Assembly (NCBI GenBank): GCA_951804945.1
Contig: OX638159.1
Location: 38,812,001-38,876,000 of the forward strand
Origin: Podarcis cretensis
Taxonomy: Eukaryota
Reading direction: 5' to 3'
DNA length: 64,000 nucleotides
Of this stretch, positions 1-64,000 are shown piece by piece. Within the stretch, counting starts at the first letter, position 1. Each line of letters starts with the position of its first letter. The notes under the pieces were generated by a model. That model saw only the letters and a list, made by a program, of their open reading frames with translations. It was not told the origin of the DNA and ran no database searches. The position numbers were made by a program, and so were the translations under genes.

Positions 1-336
1 TGAGTTACACCTCCTGGGTGGGAGATTGCTCCTAAACCCCTTTGCAGCTGTGGTGCACCACATGATACCAGTTAATAAAAGGACACCACTGTAGAGATAC
101 CCTTGTGCCATCTGTTTCATCTTTATGCCACACAAATTTGCCAATGCAAAGGGGAACAATGGGAAGGGCTAGGGGCATGTAGGAAAAGGAGCTAGGCTGA
201 CTTGGAATCTAGTTACAGATAGGTAGCCGTGTTGGTCTGCCATAGTCAAAACAAAAAAAATTCCTTCCAGTAGCACTTTAAAGACCAACTAAGTTAGTTC
301 TTGGTATGAGCTTTCGTGTGCATGCACACTTCTTCA

Positions 337-486
337 GGGGGTATCCCCTGTAAGGTTGAACAATCACTAGGGTTTTGTGTGTGAGTTTCAGTTGATGTTG
401 GAAGCTGAAGAGACAAAGGCATGACTTGCTCTGGGCTGGACTCCAAGCTTTGACTTGAAGCCTCCCTTGAAACCTAATGGGGAAGC
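337..486 (+). repeat. 150-bp direct copy of 1191-1340 inserted inside the PLE palindrome
   Basis: By-eye alignment gives one mismatch (CCTCCC vs CCTTCC). CTTCTTCAGG occurs at both junctions (329-338 and 486-495). Confidence 0.95.
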
Positions 487-493
487 TTCTTCA

Positions 494-533
494 GGTATCT
501 GAAGAAGTGTGCATGCACACGAAAGCTCATACC
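494..533 (+). ncRNA. Minimal type I hammerhead ribozyme (PLE-associated)
   Basis: GGTAT-CTGAAGA-A-GTGTGCATGCACAC-GAAA-GC-TC-ATACC: stem I GGTAT/ATACC, CUGANGA and GAAA cores, palindromic stem II, palindromic AGCU in place of stem III, UC cleavage site. Confidence 0.8.
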
Positions 534-884
534 AAGAACTAACTTAGTTGGTCTTTAAGGTGCTACTGGAAGGAATTTTTTTTTGTTTGGAATCTAGTGT
601 TTGATTAGGAATAAGTCTTGCCCCTTGATGAAGGAGCAAATGCCTGCAAAAGTAGTGATAGAAAATCAAACACTCCAGTTTAAGCCAATGGAGAGCCATG
701 ACTGATTGCCCCACATCTCAACAGAGAATTCCAACTCATGCTGCAACAAACCATGGCACACCAGATCGCCTGGTCTATTTCCATTCAGGAAGCTTATTCT
801 TAGAAGCCCTTCCCATTTGGATAAACGATGCATCTTTAAAGCATCTTGTTAGCTTGGCAAGTAAGTTGGGTGGTACTTGGTATG

Positions 885-1545
885 TTTGTTTTTCTTTGTT
901 TTTATTTATACCCCATCTTTCCTCACATAACTCATGGTGTTGTTCCCAGGTGGTCTACCACCCAGGCACTGTCTAGAGTCAGAGGTGTTTAGTATTGTCA
1001 TAGGTTTGAAGGGTCAGTCTGGAAGATACACATGGGTTCCCCCCCCAAAAAAAAACCTGTGTAGGTAGAGGCTTTCCTATAAGAAGAAACCAACCCAACC
1101 AGTTCCTTTGTTAAGGCAATGACCTTAGCCAGCCAGATTAGTACACTATTTACATTAGAAAGAAGTTGCCTTGCTGCCTTGGAGACAAATGGGGGTATCC
1201 CCTGTAAGGTTGAACAATCACTAGGGTTTTGTGTGTGAGTTTCAGTTGATGTTGGAAGCTGAAGAGACAAAGGCATGACTTGCTCTGGGCTGGACTCCAA
1301 GCTTTGACTTGAAGCCTTCCTTGAAACCTAATGGGGAAGCAAGATCTGTTGGAGAGTTGATGCTGTGAGTCCCTCCATCCTTTGCTCAGGTCGTAAAATA
1401 AAGCCATATATCCTAAAGGCATCACAGTCTCCACTGACCTTCATTCCAAGGAAGCTGAACCCTGGATGAGCAACTCAGAGATTGGAGTGCGTGCAAGGGC
1501 ATCAACAAGATTGTGGCACCCACTGCCTTTAGTCAGACCATGCTC
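885..1545 (-). mobile_element. Degenerate 5S-rRNA-derived SINE, split by the insertion at 996-1507
   Basis: ~943-995 (TTCCCAGGTGGTCTACCACCCAGGCACT...) resembles the reverse complement of 5S rRNA. TTTA-rich tail at 885-915. Similarity plausibly resumes after 1507. Confidence 0.4.
996..1507 (+). mobile_element. Putative solo LTR (~510 bp)
   Basis: TGT...ACA termini, AATAAA at 1397-1402, appears to interrupt a SINE. Flanks (AGTAT/AGATT) are not a clean TSD. Confidence 0.35.
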
Positions 1546-2214
1546 TGTTTTTGGGCTCGTTCCGATTTATTGCTCTTCCTCATACCAGAGCAAGGAGTAT
1601 TAAGCAGAGCATATTAAAAGGAAAGCTGTCTGCTGTCCACCACCCACTTATCCTCTGAGAATTAGCTTGGCCACTGATCCTGTTGCAGCACCTGTCTCTC
1701 GTTCTGCTTTACTGCTCTGGGCTGGGATTGTTGGAGACTAATAAGTCTCAGCTGACTCTAAGCTCTGTCAATTAACCTTTGTCTCTGCAGCACCATATCC
1801 ACGGGCTTCCTCCTTGAGTCAACACTATTGGAAAGCCTTTCTTAACATTGCTGAGAGATAAGACTCCCACACAAAAGTCACCATCTAATGACAGCAAGCC
1901 AGTGCATTATTCTTTAACACCTGACATTCCACGGTATGTCAAGAGATGACCAAAACATTTAAATATCCCATTCCAAGCTCCTCACAGTTTTCCTGGGATG
2001 ATCAAATGAAAGATTTCAGTTCTAAGGATCTCTTAACTTGGATGTTAGCAGCGGACAGTATTTCTGCAGCTCCCAAACTTTGCAGCACTTGCAGCTCTCC
2101 CTTTGATACAAAGGACCCTAGCAATTGCTGGGGGAAAAACAAAAAACCTATTAACTGTGTGTTTCCATAGGTTTGGAAGAACCTGAAAAATTGTATGCTG
2201 TCTGATAGGACTTT

Positions 2215-2838
2215 TGTTGTTGTTGTTGTTTAGTTGTTTAGCCGTGTCTGACTCTTCGTGACCCCATGGACCAGAGCACGCCAGGCACTTCTGTCTTCCA
2301 CTGCCTCCCGCAGTTTGGTCAAACTCATGCTGGTAGCTTCGAGAACACTGTCCAACCATCTCGTCCTCTGTCGTCCCCTTCTCCTTGTGCCCTCCATCTT
2401 TCCCAACATCAGGGTCTTTTCCAGGGAGTCTTCTCTTCTCATGAGGTGGCCAAAGTATTGGAGTCTCAGCTTCAGGATCTGTCCTTCCAGTGAGCACTCA
2501 GGGCTGATTTCCTGAAGAATGGATACGTTTGATCTTCTTGCAGTCCATGGGACTCTCAAGAGTCTCCTCCAGCACCATAATTCAAAAGCATCAATTCTTC
2601 GGCGATCAGCCTTCTTTATTGTCCAGCTCTCACTTCCATACATCACTACTGGGAAAACCATAGCTTTAACTATACAGACCTTTGTCGGCAAGGTGATGTC
2701 TCTGCTTTTTAAGATGCTGTCTAGGTTTGTCATTGCTTTTCTCCCAAGAAGCAGGCATCTTTTAATTTCGTGACTGCTGTCACCATCTGCAGTGATCATG
2801 GAGCCCAAGAAAGTAAAATCTCTCACTGCCTCCATTTT
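2215..2838 (-). mobile_element. Bov-B (RTE clade) LINE, 5'-truncated 3' end
   Basis: Open frame 2230-2835 (DAFELWCWRRLLRVPWTARRSN...YFGHLMRR...LEKTLMLGK) matches the Bov-B ORF C-terminus. (CAA)n tail. 12-bp TSD TGATAGGACTTT at 2203-2214 and 2839-2850. Confidence 0.95.
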
Positions 2839-3332
2839 TGATAGGACTTTAGCACATCCAAAACTAATCTGGTTACATGGAGCCCTCCCTCTCTATGATA
2901 CAACATACAATTTGGCTAGCTCGATAGCTTCAATTATTTAGCTTAATGCTCTTCAAAATCAGCATAATGCTTCTTTCTGTATTTTTATTGTTTGTCATTT
3001 TGTTTGTTATATTTGATTTGTGCCAATTTTTTAAAAAAACACAATCAAAACAAAACACATGACATACAAGTGTACATATGGTTGTATGTCTATGTTGTGG
3101 CTGTTGCCCGAGTTATTAATTCATTTAGCAGATCAAAGTACACTAAGCAGTTTGTAATCAGCACCCCGCAGGATTTGACATGCCACACAGAAACAAAAAT
3201 GAGCCTTGTCACAGAAACAAACAACTCAACAGGTTGCTGCAGATATTTGTGACTTTTTGGTTATTCCTGTATGGTACATGGGGCTGTTACTTGTAGGCAG
3301 CTGCTTACCATATCAATGCTCTTAGATGGACC

Positions 3333-3383
<51 letters not shown>

Positions 3384-3705
3384 TTTATACCCCGCCCATC
3401 TGGCTGGGTTTCCTCAGCCACTCTGGGCTGCTTCCAACAAAATATTAAAATACAATAGTCCTTCAGATATTTAAAGCTTCCCTAAACAGGGCTACCTTCA
3501 GATGTCTCCTAAAAGTCTGGTAGTTGTTTTTTCCTTTGACATCTGGTAGGAGGGTGTTCCACAGGACGGGTGCCCCTACCAAGAAGGCCCTCTGCCTGGT
3601 TCCCTGTAACTTGGCTTCTCGCAGTGAGGGAACCCCCAGAAGGCCCTTGGCGCTGGACTTCAGTGTCTGGGCAGAACGATGGGGGTGGAGACGCTCCTTC
3701 AGGTT
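3333..3705 (-). mobile_element. L2-clade LINE 3' fragment with (AAT)n microsatellite at its tail (3333-3376)
   Basis: TTTATACCCCGCCC...GTTCCACAG...AAGGCCCT pattern typical of squamate L2 3' ends, followed by a simple-repeat tail. Confidence 0.7.
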
Positions 3706-5174
3706 TACTGTAATGTAATAGGTGCTTTACCCTATACTGCAAGGATGGGAACCTCAGGGTCCAGGGGCTGGATATGGCCTTCCAGGTAGAGACCTGTCTG
3801 GCCCTCAAAACTCTGCCAGGCCACACAGCTCACTGGCCATGCTTTGCACCTCAAATATTTTTGTGTGGCTGGATTGTGGCCTCTCCAGAGTTTAAAACAG
3901 GGGACCCCTGCCACCCCTATCTAGAGATGCCAAGGGTTGAACTTGGAACCTTCTGTATGCAAAGCAGATGGTCTACCACTGAGCCTTTCCACTATGGAAG
4001 ATAAGGCTGTCAATAGGTATTTTTTACGATGACCTAATTAACCTCCAAGGTGTGTCTCAGGAAGAGGAGGAAAAGGGCGCTCCAGTCTTCTTGTCCTGCT
4101 GTAGGCTCCTCGGAAATACCTGACTAGCCACTATTAAAAATGGGGCACTGGACTAGAGGGCTCTTGGGTCCACAGCTCTTCATAACATAAATTCGTAAGA
4201 GTTTCCCAGTATCTCCTCCACTTTCTTGTATGTAGTAGATATGATATGTGGTGAAACAACTGTCTATTTTTGGCCTCCCCTTTTCCAGACAGTGACCCAT
4301 AGTGACAGGGAAATGAATTAATTATTACAGAAATGCAGCCTTGGTTATTGTTAGAGGCAGACTAGGGATTACCTTTCTTTTTAAAAAATAATAATAGGAT
4401 GTTAGCCTATATGTAGCATAGGTTTTCAGTTCATTCCAGAGGCATGAGCAATTGGAGCGCAGATGGGATTAGCAGCCAGCTAATCTCTTGCAGTGTTGGT
4501 TAGCTTTATACAGCACAAGTTGAGAAAATTATACTTAGAAAATAAAAAGGTCCTTCTTTTATATAGAACTAGTAGCACCACAAGGAAGTCCAGCAATGCC
4601 ACTGTCTCAAGTTTCTACCTCTCCAGCATATTTTCATATCATTGCTATTATTCCATGTACATTTTTGTTTTTGTTCTAAACCTAATTGCTGCAGGATGTT
4701 AAGCACAGGTTGTTGCCTAGGGAACTTGGGCTCTGAGGTGATGGACAAATGGCAATAAGAAAGAAAGAAGAGTCAGACAAGCATCTGATTAATGGGCTAC
4801 CTTTCGCTGTCATGGATCAGTCAAAGCTAAGCATTTCATTGAGAGAATTCAGCATTTCCTCCTTGTAAGTAAAAAGCTTAAAATTCTGGTTAGTGCTTGA
4901 CAAATGTCCTCACATACTGGCTCATATAATGTGTGCAGACATGGTGACCATTGCTATAGCATCATGATAGGGTAGGACTTATGATAAAGAGGTCTCATGC
5001 ATCTTTAACTGAAAATTTCGGCAGCTGCAGCTTGCCTTCTGTAGCACAATGAAAAAATGCAGGAGCCTGTTCTCCATTCCATCTTGCACCATGGTTATGA
5101 AACTGCTGCCACCTGTACCCATAATTGTTCATTCACATCTTACGCACATCTGAGGACACACCTGATGATGACAT

Positions 5175-5312
5175 TAGGGATGGCATACCTATGGCCCTTC
5201 AGATGTTGCTGGACTTCAACTACCATCAGCCCTGGCCAGAATGGCTAATAGTCAAGGATTATGGAAAATGTAATCCAACAACACCTAGAAAGCCACAAAT
5301 TACCCATCCCTG
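5175..5312. mobile_element. hAT-type MITE (URR1/MER5-like)
   Basis: AGGGATGG...CCATCCCT terminal inverted repeats; internal palindromic GGACTTCAACTACCATCA...GTAATCC motif. Confidence 0.6.
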
Positions 5313-5366
5313 GTTTACATCAAGGGTGAGGAACCTGGCCCTCCAGATTGTTCAACTCCAACTCCA

Positions 5367-5700
5367 ACATAGGAACCTAAGAATAGCCTGCTAGATCTGG
5401 TCAATGACCTGTCTAGTCCAGCATCCTGTTCTCACAGTGGCCAACTAGAAGCCTGTGGGAAGCTCACAAGAGTGCAATAGCCCTCTCCCCACATGTGACT
5501 CCCAGCATCTGGCTCCAACTGTGGAGGCAGAACATAGCCATCATGGTTAGTAGCCACTGATAGCTGTATGCTCCATAAATTTGTCTCATTCTCTTTCAAA
5601 ACCATTCAAGTTGGTGACCATCACTACTCCCTGTAGAAACCAGTTCCATAATTTAACTATGTGCTGTGTGAAGAAGCACTTTCTGTTGTCTGTCCTGCCC
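5367..5700 (-). mobile_element. CR1-type LINE 3' fragment
   Basis: CATAGGAACCTAAGAA tail, TAGTCCAGCATCCTG, and AAGAAGCACTTTC...GTCCTG motifs; related to 14770-15015 and 40480-40860. Confidence 0.75.
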
Positions 5701-8700
5701 AGTGCTGTGGCCCAAGCCTAACTTGGGGGCCACAGGTTCCCCACCTGTGGTTTACATGGAGAAAGCTACGGGATCTTTATGGTACAGTCATTTTCATATC
5801 TACTTAGAAGTCCTTTTGAGTTTAACAAACCTTACCCCCAGGTTAATATATATTGGCTTTCTGGATTGCATCTTTACGGTACAAACCTAACCATGTCTAC
5901 TCAGAAGCAAGCTAGGTGAGTGGGTGTGGCAAGTCCCACTTAATCTAATAGGACTTCCTTTAGAGTAGACATAGATAGGCTTGCTTTGCTAGTCTCTTTT
6001 GAAAAGAGGAGGAAAGCTGGAAAATACACAGACAGTGACTTCTCCTATATAAAGCTCACTGTGCAATATTTACTAACTTAATGCTGACAAAAGCAAATTG
6101 ATTGCTAGCAAGTGCTTAGGGAGAGATCTGTCCTATTTAACTTACCCCTGTGACTATGTAAAAGCATCCATCACATCTACAAGTATTGTGCAACTCAGGG
6201 TATGACTACACCAGTGCCCCTCGGTTGCAGGTATATATATATATACACCTTAAAATATAATTTTAAGGATTTATATACAGCCCTTCATAGACTTTCCCAG
6301 GATGACTTGGAACGTAGCAAAAACAATAATATAATAAAACACAGCAGAAAAAACAACAGTGGAGAAAAAGCGTACTTCACAAGACTGGGGAAATTAAGAC
6401 ATCTTTTACCTAGCACTGGAAAAGCAACAATGTGTTGGTGATTTGTGACTGTGCAAGTCGTTATCGACATGAAGCGTTTTTCTTAAAAATTCCTTGTCCA
6501 GTTGTGCTTGGAGAATATATTTACCCAACACAGCCAGAAAATAGGACATTTAGTAGCAATTCAGGCCAATTTCTTTAATTTTAGGCTAATAATTAAGAAC
6601 ACACACACAAGGATATGAAGGAGTGAATGCTGCTTCATGAAGAGGAACGTGGTAGACCAGTTTCTTTAATTTGCAGGTTTTTCATATGCAGGATCCAGTA
6701 TGTGCTTGGACCAAGGCTGGTATTGCTTGCAGTGACATACCCAGCCATGCTCTGGACTGTGACAGTGCTCTCAGTGTTTGTCATGAACAATTAACAATGT
6801 GTGCTGGAAATAGCAGATCAATGTGCATTTTGTTAGGCTGGAGTATAGTCTGCAGGTTTTTTTAAAAAATCAACTTTCTGTTCAATGTAACCTCAAAAAT
6901 GCTCTAAAAAAGTTGTCGTTTTTAACTTGTAAGTTATGTACTTCAAGCCATTTGCATATATTTTCTCGTTTTGCATAATTAATTTTGCTTCCAATGGTCA
7001 TGGGAAGTGATGCAGGACACTGAATCCACATCCCAAAACTTATTACTTCCCCTTCTCATGGGTCTGAAGATTTCACTGAGCATAAAGACAACGAGTTTGT
7101 TTTTTATAACTGACACCTGGGATTCTCAGAATGCTGAATTCTGTACCCAGACATCCCACCCAAATCACAGAATGCAGACAGAGCCTCTTTCAGCAGCTGA
7201 TCAAATGTGTCATCCATATTGATTAAACAAGCACTGTAGATCTGTACAATATTTTAGTTCTGAAAACCCAGTACTGCAGGAAACAAACACTGCCATGCAT
7301 TTATGTTTCTTCAAAATCACTCTGTTACACCCACACCTGCGTTCTGATTTTGAAGAAAAAATAAGTGCAAATGTTCTTTTAACTTTGCAACCTGATCCTG
7401 ACTGTTTACAGTACTCAGAAATAAATCCCACTAAAGTTCTGTGGGACTTGTATCTAGATAAATATGCTTTGGATTGCAACATTGCTTTCCAAAAAAGAAA
7501 ATCTTTTGTCATTGTACAGAGATTAAATCTGGCTGGTGTGTAGATAAATGTTTCAGTTCTTCCATCTGTTTTTGGCTACTGAGCAATTGTATAGGACTGT
7601 TCAAATATAGACTCTGCCTCCTCTTAATGGCTCTTGCGGCATGAGTGTAGGGTTCCTCATCATTTTAGTGCCCCACACAATAAACGTCGAGGATATAAAT
7701 TTTGATATGCTTCCCAGCTGAATGGATGCCTAGAGTGGAGACAGACTGGCTGGAGCTAGAAGCTGTTAGCTTTGATTTACCTCCCTTCCATTATTCAATC
7801 CTATTGAGAATTTTGAGTAGCGATCACAAAGCATGTTGATTGGCTGCAGTTTATAGATTGAGTGATATTTAACTCCAGTCAATACTCGGCAACCTCCTAA
7901 CGATATTAGCGGCGATGAAGTAATGGTTGTTTGGTAAGAGGCAGACAATGAAGTAAGGTGTTTGCAAATAAATCCATTGACTGACGAGTTGTCCTCATTA
8001 ACCATGAAGCACATGTGTTCCTCCAAATCCCTGACAGGATTCCTGCCAAGAGGGAAGTACTTGTGAAAAGTTCTCCATGTCATTTCCTTGATGCAGTATT
8101 TACGCTTTGCCTGGTTTGTAATGTTTGGCTCACAGGCTGGAGACCTACGTATGCTATGGGACATGCTTCTGCTATGTCTAGAGCTCAAAATTTTTATGTG
8201 ACCCAGAAGCACACTTTCTCCATATGCTGTATCTGTTGCAGATGGGAACGTAAAGACAAGCAAAACAGAGGTTATTGGGAGAGGGGAGGTGTCAAAGAAC
8301 CCCAGAATATTCTACAATGCAAAGTGTAAACAGATGAAACACAAAAGTAGAGAACCAGCCACCCATTGTGCAGTAAGTGTTGCAAGATTCCATGTCCTGA
8401 GTTCAATAGCCCACCTAGCTACAGAAGCTCACTGGACAATCTTGGGTCAGCCATTCTCTCTCAGCCTTGTCTACCTCACAGGGCTCTTGTGAGGAGGCAA
8501 TAAGAGACTGATGATGTGCTCAGAGCTCCTGGAAGGAAGGGTGAAGCAAAGATGTAACAGAATATCCTATAATAAGCAAGGTAAGTGAGCTGTAATCTGG
8601 CTGCCACTTACTGATGCTCATTGTTGCACTCCATGTGCAAAAATATGCGAAAGATAAGAGTTCATGACCCCAGTGTGCTCTGATGAATCATGGGGTTGGA

Positions 8701-11201
8701 GAAAGTAAAAGTTCTGTTGCTCAGGATTTTCATGAGGGTGGCTGTTATGAGTTGCAAATACAGCCTAAACAATTATAGAGTGTGTCATCGCCGTTTTTCT
8801 AATCCTGGGGCAAGGTGCGGCAAGCTCTGCTAAGTTTGTTCCTCCTTGCACTAATGCATTTCTGTGTTATCCTTTGGGGTGCATACATTCAAAGAGCAGC
8901 GCATAGATCACAGTACAAGGTGCGAGAAGAGCAGGGCAGGGAATAATCAAGCAGCAGTGTGGTGATGTAGACTTTTTTTTTTGCTGTGTCAGCTCCAGGC
9001 ACCAAGGATCAGGTCCCTCAGGAGATGCAATGAAGTCTTCAGATCCAAAACATCCAGGCCTCTTTCCTCTGCCTGCTGATGTGGGACATTACTGCAGCCA
9101 AGCCAACAATTCATGTTTTGCTATATAGGTATATGAAGCAGCTAAAGCTCACAGAGCTCTCCTGTAAAATTTGCTAGAGAGAACTATATGAGATAGTTAT
9201 TTGACTACTACATTGGCTAGAAGCTGTAACAGCTTTTTTCCTGGGCATCTGTCTCTTTCTTCATCATGCTTCTAAGCTGACCGCACATGCATGTCTGAGC
9301 TCTGCAGCTCAGAGAGCATTTTTGAACTTACATTTTGTACATTTGTAACTTACATAGCGGTTATCAACCTGCCTTTATTTTGCTATTGTAATTGTTCCCT
9401 CAAGGCCTAAATTATGTAAGTAAATACTAGTTTTAGTTCTTCACAAAACAGTGTGTGATTATTATTTTTAAGGGGGTGAGGGGAAATACCAAGGAAAATT
9501 CAGTCTGCCTTAAAGCATCCTGGATTGTTGTGCTAGAAGTTTAAATCAACATTGTCTTAGCTTCCAAGTTGAAGTTGCAAAGGATGGTCCTATGCTGATC
9601 TCACTAATGTGAGCAAGGAAGGATAATAACTAAGCAATATATCTTCTCCTACAGCAGCCACGGGTAGTTTCGTGCCCACTTGGGCACAGCTTGGTTCTCC
9701 CACCACTGTTCTAGACTGCCATGTTAGCTAGCAGGCAAGAACTCTTCTCTGTCAGTAGATCTGCTTGGCACAACAGGTTCCTTGGCTTGTAAGCAGATGA
9801 GGTCAGAGTTCATGTTCCTTGGAATAGATGTCCTCAGAGATGTCCCATTTCCCCAAAGATGGAGTCCTAATTAGGGGCTTTCCTGGACTGGCTGTTCTGG
9901 CATATATTCCAGAAGAGAAAGAGAGAGCTGATGAGGATGCAGTGAGCAGCATACTGGAGTGTCAGCTTGCTACTCCCTGGGCTTTTCCAATGGTGGTTAG
10001 GGGAGATCTGTTACATGTACTGTGCACAGAGCTTACCTGAGTCTATGTCCTTTCTGTCTTACAGCTCTTAAGATGTCCAGCCATCAAATCAGAACATAAA
10101 TTTAATTGAAAGGCTTGAAACCAAATAGGTGACTCAAGTTTCACACTGGGAGAGCAGAGTGCAGCATTTCAGCAAGAAGAGTGGTAGAAGATAAACAGAA
10201 AAGCCTACTCTTTATGCTGCTTTCCCATGACAGTGTTGGTATAGTGAAGCATCAGGGAAATATTGTATCTATTCACCACATTTAAATCCTACCTTTCTTC
10301 CAAGGAGCTCAAGGCAGGATGCATAGTCTGCCTCTGCTTTTTATCCTTGCCATCTGTGTAGTAGGTTAAGATCAGGTATACCGTATGTAATAACTCGCCC
10401 AAGGTCACACAGTGAATTTTATAACTGAGGGGGCATTTGACTCTGAGTCTCCCCAGTCATAGCCTGATCCTCCAATTCATTCATTTAATTCATTTATTTG
10501 ATTTCCTAAAGATTTCCATGGCAGTGCCACACTGCTATGCCATACAGACTGTGCCACATCACACCATGCCGGCTCTCACATTGCAGCAGGTCTGGCAAGT
10601 TTCTATCAAGAACTCCAGTATCTTCAGGCTGACTAGTGTGTAGGGATGGGGGGAATTCATCTGACTTGGCACACCTACTGAACTTCTACTTTCTGAAACA
10701 ATTTGTGAACTGACAACCAGCCACCCTTCAAAATTCACACAAGCACCCCTCCGCACCATCCCAACACATATCCCTGCAACTATACAACCTCCCCCCTGTA
10801 AACACACCCTGTATTCTCCTGTACACAGAATGCAACCACACCACATGCTCTTGCAGCCACAAATGTCATGGAACTACATATGCAAAATGTTTTAGGTGCT
10901 TCATAAAGCAAAACTCCAGGCTCTCCATATGGATCTGGGTCTGAAAGACCAAGGGAAAATGTGGGTACATGGAGGGTAGGTTATTAGCAAGCACAGTTTG
11001 TGACATTCCACCACATCATTGCTGATCATCTGGTACATCTGTTTAAGCTTCCAATTTTCCAGCTCTTGGGAGTCTGAGCGAACATGAAATAGCCTTAACT
11101 CTGATCTTAAACTGGCAGGGTTTTTGAAATCACTGGTTTTTATTTAAAACAAAAAAAATTCCTTCCAGTAGCACCTTAAAGACCAACTAAGTTAGTTCTT
11201 G

Positions 11202-11239
11202 GTATGAGCTTTCGTGTGCATGCACACTTCTTCAGATAC
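11202..11239 (-). ncRNA. Minimal type I hammerhead ribozyme (minus-strand copy)
   Basis: Reverse complement reads GTAT-CTGAAGA-A-GTGTGCATGCACAC-GAAA-GC-TC-ATAC. Confidence 0.8.
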
Positions 11240-11553
11240 ACTGAAACAGAAGTTTCCAGACCCTTCTATATAGTGAGAAGGTGGGGAGGGGTATTACTCA
11301 GAAGGGTGGTGGGAATGGGTGATTGGCAGATAGCTGTGATGAGCCTGTTGACGACTCTTAACGACTGCAATAGGTCTTACAGGAAAAAGCAAGGGGTGAG
11401 AAGCTTTTTCCTGTAAGACCTATTACAGTCGTTAAGAGTCGTCAACAGGCTCATCACAGCTATCTGCCAATCACCCATTCCCACCACCCTTCTGAGTAAT
11501 ACCCCTCCCCACCTTCTCACTATATAGAAGGGTCTGGAAACTTCTGTTTCAGT

Positions 11554-11591
11554 GTATCTGAAGAAGTGTGCATGCACACGAAAGCTCATAC
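11554..11591 (+). ncRNA. Minimal type I hammerhead ribozyme (plus-strand copy)
   Basis: GTAT-CTGAAGA-A-GTGTGCATGCACAC-GAAA-GC-TC-ATAC: intact catalytic core and 4-bp stem I. Confidence 0.8.
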
Positions 11592-12469
11592 CAAGAACTA
11601 ACTTAGTTGGTCTTTAAGGTGCTACTGGAAGGAATTTTTTTTTGTTTTGACTATGGCAGACCAACACGGCTACCTATCTGTAACTGGTTTTTATTTATTA
11701 ACTTCATCCAAACACATCAGCAAAACTCCACTGAATTCTTTCTGGCCTTACAAGGAAGTATTTAGGACTGCCGCCTTATAGTCAGTAAATATTTCCTACT
11801 CATTAAAGCAGGGAAAGAAAGAGGATCTCAGATTTCCTTAACATCTGAGAGCAACATGTGGCATTTGAATGCTGGGTAGCTTGAGGGATTGATTAATGTG
11901 CTGTTAATAAAATTTATTATACTTTAAGCTGCAAGTGATTTAAAGGTTGTTACTATAGGCACTTCCTAAATAGAGAATAACAATGAATATATTTATGGAT
12001 GGGAGCAGGGAGGCTGGTGTGTGACAGCTCAGAGCAAAAATCAGTCATCCTTGCTAATAGCCAAACTTTCCACTGGTTCATCAGCAGAATGCTAGTTATG
12101 GGCAAACTTTGAAGATGCGATTATGGACTGAGTTTGCCAGATAACTCATCATCATAAGATCCAGTAGTTCACTATTTCATGCAAAATGGGTTCATTTAAA
12201 TTAGTAGATAACTCACCAAGGAAACAAGACAAATTTTTATCACTGACAAAGGAAACATCCCACTTTGAAATCCATGTATTTCCTGAAGAAGCATACATGC
12301 TACCTGCTATAGCAATTGGTTTGCAACTAAATCGAGCCGTCTTGCAACCCAGGAGTACAATCCAAAGCTTTGAGCTTTGCAGCCAATATGCCTTTCACAC
12401 CACAGAACTTCATCTACACAGAAACAAGAGACTTATTTCTCTTGTCTCTCTTTGGACAACCACTTGGCC

Positions 12470-12587
12470 TAGGGCTGCCATACATCTGGAATTTTCCAGA
12501 CATAGTCGGTATTCAGCCCCCTTAAGCAGCATCCGGGGGCAGAAATCACTGAAACTTCTGGGAAAATCTGGATGTATGTCAGCTCAA
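12470..12587. mobile_element. Small DNA-transposon MITE
   Basis: TAGGGCTGCCATACATC...GATGTATGTCAGCTCA imperfect terminal inverted repeats. Confidence 0.5.
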
Positions 12588-12942
12588 GGTTGGTTGTGTA
12601 GATTTTGGCAACTCTAGTTAACCAGGCTAATTCACTTGAAGATTAAGGCTGTGATGGATATGCATAGAGGTTTGAAAGCAAGTCTCCAGCTGATTGGAGG
12701 GCAAATGTCTAAAGCTTTTCATAGTCAAGGGAATGATCTGTCGAAGGAGGAGGGGAATTCCCATCCTTACTAGAAACAGGTGGTGGCGGTGGGGTGCGTC
12801 AGCACTGTGCAAGAGCCTTTTGGGTTGTGCCTTCACAACAGTCAATGAACTCCCCACTGAGGGATGCCTTGGCTATGCAATATATTCCTTTTGGTGGCAG
12901 GTGAAGATGCTCTTCTTAAAACCAGGCTTTTAATAGGTGATA

Positions 12943-13306
12943 AAGGTAAAGGTAAAGGTACCCCTGACTGTTAGGTCCAGTCGCAGACGACTCTGGGGTT
13001 GTGGCGCTCATCTTGCTCTATAGGCTGAGGTAGCTGGCGTTTCTCCACAGGCAGCTTCCGGGTCATGTGGCCAGCATGACTAAGCTGCTTTGGGGGAACC
13101 AGAGCAGTGCACAGAAATGCCGTTTACCTTCCCGCCAGAGCGGTACCTATTTATCTACTTGCACTTTGACGTGCTTTCAGACTGCTAGGTGGGCAGGAGC
13201 AGGGACCAAACAACGGGAGCTCACCCCGTTGTGGGGATTCGAACCGCCAACCTTCCGATCGGCAAGCCCAAGGCTCAGTGGTTTAGACCACAGCGCCACC
13301 TGCGTG
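12943..13306 (-). mobile_element. Sauria SINE, near full length
   Basis: (ACCTTT)n tail seen as AAAGGT repeats, GGTTCGAATCCC B-box on the minus strand, GTAGATAAATAGGTACC core, TSD ATAGGTGATA at 12933-12942 and 13307-13316. Confidence 0.92.
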
Positions 13307-13777
13307 ATAGGTGATAGGTGAAGCCAATTGTAAGTATGACACTGCTATGATACTATTTATGTAGGCATTTTGCGTGAATTGGTTTAAATAATTTTGTGTT
13401 TGGCTTTGTTTTGTCGTACTCCACCCTGCGATTGTTGCAGAGAAGGGCACTATAAAATTAAGGGTGGGTTTGCAAATGTTCACTTGCACATATGTAGACT
13501 CACTGGCACCAGCTCCAATCAGGCAGGGGCTTCAGCCAGCCCATCAGCTACCTTGTTGCTTGCCTGGTGCAGAGCAAGGAGCCCCTGCCTTAACATAGCC
13601 TCCTGCCTAATCTTGATAAGGTGGGACATCCCACTCCCAGATAATTGCGCGCGCTCTCTCTCTCTCTCTCGTCTTCAGTGGTGACCAGCAGGAGTTCCTG
13701 CTCAAGAACCACTTCGCTGGCCACTTCTGGCATCTCCTGGATCCTCACATCTTGGACAATTTGGCCAAGGTCTAGCA

Positions 13778-14158
13778 CAGTGCTTCCCAAACTTTTTTTG
13801 GGGGGGGGCACTGCCCCCTTTGTTCCATAAACTCACCCCCCCCCAGTGCCTCCTACTTTACCCTATCAAAAGCATTGTTCAGAATGGCAGTTTCCATGAT
13901 TCACTAAGGAAGATAATAACGGAATAAAATTCAAATCAATAACAATTAATTGCAGATTTATTCAAAAGCCAATTAAAACTATTAAGTTTAGTTGATTCAA
14001 CAAAACTGCTCCACTTGATCCACTGAGGTCTGCTTTTTAAAGCCTTAGTCATTTACACTTCCAGTGCCCCCTTGCCATCTTCTTGGCTCTCAGTGCCCCC
14101 CCCCCCCCGAATCCCACCTCACTCCAAGGGCAAATATTTCCCACTTTGGGAAAAACTG
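13778..14158. mobile_element. hAT (Charlie-like) non-autonomous element
   Basis: TIRs CAGTGCTTCCCAAA / TTTGGGAAAAACTG; degenerate 8-bp TSD GTCTAGCA / GCCTAGAA. Confidence 0.7.
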
Positions 14159-14769
14159 GCCTAGAAGAAGTTCAATAATAAACACACAGGACATTATAAC
14201 AGAAATTCTTTTAAAAAAATGAAAAAAATGAGGGGTTAAAAAAAAATACCCTGTGCCCATTTTGCTCCAATATTTTTTGTTCTTTTAATGTTGTTGGGTG
14301 GCACAGGCTAGGACTGAGATATTTATAAACTTCCTATTACCTCATGACACGAGCCATCAGCAAAGTTAAACTGAGCACATACTTGACCTTTGCAATGAAT
14401 GCGTACATTGGTAGGAAGTTTTATGTGTACATTTCGGCATAAATAATACAGAAGCTCTGGGAGCCTCATTGCGCGGAGTGAGCCGAGACAGGCACCTGGG
14501 CCTTACAAACAGATGGCCAGACCATCTGAAATGGAGCACCCTCTTTTGGCTTTTTTGTTGCTCCCTGGTTCTAGTTTCGCTACCTTCTAGGTTTGTCTTC
14601 CTGGATGGGAATGAGATCACCACATAACTTTCTGATGATGACACACAGCAACAGGTTCTCCAGTTTGCCGGTCCTGCTGCTTTGGAATGTGATGACTATG
14701 TTGACAATTTGCATGGCATTGTGGAACACTTTTGAAAGGGCCTTTTTATTTTTTGGGGGAGGAAAGGTG

Positions 14770-15015
14770 AGTATGGCGGGAGACATGATAGCGGAGTATA
14801 ACATTCCGCAAGGCATGGAGAAAGTGGACAGGCCTTTCTCAGTATTCTAGAATCCAAGGGTCAGCCAATGAAGATGGGAAGATTCACTACAGACAAAAGG
14901 AAGTGCATAGTCACACAGCACATAGTTTAAACTGTGGAATTCATTTACCACAAGATGCAGTAATGGCCACTGGAATGACTTTAAAATAGGTTTAGACAAA
15001 GTCATGGAGGATAAG
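14770..15015 (+). mobile_element. CR1 LINE 3' fragment
   Basis: GGAGACATGATAG...GGAGAAAGTGGA...CTGTGGAATTCATT...TTAGACAAAGTCATGGAGG, the CR1 ORF2 C-terminal pattern. Confidence 0.75.
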
Positions 15016-15788
15016 CTCAGGGGCGGCCTGAGGCATTTCAGCAACCAAGACTAAACACCCCACTGCTGCCCCCAAAATGGGGAGGGGCAAGCTCTGTACG
15101 GGTGCTGCCACCCCTGACTGGCTGGGTGGGTGAGATCCCCCCACCTGCCCAACAACAAGGCAAAGTCCGTGAAAAGCCTCCCCCCACAATTGCCTGGCCA
15201 GGGATGGAGATCCCTTTCTGGTTGAATGTGAATTGGAAGAAATTAAAAATACCAGCGAATAGGTCGGGATTATAGATGCCTCAGTGCTTTACCTGGAGAG
15301 GGTCCCTGCTGTAATCCTTGCAACCTTGTGGTTGTTTTATCTATATTATAATAGGGTTTTCTACAGTATTACAGTGGAACAATGCAGTCCTTTATTCCTC
15401 CTCCCCTATTCCAGCTTCCTTACTTCTCTTCAAACTCATGCCCTCTTTTTAACTATGGTATTTTCATCTCTGTTGTACAGTTGTTAAGGATGCTGCAGGC
15501 TCAGATAATGAGTGTCAGGGTTCTGCTGGAGTCCCAGTTTAACATCCATTTAGTTGGGGAGGTTTCCATCCCTACATTGTGCCTCCTTCCACTTCTAGAA
15601 GAACTGCTAAGGAGGCATAATGTGGGTATCACTTGGCGAAGAGTTCCAAAAATGCATCCCCAAACTCTTTGAAACTTGACTGATTATGTAGTTCATAGAG
15701 TAGAATTTTCTCATGGTTGCAGGAGGTATTGCAGCTGGTTTTCTGTGCTTGTTGTGGTCTAGGCTTTCCAGTATTTAAGGATTATTCA

Positions 15789-15964
15789 CAGAGGCGGATT
15801 TAGAGGAGAGCAACCACTTCAATCACACTGGGCATGGAGCCTAGGGGGCGCTGCAGGGGACACCACAACTATTGTGTAGAATGGAGCACGAGAGGGGGGG
15901 CGACGCCAAATTTTGGCATTGCACAAGGCACTGCTGAAATGTAAGACCCCAAGGTCCGCCCCTG
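15789..15964. mobile_element. hAT MITE
   Basis: TIRs CAGAGGCGGA / TCCGCCCCTG; perfect 8-bp TSD ATTATTCA at 15781-15788 and 15965-15972. Confidence 0.85.
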
Positions 15965-17933
15965 ATTATTCATTTTGCTGCCAGTGTAGTTCAGTGGAAC
16001 CATCCTCCCTGTCCTTTTGATAACCCTCACCTGGCAGCTGTGCAACTATCTGCAGATAAAAAAGGATTGGGTAGCAGATGATGCAAAAGATCTCTGCCTG
16101 ACACCCTGGAGAGAATCAAAGTCAGTCAAGGAAGACAATACTACACAGACAGTCTGACTAGTATAAGGCAGATTTTTTTTGTATTTTTATCCTGTTGTGT
16201 GAAAAAGTGTAGATTGACATTAAGGAAGTCATTCAATTAAGAACCTTCTTGCAGTCCCCCATGCTGGAGCCGCTGTCAAGCATTTGAAGTGTGTATACAT
16301 GCAGACACATGAATGTACCTACGTGTTCTTTTTCAAAAATCAAGTAGGTGAACAAATGCCACTGGATAGCCAACGTCAGTGGCCGAGTAAAACACAGACC
16401 AGCCCTTTCATCTGTAAAAAGGCCCACACCCATCACACAACATAAAATTAGATTAGGCCTCATTCCCACTGGCGTGAGCATTGCCTCGCTCCTGTGGATG
16501 TCATTCCGAAGAAATGGTCTAATATAAACAAGGTGAAGGTTGACAGTCACAAAGTCCGTTCCATTTTTAAAATGGTTCTATATATTTCCATTGCTGGAAA
16601 TGGAAACTTACGATTGGCTCCCATAGTTACGTTTGCATGCAGCACTGTTACGTTGCAGCGAATTGTCTGAATTCCACTTTCACCTGCTCTTAAGCTGGCC
16701 CGTTTAAATGCAAGCTCAGGAAAAGAGATAAAAACTTGCTGAATAAAGCAAGGATATCCCTTGTGGAGTGCCAAGGAAAACATGCTTAGTTAAATGCGAC
16801 TGGTTCAGCTGCACCTGTAACTGACATTTGGACCTGCTTCACCGATGGAGCTACCCACATGCATGGACAGTATAGGTGGAGCTTTCCACGATCAGCTGCT
16901 CAGTTTGGTGGATCTTAATCTTGCCAGGGGTTTGCCCTGATGCAAGTAGTTGCCTGCATGAAGTGAGAATTGGATTATAATTCCACTTAACAAAAAACAC
17001 TAGCTCTAGTATTCTTGAAGCCTCAATTCAGTGGCAATTGCATGCCACATATATTAAATAAGTGGCTAAGGGTTACATCACAGGGTTTCTTTGTATTTAT
17101 AGCTGTCACAAGCATCACAGTAACCCTGGCTGTAAACTGATACTGAAGTATATGAAGAACCTGCTGGATTAGGCCAACAGCCCAGTTAGTCCAGCATCCT
17201 GTTCTCACAAAGTAATGTGGGAACTATCTGTTTAGCTCCGTGGAGCAAATTATGACATATACCCAGTTCAAACCAAGAAAGAGGTGAGACACAATCCCTT
17301 GTGAAATGCTTTCCAAATTCTGTTTGATTACCTTGCAAGCAAAGGCCCCTTTGCGAGGAGTCAGACATATGTCTGAGCAAACATGCATAGGATTGCAATG
17401 TTAGAAATTTAAACAGAGTTTTAAAACAAAACTAAAAGATTTTCCCAAGGACAAAACTGGACGAAGCTGCTCCAGAGGGCATTGCTGATGGCAAACATTT
17501 ACTTCATCCGGTTCAACTTGATTTTCCACTCTTGGTTTAGAAAGCAGACATCTATTTCAGCAGGCTCGACCAAAAGAAAGGTGGAAACTTCCATGACAGG
17601 GTTAGAATGATAATTTCTTTAAGCCTAGCTGCGGTGTTGGAGAAATAGTTCCCGAGAGATTAGTAGGAAATGTTTTAGATCATTTTAGCAGTTGTCTGAT
17701 AAATCAGGGATCAGTATGAGAGCCACATCCTCTCTTGGGCAGCCTTCCAAGACTCGAGAAGGGCACGAGGCAAGGCTGGTGAGGTAAGGAGAGTCCTGAG
17801 GGCTACCTAGAGGGGTGCAGACAGCTGTATTTCACACATGTGGCAAGCGACCCATCAGGTACATGAAGCATTTGTATGAGCCACAGAATCTCCTGAGCTC
17901 TAGAAGGTGAAACTAAGGGGAGCCTCAATACAT

Positions 17934-18543
17934 TTGTTGTTTAGTTGTTTAGTCGTGTCCGACTCTTCGTGACCCCATGGACCAGAGCACGCCAGGCACT
18001 CCTGTCTTCCACTGCCTCCCGCAGTTTGGTCAGACTCATGTTTGTAGCTTCGAGAACACTGTCCAACCATCTCATCCTCTGTCATCCCCTTCTCTTTGTG
18101 CCCTCCATCTTTCCCAACACCAGGGTCTTTTCCAGGGAGTCTTGCCTTCTCATGAGGTGGCCAAAGTATTGGAGCCTCAGCTTCACGATCTGTCCTTACA
18201 GAGAGCACTCAGGGCTGATTTCCTTAAGAATGGATAGGTTTGATCTTCTTGCAATCCATGGGACTCTCAAGAGTCTCCTCCAGCACCATAATTCAAAAGC
18301 ATCAATTCTTCGGCAATCAGCCTTCTTTATTGTCCAGCTCTCACTTCCATACATCACTACTGGGAAAACCATAGCTTTAACTATATGGACCTTTGTTGGC
18401 AAGGTGATGTCTCTGCTTTTTAAGATGCTGTCTAGGTTTGTTTTGTCATTGCTTTTCTCCCAAGAAGCAGGTGTCTTTTAGTTTCGTGACTGCTGTCACC
18501 ATCTGCAGTGATCATGGAGCCCAAGAAAGTAAAATCTCTCACT
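17934..18543 (-). mobile_element. Bov-B LINE, 5'-truncated and degenerate
   Basis: Colinear with 2215-2838; ORF fragment 18196-18402; carries an indel and a stop; complex 5' junction. Confidence 0.95.
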
Positions 18544-19569
18544 ACATAAAGTAGTAAAATCTCTCTATACATAAAGTCTTTTATGTATAGAGGCAGTCCT
18601 CATATCAAATAGAAGAGTGGGCAGGCAGTCCCATGGGGCAGCATGATTCAAGGAGTCTCCTTGAGGCTGGAGGACATGCACAAGTCCAGGCTCTCATGTT
18701 GGCTCTGACTCTGGCACAGAGGATTCGGGAGCATGCTCTGTTTATGTATTGGCCTACTAGTTCCATCCTGCCAAGAGCAGCAATACATTTCCTTGAGAGA
18801 TTCAACATAGGTGATGATACTGTCTTTAATATAAGGACGGATGTCTCTCCTCATTGTCCTTGCTCAGTCTGCCTGCTAGCTGTGGAGAGGAGGCTAAAGG
18901 CTACTTGTGCCAACTTCTAGTCTGTATCTTGAAGGTGGGAATTAGAGGATCCTGGGAAGCGAGCCAAGTCACACTTCAGTTGCATGGTTGCAGGTCAAAA
19001 AGTTGGGATAGTAGATAATCTCAGGAGCATAGTGGCTTTCTGCCAGTGTGTGGCCTGATTAGACTATCAGTAATGTCCCACGGTTTATCTGCTGTAGGAC
19101 AGATGGACCCCATTGGAGGATACTTTTCAGTTAGCCTTATTGGAAGATTCAGTGCACGAGTGGCACTGCTGTAAACAAAGCCCACAACTTTAGATTAAAG
19201 AGAGAGAGGAGAAGAGGTGGTTGTTTTCATATTCTTTGATCATGCATATTGCTAGAATCACCATAGGAAACAACCAGAGAGGCTTCCCCCTCTGCTCCTT
19301 CTTTATGTTGCTGCCAAGTTAAGATATGCCAATGCTTATACATGTGTAAACTCCATAGTGGGAAGCAGAGGTGCCAGCTTGTAAGGGTGATTGGGGTGGG
19401 GGCAATGATGTTGCTGGTGGTCCTGCTTCCTGCTCCTCCTCCTGATGATGCCACTGGTGGGAGGCTGCTTCAACCCTCCTTCCCCTCCATGGCAGAAGGA
19501 GGAGGAGGAGAAGGAGAAGGAGCAGGCCACTGGAGCTACACTATGGTCGGTTCCATGCTTTGGCTCCAT

Positions 19570-20020
19570 GCTATTCTAGGCTGCATCAGCAGAAGTATGG
19601 TGTCCAAAGTAAGGTACGTCATAGTACTATTCTGTTCTGCCTTGGTCAAGGGTCTGGAAACCAAGTCCAATGCCAGAGTGGTGTAGTGGTTAAGAGCGGT
19701 AGTGTCGTAATCTGGTGAACCGGGTTCGCGTCTCTGCTCCTCCACATGCAGCTGCTGGGTGACCTTGGGCTAGTCACACTTCTCTGAAGTCTCTCAGCCC
19801 CACTCACCTCACAGAGTGTTTGTTGTAGGGGAGGAAGGGAAAGGAGAATGTTAGCTGCTTTGAGACTCCTTCGGGTAGTGATAAAGCGGGATATCAAATC
19901 CAAACTCTTCTTCTTCTTCTTCTTATGAGAAATGGCTGAGGGAGTTGGGTATGTTTAGCCTGGATAAGAGGAGACTGAGAAGAGATAGGGTAACCACCTT
20001 CAAATATCTAAAAGGCTGCC
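19570..20020 (+). mobile_element. CR1 LINE fragment interrupted by a SINE
   Basis: ATTCTAGGCTGCATCA...TCTGCCTTGGTCA on the left and GMFSLDKRRLRRDRVTTFKYLKGCH on the right (CR1 ORF2 C-terminus). Confidence 0.75.
19672..19924 (+). mobile_element. tRNA-derived SINE (Squam3/CORE-like) with (TTC)n tail
   Basis: A-box TGGTGTAGTGG, B-box-like GGTTCGCGTC, GGGTGACCTTGGGC core; near-identical to 44990-45237. Confidence 0.85.
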
Positions 20021-21628
20021 ACCTTCCAGGTGTTTTGGACTACAATTCCCATCAACCCCAATGTTGCAAAGGCTGTAAAAGCGAGCTTCTTCTGAATATT
20101 CTGTTATTGGAGGGATTTGTATTCCATCAACAGGCCCTGCAGAAACCTGATTATAAAGGCATGGAGAGGAAACAGACACACACACACCAGTTGTACTCTG
20201 TATTAATATTGACAGAGTAAAAAAGCATTAATCTTTGGAAACCTAATAATTCTTGATGTGGATGAGAAATGTCTGTTTGTTTAGCCTCTCAGGTACAGCT
20301 TGATTCTGAATTTTGGCCCTTGCCAGGATTTATTCCATCGTGCTGAGCCTGCTCATTCCTTTCTTCACTGAATCTGTCCTCCTGAGCCTGTTCATTCCTT
20401 TGTTCATTCTTTTAATGTTTTAATGGGCTCCTTCATTCTTGTGCTGCTCTCCTACAGCACCAAGTTTCCTCTTCCCTTCTGCTCTTCCAGGGTTCGTCCA
20501 CCAGGCCAGCTGCACCATTGTGCTGAGTCGGCATTCTGGCACACTCCTGCGCTTCCTCTCGCTGACTCTCAGGAAGTCTTGCACGGAGCATAAAGTGAGC
20601 TCATAGCTGTGCAACAGGAGGGCACAGAGAGCAGCACCCAAAAGGAGCAGCGCAGCCTGCAGCACAATTGCCTCAATCAGAAGCCGGGTCTAAAGGGCTG
20701 GGTGTTGGCGAGAGTGTGGGCTCTAAGAAGAACAAACGGCTCATTTTTGTGGCCTTTTGGTTCCCAGAGAGCAGGATGCACTGCTGAAATGTGCTTGTGT
20801 AGGCATCTGGGTATGCATGGCCATTCTTTCAGCAGCACAGCCATCGCCTGTGTATATGGCAAAGAGTTCTCTGACAATGGAAAATTTGCATTTAGGGATG
20901 TTGGGGAATTCTGATGAAAATGGAAAGTGGAGCAGAAATTGCCAATATTCATTTTTTCCTTCCATGTCTGGAACAGAAATCAATCAAGTGAATAGGATTG
21001 GCATTGACTGTTGCTGTTGCTCTCAGTGCGCAATTGATTACACTCACCTCACACCATTTGCATTGTGTTTCCTTTGCATTGAAACAAATGGGGTGGAATA
21101 ATGTAATGACAACATAACTTACGTTGTATGCAGTTAATGACGTAAGCAATGTAATTTTGCCTCAATGGACAGTGAATGACATAGTTTTGGGCAGAAGAGG
21201 AACTACAAGAAAATGGAAACTGTGCTGCATGTGATGAATACAAAATGAAAATATTGGGGTAGAATTAAATGCTGCACTAACATGATGGTTCCATTAGTAC
21301 CAGCATTTCTGCTTTCCAGAGAGCATTCTTCTCTCCAACCCCATGTGCTGTTCTGGGCGTTCTCCCTCCCTCCACAGTGGATTTGGGGAAGGCATATGAG
21401 GCATGGGGGGGGGGGGAGGAGAAGGGAAAGCCCCACTGTATAATTGGAGTCCTTGCACCGGCTTCCATTAATGCACTGGGTTAACTGAAGGCGGGCCATA
21501 GCCCCTTAAAAACTGGTGGCAGCTACAAACCCAGCCAACCCACCATGGAATCATCTTCCTTGCAGTTTTTTAAAGTAAAGGTTAGGGAAACATTTTATGG
21601 GGAACCTACAGCAGTGGGTATCCTAAAC

Positions 21629-21765
21629 CAATGTTCTTCAAACTTGAATCTCCAAGTGTTGTTAAATTACAACTCCCATGATCCCCAGACAGTTGAGCCC
21701 AATGGTCACAGATGATGGGAGTTCTGGTCCATCAACATCTGAAGGCCCATGGTTGAAGAACACTG
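21629..21765. mobile_element. hAT MITE (URR1/MER5-like)
   Basis: TIRs CAATGTTCTTCAA / TTGAAGAACACTG; 8-bp TSD TCCTAAAC / TCCTAAAT. Confidence 0.8.
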
Positions 21766-24555
21766 TCCTAAATTGATTTTGGTTTTGTCCCAACTCTTTT
21801 CAGTCGCAGTCTCTTTGCTCCCTTTGCACAACTGAAGGACTTGTGTTTAAGGGAGACAATGAAAGACAATGAAGGAAGGAGAAACCAAAGATGCCACCAT
21901 GTTGTTTTTCAGATGACATAGACACAAACTAATGAAAATGCATCTCATTGCTGTTTCTTTTCTGGAATAAATTTGCTACCAGGTGTGGCAACACGGCGGT
22001 CTGAAATGGAATTCCAGCACAATCAAGTTTATTTATAAGTAACAGTGTCAGAATGACACTTGATCAGCACCAGCATCAAGCATGGGCATCACTGGGCACC
22101 TGCTAAGGTCCACACCACTGTGGAGGTGGGGACAAATGTCAACTCCCAGAGCCTCTTGGCCCTGCTGCTCCTACTCCCTAGCACTGCCTGCTGAGGAGAT
22201 CGGGAAGGGCTTTGCTTGACTTGCACTCTTCCTCTGGGTGTTTGTACAGATTGGGCCTAGAGGAAGGGAATGGGCATCAAGAACAGAAGTGAGGAGGAGG
22301 GTGAGGGCCCACTGCCAAACTCTTAGCCAGAGGTTCTCCACTACCTGGATCAGACATTGCCCTTGGCAAACAGGGAACAATGCCATTTGCAAAATCTGTC
22401 CAGGCACACTTTAATGAGGTATGAACTTTCCCAGGACAAAATCCAGAAGTGGCTGAGGCAAGAGAAAAGGGGGCCATGTATCCTTGGCTGCGCTCAGTAG
22501 AGCAAGGTGAGGTCTGCCAGAGCCCATTAAGCATGGCATCAAAAAGAGTTCACTTCAGCCCAGTGCCTTGGCCAGTTCAACAAGGGTCTGCTTCTACTAA
22601 CAGCAATTTCCCTGGTCCCACCATCAGGGCCTGGAGACTGTTTGTTGTGCCAGGAGCATGCATTACCTTGACACTGCAAGGGCATCATCCCAGCACTGCA
22701 GGGCATGTCTACCTATGCAAACATTTAGAAATGTAGAGCTATTTCTGGCAACACAATAGTCATTCCACATGGGGCAGAGCACCTATTATTCATTGAATGT
22801 AACTTGAAAACGATGAAGTGATTATTCCATGCTTGGCAGCAGCAGCTGATGCATTGTGGGAGAATGAAGGAAGCTTTGTCTAACATACTGTGTCAAAGGC
22901 TGTACTCTTTTTTTAAAAAAGTGCTTTATTTTCTAGCGCATTGGGAAGAAATGCTTGGCTTTGCATCCTACAGATTTGGGATTATTGCCATGTTTTCTAC
23001 TCAAGAGCAGAACCTTAGTTCTACTTGTTTCTTTGTCCCCCCACCCCCAACCAATGTCTCATAATTGTTTGAAATACATTCAAGGCCAGCGTGGTTATTC
23101 AGTTTAAGATTAACCCTCAGAGCACCATTAGGAATACTCTTGATCAGGGAAGACAGGCAGTAAGTAACCTCCTGACTCACCTCCCTTTGTAGCTCTGTGG
23201 TGGAACACATATTTGCAATCAGGAGTCCCAAGTTTAATAAATGGTATCTCCTAGTGGGACTGGAAAGAAGTCTTGCCTGAAACCCTAGGGAACCTGAGCC
23301 ACTGCCAGTCAGCTTAAGTACGTAGTACTGGGCAACAGTTTCTTACGGCATACAATGGGGAGGCATTTGAGAACCAGGCTGCCTATCTCAGCACCACTGT
23401 TACAACCTCAGCAAAACGAAGTGTAAGGTACAACTGAAATTGAGATAACGGGAATGGACACAAGGCAAAGGCGCAAAAGCCTGCCTCTCTTTTGCCTGTG
23501 CGAGATTTGGTTACCATCTGTCAAAGTGAAGTGTGGAAACCCACAAAAGTGATTGAGCAACGCATGACCCCATGATCATATTTTGTTCAGACGGATTATG
23601 CAGCTGTCTACAGCAGAAGCAGACAAGATCTCCAGAGCACTAAATGTCCCGAGCCAATGATGGATGAAGCAACTGAGCGAATGCAGGTGTGCCAACATCA
23701 GATACAGGCAAGCCAGAGGGTTAAGACAGAACAAATGAAACTGTTGTAGCACAACATTGGCTGTGTGCCTTCTGAAATGGTTTTGGATGCTGAGATATCT
23801 AACTAGAAACAGGGTGATAAGCAAAGCTATCAGATACCGAATGTTATATTTTCGTTAAAATGAGAGCCTGAGACATGGTAGGAACCATCAAAGGAAACAA
23901 CTCTGGGAAGTACCAGCCATTTTGATATCAATTGTTGCAAGAGTTGCACGTTGCTAAGTCAAATGTGGTGGTTCCCAGCTACACTTGGGATGTTTATGAA
24001 TGCATCAGATTCAGTGTTTGTGCAACAGGCCCATAGGTATGATATTGGCATATGCAGCAAATCTATTACTTGACTAGGAGAAGGGAGAGATGGGAGGAAA
24101 ATGGAAATTAGCATTTGCATTTACTTAGCAAAAGCGCTGTCTCGGCAGGAAGAAGTCTTGATTTAAAGCTTGTTGACTTTCTTTTTTTTTAACAACCCAT
24201 AAAGAAAGACTTACCAAATTAGACCAGCAGTCCATATCCTCTTTACAACAGCAGTCGATTCTGATTAAGTAAGTGCATCAGAGGGCAGGACACTAATGAA
24301 GCAATCCAATCCCTATTGAATCACTTCCATTTTACACCCAGGCAGTCCCTGAAGGCAACACCAGGGCCTTGCCTGTCTTCATTGAGACCAATTGATCATC
24401 CAAGCATTTGTGAGTTCAATTAGACCTTTAAGTAATTATCTTTTTAAGCCTGCCTCATCTTCATACAAATTAAAGAAGGGTTCTGCTGCTTGATATTCCC
24501 CATCAGGTGATGCAGCTCTTACCTGGCACTTGCTGCTGTCTGCAAGGCAGCAGGT

Positions 24556-24959
24556 AGGGATGGGGCAACCTGTCCATTTGCTTTCTCTCTAATTCTTCCA
24601 GTCTTATGTTCAGCTCTCCACATTTCCATATCAGTTTGATTTTTTATAATTAAAAAAATCTCATAAAAATTCACCAGCACTCTAGCGCGGATATCTCTTG
24701 ATATGCACTTTTGCCAAATGCACACATTTTTTGCAAAGCTTATTTTCCCACAAAATGGAATGGCATGTTACATTCACTAATATGTGCATCTTATGTGCAC
24801 TTTAGTATGTTCACATTACATGGCTGGAGAACTGCACTGCAGCATTTGAAGAAGTGCAAATTCCGAAGGATGTCTCAGTTCCACATGTTCTTCTGGGAAG
24901 TGCAGATCGGGTAGATCCAACTTTAAATGTGAACTTTATCCAATTTCTCCCCCATCCTG
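24556..24959. mobile_element. ~400-bp non-autonomous DNA element with TAGGGATG-type termini (family also at ~26826-27577, ~40860-41022, ~57319-57860)
   Basis: Shared internal motif GAACTGCACTGC..AATTC.GA.AAGTGC.AA and AGGGATGGGG / CCCCATCC ends. Confidence 0.6.
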
Positions 24960-25682
24960 AAGTGGGGGGTGGAAAGGGCTTTGCTGCCTCTGATCAGCCT
25001 CAGCAGCTACATAAAGAATTCAGATTTCAATAAGGGCAAAGAATAGCCGTAGTTCCTTAGATGCTAACCAATGACTTTCATAGAAACTGCTGGTAGTTCA
25101 AGCTGGTGAAAAACTGCTAAGCCAGGTAACCAGCAAGGTAACTTTAAAAGAAAAACCACAAGAAAAGGGCTTTTCAAATGAGACAAGCAGTCCATATCCT
25201 TGAGCCAGCTCCATTTCTATGCAGCAGTGGAGTGAATTCAAAGAGACCCCCTCTCCACCCAGCATTCCTATCTTAAGGTTAAAGCGAGAGCATTTTTGAC
25301 AACCCCACAGAGCTTGAATGCACGCTGGCTCTGATCTTTCACAAACTGTCTCCCCGCTTGCCCACCCTCCTCCCTGAGAGACTAAATTGGCTTCTCGTTC
25401 TCTGGGCTGTATGAAACCCAAAGCAACAACAGGAATACGATGTCTTGAAAGCTGCTCTACTTTTTGTGTTCCAAAAGAATATATGAAATGGCTGATGTGT
25501 TTTGAAGCGGAATCTTAGCTGCTAAATATTTCAGCACAACTTTCTGAACATGAGAAACAGAAAATGTCATAATCACAGGATGTAGCTCCACACAGTAGCG
25601 TACCATTTAAGACAAGAGTGCCTATAAGTTCATATACTTTTGCTAGAGAAAGACGTTTAAGAGATACATGTCCTTTCTACAC

Positions 25683-25835
25683 ATGGCGCTGTGGTCTAAA
25701 CCACCAAAACTCTTGGGCTTCCTGATCGGAAGGTCGGCGGTTCAAATCCGTGCAACGGGGTGAGCTCCCGTCACTCTGTCCCAGCTCTCGCCAACCTAGC
25801 AGTTTGAAAGCACGAGTAGATAAATAGGTACTGCT
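25683..25835 (+). mobile_element. Sauria SINE 5' half
   Basis: GGCGCTGTGG A-box, GGTTCAAATCC B-box, CCAACCTAGCAGTT, GTAGATAAATAGGTAC. Confidence 0.85.
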
Positions 25836-26928
25836 AAACTTATCAAGTTCCTTCAACTTTTTCCATATGTTTTTCCCCCTATATCTCTATCTTTGTTGCC
25901 CTTCTCTGTGGTGGTGGTTAGAGCCTCATTCACCATAGTTTAGCAGTATTTCCAAACAAGGTCACACACACAAACTACTTTTCCTTAAACTAAATTCTGT
26001 GATCAAGTTTATATCAGTTAATATATTTTCTCCCATTGCACATTAACATAAAAGGGAAAACAATTTAAAAAACAACAACCTGAAACCTAAACATTTTCTC
26101 AATTAGCATGGTGCAGTTGGAATTATTGGCTTGTGAGCTCTCCTATAGGATGTCTTAATTCCACAAGGATGCACCCATATTGCTTGGCATGCTCTGTTCA
26201 GTTTTCATTAGGTTCACATTCAATGAGATAATGACATTCATTAAGCCAGAGAAAATAAATAGAGGCAGAACAAGGCATCCTTGCTCCGCAGAGTAGGAGT
26301 GAAATTCATGGGATTGTTTCTGTAAAGCTCAGGCCAAACCTACTCAATGACATTTTGAAAAACCTGCTTTTCAAAGGCTCTTCCGCCCTCTTCATTTCAT
26401 TTGCCAGTGTGACAGCTATTGTCAAGAGAAAGGGGTCCCTCTCTTCCCATCTCTTGCATCATGGTACATAGGGGCACCATTTCAGATTTCAGTGGGAGAG
26501 AGGGAGCAGTTCATTAGATCCAAAGGTACAAAGGGATGTCTACATTCCAGGTCAGCCTCAGGTGGGAACAAGGGCAGAGAAGCAACGTATTCACAACATT
26601 TCAGAGCATCTTATTTTATACATCACAGAAATTATAGCAATGTCTTCAACACAGAACAAACACATGCTATTGAAGCAATGAGATTTGTTTTAGCCCTCTT
26701 TATGTGTATCTGTTATCTGGTGTAGAAATGAGTGCACATGGATTTGGCTTGGTGGTGCCATGACAGCAGGTGCTGTCCAAATCTACCTGCCTGAAATTAA
26801 CCTACATGTTTAAGCACCTCACCATTGGGGATGAACGAATCTGTTGATTTTGAATTCTCTCTGTTTCTCACCCCCCCCCCAATCTTAAGGGCAGTTGGCC
26901 CCATTTCGACATATCTTATTATTATTAA

Positions 26929-27281
26929 GGGTAAAGGTACCCCTGCCTGTACGGGCCAGTCTTGCCAGACTCTAGGGTTGTGCGCTCATCTCACTCTATA
27001 GGCCGGGAGCCAGCACTGTCCGCAGACACTTCTGGGTCACGTGGCCAGCGTGACAAGCTGCATCTGGCGAGCCAGCACAGCACATGGAACGCCGTTTACG
27101 TTCCCGCTGGTAAGCGGTCCCTATTTATCTACTTGCACCCAGGGGTGCTTTCGAACTGCTAGATTGGCAGGCGCTGGGACCGAATGATGGGAGCGCACCC
27201 CGCCACGGGGATTCGAACCGCCGACCATGTGATCAGCAAGTCCTAGGAGCTGGGTTTTACCCACAGTGCCACTCGCGTCCC
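26929..27281 (-). mobile_element. Sauria SINE, full length, divergent subfamily
   Basis: GGGACGCG 5' end on the minus strand, ACCTTT tail, TSD CTTATTATTATTAA at 26915-26928 and 27281-27294. Confidence 0.92.
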
Positions 27282-27736
27282 TTATTATTATTAATAACAG
27301 TAATAAAAGTCCATAGGGAAATTTGTATTACATACATAATTTGTGTGCACGTTTGCCTAGTGTAAGCCTTTTTGCAAGCAATTCCCCCCAAATAAAACAC
27401 ACTTGTAGACATTATTTTCACCAATATACAATACACATTATTAGGTTCAAGAACGGCATTGCAAATTCAAAAAAGTGCAAATTCCCCAGGAAAGCTGTGT
27501 TGCAGTTTGCATATCATTTCAGGAACTGAATTTGGATGGTCACATTAAAATATGAAACATATTTCTCTGTCTCCCTACCCTCCATGAAATGGGGGAGATA
27601 GAAGGCAGCATGCATTACTTCAAAACATGGCGTCAGCCCTGCTGTGTTCTGCTGAGCAGGGAGAGCCCTGGACTTCTGCTACAAAGTCCTGATTTGGAGA
27701 TACCACTGACCACAAGATTTTCAGCATGTATGATGA

Positions 27737-27962
27737 CAGTGGTACCTCAGGTTACAGACGCTTCAGGTTACAGACTCCGCTGACCCAGAAATAGTACCTC
27801 GGGTTAAGAACTTTGCTTCAGGATGAGAACAGAAATAGTGCAGCGGCGGTGTGGCAGCAGCGGGAGGCCCCATTAGCTAAAGTGGTGTCTCAGGTTAAGA
27901 ACAGTTTCACGTTAAGAATGGACCTCCAGAATGAATTAAGTTCTTAATCTGAGGTACCACTG
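27737..27962. mobile_element. Tc1/mariner (Tigger-like) MITE
   Basis: TIRs CAGTGGTACCTCAGGTTA / TAATCTGAGGTACCACTG; TA at the right flank. Confidence 0.85.
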
Positions 27963-30900
27963 TACTTAAGAATAGAGATGCCAATGAAACTGATTCACCC
28001 AGAGCTCAGAAATGGAAGCTTGCAATGTGGTGGCCCTTGGGAAAACTACAGGAAGAGAGGGAGCCACTTCCCTCCTCTTCCTTTTCTTGGGCAGACTGTT
28101 GCTGTCAGTAGGGTCTAAGGGAGTCAGAGAGAGGGTTTGGAGAATCAGGGGTTTGGATTTGTCGTATCGTGAAGGATTTGAGATATCCTGATGTCATATT
28201 CAGAGCTGGCATGAAGCTAAGTTGAACTATTCCATTTTGGGGGGTGGGGCATGGGTCAATCTATTTCTGAGCCCAAGCTGACATGAGCCATGGGGATACT
28301 AACCATCACTATTCAGGGTGGAGGAGAATAACCTGCCGCTGCGAGGTCTCTGCATTCAACCTTTAGTCTAATTTAATGTGAATGGGAAGGAGGGATGAAA
28401 CAGGGGAAAGGGGGGGGAATGTGGCAGAAAGAGAGGAAAGGGTGTGGTCCAAGCCACCTTTGGCTCCGGTCCCACCCATTTTTTTACTCCAGGTGTCACT
28501 CCCACTAATATGTGGCCTCCAGCTGATTACTCTCAAGGGAATGTGGCCCTCAACAAGAGTGTTGCTCACTCATGAATTAGGATACGGACCCATTTCATTG
28601 TTATTCCCTCAGTTTTTGAGTACAGAAACTGTACTCAAAGTGGCTAGCCAAGGCTGAAGATACATGAGATTACCATCTTGAAGAAGCTAAGCAGGTCTGG
28701 ATGGAAGACTTTCTGGGAACCCTGTGTGGGCCGCCTTGGCTTCCATGATGGGACAACAGTGTAAAGAAATGTAAAGAGGGGGAAAATGCAAATAAAGCCA
28801 ACAGCAAATAATTAAAATACATAATTGGCTATTGAAATAATCAAAAATATTGTGAAAGGATGCAGTATTTAATTAAAAGCACATTGGATTAAGTATGTGG
28901 AACCAGATCAGAGATATAGGTGCCCATGATGAAGAATAATGCCACAGGGTATAGAACGACAGAGCAAGGGGTGACAATCTTAGATGGCCTTAAAATTATA
29001 CAAATTCTCATTGTGGTGACCATGTTGCTGCTGGAGGGGCATGGCTAGCGAGCGGGCAGCCTCCTGCCACCCCTTGCATTCAAAAAACACACAGGGAGGG
29101 AGGTTTTATCCCTCCCTCCTTGTATCCTGCCCCCCTCACCCATTTCTCTGTGTGTAAAGTCTCAAACATTTTTGTGGAGCACATCATGGAAATTTCTATA
29201 TTCCAGCTTGCTCCTACTTGTAGGGCACAGTTGACTGTCTTTGTGCTTTAATGCAGTTCTCAAGCAGGTTCTCATTTCCCACAGGGGGGAAAGAGTTCAG
29301 AACATTACCATTAGCGTGCAAACAAAAATAGTAGTTTGATGAACAAGCTTTCATATCCTCAAAGTACTCATTTAGCCAAGTAGTTATGCTTTTACCCCCA
29401 CAGCAGAATGGCCATGGACCAAGGTGGGGGGAGAGAATGAATACAGTGCAATGCTAATAAAATGCACAGTACAGTCTCTGGCAAACTGGTCATTAAGTGT
29501 TCTGGACTCCATATAGGTATTGCTGAACTGGGATGCTGATTCCCTTCCCAGGAAAACGTACCCCATCCGTCTGTATGAATGGCAGAATAGTGAGCTCTGC
29601 TGACTAAGGCAAAGAAAAATGGCAAATATATTATTTTTCAATAACACCAATACTACAGTAATGACAGACCTCACAGAGAACTTTGAAAATGACACCAATA
29701 AAGACAAGGCTCAGGGAAGAAGCTGTTAGCCTATGTAGTCCATACAGCTAGGGCAATATCAGTCCCATTACTTCCCAAGGTAAAAGCTGAACTAGAGAGG
29801 AAGGTTTGATGTCAGGTTCTAGAACTAGAAATGTGCCCCACTGCTGACACCATGTTGAAAGAAAGCCAGAGTCTGCAGGAGATCAACAATAACTCTATTA
29901 GAGCTGTTGAACAGTCACTCTTAGTTAATAAAGCCACTCTGTAACAGACCTAACAAATCACAAATGCAGACCTCACTTATAAGGGCCAGTCCAAGACATA
30001 TTGGTACCTGAGGCGAACCACAAAACACACTCCTCCCTGCCACGCAACCCAGCAAGGACATTTTCCACATTTGTACAGGACCAGCTGTACACTCACCAGC
30101 AATGATGCTGAAGAGGAAGAAGATGAAATCTTTGAATTTCTACAGCACCTGGTAGCAATGAGTATAAATAGAGAGGAATATTCCCATATTTACACAGCAC
30201 CAAGCACTCACCAGTCCCCAGCCATCAAGACCAATGGTCAGGGATGACATGACACTGAAGAGCCAATGTGGTGTAGTGGTCTCCTCTAGGAGACCAAAGT
30301 TCAAATCTTCATCCATTTTTTTACTCCAGGCACTCATTTAGGATACCCAATGCCCCTTCTAGAGCAACTAAAACAGAAAAGCAGTTGAGTAACAACCACA
30401 TGTTGATGACAAATGTCCAGGCCAATTTTAAGACCAACAGCCCCACATGAGAGGCCTGCTCATATCCAGCTATGTAAGCAGGTAGATTAAGTAACTGGGC
30501 ATCCTCCCAGATGGCTCATTTCCACAGCAGTGCATAATGGAAACCCTTCACACAAAAAATGATAATAAGATTAACCTCTGGAAAGACATGACTCAGTAAA
30601 CCTCAGCATTTGCTTGAAGGTGTCTGAGAGAAACCAGAAGTCCATACAATGCATAAGTCAAACAAACCACAATTATAGATCAAGAGGCACATCCAGGTGG
30701 GTTGTTAAAACTAAACAAAACAAAAACACACCTATTGGCACCGGCTTACTACAGAGGGACTGTTAGGCGGCACATTATCTCTAAACAAGAGATGATGCAA
30801 TTGCATGGTCAGTTACAGTGATTGCTAGACTCAGCTCCTGTGTAGTTGAGGTGAAAGCAATCTGTAATCAGAGGAGAGCCTCCTAGTTCATCACATTAGT

Positions 30901-32650
30901 CAGCAGTCCTGATCTGGGAGCTTCTGTGGAGCTGGTAGAGTAGTATTATTTTGTCCAGGTTACCTTGGCTGGTCTCCTTGCAGTTCTATTATCTGGTCTG
31001 AGAAAAATGGTGACGCACAGAATCTCTGCCTGCAATCCTTGGCCACCAGCTCAAGAACTTCTATCAACTTGGGTCCTTCCACTAATGACAGCCCCAAAGG
31101 TAGCATAAACTTTAGGCACTCCCTGACACCTTATTCTCCACTTCAGATTTGCCACAGTGATCAACGAGGTGTTCCTGAGCATGTATGTGAGAAGTGCTTC
31201 ATAGACAGATTCTCCAGGAAAGCAGGGAAAGGTAACAGTGGAGAAAGCAAAGCCCTTTGCAGACTTGGTGACCAATTTAGCCTGGCATCTGGTGTGCAAA
31301 TGTGGTCTGGGTCCTGCTTGATCTCCTTAATGCAGCATGATCCTCAATTATCTCTCTTGACACCTAACAAGCACACACACATCCTTCCAAAGCATCTCTG
31401 CAGTCTTGCCCTCTTAATCCCCTTATTCCGGGCTGTTTGCTGAGCTTCTGTGAATGACTCACAGATGTGGCTTCTCTCAGTACCGCTATCTTCGTCATGT
31501 AATCATAACAATCACTCTCCCGTTGTGAGTAAGGCCTGGAAATAGCATAATCCCCACCCATTTGACTTTCAATAAAATCCACACATGCTTTTAATCTGTG
31601 GTATTATTTGTCATCAGGAAATTAAATGCTGTATTAATTCTAATCTCCAGTGCAATTGAAAAGACCATCACAGACAGTCTTAATGTGTTCTGTGGCTTCA
31701 ACTGAGGACAGAAGTGTGGCATTTGGTCCCTGGAGAAAGTGGATGGATCCTGGCCCGTTGGAGGGTGTGTGTGTGCTTTATATTTCAGTGCTAAAAGCTA
31801 CATGAATATGCCACATCACATGAGGTGACAGGACACACTTAGGTTTTAATGTAAACAATGTTGCTTTCTCCTCTATTCTTCTAGTATTTATCGGCCTGTC
31901 AATTCTGCTTGCTAACAAGCTATGTGTGACAGGAAATTTTGCCCAGCAACAGAAGCTTGTTTAATATTCAGGTTCCCAATGTTGTACCTGTTGTCACCAT
32001 AGCATCCTCAGCCACCTTCTTTGGTGCCTGCAAAGACCTCCTGGCCCTCCCTATATATTTTTAAAGAGGTGGGGTTGCTGATGTTTGTTGTTGTTTGGTT
32101 GTGGGAAGTGTTGCCTCTTTTTTTGTCTGTGCTCCATCAGTTTGATGTATGTGTAGATCCTCAGCATCACTATTTTGCTTTTCTTTTGTGAAATGAATGT
32201 TTCCTCGTGCTTTCTGGAAGTTTCTTAGATTTTCAAATGTGCCCCCTCTGCCGGCCCAAAAAGATTGAGGACCTCTGGTGGAACCCAATATACCGTATCA
32301 ACTTAAATACTCATGAAGCTAACCCCCCCAAAAAAACCCTATTTATGCTACACCTGCATGAAGAAAGGGCAGAACTGTTTTGCCTGGTATATAGTAAGCT
32401 TGCAGGATGTAAGAATGTGCTACATGTATGTTATAAGCACAATATTTGGCATTTATATGGTGCTTTTGTAGTGCTCAAAGTGTTTTCATATGCTTGAGTC
32501 TGTGGTGTTTAAACCAAGAGAACCTGACAAAACCAGGATTTAAACAATGGTTTGAAGCCAGTTTGCAAATCTCAAAAGGTAATAGAACAATAAATGTTTT
32601 GCCTGTACCTCTGAAACACAAGCCATGCTGTGGACGTATTATTAGCACAA

Positions 32651-32706
32651 ACTGCACTTTGGTGTTATGTCTGAACTAACTGCACTTTGGTGTTATGTCT
32701 GAACTA
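32651..32706 (+). repeat. Perfect 28-bp tandem duplication
   Basis: ACTGCACTTTGGTGTTATGTCTGAACTA x2. Confidence 0.95.
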
Positions 32707-33454
32707 ACTCAGTATCTGTGACTGTAATCCTTACACAGTCCTATATGATAGATCAATTTGAACTCTCCTCCATCTGGTGTTTGGGGATAATGAGGCTGAG
32801 TGCTAGAGGTTTGGCATCTGTCTGTCTCGGGAGACATTTGAAGAGTGCAGTTTCAGGGGTGAAGTCAACATGTTGGAGAGTTACAACACCTGCTGTGACT
32901 GTAGAGACTGATACGTGAAATACATGTTGCAGGTGGGGCAGGTGAAGGGATATAGTTTTGCTGCTACAGGCGCACCTTGGCATTTTCTCTCTCTGCACTC
33001 CTCCCGGCGGTCATTCCTCCTCTGGTCACTTCTGTGGATACACAAGCTGCAAGGGATTTCCATATGATGAGGTTAATGTTGCCAGCCGTCATGTGACATT
33101 TGCAGAGGTGGTCTGCCCAAAGGCCTGGTGCCTGAAGTCAGCTTCCTATAGAGCACGTCCTTGAGGATCCTGCCATCTTCTATTCTGGGTACATGACCAA
33201 GCCAGAGTAGACATCGCTGAGACATCACATGTGAACATGCTGGGAATGTGGGCTTGGAAGAGCACATCTTCATTTGAGACTCTGTCCTGCCATGTGATAC
33301 CCTATCTGATGCGGCTCACATGGAAGGCATTGAGGCACCATTCCTGGCGGATGTAAATTGTCCACAACTCACTTCTGTAAAGCAGCGTGCTCAACATGTA
33401 AGCCTGATAGACCTTGTGTTTGGTTGTTAGCATCACATGCTCCTAAACCCTTTC

Positions 33455-33545
33455 GGTATCTGAATAAGTGTGCATGCACACGAAAGCTCATACCAATAAC
33501 AAACTTAGTTGGTCTCTATGGTGCTACTGGAAGGATTTTTATTAT
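33455..33545 (+). mobile_element. Older Penelope-like pLTR fragment with mutated hammerhead (CTGAATA)
   Basis: Aligns to 494-580 with several substitutions. Confidence 0.8.
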
Positions 33546-33600
33546 TATTATTTTATTCCTTTCAGAGAGGTGAACCATTGCCATAGCTGTCTTGCCAATA

Positions 33601-33850
33601 TAATGGTACCTTGGTTTACAAGCTTAATCCATTCCAGAAGTCTGTTCTTAAAACAAAGCGTTCTTAAACCAAGGCGTGGTTTCAAATAGCAGTGGGGGAC
33701 TCAATTCACAATGGAACACACTCAACCAGAAGCAAAACATGTTCTGCTTCCAAGGCAAAGTTCACAAACCAAAATGCCTACTTCTGGGTTTGCAGCATTC
33801 TTAATCCAAGTTGTTCATAAACTAAGCTGTTCTTAAACAAGATACCACTG
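33601..33850. mobile_element. Tc1/mariner (Tigger-like) MITE
   Basis: Degenerate TIRs TAATGGTACCTTGG / CAAGATACCACTG with TA on both sides. Confidence 0.75.
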
Positions 33851-35096
33851 TATGCTTATCTGGCTCAGCATCAATGGAACAGTTGGTGGAGCCCAGATAG
33901 ACAAAATTATCTACCACCTCAAGCATGTGTTCACCAATACTGATACACGGAGTGTTGACGATGCCCTGACCCAAGATGTTGGTCTTTGTCAGCCTGATGG
34001 TGAGGCCGAAGTTCATGCAGGCTTGGGTGGGCAAATTGGTTGATGAATCTCTGTAGAGCTTCCTCAAAGTGTCAAGGCTGCATCATCTGCAAAAAAGATT
34101 AATTGGATAAGGACCCACCACACTTCTGAAATGGCATGGAGACGTTGAACAGACTCCCTTCGCTCCTTGAATGGAAGTACAAACCACCTTCAGTTGAACT
34201 GAAGGCATAGGAGAGCAACAGACATATTGTAATTATAGACTTGTTATAATTTATATTAAATCAAAAGTCTGGAATGTATTGCTGATTCTCTGACCCCCCC
34301 CCCCTTTTGGTTCTGCTTTGATAGCTCATACTTGTATTCTGTGGTGATTTTGTTTATGCTTGATTTTGCATTAAAATAAATAAAATAAAATAAAATAAAT
34401 GAAGGGAAAGAAAATGTCTAGCAGTTCTTTAGAAAGAAGGACATTTTACTGAGAGGCAGAGTCTTAATCCCAGAGATATCTTTTTGGTTTACCCAAGGGT
34501 TTCCGTTCATCTTGAAATAAAAATTTAATTGAGGCAATTATGCATTGTGCAAAAAGTATTTCCTTTTGCTGCTTATGAACTTGCTGCTATTTACTTCTAA
34601 GGAAAAGAGACATGTTTCTGCTTATATTCCACCAACTGGAGAAGCCACAGCTTCCCACTGCAAGGGCCTTATTTTCCTTAATCAGAATCACATGCTATAT
34701 GTTGCAATTTTGTATTTGCTATATAGCTTTCTTACTCAACACTTCATTTTGCTGCATAAGCATTCAGCTGCTTGCTGAAATGACAGCTAGTGAATGAAAA
34801 AGGATGCTTTAAGCAGGATTCTGTCAAAGGCAGAGCCATAACAGAAAGGAAAAATTGCAAGGGGAAATCAGGATTGAAATTTCAGAAAAAAACAAGATTC
34901 ATCACAGTCAGGGAAGGGTAATGCATGCCAAAACTTTAGCATGTGCGCAGTTTGTGTCTATGGTATATGGAACTATTGTAGTTTGCTCTTAGTCTCTGAC
35001 CACATAGACCATATACATCAGTGAGACTGCTTCATAACTGAATAGACAACACTGAAATTAACATGGCTTACATTCATGTTGGCATATGTAGGGTTA

Positions 35097-35391
35097 CAGG
35101 TCGGCGGTTCGAATCCCCATGACTGGGTGAGCTCCCATTGCTCGGTCACTGCTCCTGCCAACCTAGCAGTTTGAAAGCACGTCAAAGTGCAAGTAGATAA
35201 ATAGGGAAGGTGGGAAGGTAAACGGTGTTTCCGTGTGCTGCTCTGGTTTGCCAGAAGCCGCTTAGTCATGCTGGCCACATGACCTGGAAGCTGTACGCCG
35301 GCTCCCTTGGCCAATCAAGCGAGACGAGCTTTACAACCCCAGAGTCGGCCACGACTGGACCTAATGGTCAGGGGTCCCTTTACCTTTACCT
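35097..35391 (+). mobile_element. Sauria SINE, 5'-truncated
   Basis: GGTTCGAATCCC B-box, conserved core, CCTTTACCTTTACC tail. Confidence 0.9.
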
Positions 35392-36539
35392 GGAGATGGC
35401 GCGGTTTGAACCTGGGATCTTCTGTATGCAAAGCAGATGTTCAAGCTGTAGTTGAGTGAGCATCTTGTAAAGGTCTTGGGCTAGAATGCAGAGTGCTCAT
35501 GGAATGGCTCCTGGGGAACAGTATCAAGTCCTCCACTCATTTAAAATGAGATCAAGGTTTAGTAGTCCAAGCGAACGATGAGGACTGGCAGTTCAGCTCC
35601 TTGGAGCTAAAATATAAAATTGTCTTGGCTTGGGGCACAGCTGTAGAACTTTGGGGAGACCTGGCCTGCTGCCACTCTGGTGAGGTTGTTGCAATGTGAA
35701 CGTGCATGAGATTTCTTATGAGCAGTGGCGTTGCCTAATTGGAGAAAGATGTCCACATAGTTTGTCTCAAATCAACCATATCGCTATAAAGTCACTTTAA
35801 AAATAGAATTCAGATTTTGTACAGCCTGAAGAAATGCTTTCTTGGCGTGCATAGCTGTAATTTTCATCTGGTGCCTCATTTCTTTGGAGCCTTTCCGTGG
35901 GGCGTTGCTATTGTTTCTTGGTTGGTTTCAGGGGAAATAAGTAAAGCTCCTTCTGATTGGTATGGCTTTGGATTTGTACTGGATCAGCAAGCTGTTTCAG
36001 TCCAGCTGGCGACAATGATGACTGAACAATACCGGCTAGTTATAAAGTTACTTTCTACGTGAAAGGTCCCTGCTCACCCCAAGTATACAAGCATCCGAGA
36101 AATCAGGATTCCAGGAATAATGTCCCAATCCATCTCAGCTTGCTCCAGATACTCATCTACAAATTTAAAGGAGCCAAACGAGGTCCATGAATTTCACTTC
36201 TGAGGGCTCTCTCATCCAAAATTAATTTGCTTTGGCTCGTAAAACCAAGGCTGATGTAATATTTACTCAGATTTAAAACAACTTTAAACAATCTGCAGTG
36301 AGATAGTTATAAGAAAGATAAGATGTGCAGAGTTTGTAAACATGAGCTATGCATTTTCACATCATGTTTGCACTCAAGAATCTCCTCTTCACTTATCAAG
36401 AGAAAAAATCAGAATTGTTTGGTCATGTATACTAAGCTATGAAAACAATAGCAGTGTTATAAGATAACATACTTGCTCCAAGTCTTTCATGGTATCTCTA
36501 AGTCTGCATGTTTTATATTAAACCAGATCAAGCAGAGCT

Positions 36540-37693
36540 TTCAGGAAATGTCTGTACCAGTTAGCCTACCAACTCTGTGCTTCAGACAATTTGCCCAGTA
36601 GTTAGGAATTTGCATTCCTAAAACACTAGGATCAGAAATAACCTGGAAATTCCCCTGGGTTTACATCTGGGTGCACCGCTGGACAAACTTTAGTTTGTCA
36701 CAATGGCCAGAAATGCCTTTTAAATCAGCTCCATATAATCCATAAGATGCCTAATTAGATTAGAGAATTGGCCATATTATCCCTTCATTCATATCTTCTC
36801 AGGTTGACTCCTATATCAGCTCTATGTGAGGCTTCTTTTAAAGATTGTCCAGAAGGCAGAAATGGCACAGAATACCACTGCAGGTGATACAGGAGGCCTC
36901 AGGACAGTATGGGAAAGAGACTGAGGGATCATCATTGCAGTTAATAAATGGCAATCGATTTGGCACAAACTGTCCCTACGAACAATCTCTGCTCGTTTGC
37001 ATGAAGCTTCTCTTAAAATTATATTTCGCTGGCACTGGGCTCCATCATGTCTAGCTAAAATAAACACTACCATCTCTCTCCTATGCTGGAAAGGCTGCAG
37101 AGAGATAGGGACATATCTTCATGCATGGTGGAGTTGCATGTTGGTATACTCCTTTTGGGAAAAGGTCTTCCGCATTATTTCCAAAACTATGCAGCAATCC
37201 CTTCCCCTCAATTCAGCTCTTGCTTTGTTATCCTTAGACTCAAATTTAAACAATAACCTAAAATGCAGAGATTTGGTATTTTTTTCTATTATCAGCAGCC
37301 TGATTAACAATAGCCCAATACTGGAAACAAGCTATGGAAATCCCCATTGAAATCTGGGTAAATAATATGTGGAATGTGACTCTATTGGAACTCCTTACTT
37401 GCCATAGAAGGGCAATTAAAGGCACTTCAAAGATAGACACTTTTGGCAAAACTTGGCTTCCATTCTTTTCCTTTACATATGAGACAGAAGATACTTTTAT
37501 TCCACCCACAGCACAAAAATCTCTGTGGAGAGGATACTTGAATGGCTAATGTATAAATAAACGTATTGCTTGTGTACTGTGTACTGCATATGAAACTTAA
37601 TAAGAATGTGCCACTGGACAAGTTACTGTAGTTATATGTTGCTTTTGTGTTAACATGAAAACCAATAAAAATTATTTGGATTAAAAAAAAAAA
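36540..37693 (+). mobile_element. L1/Tx1-clade LINE 3' fragment
   Basis: RWHWAP...CWKGCREIGTYLHAWWSC...FWEKV (ORF2 C-terminal cysteine motif, 36997-37350); AATAAA and poly(A) at ~37663-37693. The 5' boundary is approximate. Confidence 0.8.
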
Positions 37694-40479
37694 GAATACA
37701 ACTGCTTGAACAAGCAGGTTGATGTGCCCCTGGGAGTAACGCTAGACAAGTGTGAATAATTTCCTGTTCTCCTCACAAAAATGTTCTGTCCTCCTTTGCT
37801 TTGGAAATTCTAACCAATGGTAATTTGACGACCCCACGACTGGGATGTTCACAAGTATCACATGAGTACAGGGTAACGGGGCTTCACTCCTGCCCCTCCT
37901 GCCTGGCCTTGCAGCATGCTATACTGCTAATAAAAACTCTAGATAGTCAATGGAATTTGGGCCCTTGGAGAGAATGGGCCACTGTCACACCAGCATCAGT
38001 CTGCTCTCATCCGGCCCCCAATTGCCTATCTCCCTACAGCCACTCCAGGGATGGCACTGCCTGTCATCTTCTTCCTTGTCAGTGACATTATCGCCCATGT
38101 AGAACTTAGCAGGGAGGAGGGTGTGGACAAAACTAGGATTAGTTGGCTCCATTTATCATTGGGCTCCCTGCTTTTCACCTCTCCAGTCCCAATGTAAACC
38201 AGCCAACACCTCACATAGGTTTTCATGCATGCAGCCCACTGGCAGCTGCTTGTGTGCAGGCAGACACACTAATGCATTGATGTCTAGATGCTGCGCCAAG
38301 CAAGCATGTCTGACCTCAGAGTCAGGGCCAGGAGCAGGGTCCCATTCTCCAGGACTTGCCCCCTGCCTTAACGTGAGCAATGCACAAAGGAGACTCTAGC
38401 CACAATTGTGCTCAGACGTCACATTTCACGGCTTGCTTGCTGTGCAAAATTTAACCCAAGTGCACATGCTCAGAGACTGAAATTCGTCTTCTTGGATCTA
38501 CTGCCAGGAAAGAGGAAGCTGGGTTAAAATAAAAAAATAAAATAAAATAAAATAAGCTAGGCTAAATAGCTGTTCCTTTTACTGATTCATCATATATTAA
38601 TTTGGTTACTTTATCGTCACACCATTTTCAAGGGAATTTAAAGTCCCTTCCCTCATCTACATCATCAGGAATACTTTTCTGATCTTCCATTAAAATATTT
38701 CACACAACATGAAAAAGCACTTTGAGAGGCCCCAGGAGCAGACAAAACTCCAGCCTTACACCATCAGCTGCAATGGAAGTACATGAAAGCAGTAGACTGA
38801 GCTCAGAATAAAAATACATGCTCATTAGACTCTCACTTTTTCAGCCACCTTTTGGAACTGCTGACCCTGTAACTAAGAAACTCTTACCCAGCGAAAGCCC
38901 TAGAAAATAAGAATGGACATAACAAAATGAAGGCTTAAAACCTTTAACATGACTTCTAAATATAATGAATGTTGATACTGAGAGGCTCACAGCACAGATC
39001 TATAAATAATCAAAAGAGGCAATAAATGCTTTCACTTGTCCTGAAGTCGAGGTGGTTTTTTTCTGTTTAAGAGAAGAGGGATTTTTGGCAGGTCATTTGC
39101 CTCTTGTGATTTCATAGGGGGAAAGTGGTGCTTTAAGAAGCCCTTGAATGTGCTGGCAGTGGCTGTATATAACTAGTTATAGGGTCCTAGCTAACTGTGG
39201 TAAACATGCATTTTGAACTCTACGTATGAAAAGGGCAGGGAAGCTGCATGGGGGTGATTTCGAATAGCGAAATGTCACGTAGAGACAGGGGTTTCCTGTG
39301 CTTCTTCTCATCTCAAAACTTCATATTCCCAGGGCTCTGTTACAAACACTTGTGATTAGTGTGTAGTAGTTGCCCCATAGTTTTATTGCCACAAACCCCA
39401 TCTGATGATATGGCAGATTGAGTTAAAACAAAGTTTTGTAGAAGTGTCTAACTGGATTCTGGTAATACCCTAAGACATTTGCCATTGTTAATTATAGAAG
39501 TTTAACATGTTCCAAGTCTCTCCTGCATTTCCTGTACACCGTGATCATTCAGCCTTTTTCCACCTTTATTGCTTTTCTTTGTTCTGGGGCCATTAGAGTG
39601 AGAAGTCTATGAAGGCTAGGGTATAAGCCGCCAAGACAAATAGAGCTTTTATACTGAAAAAATAGCAGGAGAAACTGCAATTGTAAATCAGGCTTCAGTA
39701 CTTTAGTGGACTTGTTGTAGCTTGTCCTCATATATTAATCAAAGAGATCTGTCAGGGCTTGAGGAACAACCCCCCCCCCAAGTGTAGGAAACCCAAAACA
39801 AGTCCAAAGTAACTTACCCATCTTCAATTTATAATTTTGCCTCTGGAAATTATCTGTTTGGAATCATGATTTGTCATACAAATAGAGAGTTGATTGAAGA
39901 ATTATGGCTTGATGATTAGGAAATTATGTATTTATGTTAAAATGATCTCCCTTGCTCTTGCACTCTGAGTCCTGAGCCAATGTTTTGGTGATCAGGGAAT
40001 AAATGGGTTATGAAACTATCAACTTACATCCATGTACTAGGATTCCAGGGTCCAAAACTTCGAAACCTCTAGAACCATCCTCTAGGAAGGCAAGGAGAGC
40101 TTGTGAGTCTATGGCAAAACTAAGAAGCAATAGCATGCCAGGTTTTGTTATTACAAAATGTACCTCACTATCCCCTCCCCTATGCAATTCCTTCATGCAT
40201 GTGGGAGGAGGTTGGAAACTGTAATTTGTGGTTTGTAACAAACCACTGTCTCCTGTGCTTCCAAATATAGAGAACTATGGTTTGTGCAAACCAGTCTGCT
40301 AACAAACCACAATTAGATATTTCCTTTTTGTTGGTTCTGAATATACTGCCGGCAGCATATTTGGCATATAGGAAAAGGAGAGGGGAATCCCTCTCACCAT
40401 ACTAATATGAATTTTATAAAACTTCCTCTTTTAGTCAAGTGTCTGTATTTTTTTAAAAAAACAAAGCTACAAAGTGAGA

Positions 40480-40860
40480 GATTGTGCTTATTTCATAGTC
40501 ATTTATCACATGGTTGACATAATCAAGGATGCTAAATGGTGGAAGATTCAGGACACACAAAAGAAAGCATTTCTCCACACAGCACATGGTTAGACTATGG
40601 GATTTGGACCCACAAGGGACAATGATGTGCATCAACTTGGATCAGACAAATTGCTGCAGGATATGACTATCAACAGCTACTAGTCATGATGGCTATACCT
40701 CGCCTCCATAGTTGGACGCAGTATGCTTCTGAATACCAGTTGCTGGAAAGCTCTAGTGCTCAGGTCCTGCCTGCAAGTTTTCCAACGGGCATCTGGCTCA
40801 CCACTGGAAGAACAAGATGCTGGACTAGACTGCCATGATCCAGATGGGTTTCTCTTATGT
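40480..40860 (+). mobile_element. CR1 LINE 3' fragment
   Basis: GGAAGATTCAGGACA...TTCTCCACACAGC...GATGCTGGACTAGA...TCTTATGTTC tail. Confidence 0.75.
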
Positions 40861-41396
40861 TCGTTTTTATACATTTTTGGCTGAAGAATCGCACTGCAAA
40901 ATTCAGAGAAGTGTGAATTTTGAAGGGTGGCTGTATTTCGAGTTGCTTATTATTTTGGAAAGTGCAGATCAAGTGAGTTCGCCTTTAAAATGTGAACAGA
41001 CTCAAATTTCTCCCTGATCCCTAAAAACGACCTGCGCAAACTACTTTCTAACAAGCGCTAAAGAATGTGCTTGCCCTTGCATTTTTTGCATTGCTAGTTC
41101 ATACTGAATAATAATAGCTGGAGGTGATAAAAACAGCACCTTTTGATCAAATGAAACAGACCAGTCATGTTTGTAGACATGATTCAAAATGAGAGGAGGC
41201 GTTAGTAAAGCAGAGAGGGAGGCAGAAAGGTTGTTCCAGATGGCAGCGGCAGCAGCAGGAGAAGGCTGTCCCTCTGACAGTGAGAAGATTGTGTTGTTAA
41301 AGAGGATGGTACTGAAATGAGCAGAAGGAATGCAGGAATGGGGGTGCAGAGAGAATGGGACCATGTGATTCAGGCTGGAAGAGATCCAGAAAAGCA

Positions 41397-41400
<4 letters not shown>

Positions 41401-41447
<47 letters not shown>

Positions 41448-41473
41448 CCCTGGCTGTTTTCATGGGATGCAGA

Positions 41474-41511
<38 letters not shown>
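41401..41511. repeat. Adjacent (GA)22 and (GT)18 microsatellites
   Basis: 41401-41444 and 41476-41511. Confidence 0.98.
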
Positions 41512-41513
<2 letters not shown>

Positions 41514-42529
41514 TAGGAGAGTCACAAAGATGCTAATTCAGAGTGAAAAGCAACCTTTAAAAGTGAATCCGGACAGTTCTCAAAGAAGCATTAACTCCCA
41601 GGTCTGACAGAGAGCCATTGTAGGAAATTGAGTCAACGTGAACTGGAGCAGGTTTTTTATAAACAGCAAAGGAGAAGTGTGTCAAATTACACACGGCATG
41701 TGTTTCAGATCAGTGGAGAAAGGGAACAGTTATGGGACAAGACATTGACATCAGCGGGGGGGGGGGGGAGGGGGAGGTGTTCTACACGGAAGAACTTTTA
41801 GAGTCCCTTTGACACCTGTTTCCTTGACCAGCTGCCTGGAAAAACATATTTTAGGTCACACACACAAACACACACACTCAGCCTCCACTAAGATGAGGAA
41901 GGAAGTCTATATACTTTCCCAAGGGAAATCACTAACTGGCAAAGTATCTGTCAATAGCATAGTTTAGCACTGTATTAGACTAGAAAAATGCCAGCATTGT
42001 GTACTCACAGGGAAAGGTTTTTTTAAAAAAGGTATAAAAGATTATCCTCGTACCCAAATGGAATTACCAATGAACATTTTCCAGTGGCAATGAAGTGAGC
42101 TTCTGAGAAATGAAAGAGTATATTGAAACTGTAATCTTTTATTTCCTTTTATATACATCTGCTGTTCGTTTGTTTGTTTATTCTTTAGCGGTCCAAGGGA
42201 AAGGCTTCTGTTTCATGTAATGTAAAAAGTAACGGGAAGCAGTAAGAGTACTGGGGGTTTTGATGTATTGGTTTTGAATTCCTAAACAAAATTTCTGTTG
42301 GAGTAATTCCTGCCTAATTTAGTCATTAGCATATGCAGGTTCATGAATCAGGCAGTCGCCAAACAGCCTTGTTCTGGGACAAAGAATGGGAGATGTAAAA
42401 TACAGCTAACACGGCCTTGGGTGCAGTACACATAATGAACTCTTTCATCACCAAAATGTACATATTCATGGAAGTGCTATAATTTCCTTTATATGTAGCT
42501 GGGGGCACTTCCACACAGTAATGCATTAT

Positions 42530-43229
42530 AGGCTCAGTTATAGCCCGACTACTGTTATTCCTGTGCTGATAACCTTCAGGTTGGATTACTGCAGTGCAGT
42601 GGGACTACCCTTGAGGCTGGTCTGGAAGTTGCAACTGGTGCAAAATGCGGCAGCTCGGCTGCTCACAGGATACAGCCTCCATTTTATGCCACTGCCAAAA
42701 GAATTGCATTGAATGCCAGTTAGCTACTCGAATAAGTTCATGGCTCTGGTCCTGGTATATAAAGTCCTATACATTTGGGACTGAAAAATTATCTATCCTC
42801 TTATAGACTATGTAGTCAATCACTGGAGGTGGGAGCCTCCTGCAGATATTATATTTGCAGCAGATCCATTCTGTAAATTGGTATCGCTGCGGCAGGAAGG
42901 TAAATGGTGTTTCTGTGCGCTCTGGTTTCCGTCATGGTGTTCCGTTGCGCCAGAAGCAGTTTAGTCATGCTGGCCACATGACCCGGAAAGCTGTCTGTGG
43001 ACAAACACTGGCTCCCTCAGCAATCTCGGTTGCATTTTCAGCACTTACTGCAGACCTTCCTCTTCCAACAAGCCTTCCCAGTAGAGATCTTTCGCTTTCC
43101 CAGTCTGTATTTGTGTTGGAATTGCTCTTGAGAGGTTTGAGATGGTTTTGATTGTTTTATCACTTGTGTGTTTGCTGCCCTGGGCTACTTTGGGAGGAAG
43201 GATGGGATAGAAATGTAACAATCAATCAG

Positions 43230-43267
<38 letters not shown>
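42530..43267 (+). mobile_element. L2 LINE 3' fragment containing a Sauria SINE piece (~42878-43020) and ending in (TCAA)n
   Basis: RLDYC...LQLVQNAAARLLTG...LH peptide (L2 ORF2 C-terminus); SINE core TTAGTCATGCTGGCCACATGACC. Confidence 0.8.
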
Positions 43268-44367
43268 CAAGCTTTGTGCCATATATACATGATGTTGTCC
43301 TCATCAAAATGTTGCCCCATATTATTTCCCCTTTTGATCCAGATTTTCCATTTACATGGAAAACTCTGTAAGTCAAAAACTCTGCAATCCATGCAAGAGC
43401 TGGCACCCTGATTTCAAGTTCAGTCAAGTCTATGGAGAGGTCAGGGAGAAGGTTGAGAAGCCCCTTGCAACTTGTCCACACCTATCTGGGGAGGCTTAAA
43501 ACAAACAAACAAACAAAACCACTCTTCCCAGTGTTCCCCCAGTACTCAATATAGCACTGCCACGGGCCAGTATTTATTGTCATTTTAACGCATGATGAAC
43601 CCAATTAATGAAGTGTGAGAAGGGCAGAAAGCCACATGACAGTGGATGATAGACATCTCTGGGCCTCAGACTTTACAAGATCAGACAGGCTTCATTTTTC
43701 TTACTTTTAAAAATTTTCTGCTAAATTGATTTTTCAAGTGTTGTTCTGAATGCACATGTCTCCCATTTATATCTCTAGCTGGATGTGGCAGGCATCATCA
43801 CTGGAATCCCAATTAACAATTGGGAGGGCTAATGATGGAAATGTTGTTAGTGTGACAACACAGATTAAAGGTTGCTCCCTCAGTCTAAGACCAACAAGCG
43901 TCAGATGCAATATGTGCTGAGGAGCAAAGTTATTTTTATAATTACAAAGGCTGGAGTAGAAGCATTACAAAGAAAGATAAATACTAAGCATAGTTTCTAT
44001 TATATAAGGAAGAGCATTCCACAAATGGGGAGCCACCGCAGAAAAGGTCTGTTCTCATGTTGCAGCCTCTGGACCTCACATGGAAGGGGTACACGAAGAA
44101 GGACCTCTATAATCTATGAATAGAGAGTCTGGTTCGGTTTATATGCAGAGAGGCAGTCCTTGAGGTACTGCGGTCCTGAGCCACTTAAGGCTTTTTGGGG
44201 GGTCAAAACCAGCACTTGGGCTCAGAAGCTAAAAATGAATACATAATCAACATTAACTATCATATGATTGCTGAAATAATCCAAGAGTTTCAGTAATCAG
44301 TATTCAGCTCCCCATAATTTCTTTACATTGGAGCAACAAACAGCACTAGCCCTATTTAGGCATTCAG

Positions 44368-44732
44368 CAGGTCATGCTGTGGTCTAAACTGAGCCTCTTG
44401 GGCTTGCCAATCAGAAGGTTGGCAATTCGAATCCGCACAACAGGGTGAGCTCCCATTGCTCTGCCCCAGCTCCTGCCAACCTAGCAGTTCGAAAGCATGC
44501 CAGTGCAAGTAGATAAATAGGTACCGCTGTGGCAGGAAGGTGAACGGTGTTTCCGTGCGCTCTGGCTTCTGTCACAGTGTTCTGTTGTGCCAGAAGCGGT
44601 TTAGTCATGCTGGCCACATGACCTGGAAAGCTGTCTGTAGACAAACACCGGCTCCCTCAGCCTGAAAGCAAGATGAGCGCCGCAATACCATAGCCGCTTA
44701 ACCGTCCAGGGGTCCTTTGCCTTTACCTTTTA
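44368..44732 (+). mobile_element. Sauria SINE
   Basis: Conserved core and ACCTTT tail; TSD AGGCATTCAG at 44358-44367 and 44733-44742. Confidence 0.92.
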
Positions 44733-44989
44733 AGGCATTCAGTACCCATGGGCCATGGCTTTTAATGGCATGAACTGGCTGTGCCTCTAGACAGATGTGT
44801 GTTTGCCATCAGTCTGAATGCTTGTAGATTTTCCTACACAGAGATGGAAAACCTGATTGACCTGGGTTTCTGCTCTCATGATGGAAACCCTACACATGCA
44901 GGCATGCCTCCTTCAAACTAATGCTGATCATGCATTGACTAGGGTGTGTGGCTTCCACATTATGCCCTTGAGGGAGTAAGGCTATTGCT

Positions 44990-45237
44990 CCAGTGTGGTG
45001 TAGTGGTTAAGAGCGAGAGACTCGTAATCTGGGGAACCGGGTTCGTGTTCCGCTCCTCCACATGCAGCTGCTGGGTGACCTTGGGCCAGTCACACTTCTT
45101 GAAGTCTCTCAGACCCACTCACCTCACAGAGTGTTTGTTGTGGGGGAGGAAGGGAAAGGAGACTGTTAGCCGCTTTGAGACTCCTTTGGGTAGTGATAAA
45201 GCAGGATATCAAATCCAAACTCTTCTTCTTCTTCTTC
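44990..45237 (+). mobile_element. tRNA-derived SINE (Squam3/CORE-like) with (TTC)n tail
   Basis: Near-identical to 19672-19924. Confidence 0.85.
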
Positions 45238-46619
45238 CATATTCCCAATATGTGATATCCAGAGGCACTGAGCACCTATAATATAATAGAAAGTTGCTAT
45301 TCATTTACTTAGCCTAGCCAAAATCACTAGCATATGTCTCATTCAGATGGTCCTAGATGTAATCCCAGACATCCCCTCCCTGCCAGGGAAGAAGGGGTGA
45401 GGGAAGATCTACATCAAGAACAAGGAGGGAGGGAAGATTGACATGGGGTTCTGGTGTTCCAGTGAATCATGCTGCCTGAGGCAGTTGCTTCACCTTGCCT
45501 CATGGGTGGGCCAGCCCTGGATAGGTTTCTGTGTTCACCAGTGAAAAGTGCAAGAATATTAAGGTCCAATACTCCAGATGTTCATCACTTTCAAATACTG
45601 ATTTAGGAAGCCAATTTGAGATTCACTTGAGACTTACTTATTATCACAGTACCCAATTTTTTGTGATATTTCAGTGCCTTTTTGCAAACCAATAGCACTC
45701 TTGCCACAATCTAACTCTTTCAAAGAAAACCACCTGGATTCTCATACTTTAATCCCTTAGTACCAATTAGTCTTAATTCTTGTGATAGTTAGCACTTTGT
45801 GCCAAACTCAAGCAAGTTAACAGCCTATGCATGTCTAGGCAGAAGCAAATACCCATGAGCTCTTTGAAACATGCTCACAGATAAATGTGTGTAAGATTGT
45901 GGCCTGTTTATACAGCCTTAAGATAAGACTACAAGACTCATGGTGCAGTGTATCTGTGAGCAAAATGCAAATGTGCCAGAAACATGCTTTATTCAAAGTT
46001 GAAAAACTGAAGGTCCATGACCTGACATGCTACTGAAATTTAATTGATGGATGTTCTGCGAAAGTATTTTTTCTGATTTCCCACATAAGGAAAGAAATCT
46101 CACAATCAAAATTATATTTAATTTAAATTCCTGCTTTTTGCCACATGGACTCTGCTACAGATACATGGTGCTTGCAAAGCTCAAATTAAGAAAGAATTAC
46201 TTCCATTCTACTCGCCCAAAGAAAGTAATTCTATTCCTGCTCAATTTACAGTTCAATTCATGATTTGTTCAGGTGCTCCTCTGCATTTTGTTTTTTAGCC
46301 TGCAGACTTTTACAAGCTGCTGTCCTAAAGCATAAAATATACACAAGAAGACTAAGAAAGCATAAAAAAACACAGTGTAATGTGAATAATTGTTTTATTT
46401 CTTTCCCCAACAATTATGATCTTCAGGGATAAACAGCACCATCTCTTTTCGGATAGGTAAAAATGGTAAATGTAATGGCCATAATCAAAGACAGAGTTAA
46501 ATTTAATGAAATGTATATAAATTATTGAATTAAAATTAAAGTTGGTTTGAATTAAAATTCTTCCAGAGTTCCGTCTCAGAAGTAACTTAATTCCTGTTCA
46601 ATTTACCTTGAAATTATAT

Positions 46620-47075
46620 TGTCAGGGAACTGCCATCGGAGCCAGAGGGAGAGGGAGGGCTCCAGAGGGATTCCGGAGAGCGTCCCCGGAGGGAGAGAAG
46701 CAGCCCATCTTCTGGGGAAGGAAATCAGCGTAGCACCAGTGGAGAAGGGGGGCAGATGGGGGACTCGGCGAGGTGGTTCCATGACTCCTCGCCGGAGACC
46801 GACGGGGAGAGCATGGGTCCTCCGCTGCCCGCACCCTCCCTGCGCAGAAGGCTTCCGCGCAGGGAGAGTAGGTGGAGACTAGGCGTCAAAGAGCTTCTTT
46901 GCTGGAAGAAGTTCAAGAAATGCCCACTGACGGATTCTGCCAGCGATTGAGACAGCCACGGATGAGTGGCTGTCCGGACAGAAAGGGTTCACTCAAGCAA
47001 CCCAGCCAGGTGTGGCGCTGATTTTACCCACGAGCAACCCCTAGAACCATTACAGCAATCCGCCAGTCCCTGACG
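46620..47075 (+). repeat. 5' LTR of the Gypsy element
   Basis: Inverted termini TGTCAGGGA ... TCCCTGAC(G), immediately upstream of the gag ATG at 47108. Confidence 0.75.
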
Positions 47076-47107
47076 TTGCTTGTGCGCAGCCCCGGAGAGG
47101 CAGCACG

Positions 47108-48081
47108 ATGAGCCAAACAGGGACAGCCGGAGAGATGGAGCAACCAGCTGCAGTGCGGAGTCTGGTCGAGAGGAACCGAGACTTGGAGCAGCATGTAGCT
47201 ATCCTGATGGCACGGCTGGATGAAAGATGGGCTCAGGATGCACAGGTCAGACCCACCCCCATCGCAAGGAAGGTACCGGGGCTGGTACACAAGTTTGGTG
47301 GGAAGCCCCAGGACTACAATGCTTTCTGAATAGAAGTGCAGTACGCTTTGGAACTGCTGAAAGATGACTTTGCTGATGACGGGGAGAGGGTGGCTTACAT
47401 TGTGGGGCATCTACAGGATGGGGCACGCGAATGGATCAGGCCCCTAATGGCGACGCAAAATGATGCCTTGAAGGACCGTAAGAAATTCTTCCAGGGGATG
47501 GAGGCGATGTTCTCCAGCGAGGTGGAGCAAAGTGTGACTCGGCGAGAACTGATGGGGTGCAAGCAGGGGGGCCAGTCCGTCAGAAACTACTGGTCGCGTT
47601 TTGCGATGTTAGTCCACAGACTCGGGTGGGATCTGGACTCTGAACCGATACAAATGTTGTTTGAGGAGGGTCTGTCCCCCGAAGTGAAAGACGAGTTGTC
47701 CCGAGCGCCCCGGCCACGGTCGATGGATGAGCTCACAAAGGCTGTGCTGGCGATCGGCGTACGCCAGGAAGCGCGGGCTCAGGAGAAGCGGGAAATGAGA
47801 GGGGAACATTGCCATGACTACCGCATTCCTGAGATACCGAGGGAGGCTTCCCAGGCGGCGGAGCCAATGGAAGTTGATGGCGCGCGCGAGAGAGAGAGGT
47901 TTCAAACTCCGGTGAAGGTCATAAAAGGGAGGGAAAGGAGTGGAAAACTACCAAGAAGTGTTTCCTCTGTCAACGACCAGGACATTTTGCTAAGGTCTGC
48001 CCTCAACGAAAAGCCTGGCAAGGGATGGTGGGGGCTGCTGGCCACGACGAGAAGGGGGAGGAAGGGCAGGCGCAGGGAAAC
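47108..48081 (+). pseudogene. gag: Retrotransposon gag, disrupted
   Basis: ORFs 47108-47329 and 47336 onward share a frame, split by a TGA at 47327. Capsid-like HLQDGAREW / KQGGQSVRNY / FEEGLSPEVKDEL / EPMEVD motifs. CFLCQRPGHFAKVC knuckle at 47959-48000 in a shifted frame. Confidence 0.9.
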
Positions 48082-48119
48082 GACAACGCGTGGCTGCCAA
48101 TCAGCAGGGGCAGCAGCCA
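48075..48119 (+). promoter_or_regulatory. -1 programmed ribosomal frameshift signal
   Basis: G GGA AAC in phase with the gag knuckle frame; a -1 shift enters the protease frame; downstream stem TGGCTGC (48091-48097) / GCAGCCA (48113-48119). Confidence 0.75.
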
Positions 48120-51010
48120 GGCCAGCAACCAATAGAAGTGTCCCAGCCTGACCCCCCCAAGGCAGCTATAGCCATAGAAGTGGTGCTAGAACTCCCGAAT
48201 GGGCACCCTGTCAAAGTCAAGGGACTGTTGGATTCGGGCAGCTCGTGTAATTTCTTCAGCAGAGACTTCGCTCTGGAGACCAACTCCACCTGTTGCCTCT
48301 AGATTTTCCCTTGCAGGTGACCACCATCGATGGCAGGGAACTTCTGGGGAGGGGGGGAAGTGACACACCAGACCCCGCCAATGCGAATGAGGGTTTCCAG
48401 GCACACAGAGACCATTGCCTTTCACGTGGCCACACTGGCAGGACCCCCAATAATACAGGGGATGAGCTGGCTGGCACTGCATGATCCAGTAGTGTCATGG
48501 CATCAGCGGTCAGTCACCTTTGGGTCAGCTTACTGCTTAGGACACTGTCTGGGAGGGGAGAACCCAAGAATGACGGTGGCCAGGGTGGCTGGGCTGGCTG
48601 TGGAACAAAAAGGGGAGGTGCCACCACAATATGCTGACCTGAAGGAGGTCTTCAGCGAGAGGGAGGCAGATAGACTACCCCCACACAGGCCCTTTGACTG
48701 CCAAATCAACTTACTCCCAGGGGCCCAGTTACCAGTGGGTAAGCTGTATGCCATGTCCGACCGGGAGATACAGGAGTTGCGGCAGTTTATTGACAAGAAC
48801 CTGAAGAGGGGGTTCATAAGGGAATCAAAGGCGGTGGGGGGCAGTCCGGTGTTCTTTGTGGACAAAAAAGAGACTAATCAGCCCAGATTAGTCGTGGATT
48901 ACCGGGCCTTAAACCTGGTGTCAGAACCCGTGACCTTCCCAATGCCCAGGATTGACATTTTAACATGGGTGAGGCAGGGGAAGATTTTTACCAAGCTGGA
49001 CCTCAGGGGAGCATACAATTTGATTAGGATAAGGGAGGGGGACGAATGGAAAACTACCATGTTCAGCCCCCTGGGGGCTTTTGAGTACTTAGTCATGCCA
49101 TTTGGATTACAATCGGGGTCCGCCTGCTTTCAAGCATTCATGCACCACGAGTTGGGGCCCCTGCTGTACAAGAATTGTGTAGCCTTTTTGGATGATGTCT
49201 TAATCTATTTGGACAATGAGAAGCAACACGTCAGGGACGTCAGGGAAGTGCTACAGAGACTGCAGAAGCATCAGTTGTGGGTCAAGCTGGAAAAATGCCA
49301 ATTTCACACCAGAGAGGTCGAGTTTCTGGGGTACAAGTTGTCATACAAGAGCCTAGCTATGGACCCAGACAAGGTGAAGGTAGTGCTGGAATGGAAAGCC
49401 CCCAAAACCCGGAAGGATGTGCAGAGGTTCTTAGGGTTCAGCAACTTCTACAGGAAGTGCATAAAGAACTTCGCTAACTTGACAGCGGCCATCATAGATT
49501 GTCTCAGTAGCAAAAAGAAGTTCGCGTGGACAGAAAGTGCCCAGCAATCCTTTGAAAGGCTGAAGAAGGCGTTCGCTCCGGAACAGCAGCTCCTGCACGT
49601 TGATCTGGAGAAGCCCACGAGACTGGAGACGGACGCGTCCAATCGAGCCGTTGGAGCGGTCCTTTTGCAGCCCAGGGCCAAGCAGGGCTGGAGGCCATGT
49701 GCCTTTTTCTCAAGGAAGCTGAGCAAGTCAGAGCAAAACTATACAGTATATGACCGAGAACTGCTTGCGATCTATGCGTCGTTTCGGCAATGGAGACATC
49801 TGCTGATAGGGGCGCGGCACAAGATCTGGGTTTGTACTGACCACAAGAACTTGGAATATTGGCGGACCACGCGAGTGCTCAACCAGAGACAGATTCGATG
49901 GGCCCAGGAGTTCTCCAAGTTTTCTTTCGAGATCAGATACGTGCCGGGGGAGGAAAATGTAAGAGCAGATGCTCTCTCCCGGAAACCGGAGTACATGGAA
50001 GGAGAGGGACCACCAGAGATCCGACACCTGTTTCCTGAGGACCGGTGGGTGTGGGGGGGAGCGTTGGTTGGGGAACGAGAACTGGCAGGGCTTATTAGAG
50101 ACGACGCGTTCGCTCAAGCGAAAATCAGGGAACTCCGGGACGGAAGGGAAGACCATGGAGGGTTTGAGGAAAAGGAAGGACTACTGTACTATAAGGGGGC
50201 ACTGTATGTACCGGGGGAGACCTTAAACAACTCCATGACAACCCAACAGCTGGGCACTTTGGACAGCACAAGACCATGTTGCTTGTCACCAGGCAGTTCT
50301 GGTGGCCAAAGGTGAGGGAAGATGTACGGGAATATGTACGTGGGTGCGACCGATGCCAGAGGGCAAAGGGGGAGAGGGCTGCCCCCGCAGGGTTACTGGA
50401 ACCCTTTCCTACACTGGGAAGGCCCTGGAAGGTGGTGTCCATTGATTTTATGACAGATTTGCTCAAGTCAAGGGGGAAGACAGCAGTCATGGTAGTAGTC
50501 GATCTACTGACAAAAATGTGCCATTTCATAGCTTGCTCACACGCGGGGACGGCAGAGGAGACAGCCAGGTTGTTTGTGGATCACATTTTCAGACTGCATG
50601 GGACTCCCTCGAGAGTAATCTCGGATCGCGGGAAACAATTTACTTCCAGGTTCTGGAGGAAGCTCATGAGCTTGCTACAGGTAGAGGTGGGCTTCTCGAC
50701 GGCGAGGCACCCCGAAACCAACGGACAAGCAGAAAGAGCGAACAGTATACTCCAGCAATACCTACGCTGTTATGTCAGCAAGAGACAGAACGATTGGGTA
50801 GCGAAACTAGCTTTGGCTGAATTTGCGTACAATAACGCTGAACATGTGTCCACAGGAATGAGCCCGTTCATGGCCAATTATGGGTATCACCCCAGGGCCT
50901 TCCCGGGGAGGGGGGAGGAAGGATGGAGTGTACCCACGGCTGAGCAGTTTGTAGAAGAAATGGAAGCCTTGCACCAGCAACTCAAGATGAACTTGGAGCG
51001 GGCCAAGAAA
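48075..51010 (+). pseudogene. pol: Retrotransposon pol (protease, RT, RNase H, integrase), frameshifted
   Basis: LLDSG protease; VVDYRALN, KLDLRGAY, MPFGL and FLDD in RT; ETDAS RNase H; HDNPTAGH...CDRC and SIDF / ISDRG / GQAER integrase motifs. Frameshifts near 48290, 48350 and 50220. Confidence 0.95.
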
Positions 51011-53102
51011 GTTACATATATGAACTATTTCCAGGTATAATTCAGAGATTTTTGAATTAATTCAGTTCACCTGATTTAGTTCATTTCAAGCACTATACAC
51101 AGATATATATAGATAACAATATTTTGTTAAGGTCTGGCTGTTTTCTTTCTTTTTTAACTAAACCTTGACTCCCAAATTTCAATGCCTAAAAAATTACAGA
51201 GCCAATATTTTGTTTAATGAAAAATAAAATCAGGGACAGGAAAGCCATTGTGATCCAATGACCAGCTGTCTCAAAAATTGTATCATTCATATACTCTGTA
51301 ATAACAACCTTTCAAATAAAACTTGAAATAGTAATGTACCTGACTAACACAGCAGCTTGCAGGACTTTTCCAGCTGTGTTACGTACAATTGCTTTTCCAT
51401 TAATAATATTGTACACCTGATGCCCTCATATGAGTAGAATTGTGTTTGTTATTTTCTCTGTTGTGTACAGTGAAAGACATTCCTATTCTCTTTTTCCTCC
51501 CCTTTAGGGGACTGGCCTCTCGCCACCCTTTCTAATATCTTCAAAGTATTTATGCATACCTTCCAACGTGATGTAGCCAAAAATTGGGATGCCAACTTCT
51601 GAGGTGGCACTCCCACACAAGTCATGTGACTTGTGCAAAATTATGGCCCTGAAAAAGGGCTTTGGGGGGGCACGGCGCCCTAAAATGAGAATTTTGGAGT
51701 GCTTTGTGAAATTGCTGCCCCAAAAAAGATTTTTTTGGGGGGTGAAATCATGGCCCCAAATTGCGTGAGATCATGGCACCAAAATGGCCACCGTACTCTT
51801 GCACAAGAAAATGAGATGTCCCGGGACAGTTGAGGGGTATGCATATGTCAGTGGTCGGTGAGGCTAGAGACAAAAGTGGGCCAAGCAACAAATGTAAATT
51901 TTATCTCTGTACAGTTGGCTAGTTTCCCCACACACCCCTCTCTCTATCCTCCATCTAAACAAGCAGGAGACACCAGAGTCCAAGGGCAAATTCCGTCCAG
52001 GCAAAAGCCCTTGGGATGTGAAGCAGGCCCAGTCAGGGCAAGGCTAGGTGTGTGGCCTGGAGAGAGTTCTGAGGGCTAGACAGGGAGGCCTGAAGGCCAC
52101 ATTCAGTCCCCGGGCGTGATGGTCCACCACCATTGCTCTTGGCCTTCCCTGTCCCTCATCGGACTAATGTCCTGTAAATAGGCAGCTTGGTGGCCTTCAT
52201 TGTACACATCTCCAGCATCTGTCTCCCTCAAGGTGTCTCCAAGCGGCAGAGTCAACCTAGCAGAAGAAGTGAAGATTATGGGTCATTCCACATGCTGTTC
52301 ATGCGGCCCCATAGAATTGTCCCTGAAGTGAAAAGCCAAAGACTCTCCACAGAAGAAGTGGAGGTTTGGAGCTCTTCCTAGGATGCCTCAGACCTTGCCT
52401 TTAAACATCTTTTGTGGGCTGTCATTCTGCTTTCCTGTTCCCCCTTAAAAAGGCACAAGAATGGGATAGATTTGATCACGCGAATGAAGAGCGTTTGGTT
52501 TCTTCTGCACTTTGAAGAGCTCACATTTTCTTCCTCTCTCTTCCCTCAGCCACAACACAAGGACTCTCCCTGGCCCTCTACAACGCACTGGAATAAAATA
52601 AAAGATCATCTCATTTGAAACAAGGCCCCATGAAATGAAACTTCAAAAAGATAAGAAAATCATGCAGGGTTTAATAAAAAAAAGCCCGGCAAGATATCAG
52701 AGTTTGTTTTATTGCACATAAATCAGCAGCAATAATTTAAATTGGGATTAATGCTCTGTATCATTTCTTTCATGTACATCCCTAGATCTCTGCGCTATTA
52801 TGCAGCTCCTGTCTCTTTAAATTCATGGAGTTTGAGAAAAGTTCCCTCAGTGTCATCCTGATGATAAACAAGATTTATAACTGGCTGTGAGTCAGAGGAA
52901 AAGGAGAGCTGATGAAGAAAAAAGAGGATTTCTTTCTTTCCGGATTGGAGCAATGAAATTAAAATGAATAGGAAGGGAGGCTGAGATTAGCAGCACAGTC
53001 ATTCTGCATCGTGTCTTCTATTGCTTACGTCTCTGCTGGGCTGGACTAAATCAACTAGGGTGAATAGTTCTCCCCACCAAACTTCCTTCTTACCCACCCA
53101 GC

Positions 53103-53285
53103 CAGGGTGGAATCTACATACATATAAAAGCTGTTCTGAAAATGCTTTTTTAAAAAAGCATTTTTTAAAATACATTGAATTTTCCATAAGGCTCACCATC
53201 ACCATCTAGTGTCACATTGTATATTGCACTTAAAACACACTTAAAACGTTTTATTTGCAGCTGTACAGCTGAGTCTCAGGGTAAT
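53103..53285. repeat. Interspersed repeat (MITE-like); second copy starts near 63899 and runs off the window end
   Basis: Shared AAAATACATTGAATTTTCCATAAGG.TCACCATCACCA block and similar upstream sequence. Confidence 0.7.
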
Positions 53286-53959
53286 CCCTTAAGCCAGAGT
53301 TTTCCATCCTGCGTGTCACAACATGTCAGTGTGTCGGCTGCAGTGCGTAGGTGTGTCGTGCAAACACTCTCCACACTCTTCCTGGGGCTGGAAAGGGGTC
53401 AGTTTAACCTCTAGTTTGCTAGTAAAACAGAATCACTGTGTCGTGAAATGGTGCATGTCTAACAAGTGTGTCACCAGCATGAAAAGTCTGGCATTACACA
53501 CACACACACACACACGTGTCAAAGTTTAGACCAACTTCTAATGGGGAGCGTACACTCCAGCTACCTTCACATGGTCACTGTTTTGTGGAATCAGTTCATA
53601 GCATGGGGGGGCACAGGGGTGATTGTCCTGGGCACAAAAAATGTTAGGGGTTCAAAATTTCAACACCCAGTGCTGCCTCAATACAGCTGCTTCCATCTGG
53701 GCTCCATTGAAAATGACTTCTCCATACAAACCAGGAAGTGAGCTCTCCAGACAGTGGAATGACTCTTCTTTTCTTATTTCTGTGGCTGTGATCTCCTGGG
53801 TGATGTGGATGCTGTTAGGCAATTGAATGTGCATGTATACTCTGTCCATTTCCCTCCCACCCACCCACCTCACCCAACTCCACCTGGCCCCAGGCACTGG
53901 CAACTCACACTACACTACTGGTTGTATACTACTGGCTGCCCTTGGGTCTGGTTCATAAT

Positions 53960-54480
53960 CTCTAGCTGGTGCAGAATGAGGCAGCCAGACTGCTGATGGA
54001 GGACACATGACACAATTATTAAAACAGCTGTATGGACTGCCCATCTCCTGCTGGGCCATGTTCAAGGTTCTTGTCTTAATTTACAAAGTTCTGAATGACT
54101 TAGGTCCAGCTTACTTCAGGGATTGCCTGGATCCTTTTGTCCCAGCTCGATCACTGAGATCATCTGCAGGAGCGTCGTTCCCTGAGTTGGTGAGGCTTAT
54201 TTGACAACAGCAAAAAAAGAGTCTTTCGTGTCATTGTCCCAGTCCTGTGGAATACTCTGCCAATGGATATTCAGCCGGCACCTTCTGTGCCAACTTTTAA
54301 ATGCCTGCTGAAAGCTTTTCTATTCTGCCAGGCCAATGGAGGCAATTAAGAATGCATTTTCCCACAATGGTTGATTGATGTCTGTATTAAAAATTATAAT
54401 ATGGCTTGTTTTGTATTTTTTTTTAATCATTGTAAATTGCTTTGATTATTATTATTTACATGTGGTAAATAAGCATTTTT
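53960..54480 (+). mobile_element. L2 LINE 3' fragment
   Basis: LLKQLYGLPI...FKVLVLIYKVLNDLGPAYFRD...RSLRS peptide. Confidence 0.8.
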
Positions 54481-56388
54481 ATAAATGCAGAAACAGATAA
54501 CCTGGAGTGATCTTCTTTTTCGGACACGATAGCAGGGCAAACAGAGCTGAAAGTTTTCTGAGTGTACCTGTTTGGAAAGGAAATGCCTTCAAAAAGAAGT
54601 GGAGAAATGCTACATACAGTAGCTAGCAGCAAGTGGCAGAAACCAGAACCACATGAAAGCAGGTTTCCAGCTATGGAATTGGAAGATTGCAATGGCAGCT
54701 AGCAAAGATGTACATCCTTAACCCAGCGTATCCCCACCTTAGTGGAAAATGCTTGTTTGCTCTTTGAATATCACCTTGCTTCCATAAACATGTCAGCACC
54801 GTCAATTTAAACAACGACAACACATTTCCAGTTAGGTGATGTGTATTGCTGTAGCTAGCAGCTTTGCAACATTTTTAGAACCGAGGGAAACCGAGATGAC
54901 CATGGTAAACACGGTTCCGAACATTTACGGTAATGTTGGACTTTGAGTCCCAAAGCTGGGAAGCTAGAGACTGACTTCAGTATTTATATCTTCCTGGTGC
55001 TGCAAGAGGAGACACAGACATGCACATTCCTAGCTATAAAAGATGAGCTGTGCTGTTATTGGCATAAACATGTTCCAACGGACAGAGAGAAAGGAACAAA
55101 AGTGGGGGCAATCGACTCTTAGGAGGGCCGGAAAAGAAGACGAAGAAATAAAGCAAAGCTCTTCTAGGTCACGCTTGGGTCTTGCAACTAGCAGCCTTTG
55201 GGATAAGTCCACCCCCTGGGGAGGGCCATCTGCCTCCCCCTCCTTCCTAGGCTTATGGTAACTTCTTGTAAGAGGCAGGAGGCATACAAGCAACGGGAGC
55301 CAGAATTAGATTTAGGAGGGTTTTTATTTATTTCTGTATTGTGGCATTATATACCCTGCCTTTCTATGATGAAATCAAACTTGAGGTGGTTTACAAATTA
55401 AAAAAATATGAGTGACATGCCATTGAAAGCTGTCCTAACAATGAAATTAAAAAGCAGTAACACACACACACCAGCAACAGCTCCCTCCATTCCCTGCACT
55501 TCCTCAAAAGCAAACTGCTGACCAAGTTGCTGATTTTCTTCCAGCTTAGTGAAGCAGTAGGCATTGAGAAGAGCCTGAAATGTGTGAAAAATTGGTGGTG
55601 GGGGGCAGTACATGGAATCATATAATTGAAGAGTTTGATGGGATCCCCAAGGTCATCTAGCCCAACCCCCTGCGACGCAGGAATCTCAACATGTTCCTAT
55701 AAAGTTAGATGCAGCTTGCTGGGTGGTGCAGAGGCATTGCATTGGCTTCCTTGCACAGGAGTTGCTGTTGCTTTGTGGCAGGAGAGGAACAAGGTGGCAG
55801 GGAGGTTGACATGCCTGCCGGTGCATTTGCACCACACTGACCTCCCCATCGGGCCAGATCATTATCTCTGCCACCCCTCAACCTCACAGACCCCGTTCGA
55901 CAGGAGGGCAGGACTTCCACCTTACCAATCACCAGGTATCATGATATCAAGCGACCCTTTTTTGCCCACATGGCTTGAAATGAATCTGTGCAGGCAAAGG
56001 CACAGCCCACCAAACACTGGTGATCAGCTGATCATTGGCACTTACAGAGCACTATGCACAGGGCTTTGCAAGATCCAGCTATCAGCCATGCGCTGAGCTT
56101 CACAAGGCCTGGCAATCAGCAAAGTCCAGCGAGCAGCACTTCACTGCTTGTCAGGTCTTGTGAAGCCCCTGGCTGATCACGAGAGCTTGTGAAACCCTGT
56201 GCCATGTCTTCACCTGTCATCTTGCATGACATCTGGGGTAGAGCTGGTTGGCATAGCTTAAAATGGCCTTGCTGGCCAAATGGGGAGTCCTGATGAACTT
56301 AATTAGGCCTGCGGACTGGAGGTTCCCCACTGGTGATATACAGGTTGCACAGAGAATGAAAATATATCCCTCTTCAAAACCTCTAAGG

Positions 56389-56519
56389 CAGGCCTGGGGA
56401 ACCTGTGGCCCAGCAAATCCTCATGGACCCCAACTCCCATCATCCCTGACCAATGACCAGGCTAGCTGGGGCTGATGGGAGTCAAGTCCTGTGGGTGGCC
56501 ACAAGTTCCTCACCTGTTG
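56389..56519. mobile_element. hAT MITE (URR1/MER5-like)
   Basis: CAACTCCCATCA...TGATGGGAGT internal palindrome; flanks CTCTAAGG / CTCTAAAA. Confidence 0.65.
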
Positions 56520-57088
56520 CTCTAAAAATGAAAACCAAAAAAGAAGAAATTGGTGTTAAGAGTCACCCCCCCCCCATGTTTACATTAAGAGTACACGATG
56601 TTCTTATGTAGAGCATTGTTTTCAGACTTCTTTGATCTTCCTTCCTTTTCAATCCACCTTGGTTTTCTTTCATTTTATGACTGTTTTCCCTGCTTGGTTC
56701 ACTCTTGTGCAGACTTGAGAAGCGAGGGCTCTTCCAGCGATGGAATGGATGGTTGACTGTTTCGGTTCCTCCCCTGCTCCCACAGATGAAGCTTATCTCT
56801 TGTTTCAGTGAGAGGAGGCTTCCAAGAACATGATGCCAGGCAGTAAAAGAAATCACATTTTTGGCAGAGTGAGAACAAAATAAACATCTGTATTCTGTGG
56901 ATAATACTGCACAATTGGCTCCTTTGCATGTTTTACTGCCTACACCCTTCCAATGGGGGTGGGGGGAAGTCAGGTAAGTGCTTCAGAGCAAAATCATTGC
57001 TAGGAAATTGCTGGTGTGGAATGACAGCACTTTGAAAAAATACTTGGGGGGCAAATAAAGAGTAAAATACTTTCAGAGGGGGAAACTT

Positions 57089-57124
<36 letters not shown>

Positions 57125-57655
57125 TACTAGGAAACTTGGGCTTTTTAGTTGGATGGGGTAAATACCTTTTTCTCCCAAAGGGGAACCTTGACCTGTCTAC
57201 CCAATCTCTTCCTTCCTTTTCCCTCAACATTTCTGACATGCATGAGTTTAAGGGTCTACATACACATCTCTCATGCACTGACTTTGTAGATGCAAAAATA
57301 AAAAATGAAATGTGTTGATAGGGATGGATGAGCATGTCAGTTTTGGTGTCCCCCAGTTGTTCATATTTCCAATCTTAAATTCAATTCACCACATTTCTGC
57401 AAAATTTTGCAGTTGTTGTTATTTTCTTTCTAAATCCTCATAAAAATTCTTCGGCATTTTAGTTTTGAATATACACATTTTCGCATGCATTTTTTTCAGA
57501 ATGTACGTAATTCTTGTTATTTTCAATAAGATTTATGTATTCTTACACACGCTACGCCCAAATGCATGCATTTTCATTGTTGCTGGAGAACTGCATCACA
57601 AAATTCAGAGAAGTGCAAACTTTGAAGGATTGCTGTGTTTTGTTTCAGGAAGTAC

Positions 57656-57808
57656 AGCTTAGCTCAGTTGGTTACAGCATGGTACTGATAGCGCCATGGT
57701 TGCAGGTTTGATCCCCATATGGGGCTTCTGCATATTCCTGCATTACAGGGGGTTAGACTAGATGAACACCAGGATCCCTTCCAACTCTTCAATTCTATGA
57801 TCCTTATG
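57656..57808 (+). mobile_element. tRNA(Ile)-like SINE with CR1-derived 3' tail (POM/Squam2-like)
   Basis: TAGCTCAGTTGGTTA...GGTTTGATCCCC head; GACTAGATGA...CCCTTCCAACTC...ATTCTATGAT CR1 tail; nested in a TAGGGATG element. Confidence 0.8.
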
Positions 57809-58104
57809 AGCATGTGTATAAGCATGAATGAAAACGAAACTGAATTCTTATCCCCTCCCTTGGTGCAGATCATTCATATGGAGTCTTTGTACAGCCAGAT
57901 GCATATAGGGTAGATGTCCTGGTGGGGTAGAAAAGCAGACATGATCCCAGCCTCTGCTCTCCCCTTGTATAAACTGCCAATCTGCATAGGGCATGGAGTA
58001 CAGTGAAGACACTATTGACGAACATCTTAAAATTCACAATAGGATGAGAAGAGGAGCTGGTATCTCAATATATTGATGTTTTCAGAAAGCTATCTGAACC
58101 CTCC

Positions 58105-58287
58105 TTGTTTGTCAATGTCCTGGAGGATCTGCTGAGAGATAGATTTGTTTGTCGGCCGAACGATGAGAACAATCAAAGCCTGTTACTGGCAGAAGGAAAC
58201 TTGGTCCGGGTCAAAACTCTGGAATTGGCAACAGCCATGGAAGCAGCATTGAGGAACTTAGAGGATCTACACCTAAAGCCTCGTTAG
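58105..58287 (+). pseudogene. Isolated gag fragment of a second, older Gypsy-type retrotransposon
   Basis: DLLRDRFVC...LLLAEGNL...KTLELATAMEAA resembles the LRDRxVCG...LLAExxLTLxKALExAxAMEAA gag motif. Confidence 0.6.
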
Positions 58288-58559
58288 ACCCAGAGAGATT
58301 TCATAAGCAAATTCCAAACAAAAGTCCAGGCCACAGAAAGATGCTTCTGTTCATTCAACCTTAGCCTGCAGTCATAAAATGTCCCAGTACCACAGAGGCA
58401 TCAAAACAAGAGACTCTACCAGAAAACATAGAAAAAGCACATGATATAGAGAATGCACTATTATGTCATGAAAATAACAACAACAACAACAACAACAACA
58501 ACAATATAAAAAACAGAAGACTTGCTGTCTTGATAAAGAGGAAGGAGAAGAGAAGGTGA

Positions 58560-58905
58560 GTCATCTGGGACATAATGCCAAGTCAAACCAAGGCTTAGCA
58601 TGAATGTGGGGTCCTAGGGAAGATATCACGGCTGTGATCTTTTTAGCTTGGTGTAGACCAGCAGCTAAGCCAAGGTTTGCTTTACTGCATTGCCCAAACC
58701 TGGGCTTGTGGTTAAGTTAACTGCTCCTTAACCACATACTCTAGCCAAGGTTTGGTTAAGGAGGAGAGGGCTTGACACAAGCCTGGGTGCAGATGATATG
58801 CTAAGACAAACCTTAGCATAGCTGCCATGCTGAGCTAAAAGGACTAGGGAGAACTAAGCAGCCATCCCAGTATGCCATGGTTTAGTATACTATTCAGAAT
58901 GGGCA
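58560..58905. repeat. Degenerate palindromic MITE-like element
   Basis: Nested imperfect inverted repeats (TGTGGTTAAG/CTTAACCACA, GCAGCTA/TAGCTGC, AACCAAGG/CCATGGTT). Confidence 0.45.
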
Positions 58906-59819
58906 CCAACCATACTAACAGTAGCCAATACAGATTATACCAGCCACATTTATGGCAGCTACAGTGTCACAGTAGACTACAGTAAGTGTCCAAGTAAGAC
59001 AATTACCTCATTTGCAGAGGAGAAGCTGAACAATTCAAGTTGGATATTTTGTATAGACTGCTTTGTAGGCTAAAGAGGCCCCAAAGTGACACATAAGAAA
59101 AGAAGATACAAATGGAAAAACAACAATAATATAACATTAATCAGCAAAACAAGAAATGAAACGTGCACAATCAGTATCCATATGTGGCCCAGTTTATTAG
59201 TGGATGAAATCAGAGGAGGACTTCGATAAATTTATTATCATAAGCACCAAAAACGGTTTATATACCAGTACATTACACCACTTTTAGCATCCAGGATCTT
59301 CTGGCAAGGCAGCTCCAGGGGGTTGTGAGACGTAATTGGCAAGCCCCCATTAACTTCACCAGCTTACAGTTACAGTATATTAAGGTTCTATAGCATGGAT
59401 TAAATTTTTGTTCCTCTAATACTGGGTTTTGTCACCCTGCCTTTTCTCACTTTTGCCTCCCTGACAGCCACAGGAAAATTGTGCAAGAGATTCTTAGAAT
59501 ATGCTGACAGACCAGACCATTGCTTTGTTCACAAACACACTTAAAACTTTCATAGGCAGAATCTGCAAGCCCCACACCACTTCCCCAGTCATGTTCACCA
59601 CCTAGGAATTGTGGGTGAGCTCCTTCAAATAAATTGCAGGAGCAACACTGATGTAATTACATGTGTGAAAAGGAAGAGCAAAAATACTTTCCAAGCAATT
59701 AAAAACACCCCTGAAAACCTTTGCTGACAACATCTTCATAATGTTAAAATTGCAAGCTCTTTCCTGATGAAGTGATCTTTTGATTAAAATGGCAACATAT
59801 AAGTTGCAAGACAGGGAGG

Positions 59820-59857
<38 letters not shown>

Positions 59858-62832
59858 TACTGCTGATAACAAGGTGGATCAGACTCTGAGGTTTGTGCAA
59901 TTTAATATCTCAGAGTTTATCATATTCTCAGGCCATCTGAACATTTCTACATTTCCTTCTAAGAAAATAAAAAGGAACTTAGATATGAGAGTGTTTCCTC
60001 CCGGGCTTCCAGTTCTGCTCTGCCTTAATGGAGGCAGACCCCCATGAGAGCAGGTGATCGTTGGTGAAGGAAAAACAAGGACGATTGAGGGTAATTATCC
60101 TTGCAAATTCCCCCCAGGGACAGGAAGGAATGGGCTTCACTTGCAGTTTGTCTGGGTACCTGATTCTTGCTCCGGCATGGAATGTGGGGGGCAGGGAGGC
60201 ACTGAGTGCAAAAGCACTTCACCTGCCGAAAACCCTCCAATGCTGCCATTACGAAGCAGAGGCTCTCCTGTTAATTAGAGCTTAATTTGACTAAAGTACA
60301 GGCGTGTGCTAGAAGACATGAGATCACAATCTGCGGAACAAACTAAATGCAAGGACTTAAAGGTTAGAACTTGAGATAAGACTTCATTCAGTTCAAAAGA
60401 CGGTGGGGGGAGGGGAGCCTACAATTTCACTATTTAAAGTTTTCTTCTCTACATATATGATTCAGCAACCCTCCGCTGAATGTTAGTTCAAATTATATTT
60501 GCACAAGCGAGGATGGAAGAAATTGATTATAAATATGGAATATAATATCAAAGGGAACTGTGTGTGTAAAAAAAGGAAAAAGGGAGGGAAGCTCTGTTTT
60601 GCAAAAGGTTTATGATGGAAACTTAGAGCTGACTCTTCCCCATCCTTTATTATTTATGAAGTGTACTGAAGAACGCTAAGAGGACTTGGAATTTAATTTA
60701 ATTGGATATATAATTGCTCATATATCTTCTATTGGAAGGAAGGATGAAAGGAGTCTGTGAACTGCCAAGGAACTGATAAGGTTCTTTATTGAGTCATCTG
60801 CAGTTCGACAGACTTCTCTTCTTCCCAGGCTCAGAGAAAAATGTTGACAGCAGGTAACATTTCCTGGGACAGAGTGACTTTTGCAGCCGTTGTTAAAGTT
60901 GCAAAACAACAAAGCACGGGATGGAACGATGGAGAAATTTCTGGAACCACAATGGGATATCAGCTCTGCCCAAGGCATGATGGATAACAGCAACAACCGG
61001 GGGAAAGAAAGACATAACATCTTACAAGGACAGGAAGAAACACCATGGACAGAATAATTGCCACACACAGGAAGAACAAAGATATAGTTTGAGTTCCTCA
61101 CATGTACTTTTATAAATCATTTAATGTGTCAACACAAATATAAGTTATTAATATTGCTGTTGTTGTATGAGCGCTTATTATGATTATGGGAATGTAATTG
61201 AAATTAATAAGATTTTGGAATGCAAAAATAAAGAAAATTATCAAATCTAGCACACGAGGGGGCACTTTAACTAAATTACATAATTTGGTATTTGAAAGAT
61301 TGGTATTAATAATTGTAGTATAAATTGGTATTGTTATAATGAGGCTATTATTGAACTGTAACTGAAAACTCATACAAATATTATTTAAAATATATATTAT
61401 TTTAAAAACAGAGTGTTTCCTCTCTCGAATAATTCTTAGCTAATTATACATGTGTCAGTGACATGCTGGATTTTTATTTAGGTAAACTTCCTTCCAACTT
61501 TTATAGGAATCTGTGCTTGAGGAGGGGGGGAAATAGTCATTCTGGGTGTCTGACAGTTTTGACTTTGAAGGAAGCTTACAGCTTGAGGCTGAGACCTCAT
61601 GAATTATAATGGGAAAACACAATGGGGTGGCTCACTCTTGATATCTCTTACACATTCCCTGTGCCAAGTTCGAAAATTATGAAGGTAATAATCAACTATG
61701 TTTCACTCATAGTAGACTCATTGATATTCATGAACATGGCAAAGTTTGGTCCATTAATTCAATAGACAGTGGCTTAGTGGGCTACGAACTACTGTGGGTG
61801 CTTCAGAGCCTTCCTCGGGCATTGAAAGGAATGGAGATATGCAAGCAATCACTCTGGCATTTCTTTTCAAAGCTGGTACAATGAATTCTATCAACAATGG
61901 AGCAACTTTAGCTGCTGTGACTGGATGGTCGGTGAAGGCCTGGAGGCAAGTGTTCTACGATTCTATGAACATAGCTAGATACGAGCAGAATTAGTCTCTT
62001 TAAAACTCACCTGCTTGTTCATGTGTCTAGTTTACGCAGCCAGATCTTACAAACATTTCACTCAGTAAGTCCATCTGTCTTCAGTTTTCAAGCCTGCAGC
62101 CCCAAGCTTGAGAGTTTTGCTGAAGCCTGTTTAATATGCTTAACTGCTATCTGTCTTTTTGCATCTTTGCTAATTTTACGGAGCTTTCTTTTCTTCATAA
62201 GGACTATGCTTGTTTTCTCTAATGATGCCCTCAGTTGCCCCTGCATGGAGGGCAGGATGTACTGGCACAGTTTATGCAGATTTCCTCCAACAACCGTTTG
62301 GTTTTCTTTGCCTGTGCTTGCCTCCGGATCTTCACTTGCACTCTTAGTCTCTGCATGTTTTAATACCTTTTAACCTTCACTTTTGGAGATCTATCAACTT
62401 TTTCCTGTACGATCTTGAGCTCTTTATAAAAGTCTGTTCTATTTTCAGTCTAATAACCACTTGAAGCCTTGACTGGGATTTAGTGCAGCAGCTTCCAGTT
62501 TCCTTATCCTGGTTCGAAAAACACACACAATGAATTATTGTTTCTTTGTTTCTGTTTAAAAAAATAAAGGAAAAATTGCAATCCTTTCCAAAAAGAGTGG
62601 AGAGTGGACGAGGGCAGAATGTTCCTCTATGTGTTGTGTATATCTCATAATACCTTTTTCTTCTTCAGTTTTCTAAAACTAGTGTTGGGGTGCTGAAAGG
62701 ATTCATTCTGCATTGCCAAAAACTGCAAAGTGGATTGAAGAGGTTCAAGCCACAGACCTGCCTCTTTGTGCAAGGCCAGGGGATTTTATTATTATTATTT
62801 ATTAAATTTGTATGCCACCCTTTTAGCATTCC

Positions 62833-63342
62833 CTAAGACAGCATCTTAAAAAGCAGAGACATCTCCTTGCCAACAAAGGTTCGTATAGTTAAAGCTATGG
62901 TTTTCCCAGTAGTGATGTATGGAAGTGAGAGCTGGACCATAAAGAAGGCTGATCGCCAAAGAATTGATGCTTTTGAATTATGGTGCTGGAGGAGACTCTT
63001 GAGAGTCCCATGGACTGCAAGAAGATCAAACGTATCCATTCTTCAGGAAATCAGCCCTGAGTGCTCACTGGAAGGACAGATCATGAAGCTGAGGCTCCAA
63101 TACTTTGGCCACCTCATGACAAGAGAAGACTCCCTGGACAAGACCCTGATGTTGGGAAAGATGGAGGGCACAAGGAGAAGGGGATGACAGAGGACGAGAT
63201 GGTTGGACGGTGTTCTCGAAGCTACAAACATGAGTTTGACCAAACTGTGGGAGGCAGTAGCAGACAGGAGTGCCTGGCGTGCTCTGGTCCATGGGGTCAT
63301 GAAGAGTCGGACACGACTAAACGACTAAACAACAACAACAAC
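62833..63342 (+). mobile_element. Bov-B LINE, 5'-truncated
   Basis: ORF 62867-63187 homologous to 2230-2835, with a premature TGA; (CAA)n tail. Confidence 0.95.
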
Positions 63343-64000
63343 GCTATGCTAGGTCCCTGCCTCACCTATTTTAAGACCTCTGATGTGATGAGTTGGCAAT
63401 GGCTTCCCCAGGCTGCACAAAAGCCTCACTGGAGACACATTTCACTAGTGGCATTGCTACCCCACCTGTCCTGGTTGCTCACTCTGCTCACTGTCTCACT
63501 TAACAGGTAGCACTAAGAGAAAGAGGAGGCCTCTTTTTGTTTGTTTGTTTGTTTGTTTGTTTGTTTTGGGAGGATAAAAGGAAATGGACCTCTTTGTTTG
63601 CCACAGTAAGGAGGGAGGAGGGTTTCATTTTTCTTCTTTATTCTTGCCCGCCAATATAAAGAAAGAAGAAGGGACCCATTCTCTCTCCCTTTTTACCAGG
63701 CAGTGGTGCAAACTCCTTATCCAAGTTAAACTAATTCCATAATGGATACTGTTATAGAGAATCAGGTCTTCTTGAAGACTTTGTGGTTTTCTGAAGCATT
63801 TCCTAGATGTCTTCTTGGTCTCCCTGCAAGTTCAGCCATCCCAGTGGATCCACGTGCAGGAATGCATTTTGGTTCTCAGGGGAAGAATTGTAGAAGGCTA
63901 GGGTGCAATCCACACACAAATTTTTAAAAGTTCTGAAAATCCTTTTTTAAAAAGCGTTTTCAAAAATACATTGAATTTTCCATAAGGTTCACCATCACCA

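Follow-up and report, generated by a model that had tools for sequence, protein, structure and literature searches.

A young Penelope-like palindrome in Podarcis cretensis with a templated copy of local DNA at its junction

How a copy of neighbouring host DNA comes to reside at the centre of a palindromic retroelement is the question raised by a locus close to the start of the window investigated here, a term by which we refer to the whole analysed stretch of 64,000 nucleotides from Podarcis cretensis. On sequence comparison, window positions 337-486 match positions 1191-1340 in 149 of 150 letters, in the same orientation and at a distance of 854 bp, with C464 of the captured copy and T1318 of the donor as sole mismatch. 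The locus contains a real templated insertion of local origin and recent date, located where the arms of a Penelope-like palindrome meet, and while this kind of event is known from L1, from R2 and from human palindromes, the host element is new. Comparisons to published systems refer throughout to passages of the cited papers.

Anatomy of the insertion and its family

The insertion is flanked by a target-site duplication of 12 nt, whose left (202-213) and right (587-598) copies are identical on the plus strand, and the insertion size between these two copies of the target sequence is 385 bp. The last three nucleotides of the left copy (211-213) double as the first three of the element, where a tail of about 36 nt (211-246, minus strand) begins. 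This tail is found in the left arm only, an asymmetry that recurs in a second family copy at 11132-11697 and that matches the published one-sided tail (PMC8557442, PMC11167929). The left arm is an antisense fragment of a pseudo-LTR (pLTR; 214-337, minus strand) with 98% identity to the second copy at 11682-11558, and its T277 is shared neither with that copy nor with the other arm. The right arm, a tail-less sense pLTR fragment (495-588, plus strand), starts at the recurrent end of the family at 494/495. Within the two arms, the inverted segments 247-337 and 499-589 are 97% complementary and differ by one substitution (T277/C559) and by an A-run of eight versus a T-run of nine.

The captured copy (337-486, plus strand) is bracketed by an exact duplication of 10 nt at the tip (329-338 = 486-495, first copy on the plus strand), which shows no extension beyond these letters. 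Its 150 nt overlap with the element by two nucleotides on the left (337-338, which also equal the donor start) and by one on the right (486). This leaves 147 nt (339-485) as letters new to the element and, compared to a plain palindrome, a net increase of 157 bp, upon whose removal two 91-bp arms around a 4-nt loop remain as a palindrome of 186 bp. Neither arm is short of sequence relative to the duplicated tip. The segment 486-494 (plus strand), a second copy of the last 9 nt of the left arm, pairs with 499-507 and is consistent with the 9-nt fold-back extension of the right arm proposed below. The ends of the insert are identical to those of the donor, and it carries neither a tail nor the poly(A) or element-derived 3' end of a processed retrocopy. 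In folding predictions, the 200-600 strand is far below shuffled sequences (z = -17). The first-pass annotation had described the 149/150 copy, the inverted repeat within its target-site duplication and the repeated sequence bracketing the insert, and all three are found at exact coordinates. Its central claim, that the inversion junction of a Penelope-like element contains a templated copy of local DNA, is supported.

The insertion has the anatomy of an inverted pLTR insertion of a Penelope-like element, a membership that rests on anatomical features because the copies are pLTR fragments in which no open reading frame is present. No telomerase-like reverse transcriptase or GIY-YIG endonuclease domain was found in the 62 of 79 long frames of the window scanned against Pfam. 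Among the features of such elements, inverted 5'-truncated pLTR copies form terminal inverted repeats in two of the three family copies in the window, a one-ended tail within the published range of 30-40 nt (PMC8557442, PMC11167929) is confined to the left arm here and is also seen in the second copy, and the short duplication of 12 nt is single at an empty site found in two sequencing runs (X1 and X2). The second copy (11132-11697, minus strand) is a longer palindrome with a 15-nt duplication and no local insert, whose 12-nt loop (11391-11402) has no other match within the window. The third (33455-33543, plus strand) is a single, more diverged arm that begins at the equivalent of position 494. 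Family motifs returned zero matches in metagenome, prokaryote-genome and viral contigs. In the sequencing run X15, the summed contig depth of the arms is about 10^5-10^6, compared to about 17 for single-copy DNA.

Inverted pLTR copies and the one-sided tail have been described in the passages covered of three studies (PMC8557442, PMC3846280, PMC11167929), and the first of these calls the route to the inverted structures of Penelope-like elements undefined. With the known inverted pLTR insertions of endonuclease-bearing Penelope-like elements, our locus shares the head-to-head pLTR fragments, the one-ended tail of 30-40 nt, the short duplication and a minimal hammerhead, whereas it differs in the lack of an open reading frame and in the 147 nt of neighbouring host DNA at the junction. 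Compared to the captures described in rotifers, where the spacers are longer and a local donor is unnamed in the passages covered (PMC3846280), the captured sequence here is a 150-bp local copy. In both palindromic copies, the final 3 nt of the duplication equal the first 3 nt of the tailed arm (211-213 and 11685-11683), and the tail-less arm has one to two T in common with the other end of the duplication. These end overlaps suggest short pairing between target and RNA at both priming sites, unlike the initiation described as homology-free in the covered part of one study (PMC11167929).

Empty and filled sites in sequencing runs

Public runs were searched with window 150-660, which is found in 19 of the 24 listed, and four runs (X1, X2, X15 and X17) were compared, as contigs, with window 1-1190. 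The ancestral site is empty. In X1 and X2, a single contig each proceeds from 1-201 to 587-1190 and then through the 150 bp, present once, with the duplication single and with far more than 31 letters on either side of the empty-site join. The event is also young, since a comparison of the empty X1 with the window haplotype shows, over 955 nt, a single substitution (95% upper bound 0.6%) besides a gap of 2 nt, whereas X2 is about 3% diverged. Since the donor of X1 reads C, which is also the letter kept by the insert at 464, and X2 shows no recorded difference at this position, T1318 is likely the derived letter.

The filled site is represented by X15. Here, the left flank leads into the element in a piece comprising 1-234 (depth 17.8), the segment shared by insert and donor (337-463) shows double depth (35), and the right arm leads into the flank in a piece comprising 562-1190 (depth 16.4). 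The transition from the insert into the right arm is contained in a piece (434-512, depth 17.8) with 53 letters of insert and 26 letters of arm, the latter below the bar of 31 letters per side set for bridging. The contig graph splits at 463/464, as the C/T difference predicts. Although no piece among those listed crosses the left junction at 337, this junction appears supported in X15 and X17, where the contigs break and the depth is doubled. In X17, which is distinct at a C-run near 1038, a piece comprising 1-235 leads from the flank into the element and the break at 337 is found with a summed depth of 172.7 compared to 107.1 and 69.5, whereas X1 and X2 do not break at this position. No piece of X17 crosses either right-hand junction among those listed, beyond which the run holds 51,226 further pieces. 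Its contig containing 337-486 extends by 12 further letters that do not belong to the arm, and the pattern in this run would be expected from a deletion between the two 150-bp copies (487-1340), but equally from graph simplification.

Two runs of one sample (X16 and X18) hold 0.88 and 0.77 of the searched words, and junction words therefore drop out by run type. The word share alone is no genotype, with 0.70-0.77 expected for an empty allele and values of 0.77-0.79 found in X1, X17 and X18. Depth amounts to tens to a few hundreds on the insert compared to about 10^5-10^6 on the arms, and the donor is single-copy. The 150 bp is single-copy flank and not part of the element, and its single presence at the empty site leads us to reject the view, raised at first pass as a way in which its reading could fail, that it is a normal component of the family. 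An assembly artefact, the other such way, is unlikely, with the insert backed in contigs of public runs and its junction with the right arm (434-512) found at flank depth.

Origin of the head-to-head join and the captured copy

The loop letters at 495-498 belong to the right arm because they are the reverse complement of the natural continuation of the element after 337, as seen in the second family copy. Since the tail is confined to the left arm and the loop displays right-arm polarity, the palindrome likely consists of two separately primed cDNAs, one per nick, that were joined head to head. A single fold-back of a tailed cDNA would leave the opposite loop letters and was rejected. In the covered passages on a purified Penelope-like protein, the enzyme is reported to cut both strands and to extend each of them, with synthesis beginning at two sites of the RNA between which the tail is located (PMC11167929). 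Other genomic copies agree in that the head-to-head join is variable, with left ends at 232-331 linked to 494 or 495 in 11 of the 15 joints listed (of 354) and with fillers of 1-24 letters among the 12 listed (of 359).

The recurrent family start at 494/495 sits 33 nt past a TATA-like motif in the second copy (near 11241), and this fixed end may be the transcript start. The G at 494 differs from the upstream T of the element itself and could be a base added opposite the RNA cap. A far-reaching generalization, which we consider speculative and rather unlikely, would hold that in this very high-copy reptile family every palindrome unites two cDNAs that were primed independently, that one of the two is a run-off product of a capped transcript which starts at the pLTR promoter, and that the joins recurrently capture DNA from up to about 1 kb away. 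If true, the palindrome tips would record, like fossils and across the whole genome, the way in which Penelope elements complete their integration, and they would steadily give rise to small local duplications.

As for the captured copy, we favour its acquisition at integration, where the 150 bp of flank would have been added by error-prone end joining while the two cDNAs were being joined, and to which we assign a probability of about 0.5. In this process, the enzyme of the element would nick both strands 12 nt apart and prime one cDNA at each nick, the first, tailed cDNA at the top-strand nick giving rise to the left arm and the second, tail-less one at the bottom-strand nick to the right arm. 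The right-hand cDNA would stop at the recurrent 494/495 and gain 9 nt by folding back or by pairing with the other cDNA, before its extended 3' end would switch, on 1 nt of homology, to the flank about 740 bp away (donor position 1340). Copying of 150 nt would then proceed towards the break, from 1340 to 1191, and the end of the copy would connect with the left cDNA at G337 through 1-2 nt of homology, followed by fill-in, with either polymerase theta or the reverse transcriptase of the element as copying enzyme. Read along the bottom strand, the locus indeed displays the right arm up to the stop, 9 self-complementary nucleotides, a 1-nt switch at 1340, and then 1191 followed by G337. The insert is a copy from near the junction with its donor intact, as is characteristic of templated insertions, and the homology in register is 1 nt at one junction and 1-2 nt at the other, in addition to a 6-nt match that is offset by three G. 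Capture at integration, when the two 3' ends would have been free at these positions, is preferred because it needs a single event, because the time available was short, because the break at 337 is found in both carrier runs (X15 and X17) and because the arms are intact.

Related events have been described for other retrotransposons. During L1 integration, 22 templated insertions were reported, mostly shorter than 250 bp and typically within 15 bp of the site, from a set that comprises 3,598 insertions according to a legend (10.1101/2024.08.27.596794), and a second study describes, in the part covered, three templated insertions at L1, for which its authors consider copying by the enzyme of the element or by host factors and do not decide between the two (PMC11702581). 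Our locus resembles these cases in the presence of a short nearby genomic copy within a new retrotransposon insertion, and it resembles L1 twin priming in the union of two primed cDNAs by end joining. In contrast to L1, both cDNAs copy the same segment of the RNA, which results in a palindrome, the donor is separated from the target-site duplication by 592-742 bp, the two cDNAs have the insert between them, and the event is germline. In R2 transgenes, the ends of cDNAs can start further synthesis on cDNA or on rDNA close by ahead of the join, and these 'snap-back' junctions are similar to our locus in that the 3' end of a cDNA primes on itself or on nearby target DNA prior to joining, although R2 involves one cDNA, whereas our locus shows two, with a fold-back followed by a flank copy between them (PMC11371274).

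Several observations run counter to capture at integration. By analogy to the L1 cases cited, where templates are typically found within 15 bp, a distance of 600-750 bp would be unusual, and in X17 the right-hand junction is absent from the pieces listed and the letters that follow 337-486 are not those of the arm. A limit on the model is that contigs cannot reveal a palindrome-only allele at this locus. The model would also leave the 6-nt match between donor and tip to chance, unless the tip had been pre-formed on the top strand.

This match, the 6-mer GGTATC, is common to the donor start and to 494-499, as had been noted at first pass, but its proposed role as a simple priming microhomology is not supported, since the homology in register is limited to 1-2 nt. 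The five G of the donor are all retained at the junction, whereas a plain join through the 6-mer would have kept three fewer, and a plain 6-nt microhomology join was rejected on these three extra G. Sharing of 6 nt with the 14-nt tip is found for 1603 of 125,306 10-mers of the window (1.3%), and this exact 6-mer in 80 (0.06%). As a trace of mechanism the match is suggestive, and it would fit only by chance or if the copied strand had annealed, with a bulge of three bases, to the end bearing the tip.

The latter route leads to the strongest rival of capture at integration, in which a finished, near-perfect palindrome of 186 bp with its 4-nt loop would have been broken later at the tip, as hairpin or cruciform, and repaired by microhomology-primed local copying involving polymerase theta or MMBIR, with the 10-nt duplication originating from a staggered opening or a fold-back. 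We regard this scenario as plausible but of lesser probability. It would better account for the 6-nt match, via annealing of the copied strand to the tip-bearing end with a bulge of three C, and it agrees with the restoration of two 91-bp arms and a 4-nt loop upon removal of 157 bp. There is also a precedent in human Xq27.1, where a palindrome of 180 bp has repeatedly gained templated insertions near its centre, with 1 and 2 bp of homology in one case (PMC6489244, PMC7999016). This palindrome resembles our locus in size, in the position of the insertions near the centre and in the 1-2 bp of junction homology, but its inserts are tens to hundreds of kb long (58-404 kb in the titles and abstracts covered), are of distant origin and entered a standing palindrome, whereas the insert described here is 150 bp long and local (PMC6489244). 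Later breakage would further require two events within the short time defined by the similarity to the empty haplotype, and the signs of the insert at 337 in both carrier runs count against it. Breaks at palindrome centres usually delete sequence, and nothing has been deleted from either arm. Integration and later breakage share nearly the same intermediate and differ in timing, and sequence does not separate them. Thus the two mechanisms put forward at first pass, a template switch of the reverse transcriptase during the inversion and the later repair of a cut tip, are both still live, whereas the single inversion or fold-back step that they presuppose gives way to two cDNAs, as indicated by tail and loop polarity.

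Improbable, in our view, is a second retrotransposition-like event, in which an endonuclease would have cut the existing tip with a stagger of 10-14 nt and a local plus-strand transcript would have been reverse-transcribed into the cut, with a target-site duplication as the result. At 10 nt (14 nt when counting the 6-mer), the duplication at the tip is indeed close to the 12 and 15 nt of the family, and host sequence captured by Penelope elements is found between their pLTRs in a rotifer (PMC3846280), but the insert contains neither poly(A) nor tail nor element sequence, the tip is not A+T-rich, unlike the targets preferred in vitro (PMC11167929), and no gene was found near the donor, with none of the three long frames tested in 1-1440 matching Pfam. 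Hardly any weight is left for an artefact of assembly or library at the hairpin, for even though 150 bp coincides with a common read length, no listed piece reaches the 31-letter bar at either insert junction and X15 may be the assembled individual, the junction contig of X15 is at flank depth, the graph fork at 463/464 fits the C/T difference and X17, with its different C-run, likewise breaks at 337 with summed depth where X1 and X2 do not.

The locus offers a clean recent example, with an empty allele, in which an end-to-end join of two cDNAs is favoured by the tail and by the polarity of the loop, and it illustrates that such a Penelope junction can take up local DNA. As a single locus it is an anecdote whose value is that of a pointer. 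No local templated insert at a Penelope inversion junction was described in the titles and abstract beginnings listed by searches aimed at Penelope elements, in a library with few subscription papers. In light of the arm depth of about 10^5-10^6 compared to about 17, the tips contained in a single long-read assembly would suffice for a decision between integration and breakage.

The hammerhead motif and the surrounding window

A minimal type I hammerhead motif is located on the plus strand at 494-533. By inspection and folding, it comprises a conserved core (499-505), a stem I of 4-5 bp (494-498/529-533), a long stem II (507-520) that is preceded by the unpaired A506 and that starts with a G-C pair, and, following 521-524, a self-complementary minimal stem III (524-527), with a predicted cut after 528. 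These are features of the minimal hammerheads described in Penelope-like elements (PMC4209133), while a search of window 1-5000 against Rfam gave no hammerhead match at E up to 5. In the predicted fold of the isolated segment 494-540, stem I has a probability of 0.97 and stem II of 0.99. For 494-598 the probability of stem I decreases to 0.32, and each of the five folds containing 486-493 leaves it at only 0.00-0.11, as the core is then paired by 486-494 or by the left arm. The hammerhead copy on the minus strand has no stem I partner. At this locus, the motif is thus predicted not to fold for cleavage in its context, where a partner copy would be needed, and an active monomeric ribozyme was rejected, as the core is predicted to be paired. 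The fusion of host DNA to a self-cleaving RNA that the first-pass annotation envisaged is left unsupported, given this predicted loss of stem I and the account of a lone minimal hammerhead without detectable cleavage in vitro in the passages covered of a study that also mentions paired minimal hammerheads, located on opposite strands at distances of 100-700 bp (PMC4209133). A function is indicated neither for the insert nor for the ribozyme.

Elsewhere in the window, the Pfam scan of 62 of the 79 frames of at least 95 aa, which short exons would escape, yielded four matches, three of them in Ty3/Gypsy frames and one below the cut-off. The three separate frames encode gag, a reverse transcriptase with RNase H, and an integrase of a Ty3/Gypsy-type LTR retrotransposon at 47330-51040. 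A repeat of 500-610 bp, which we take to be a squamate SINE or LINE end, is present in three copies with 95% identity (2216-2827, 17934-18543 and 62836-63342). A tRNA-like match on the minus strand (3922-3993), whose 31.8 bits are just over the Rfam gathering score, is possibly the head of a SINE. A direct repeat of 148 bp (42874-43021 and 44514-44661) shows 89% identity at a spacing of 1.64 kb, and the segments 25712-25835 and 27113-27246 constitute an older inverted pair with 75% identity.
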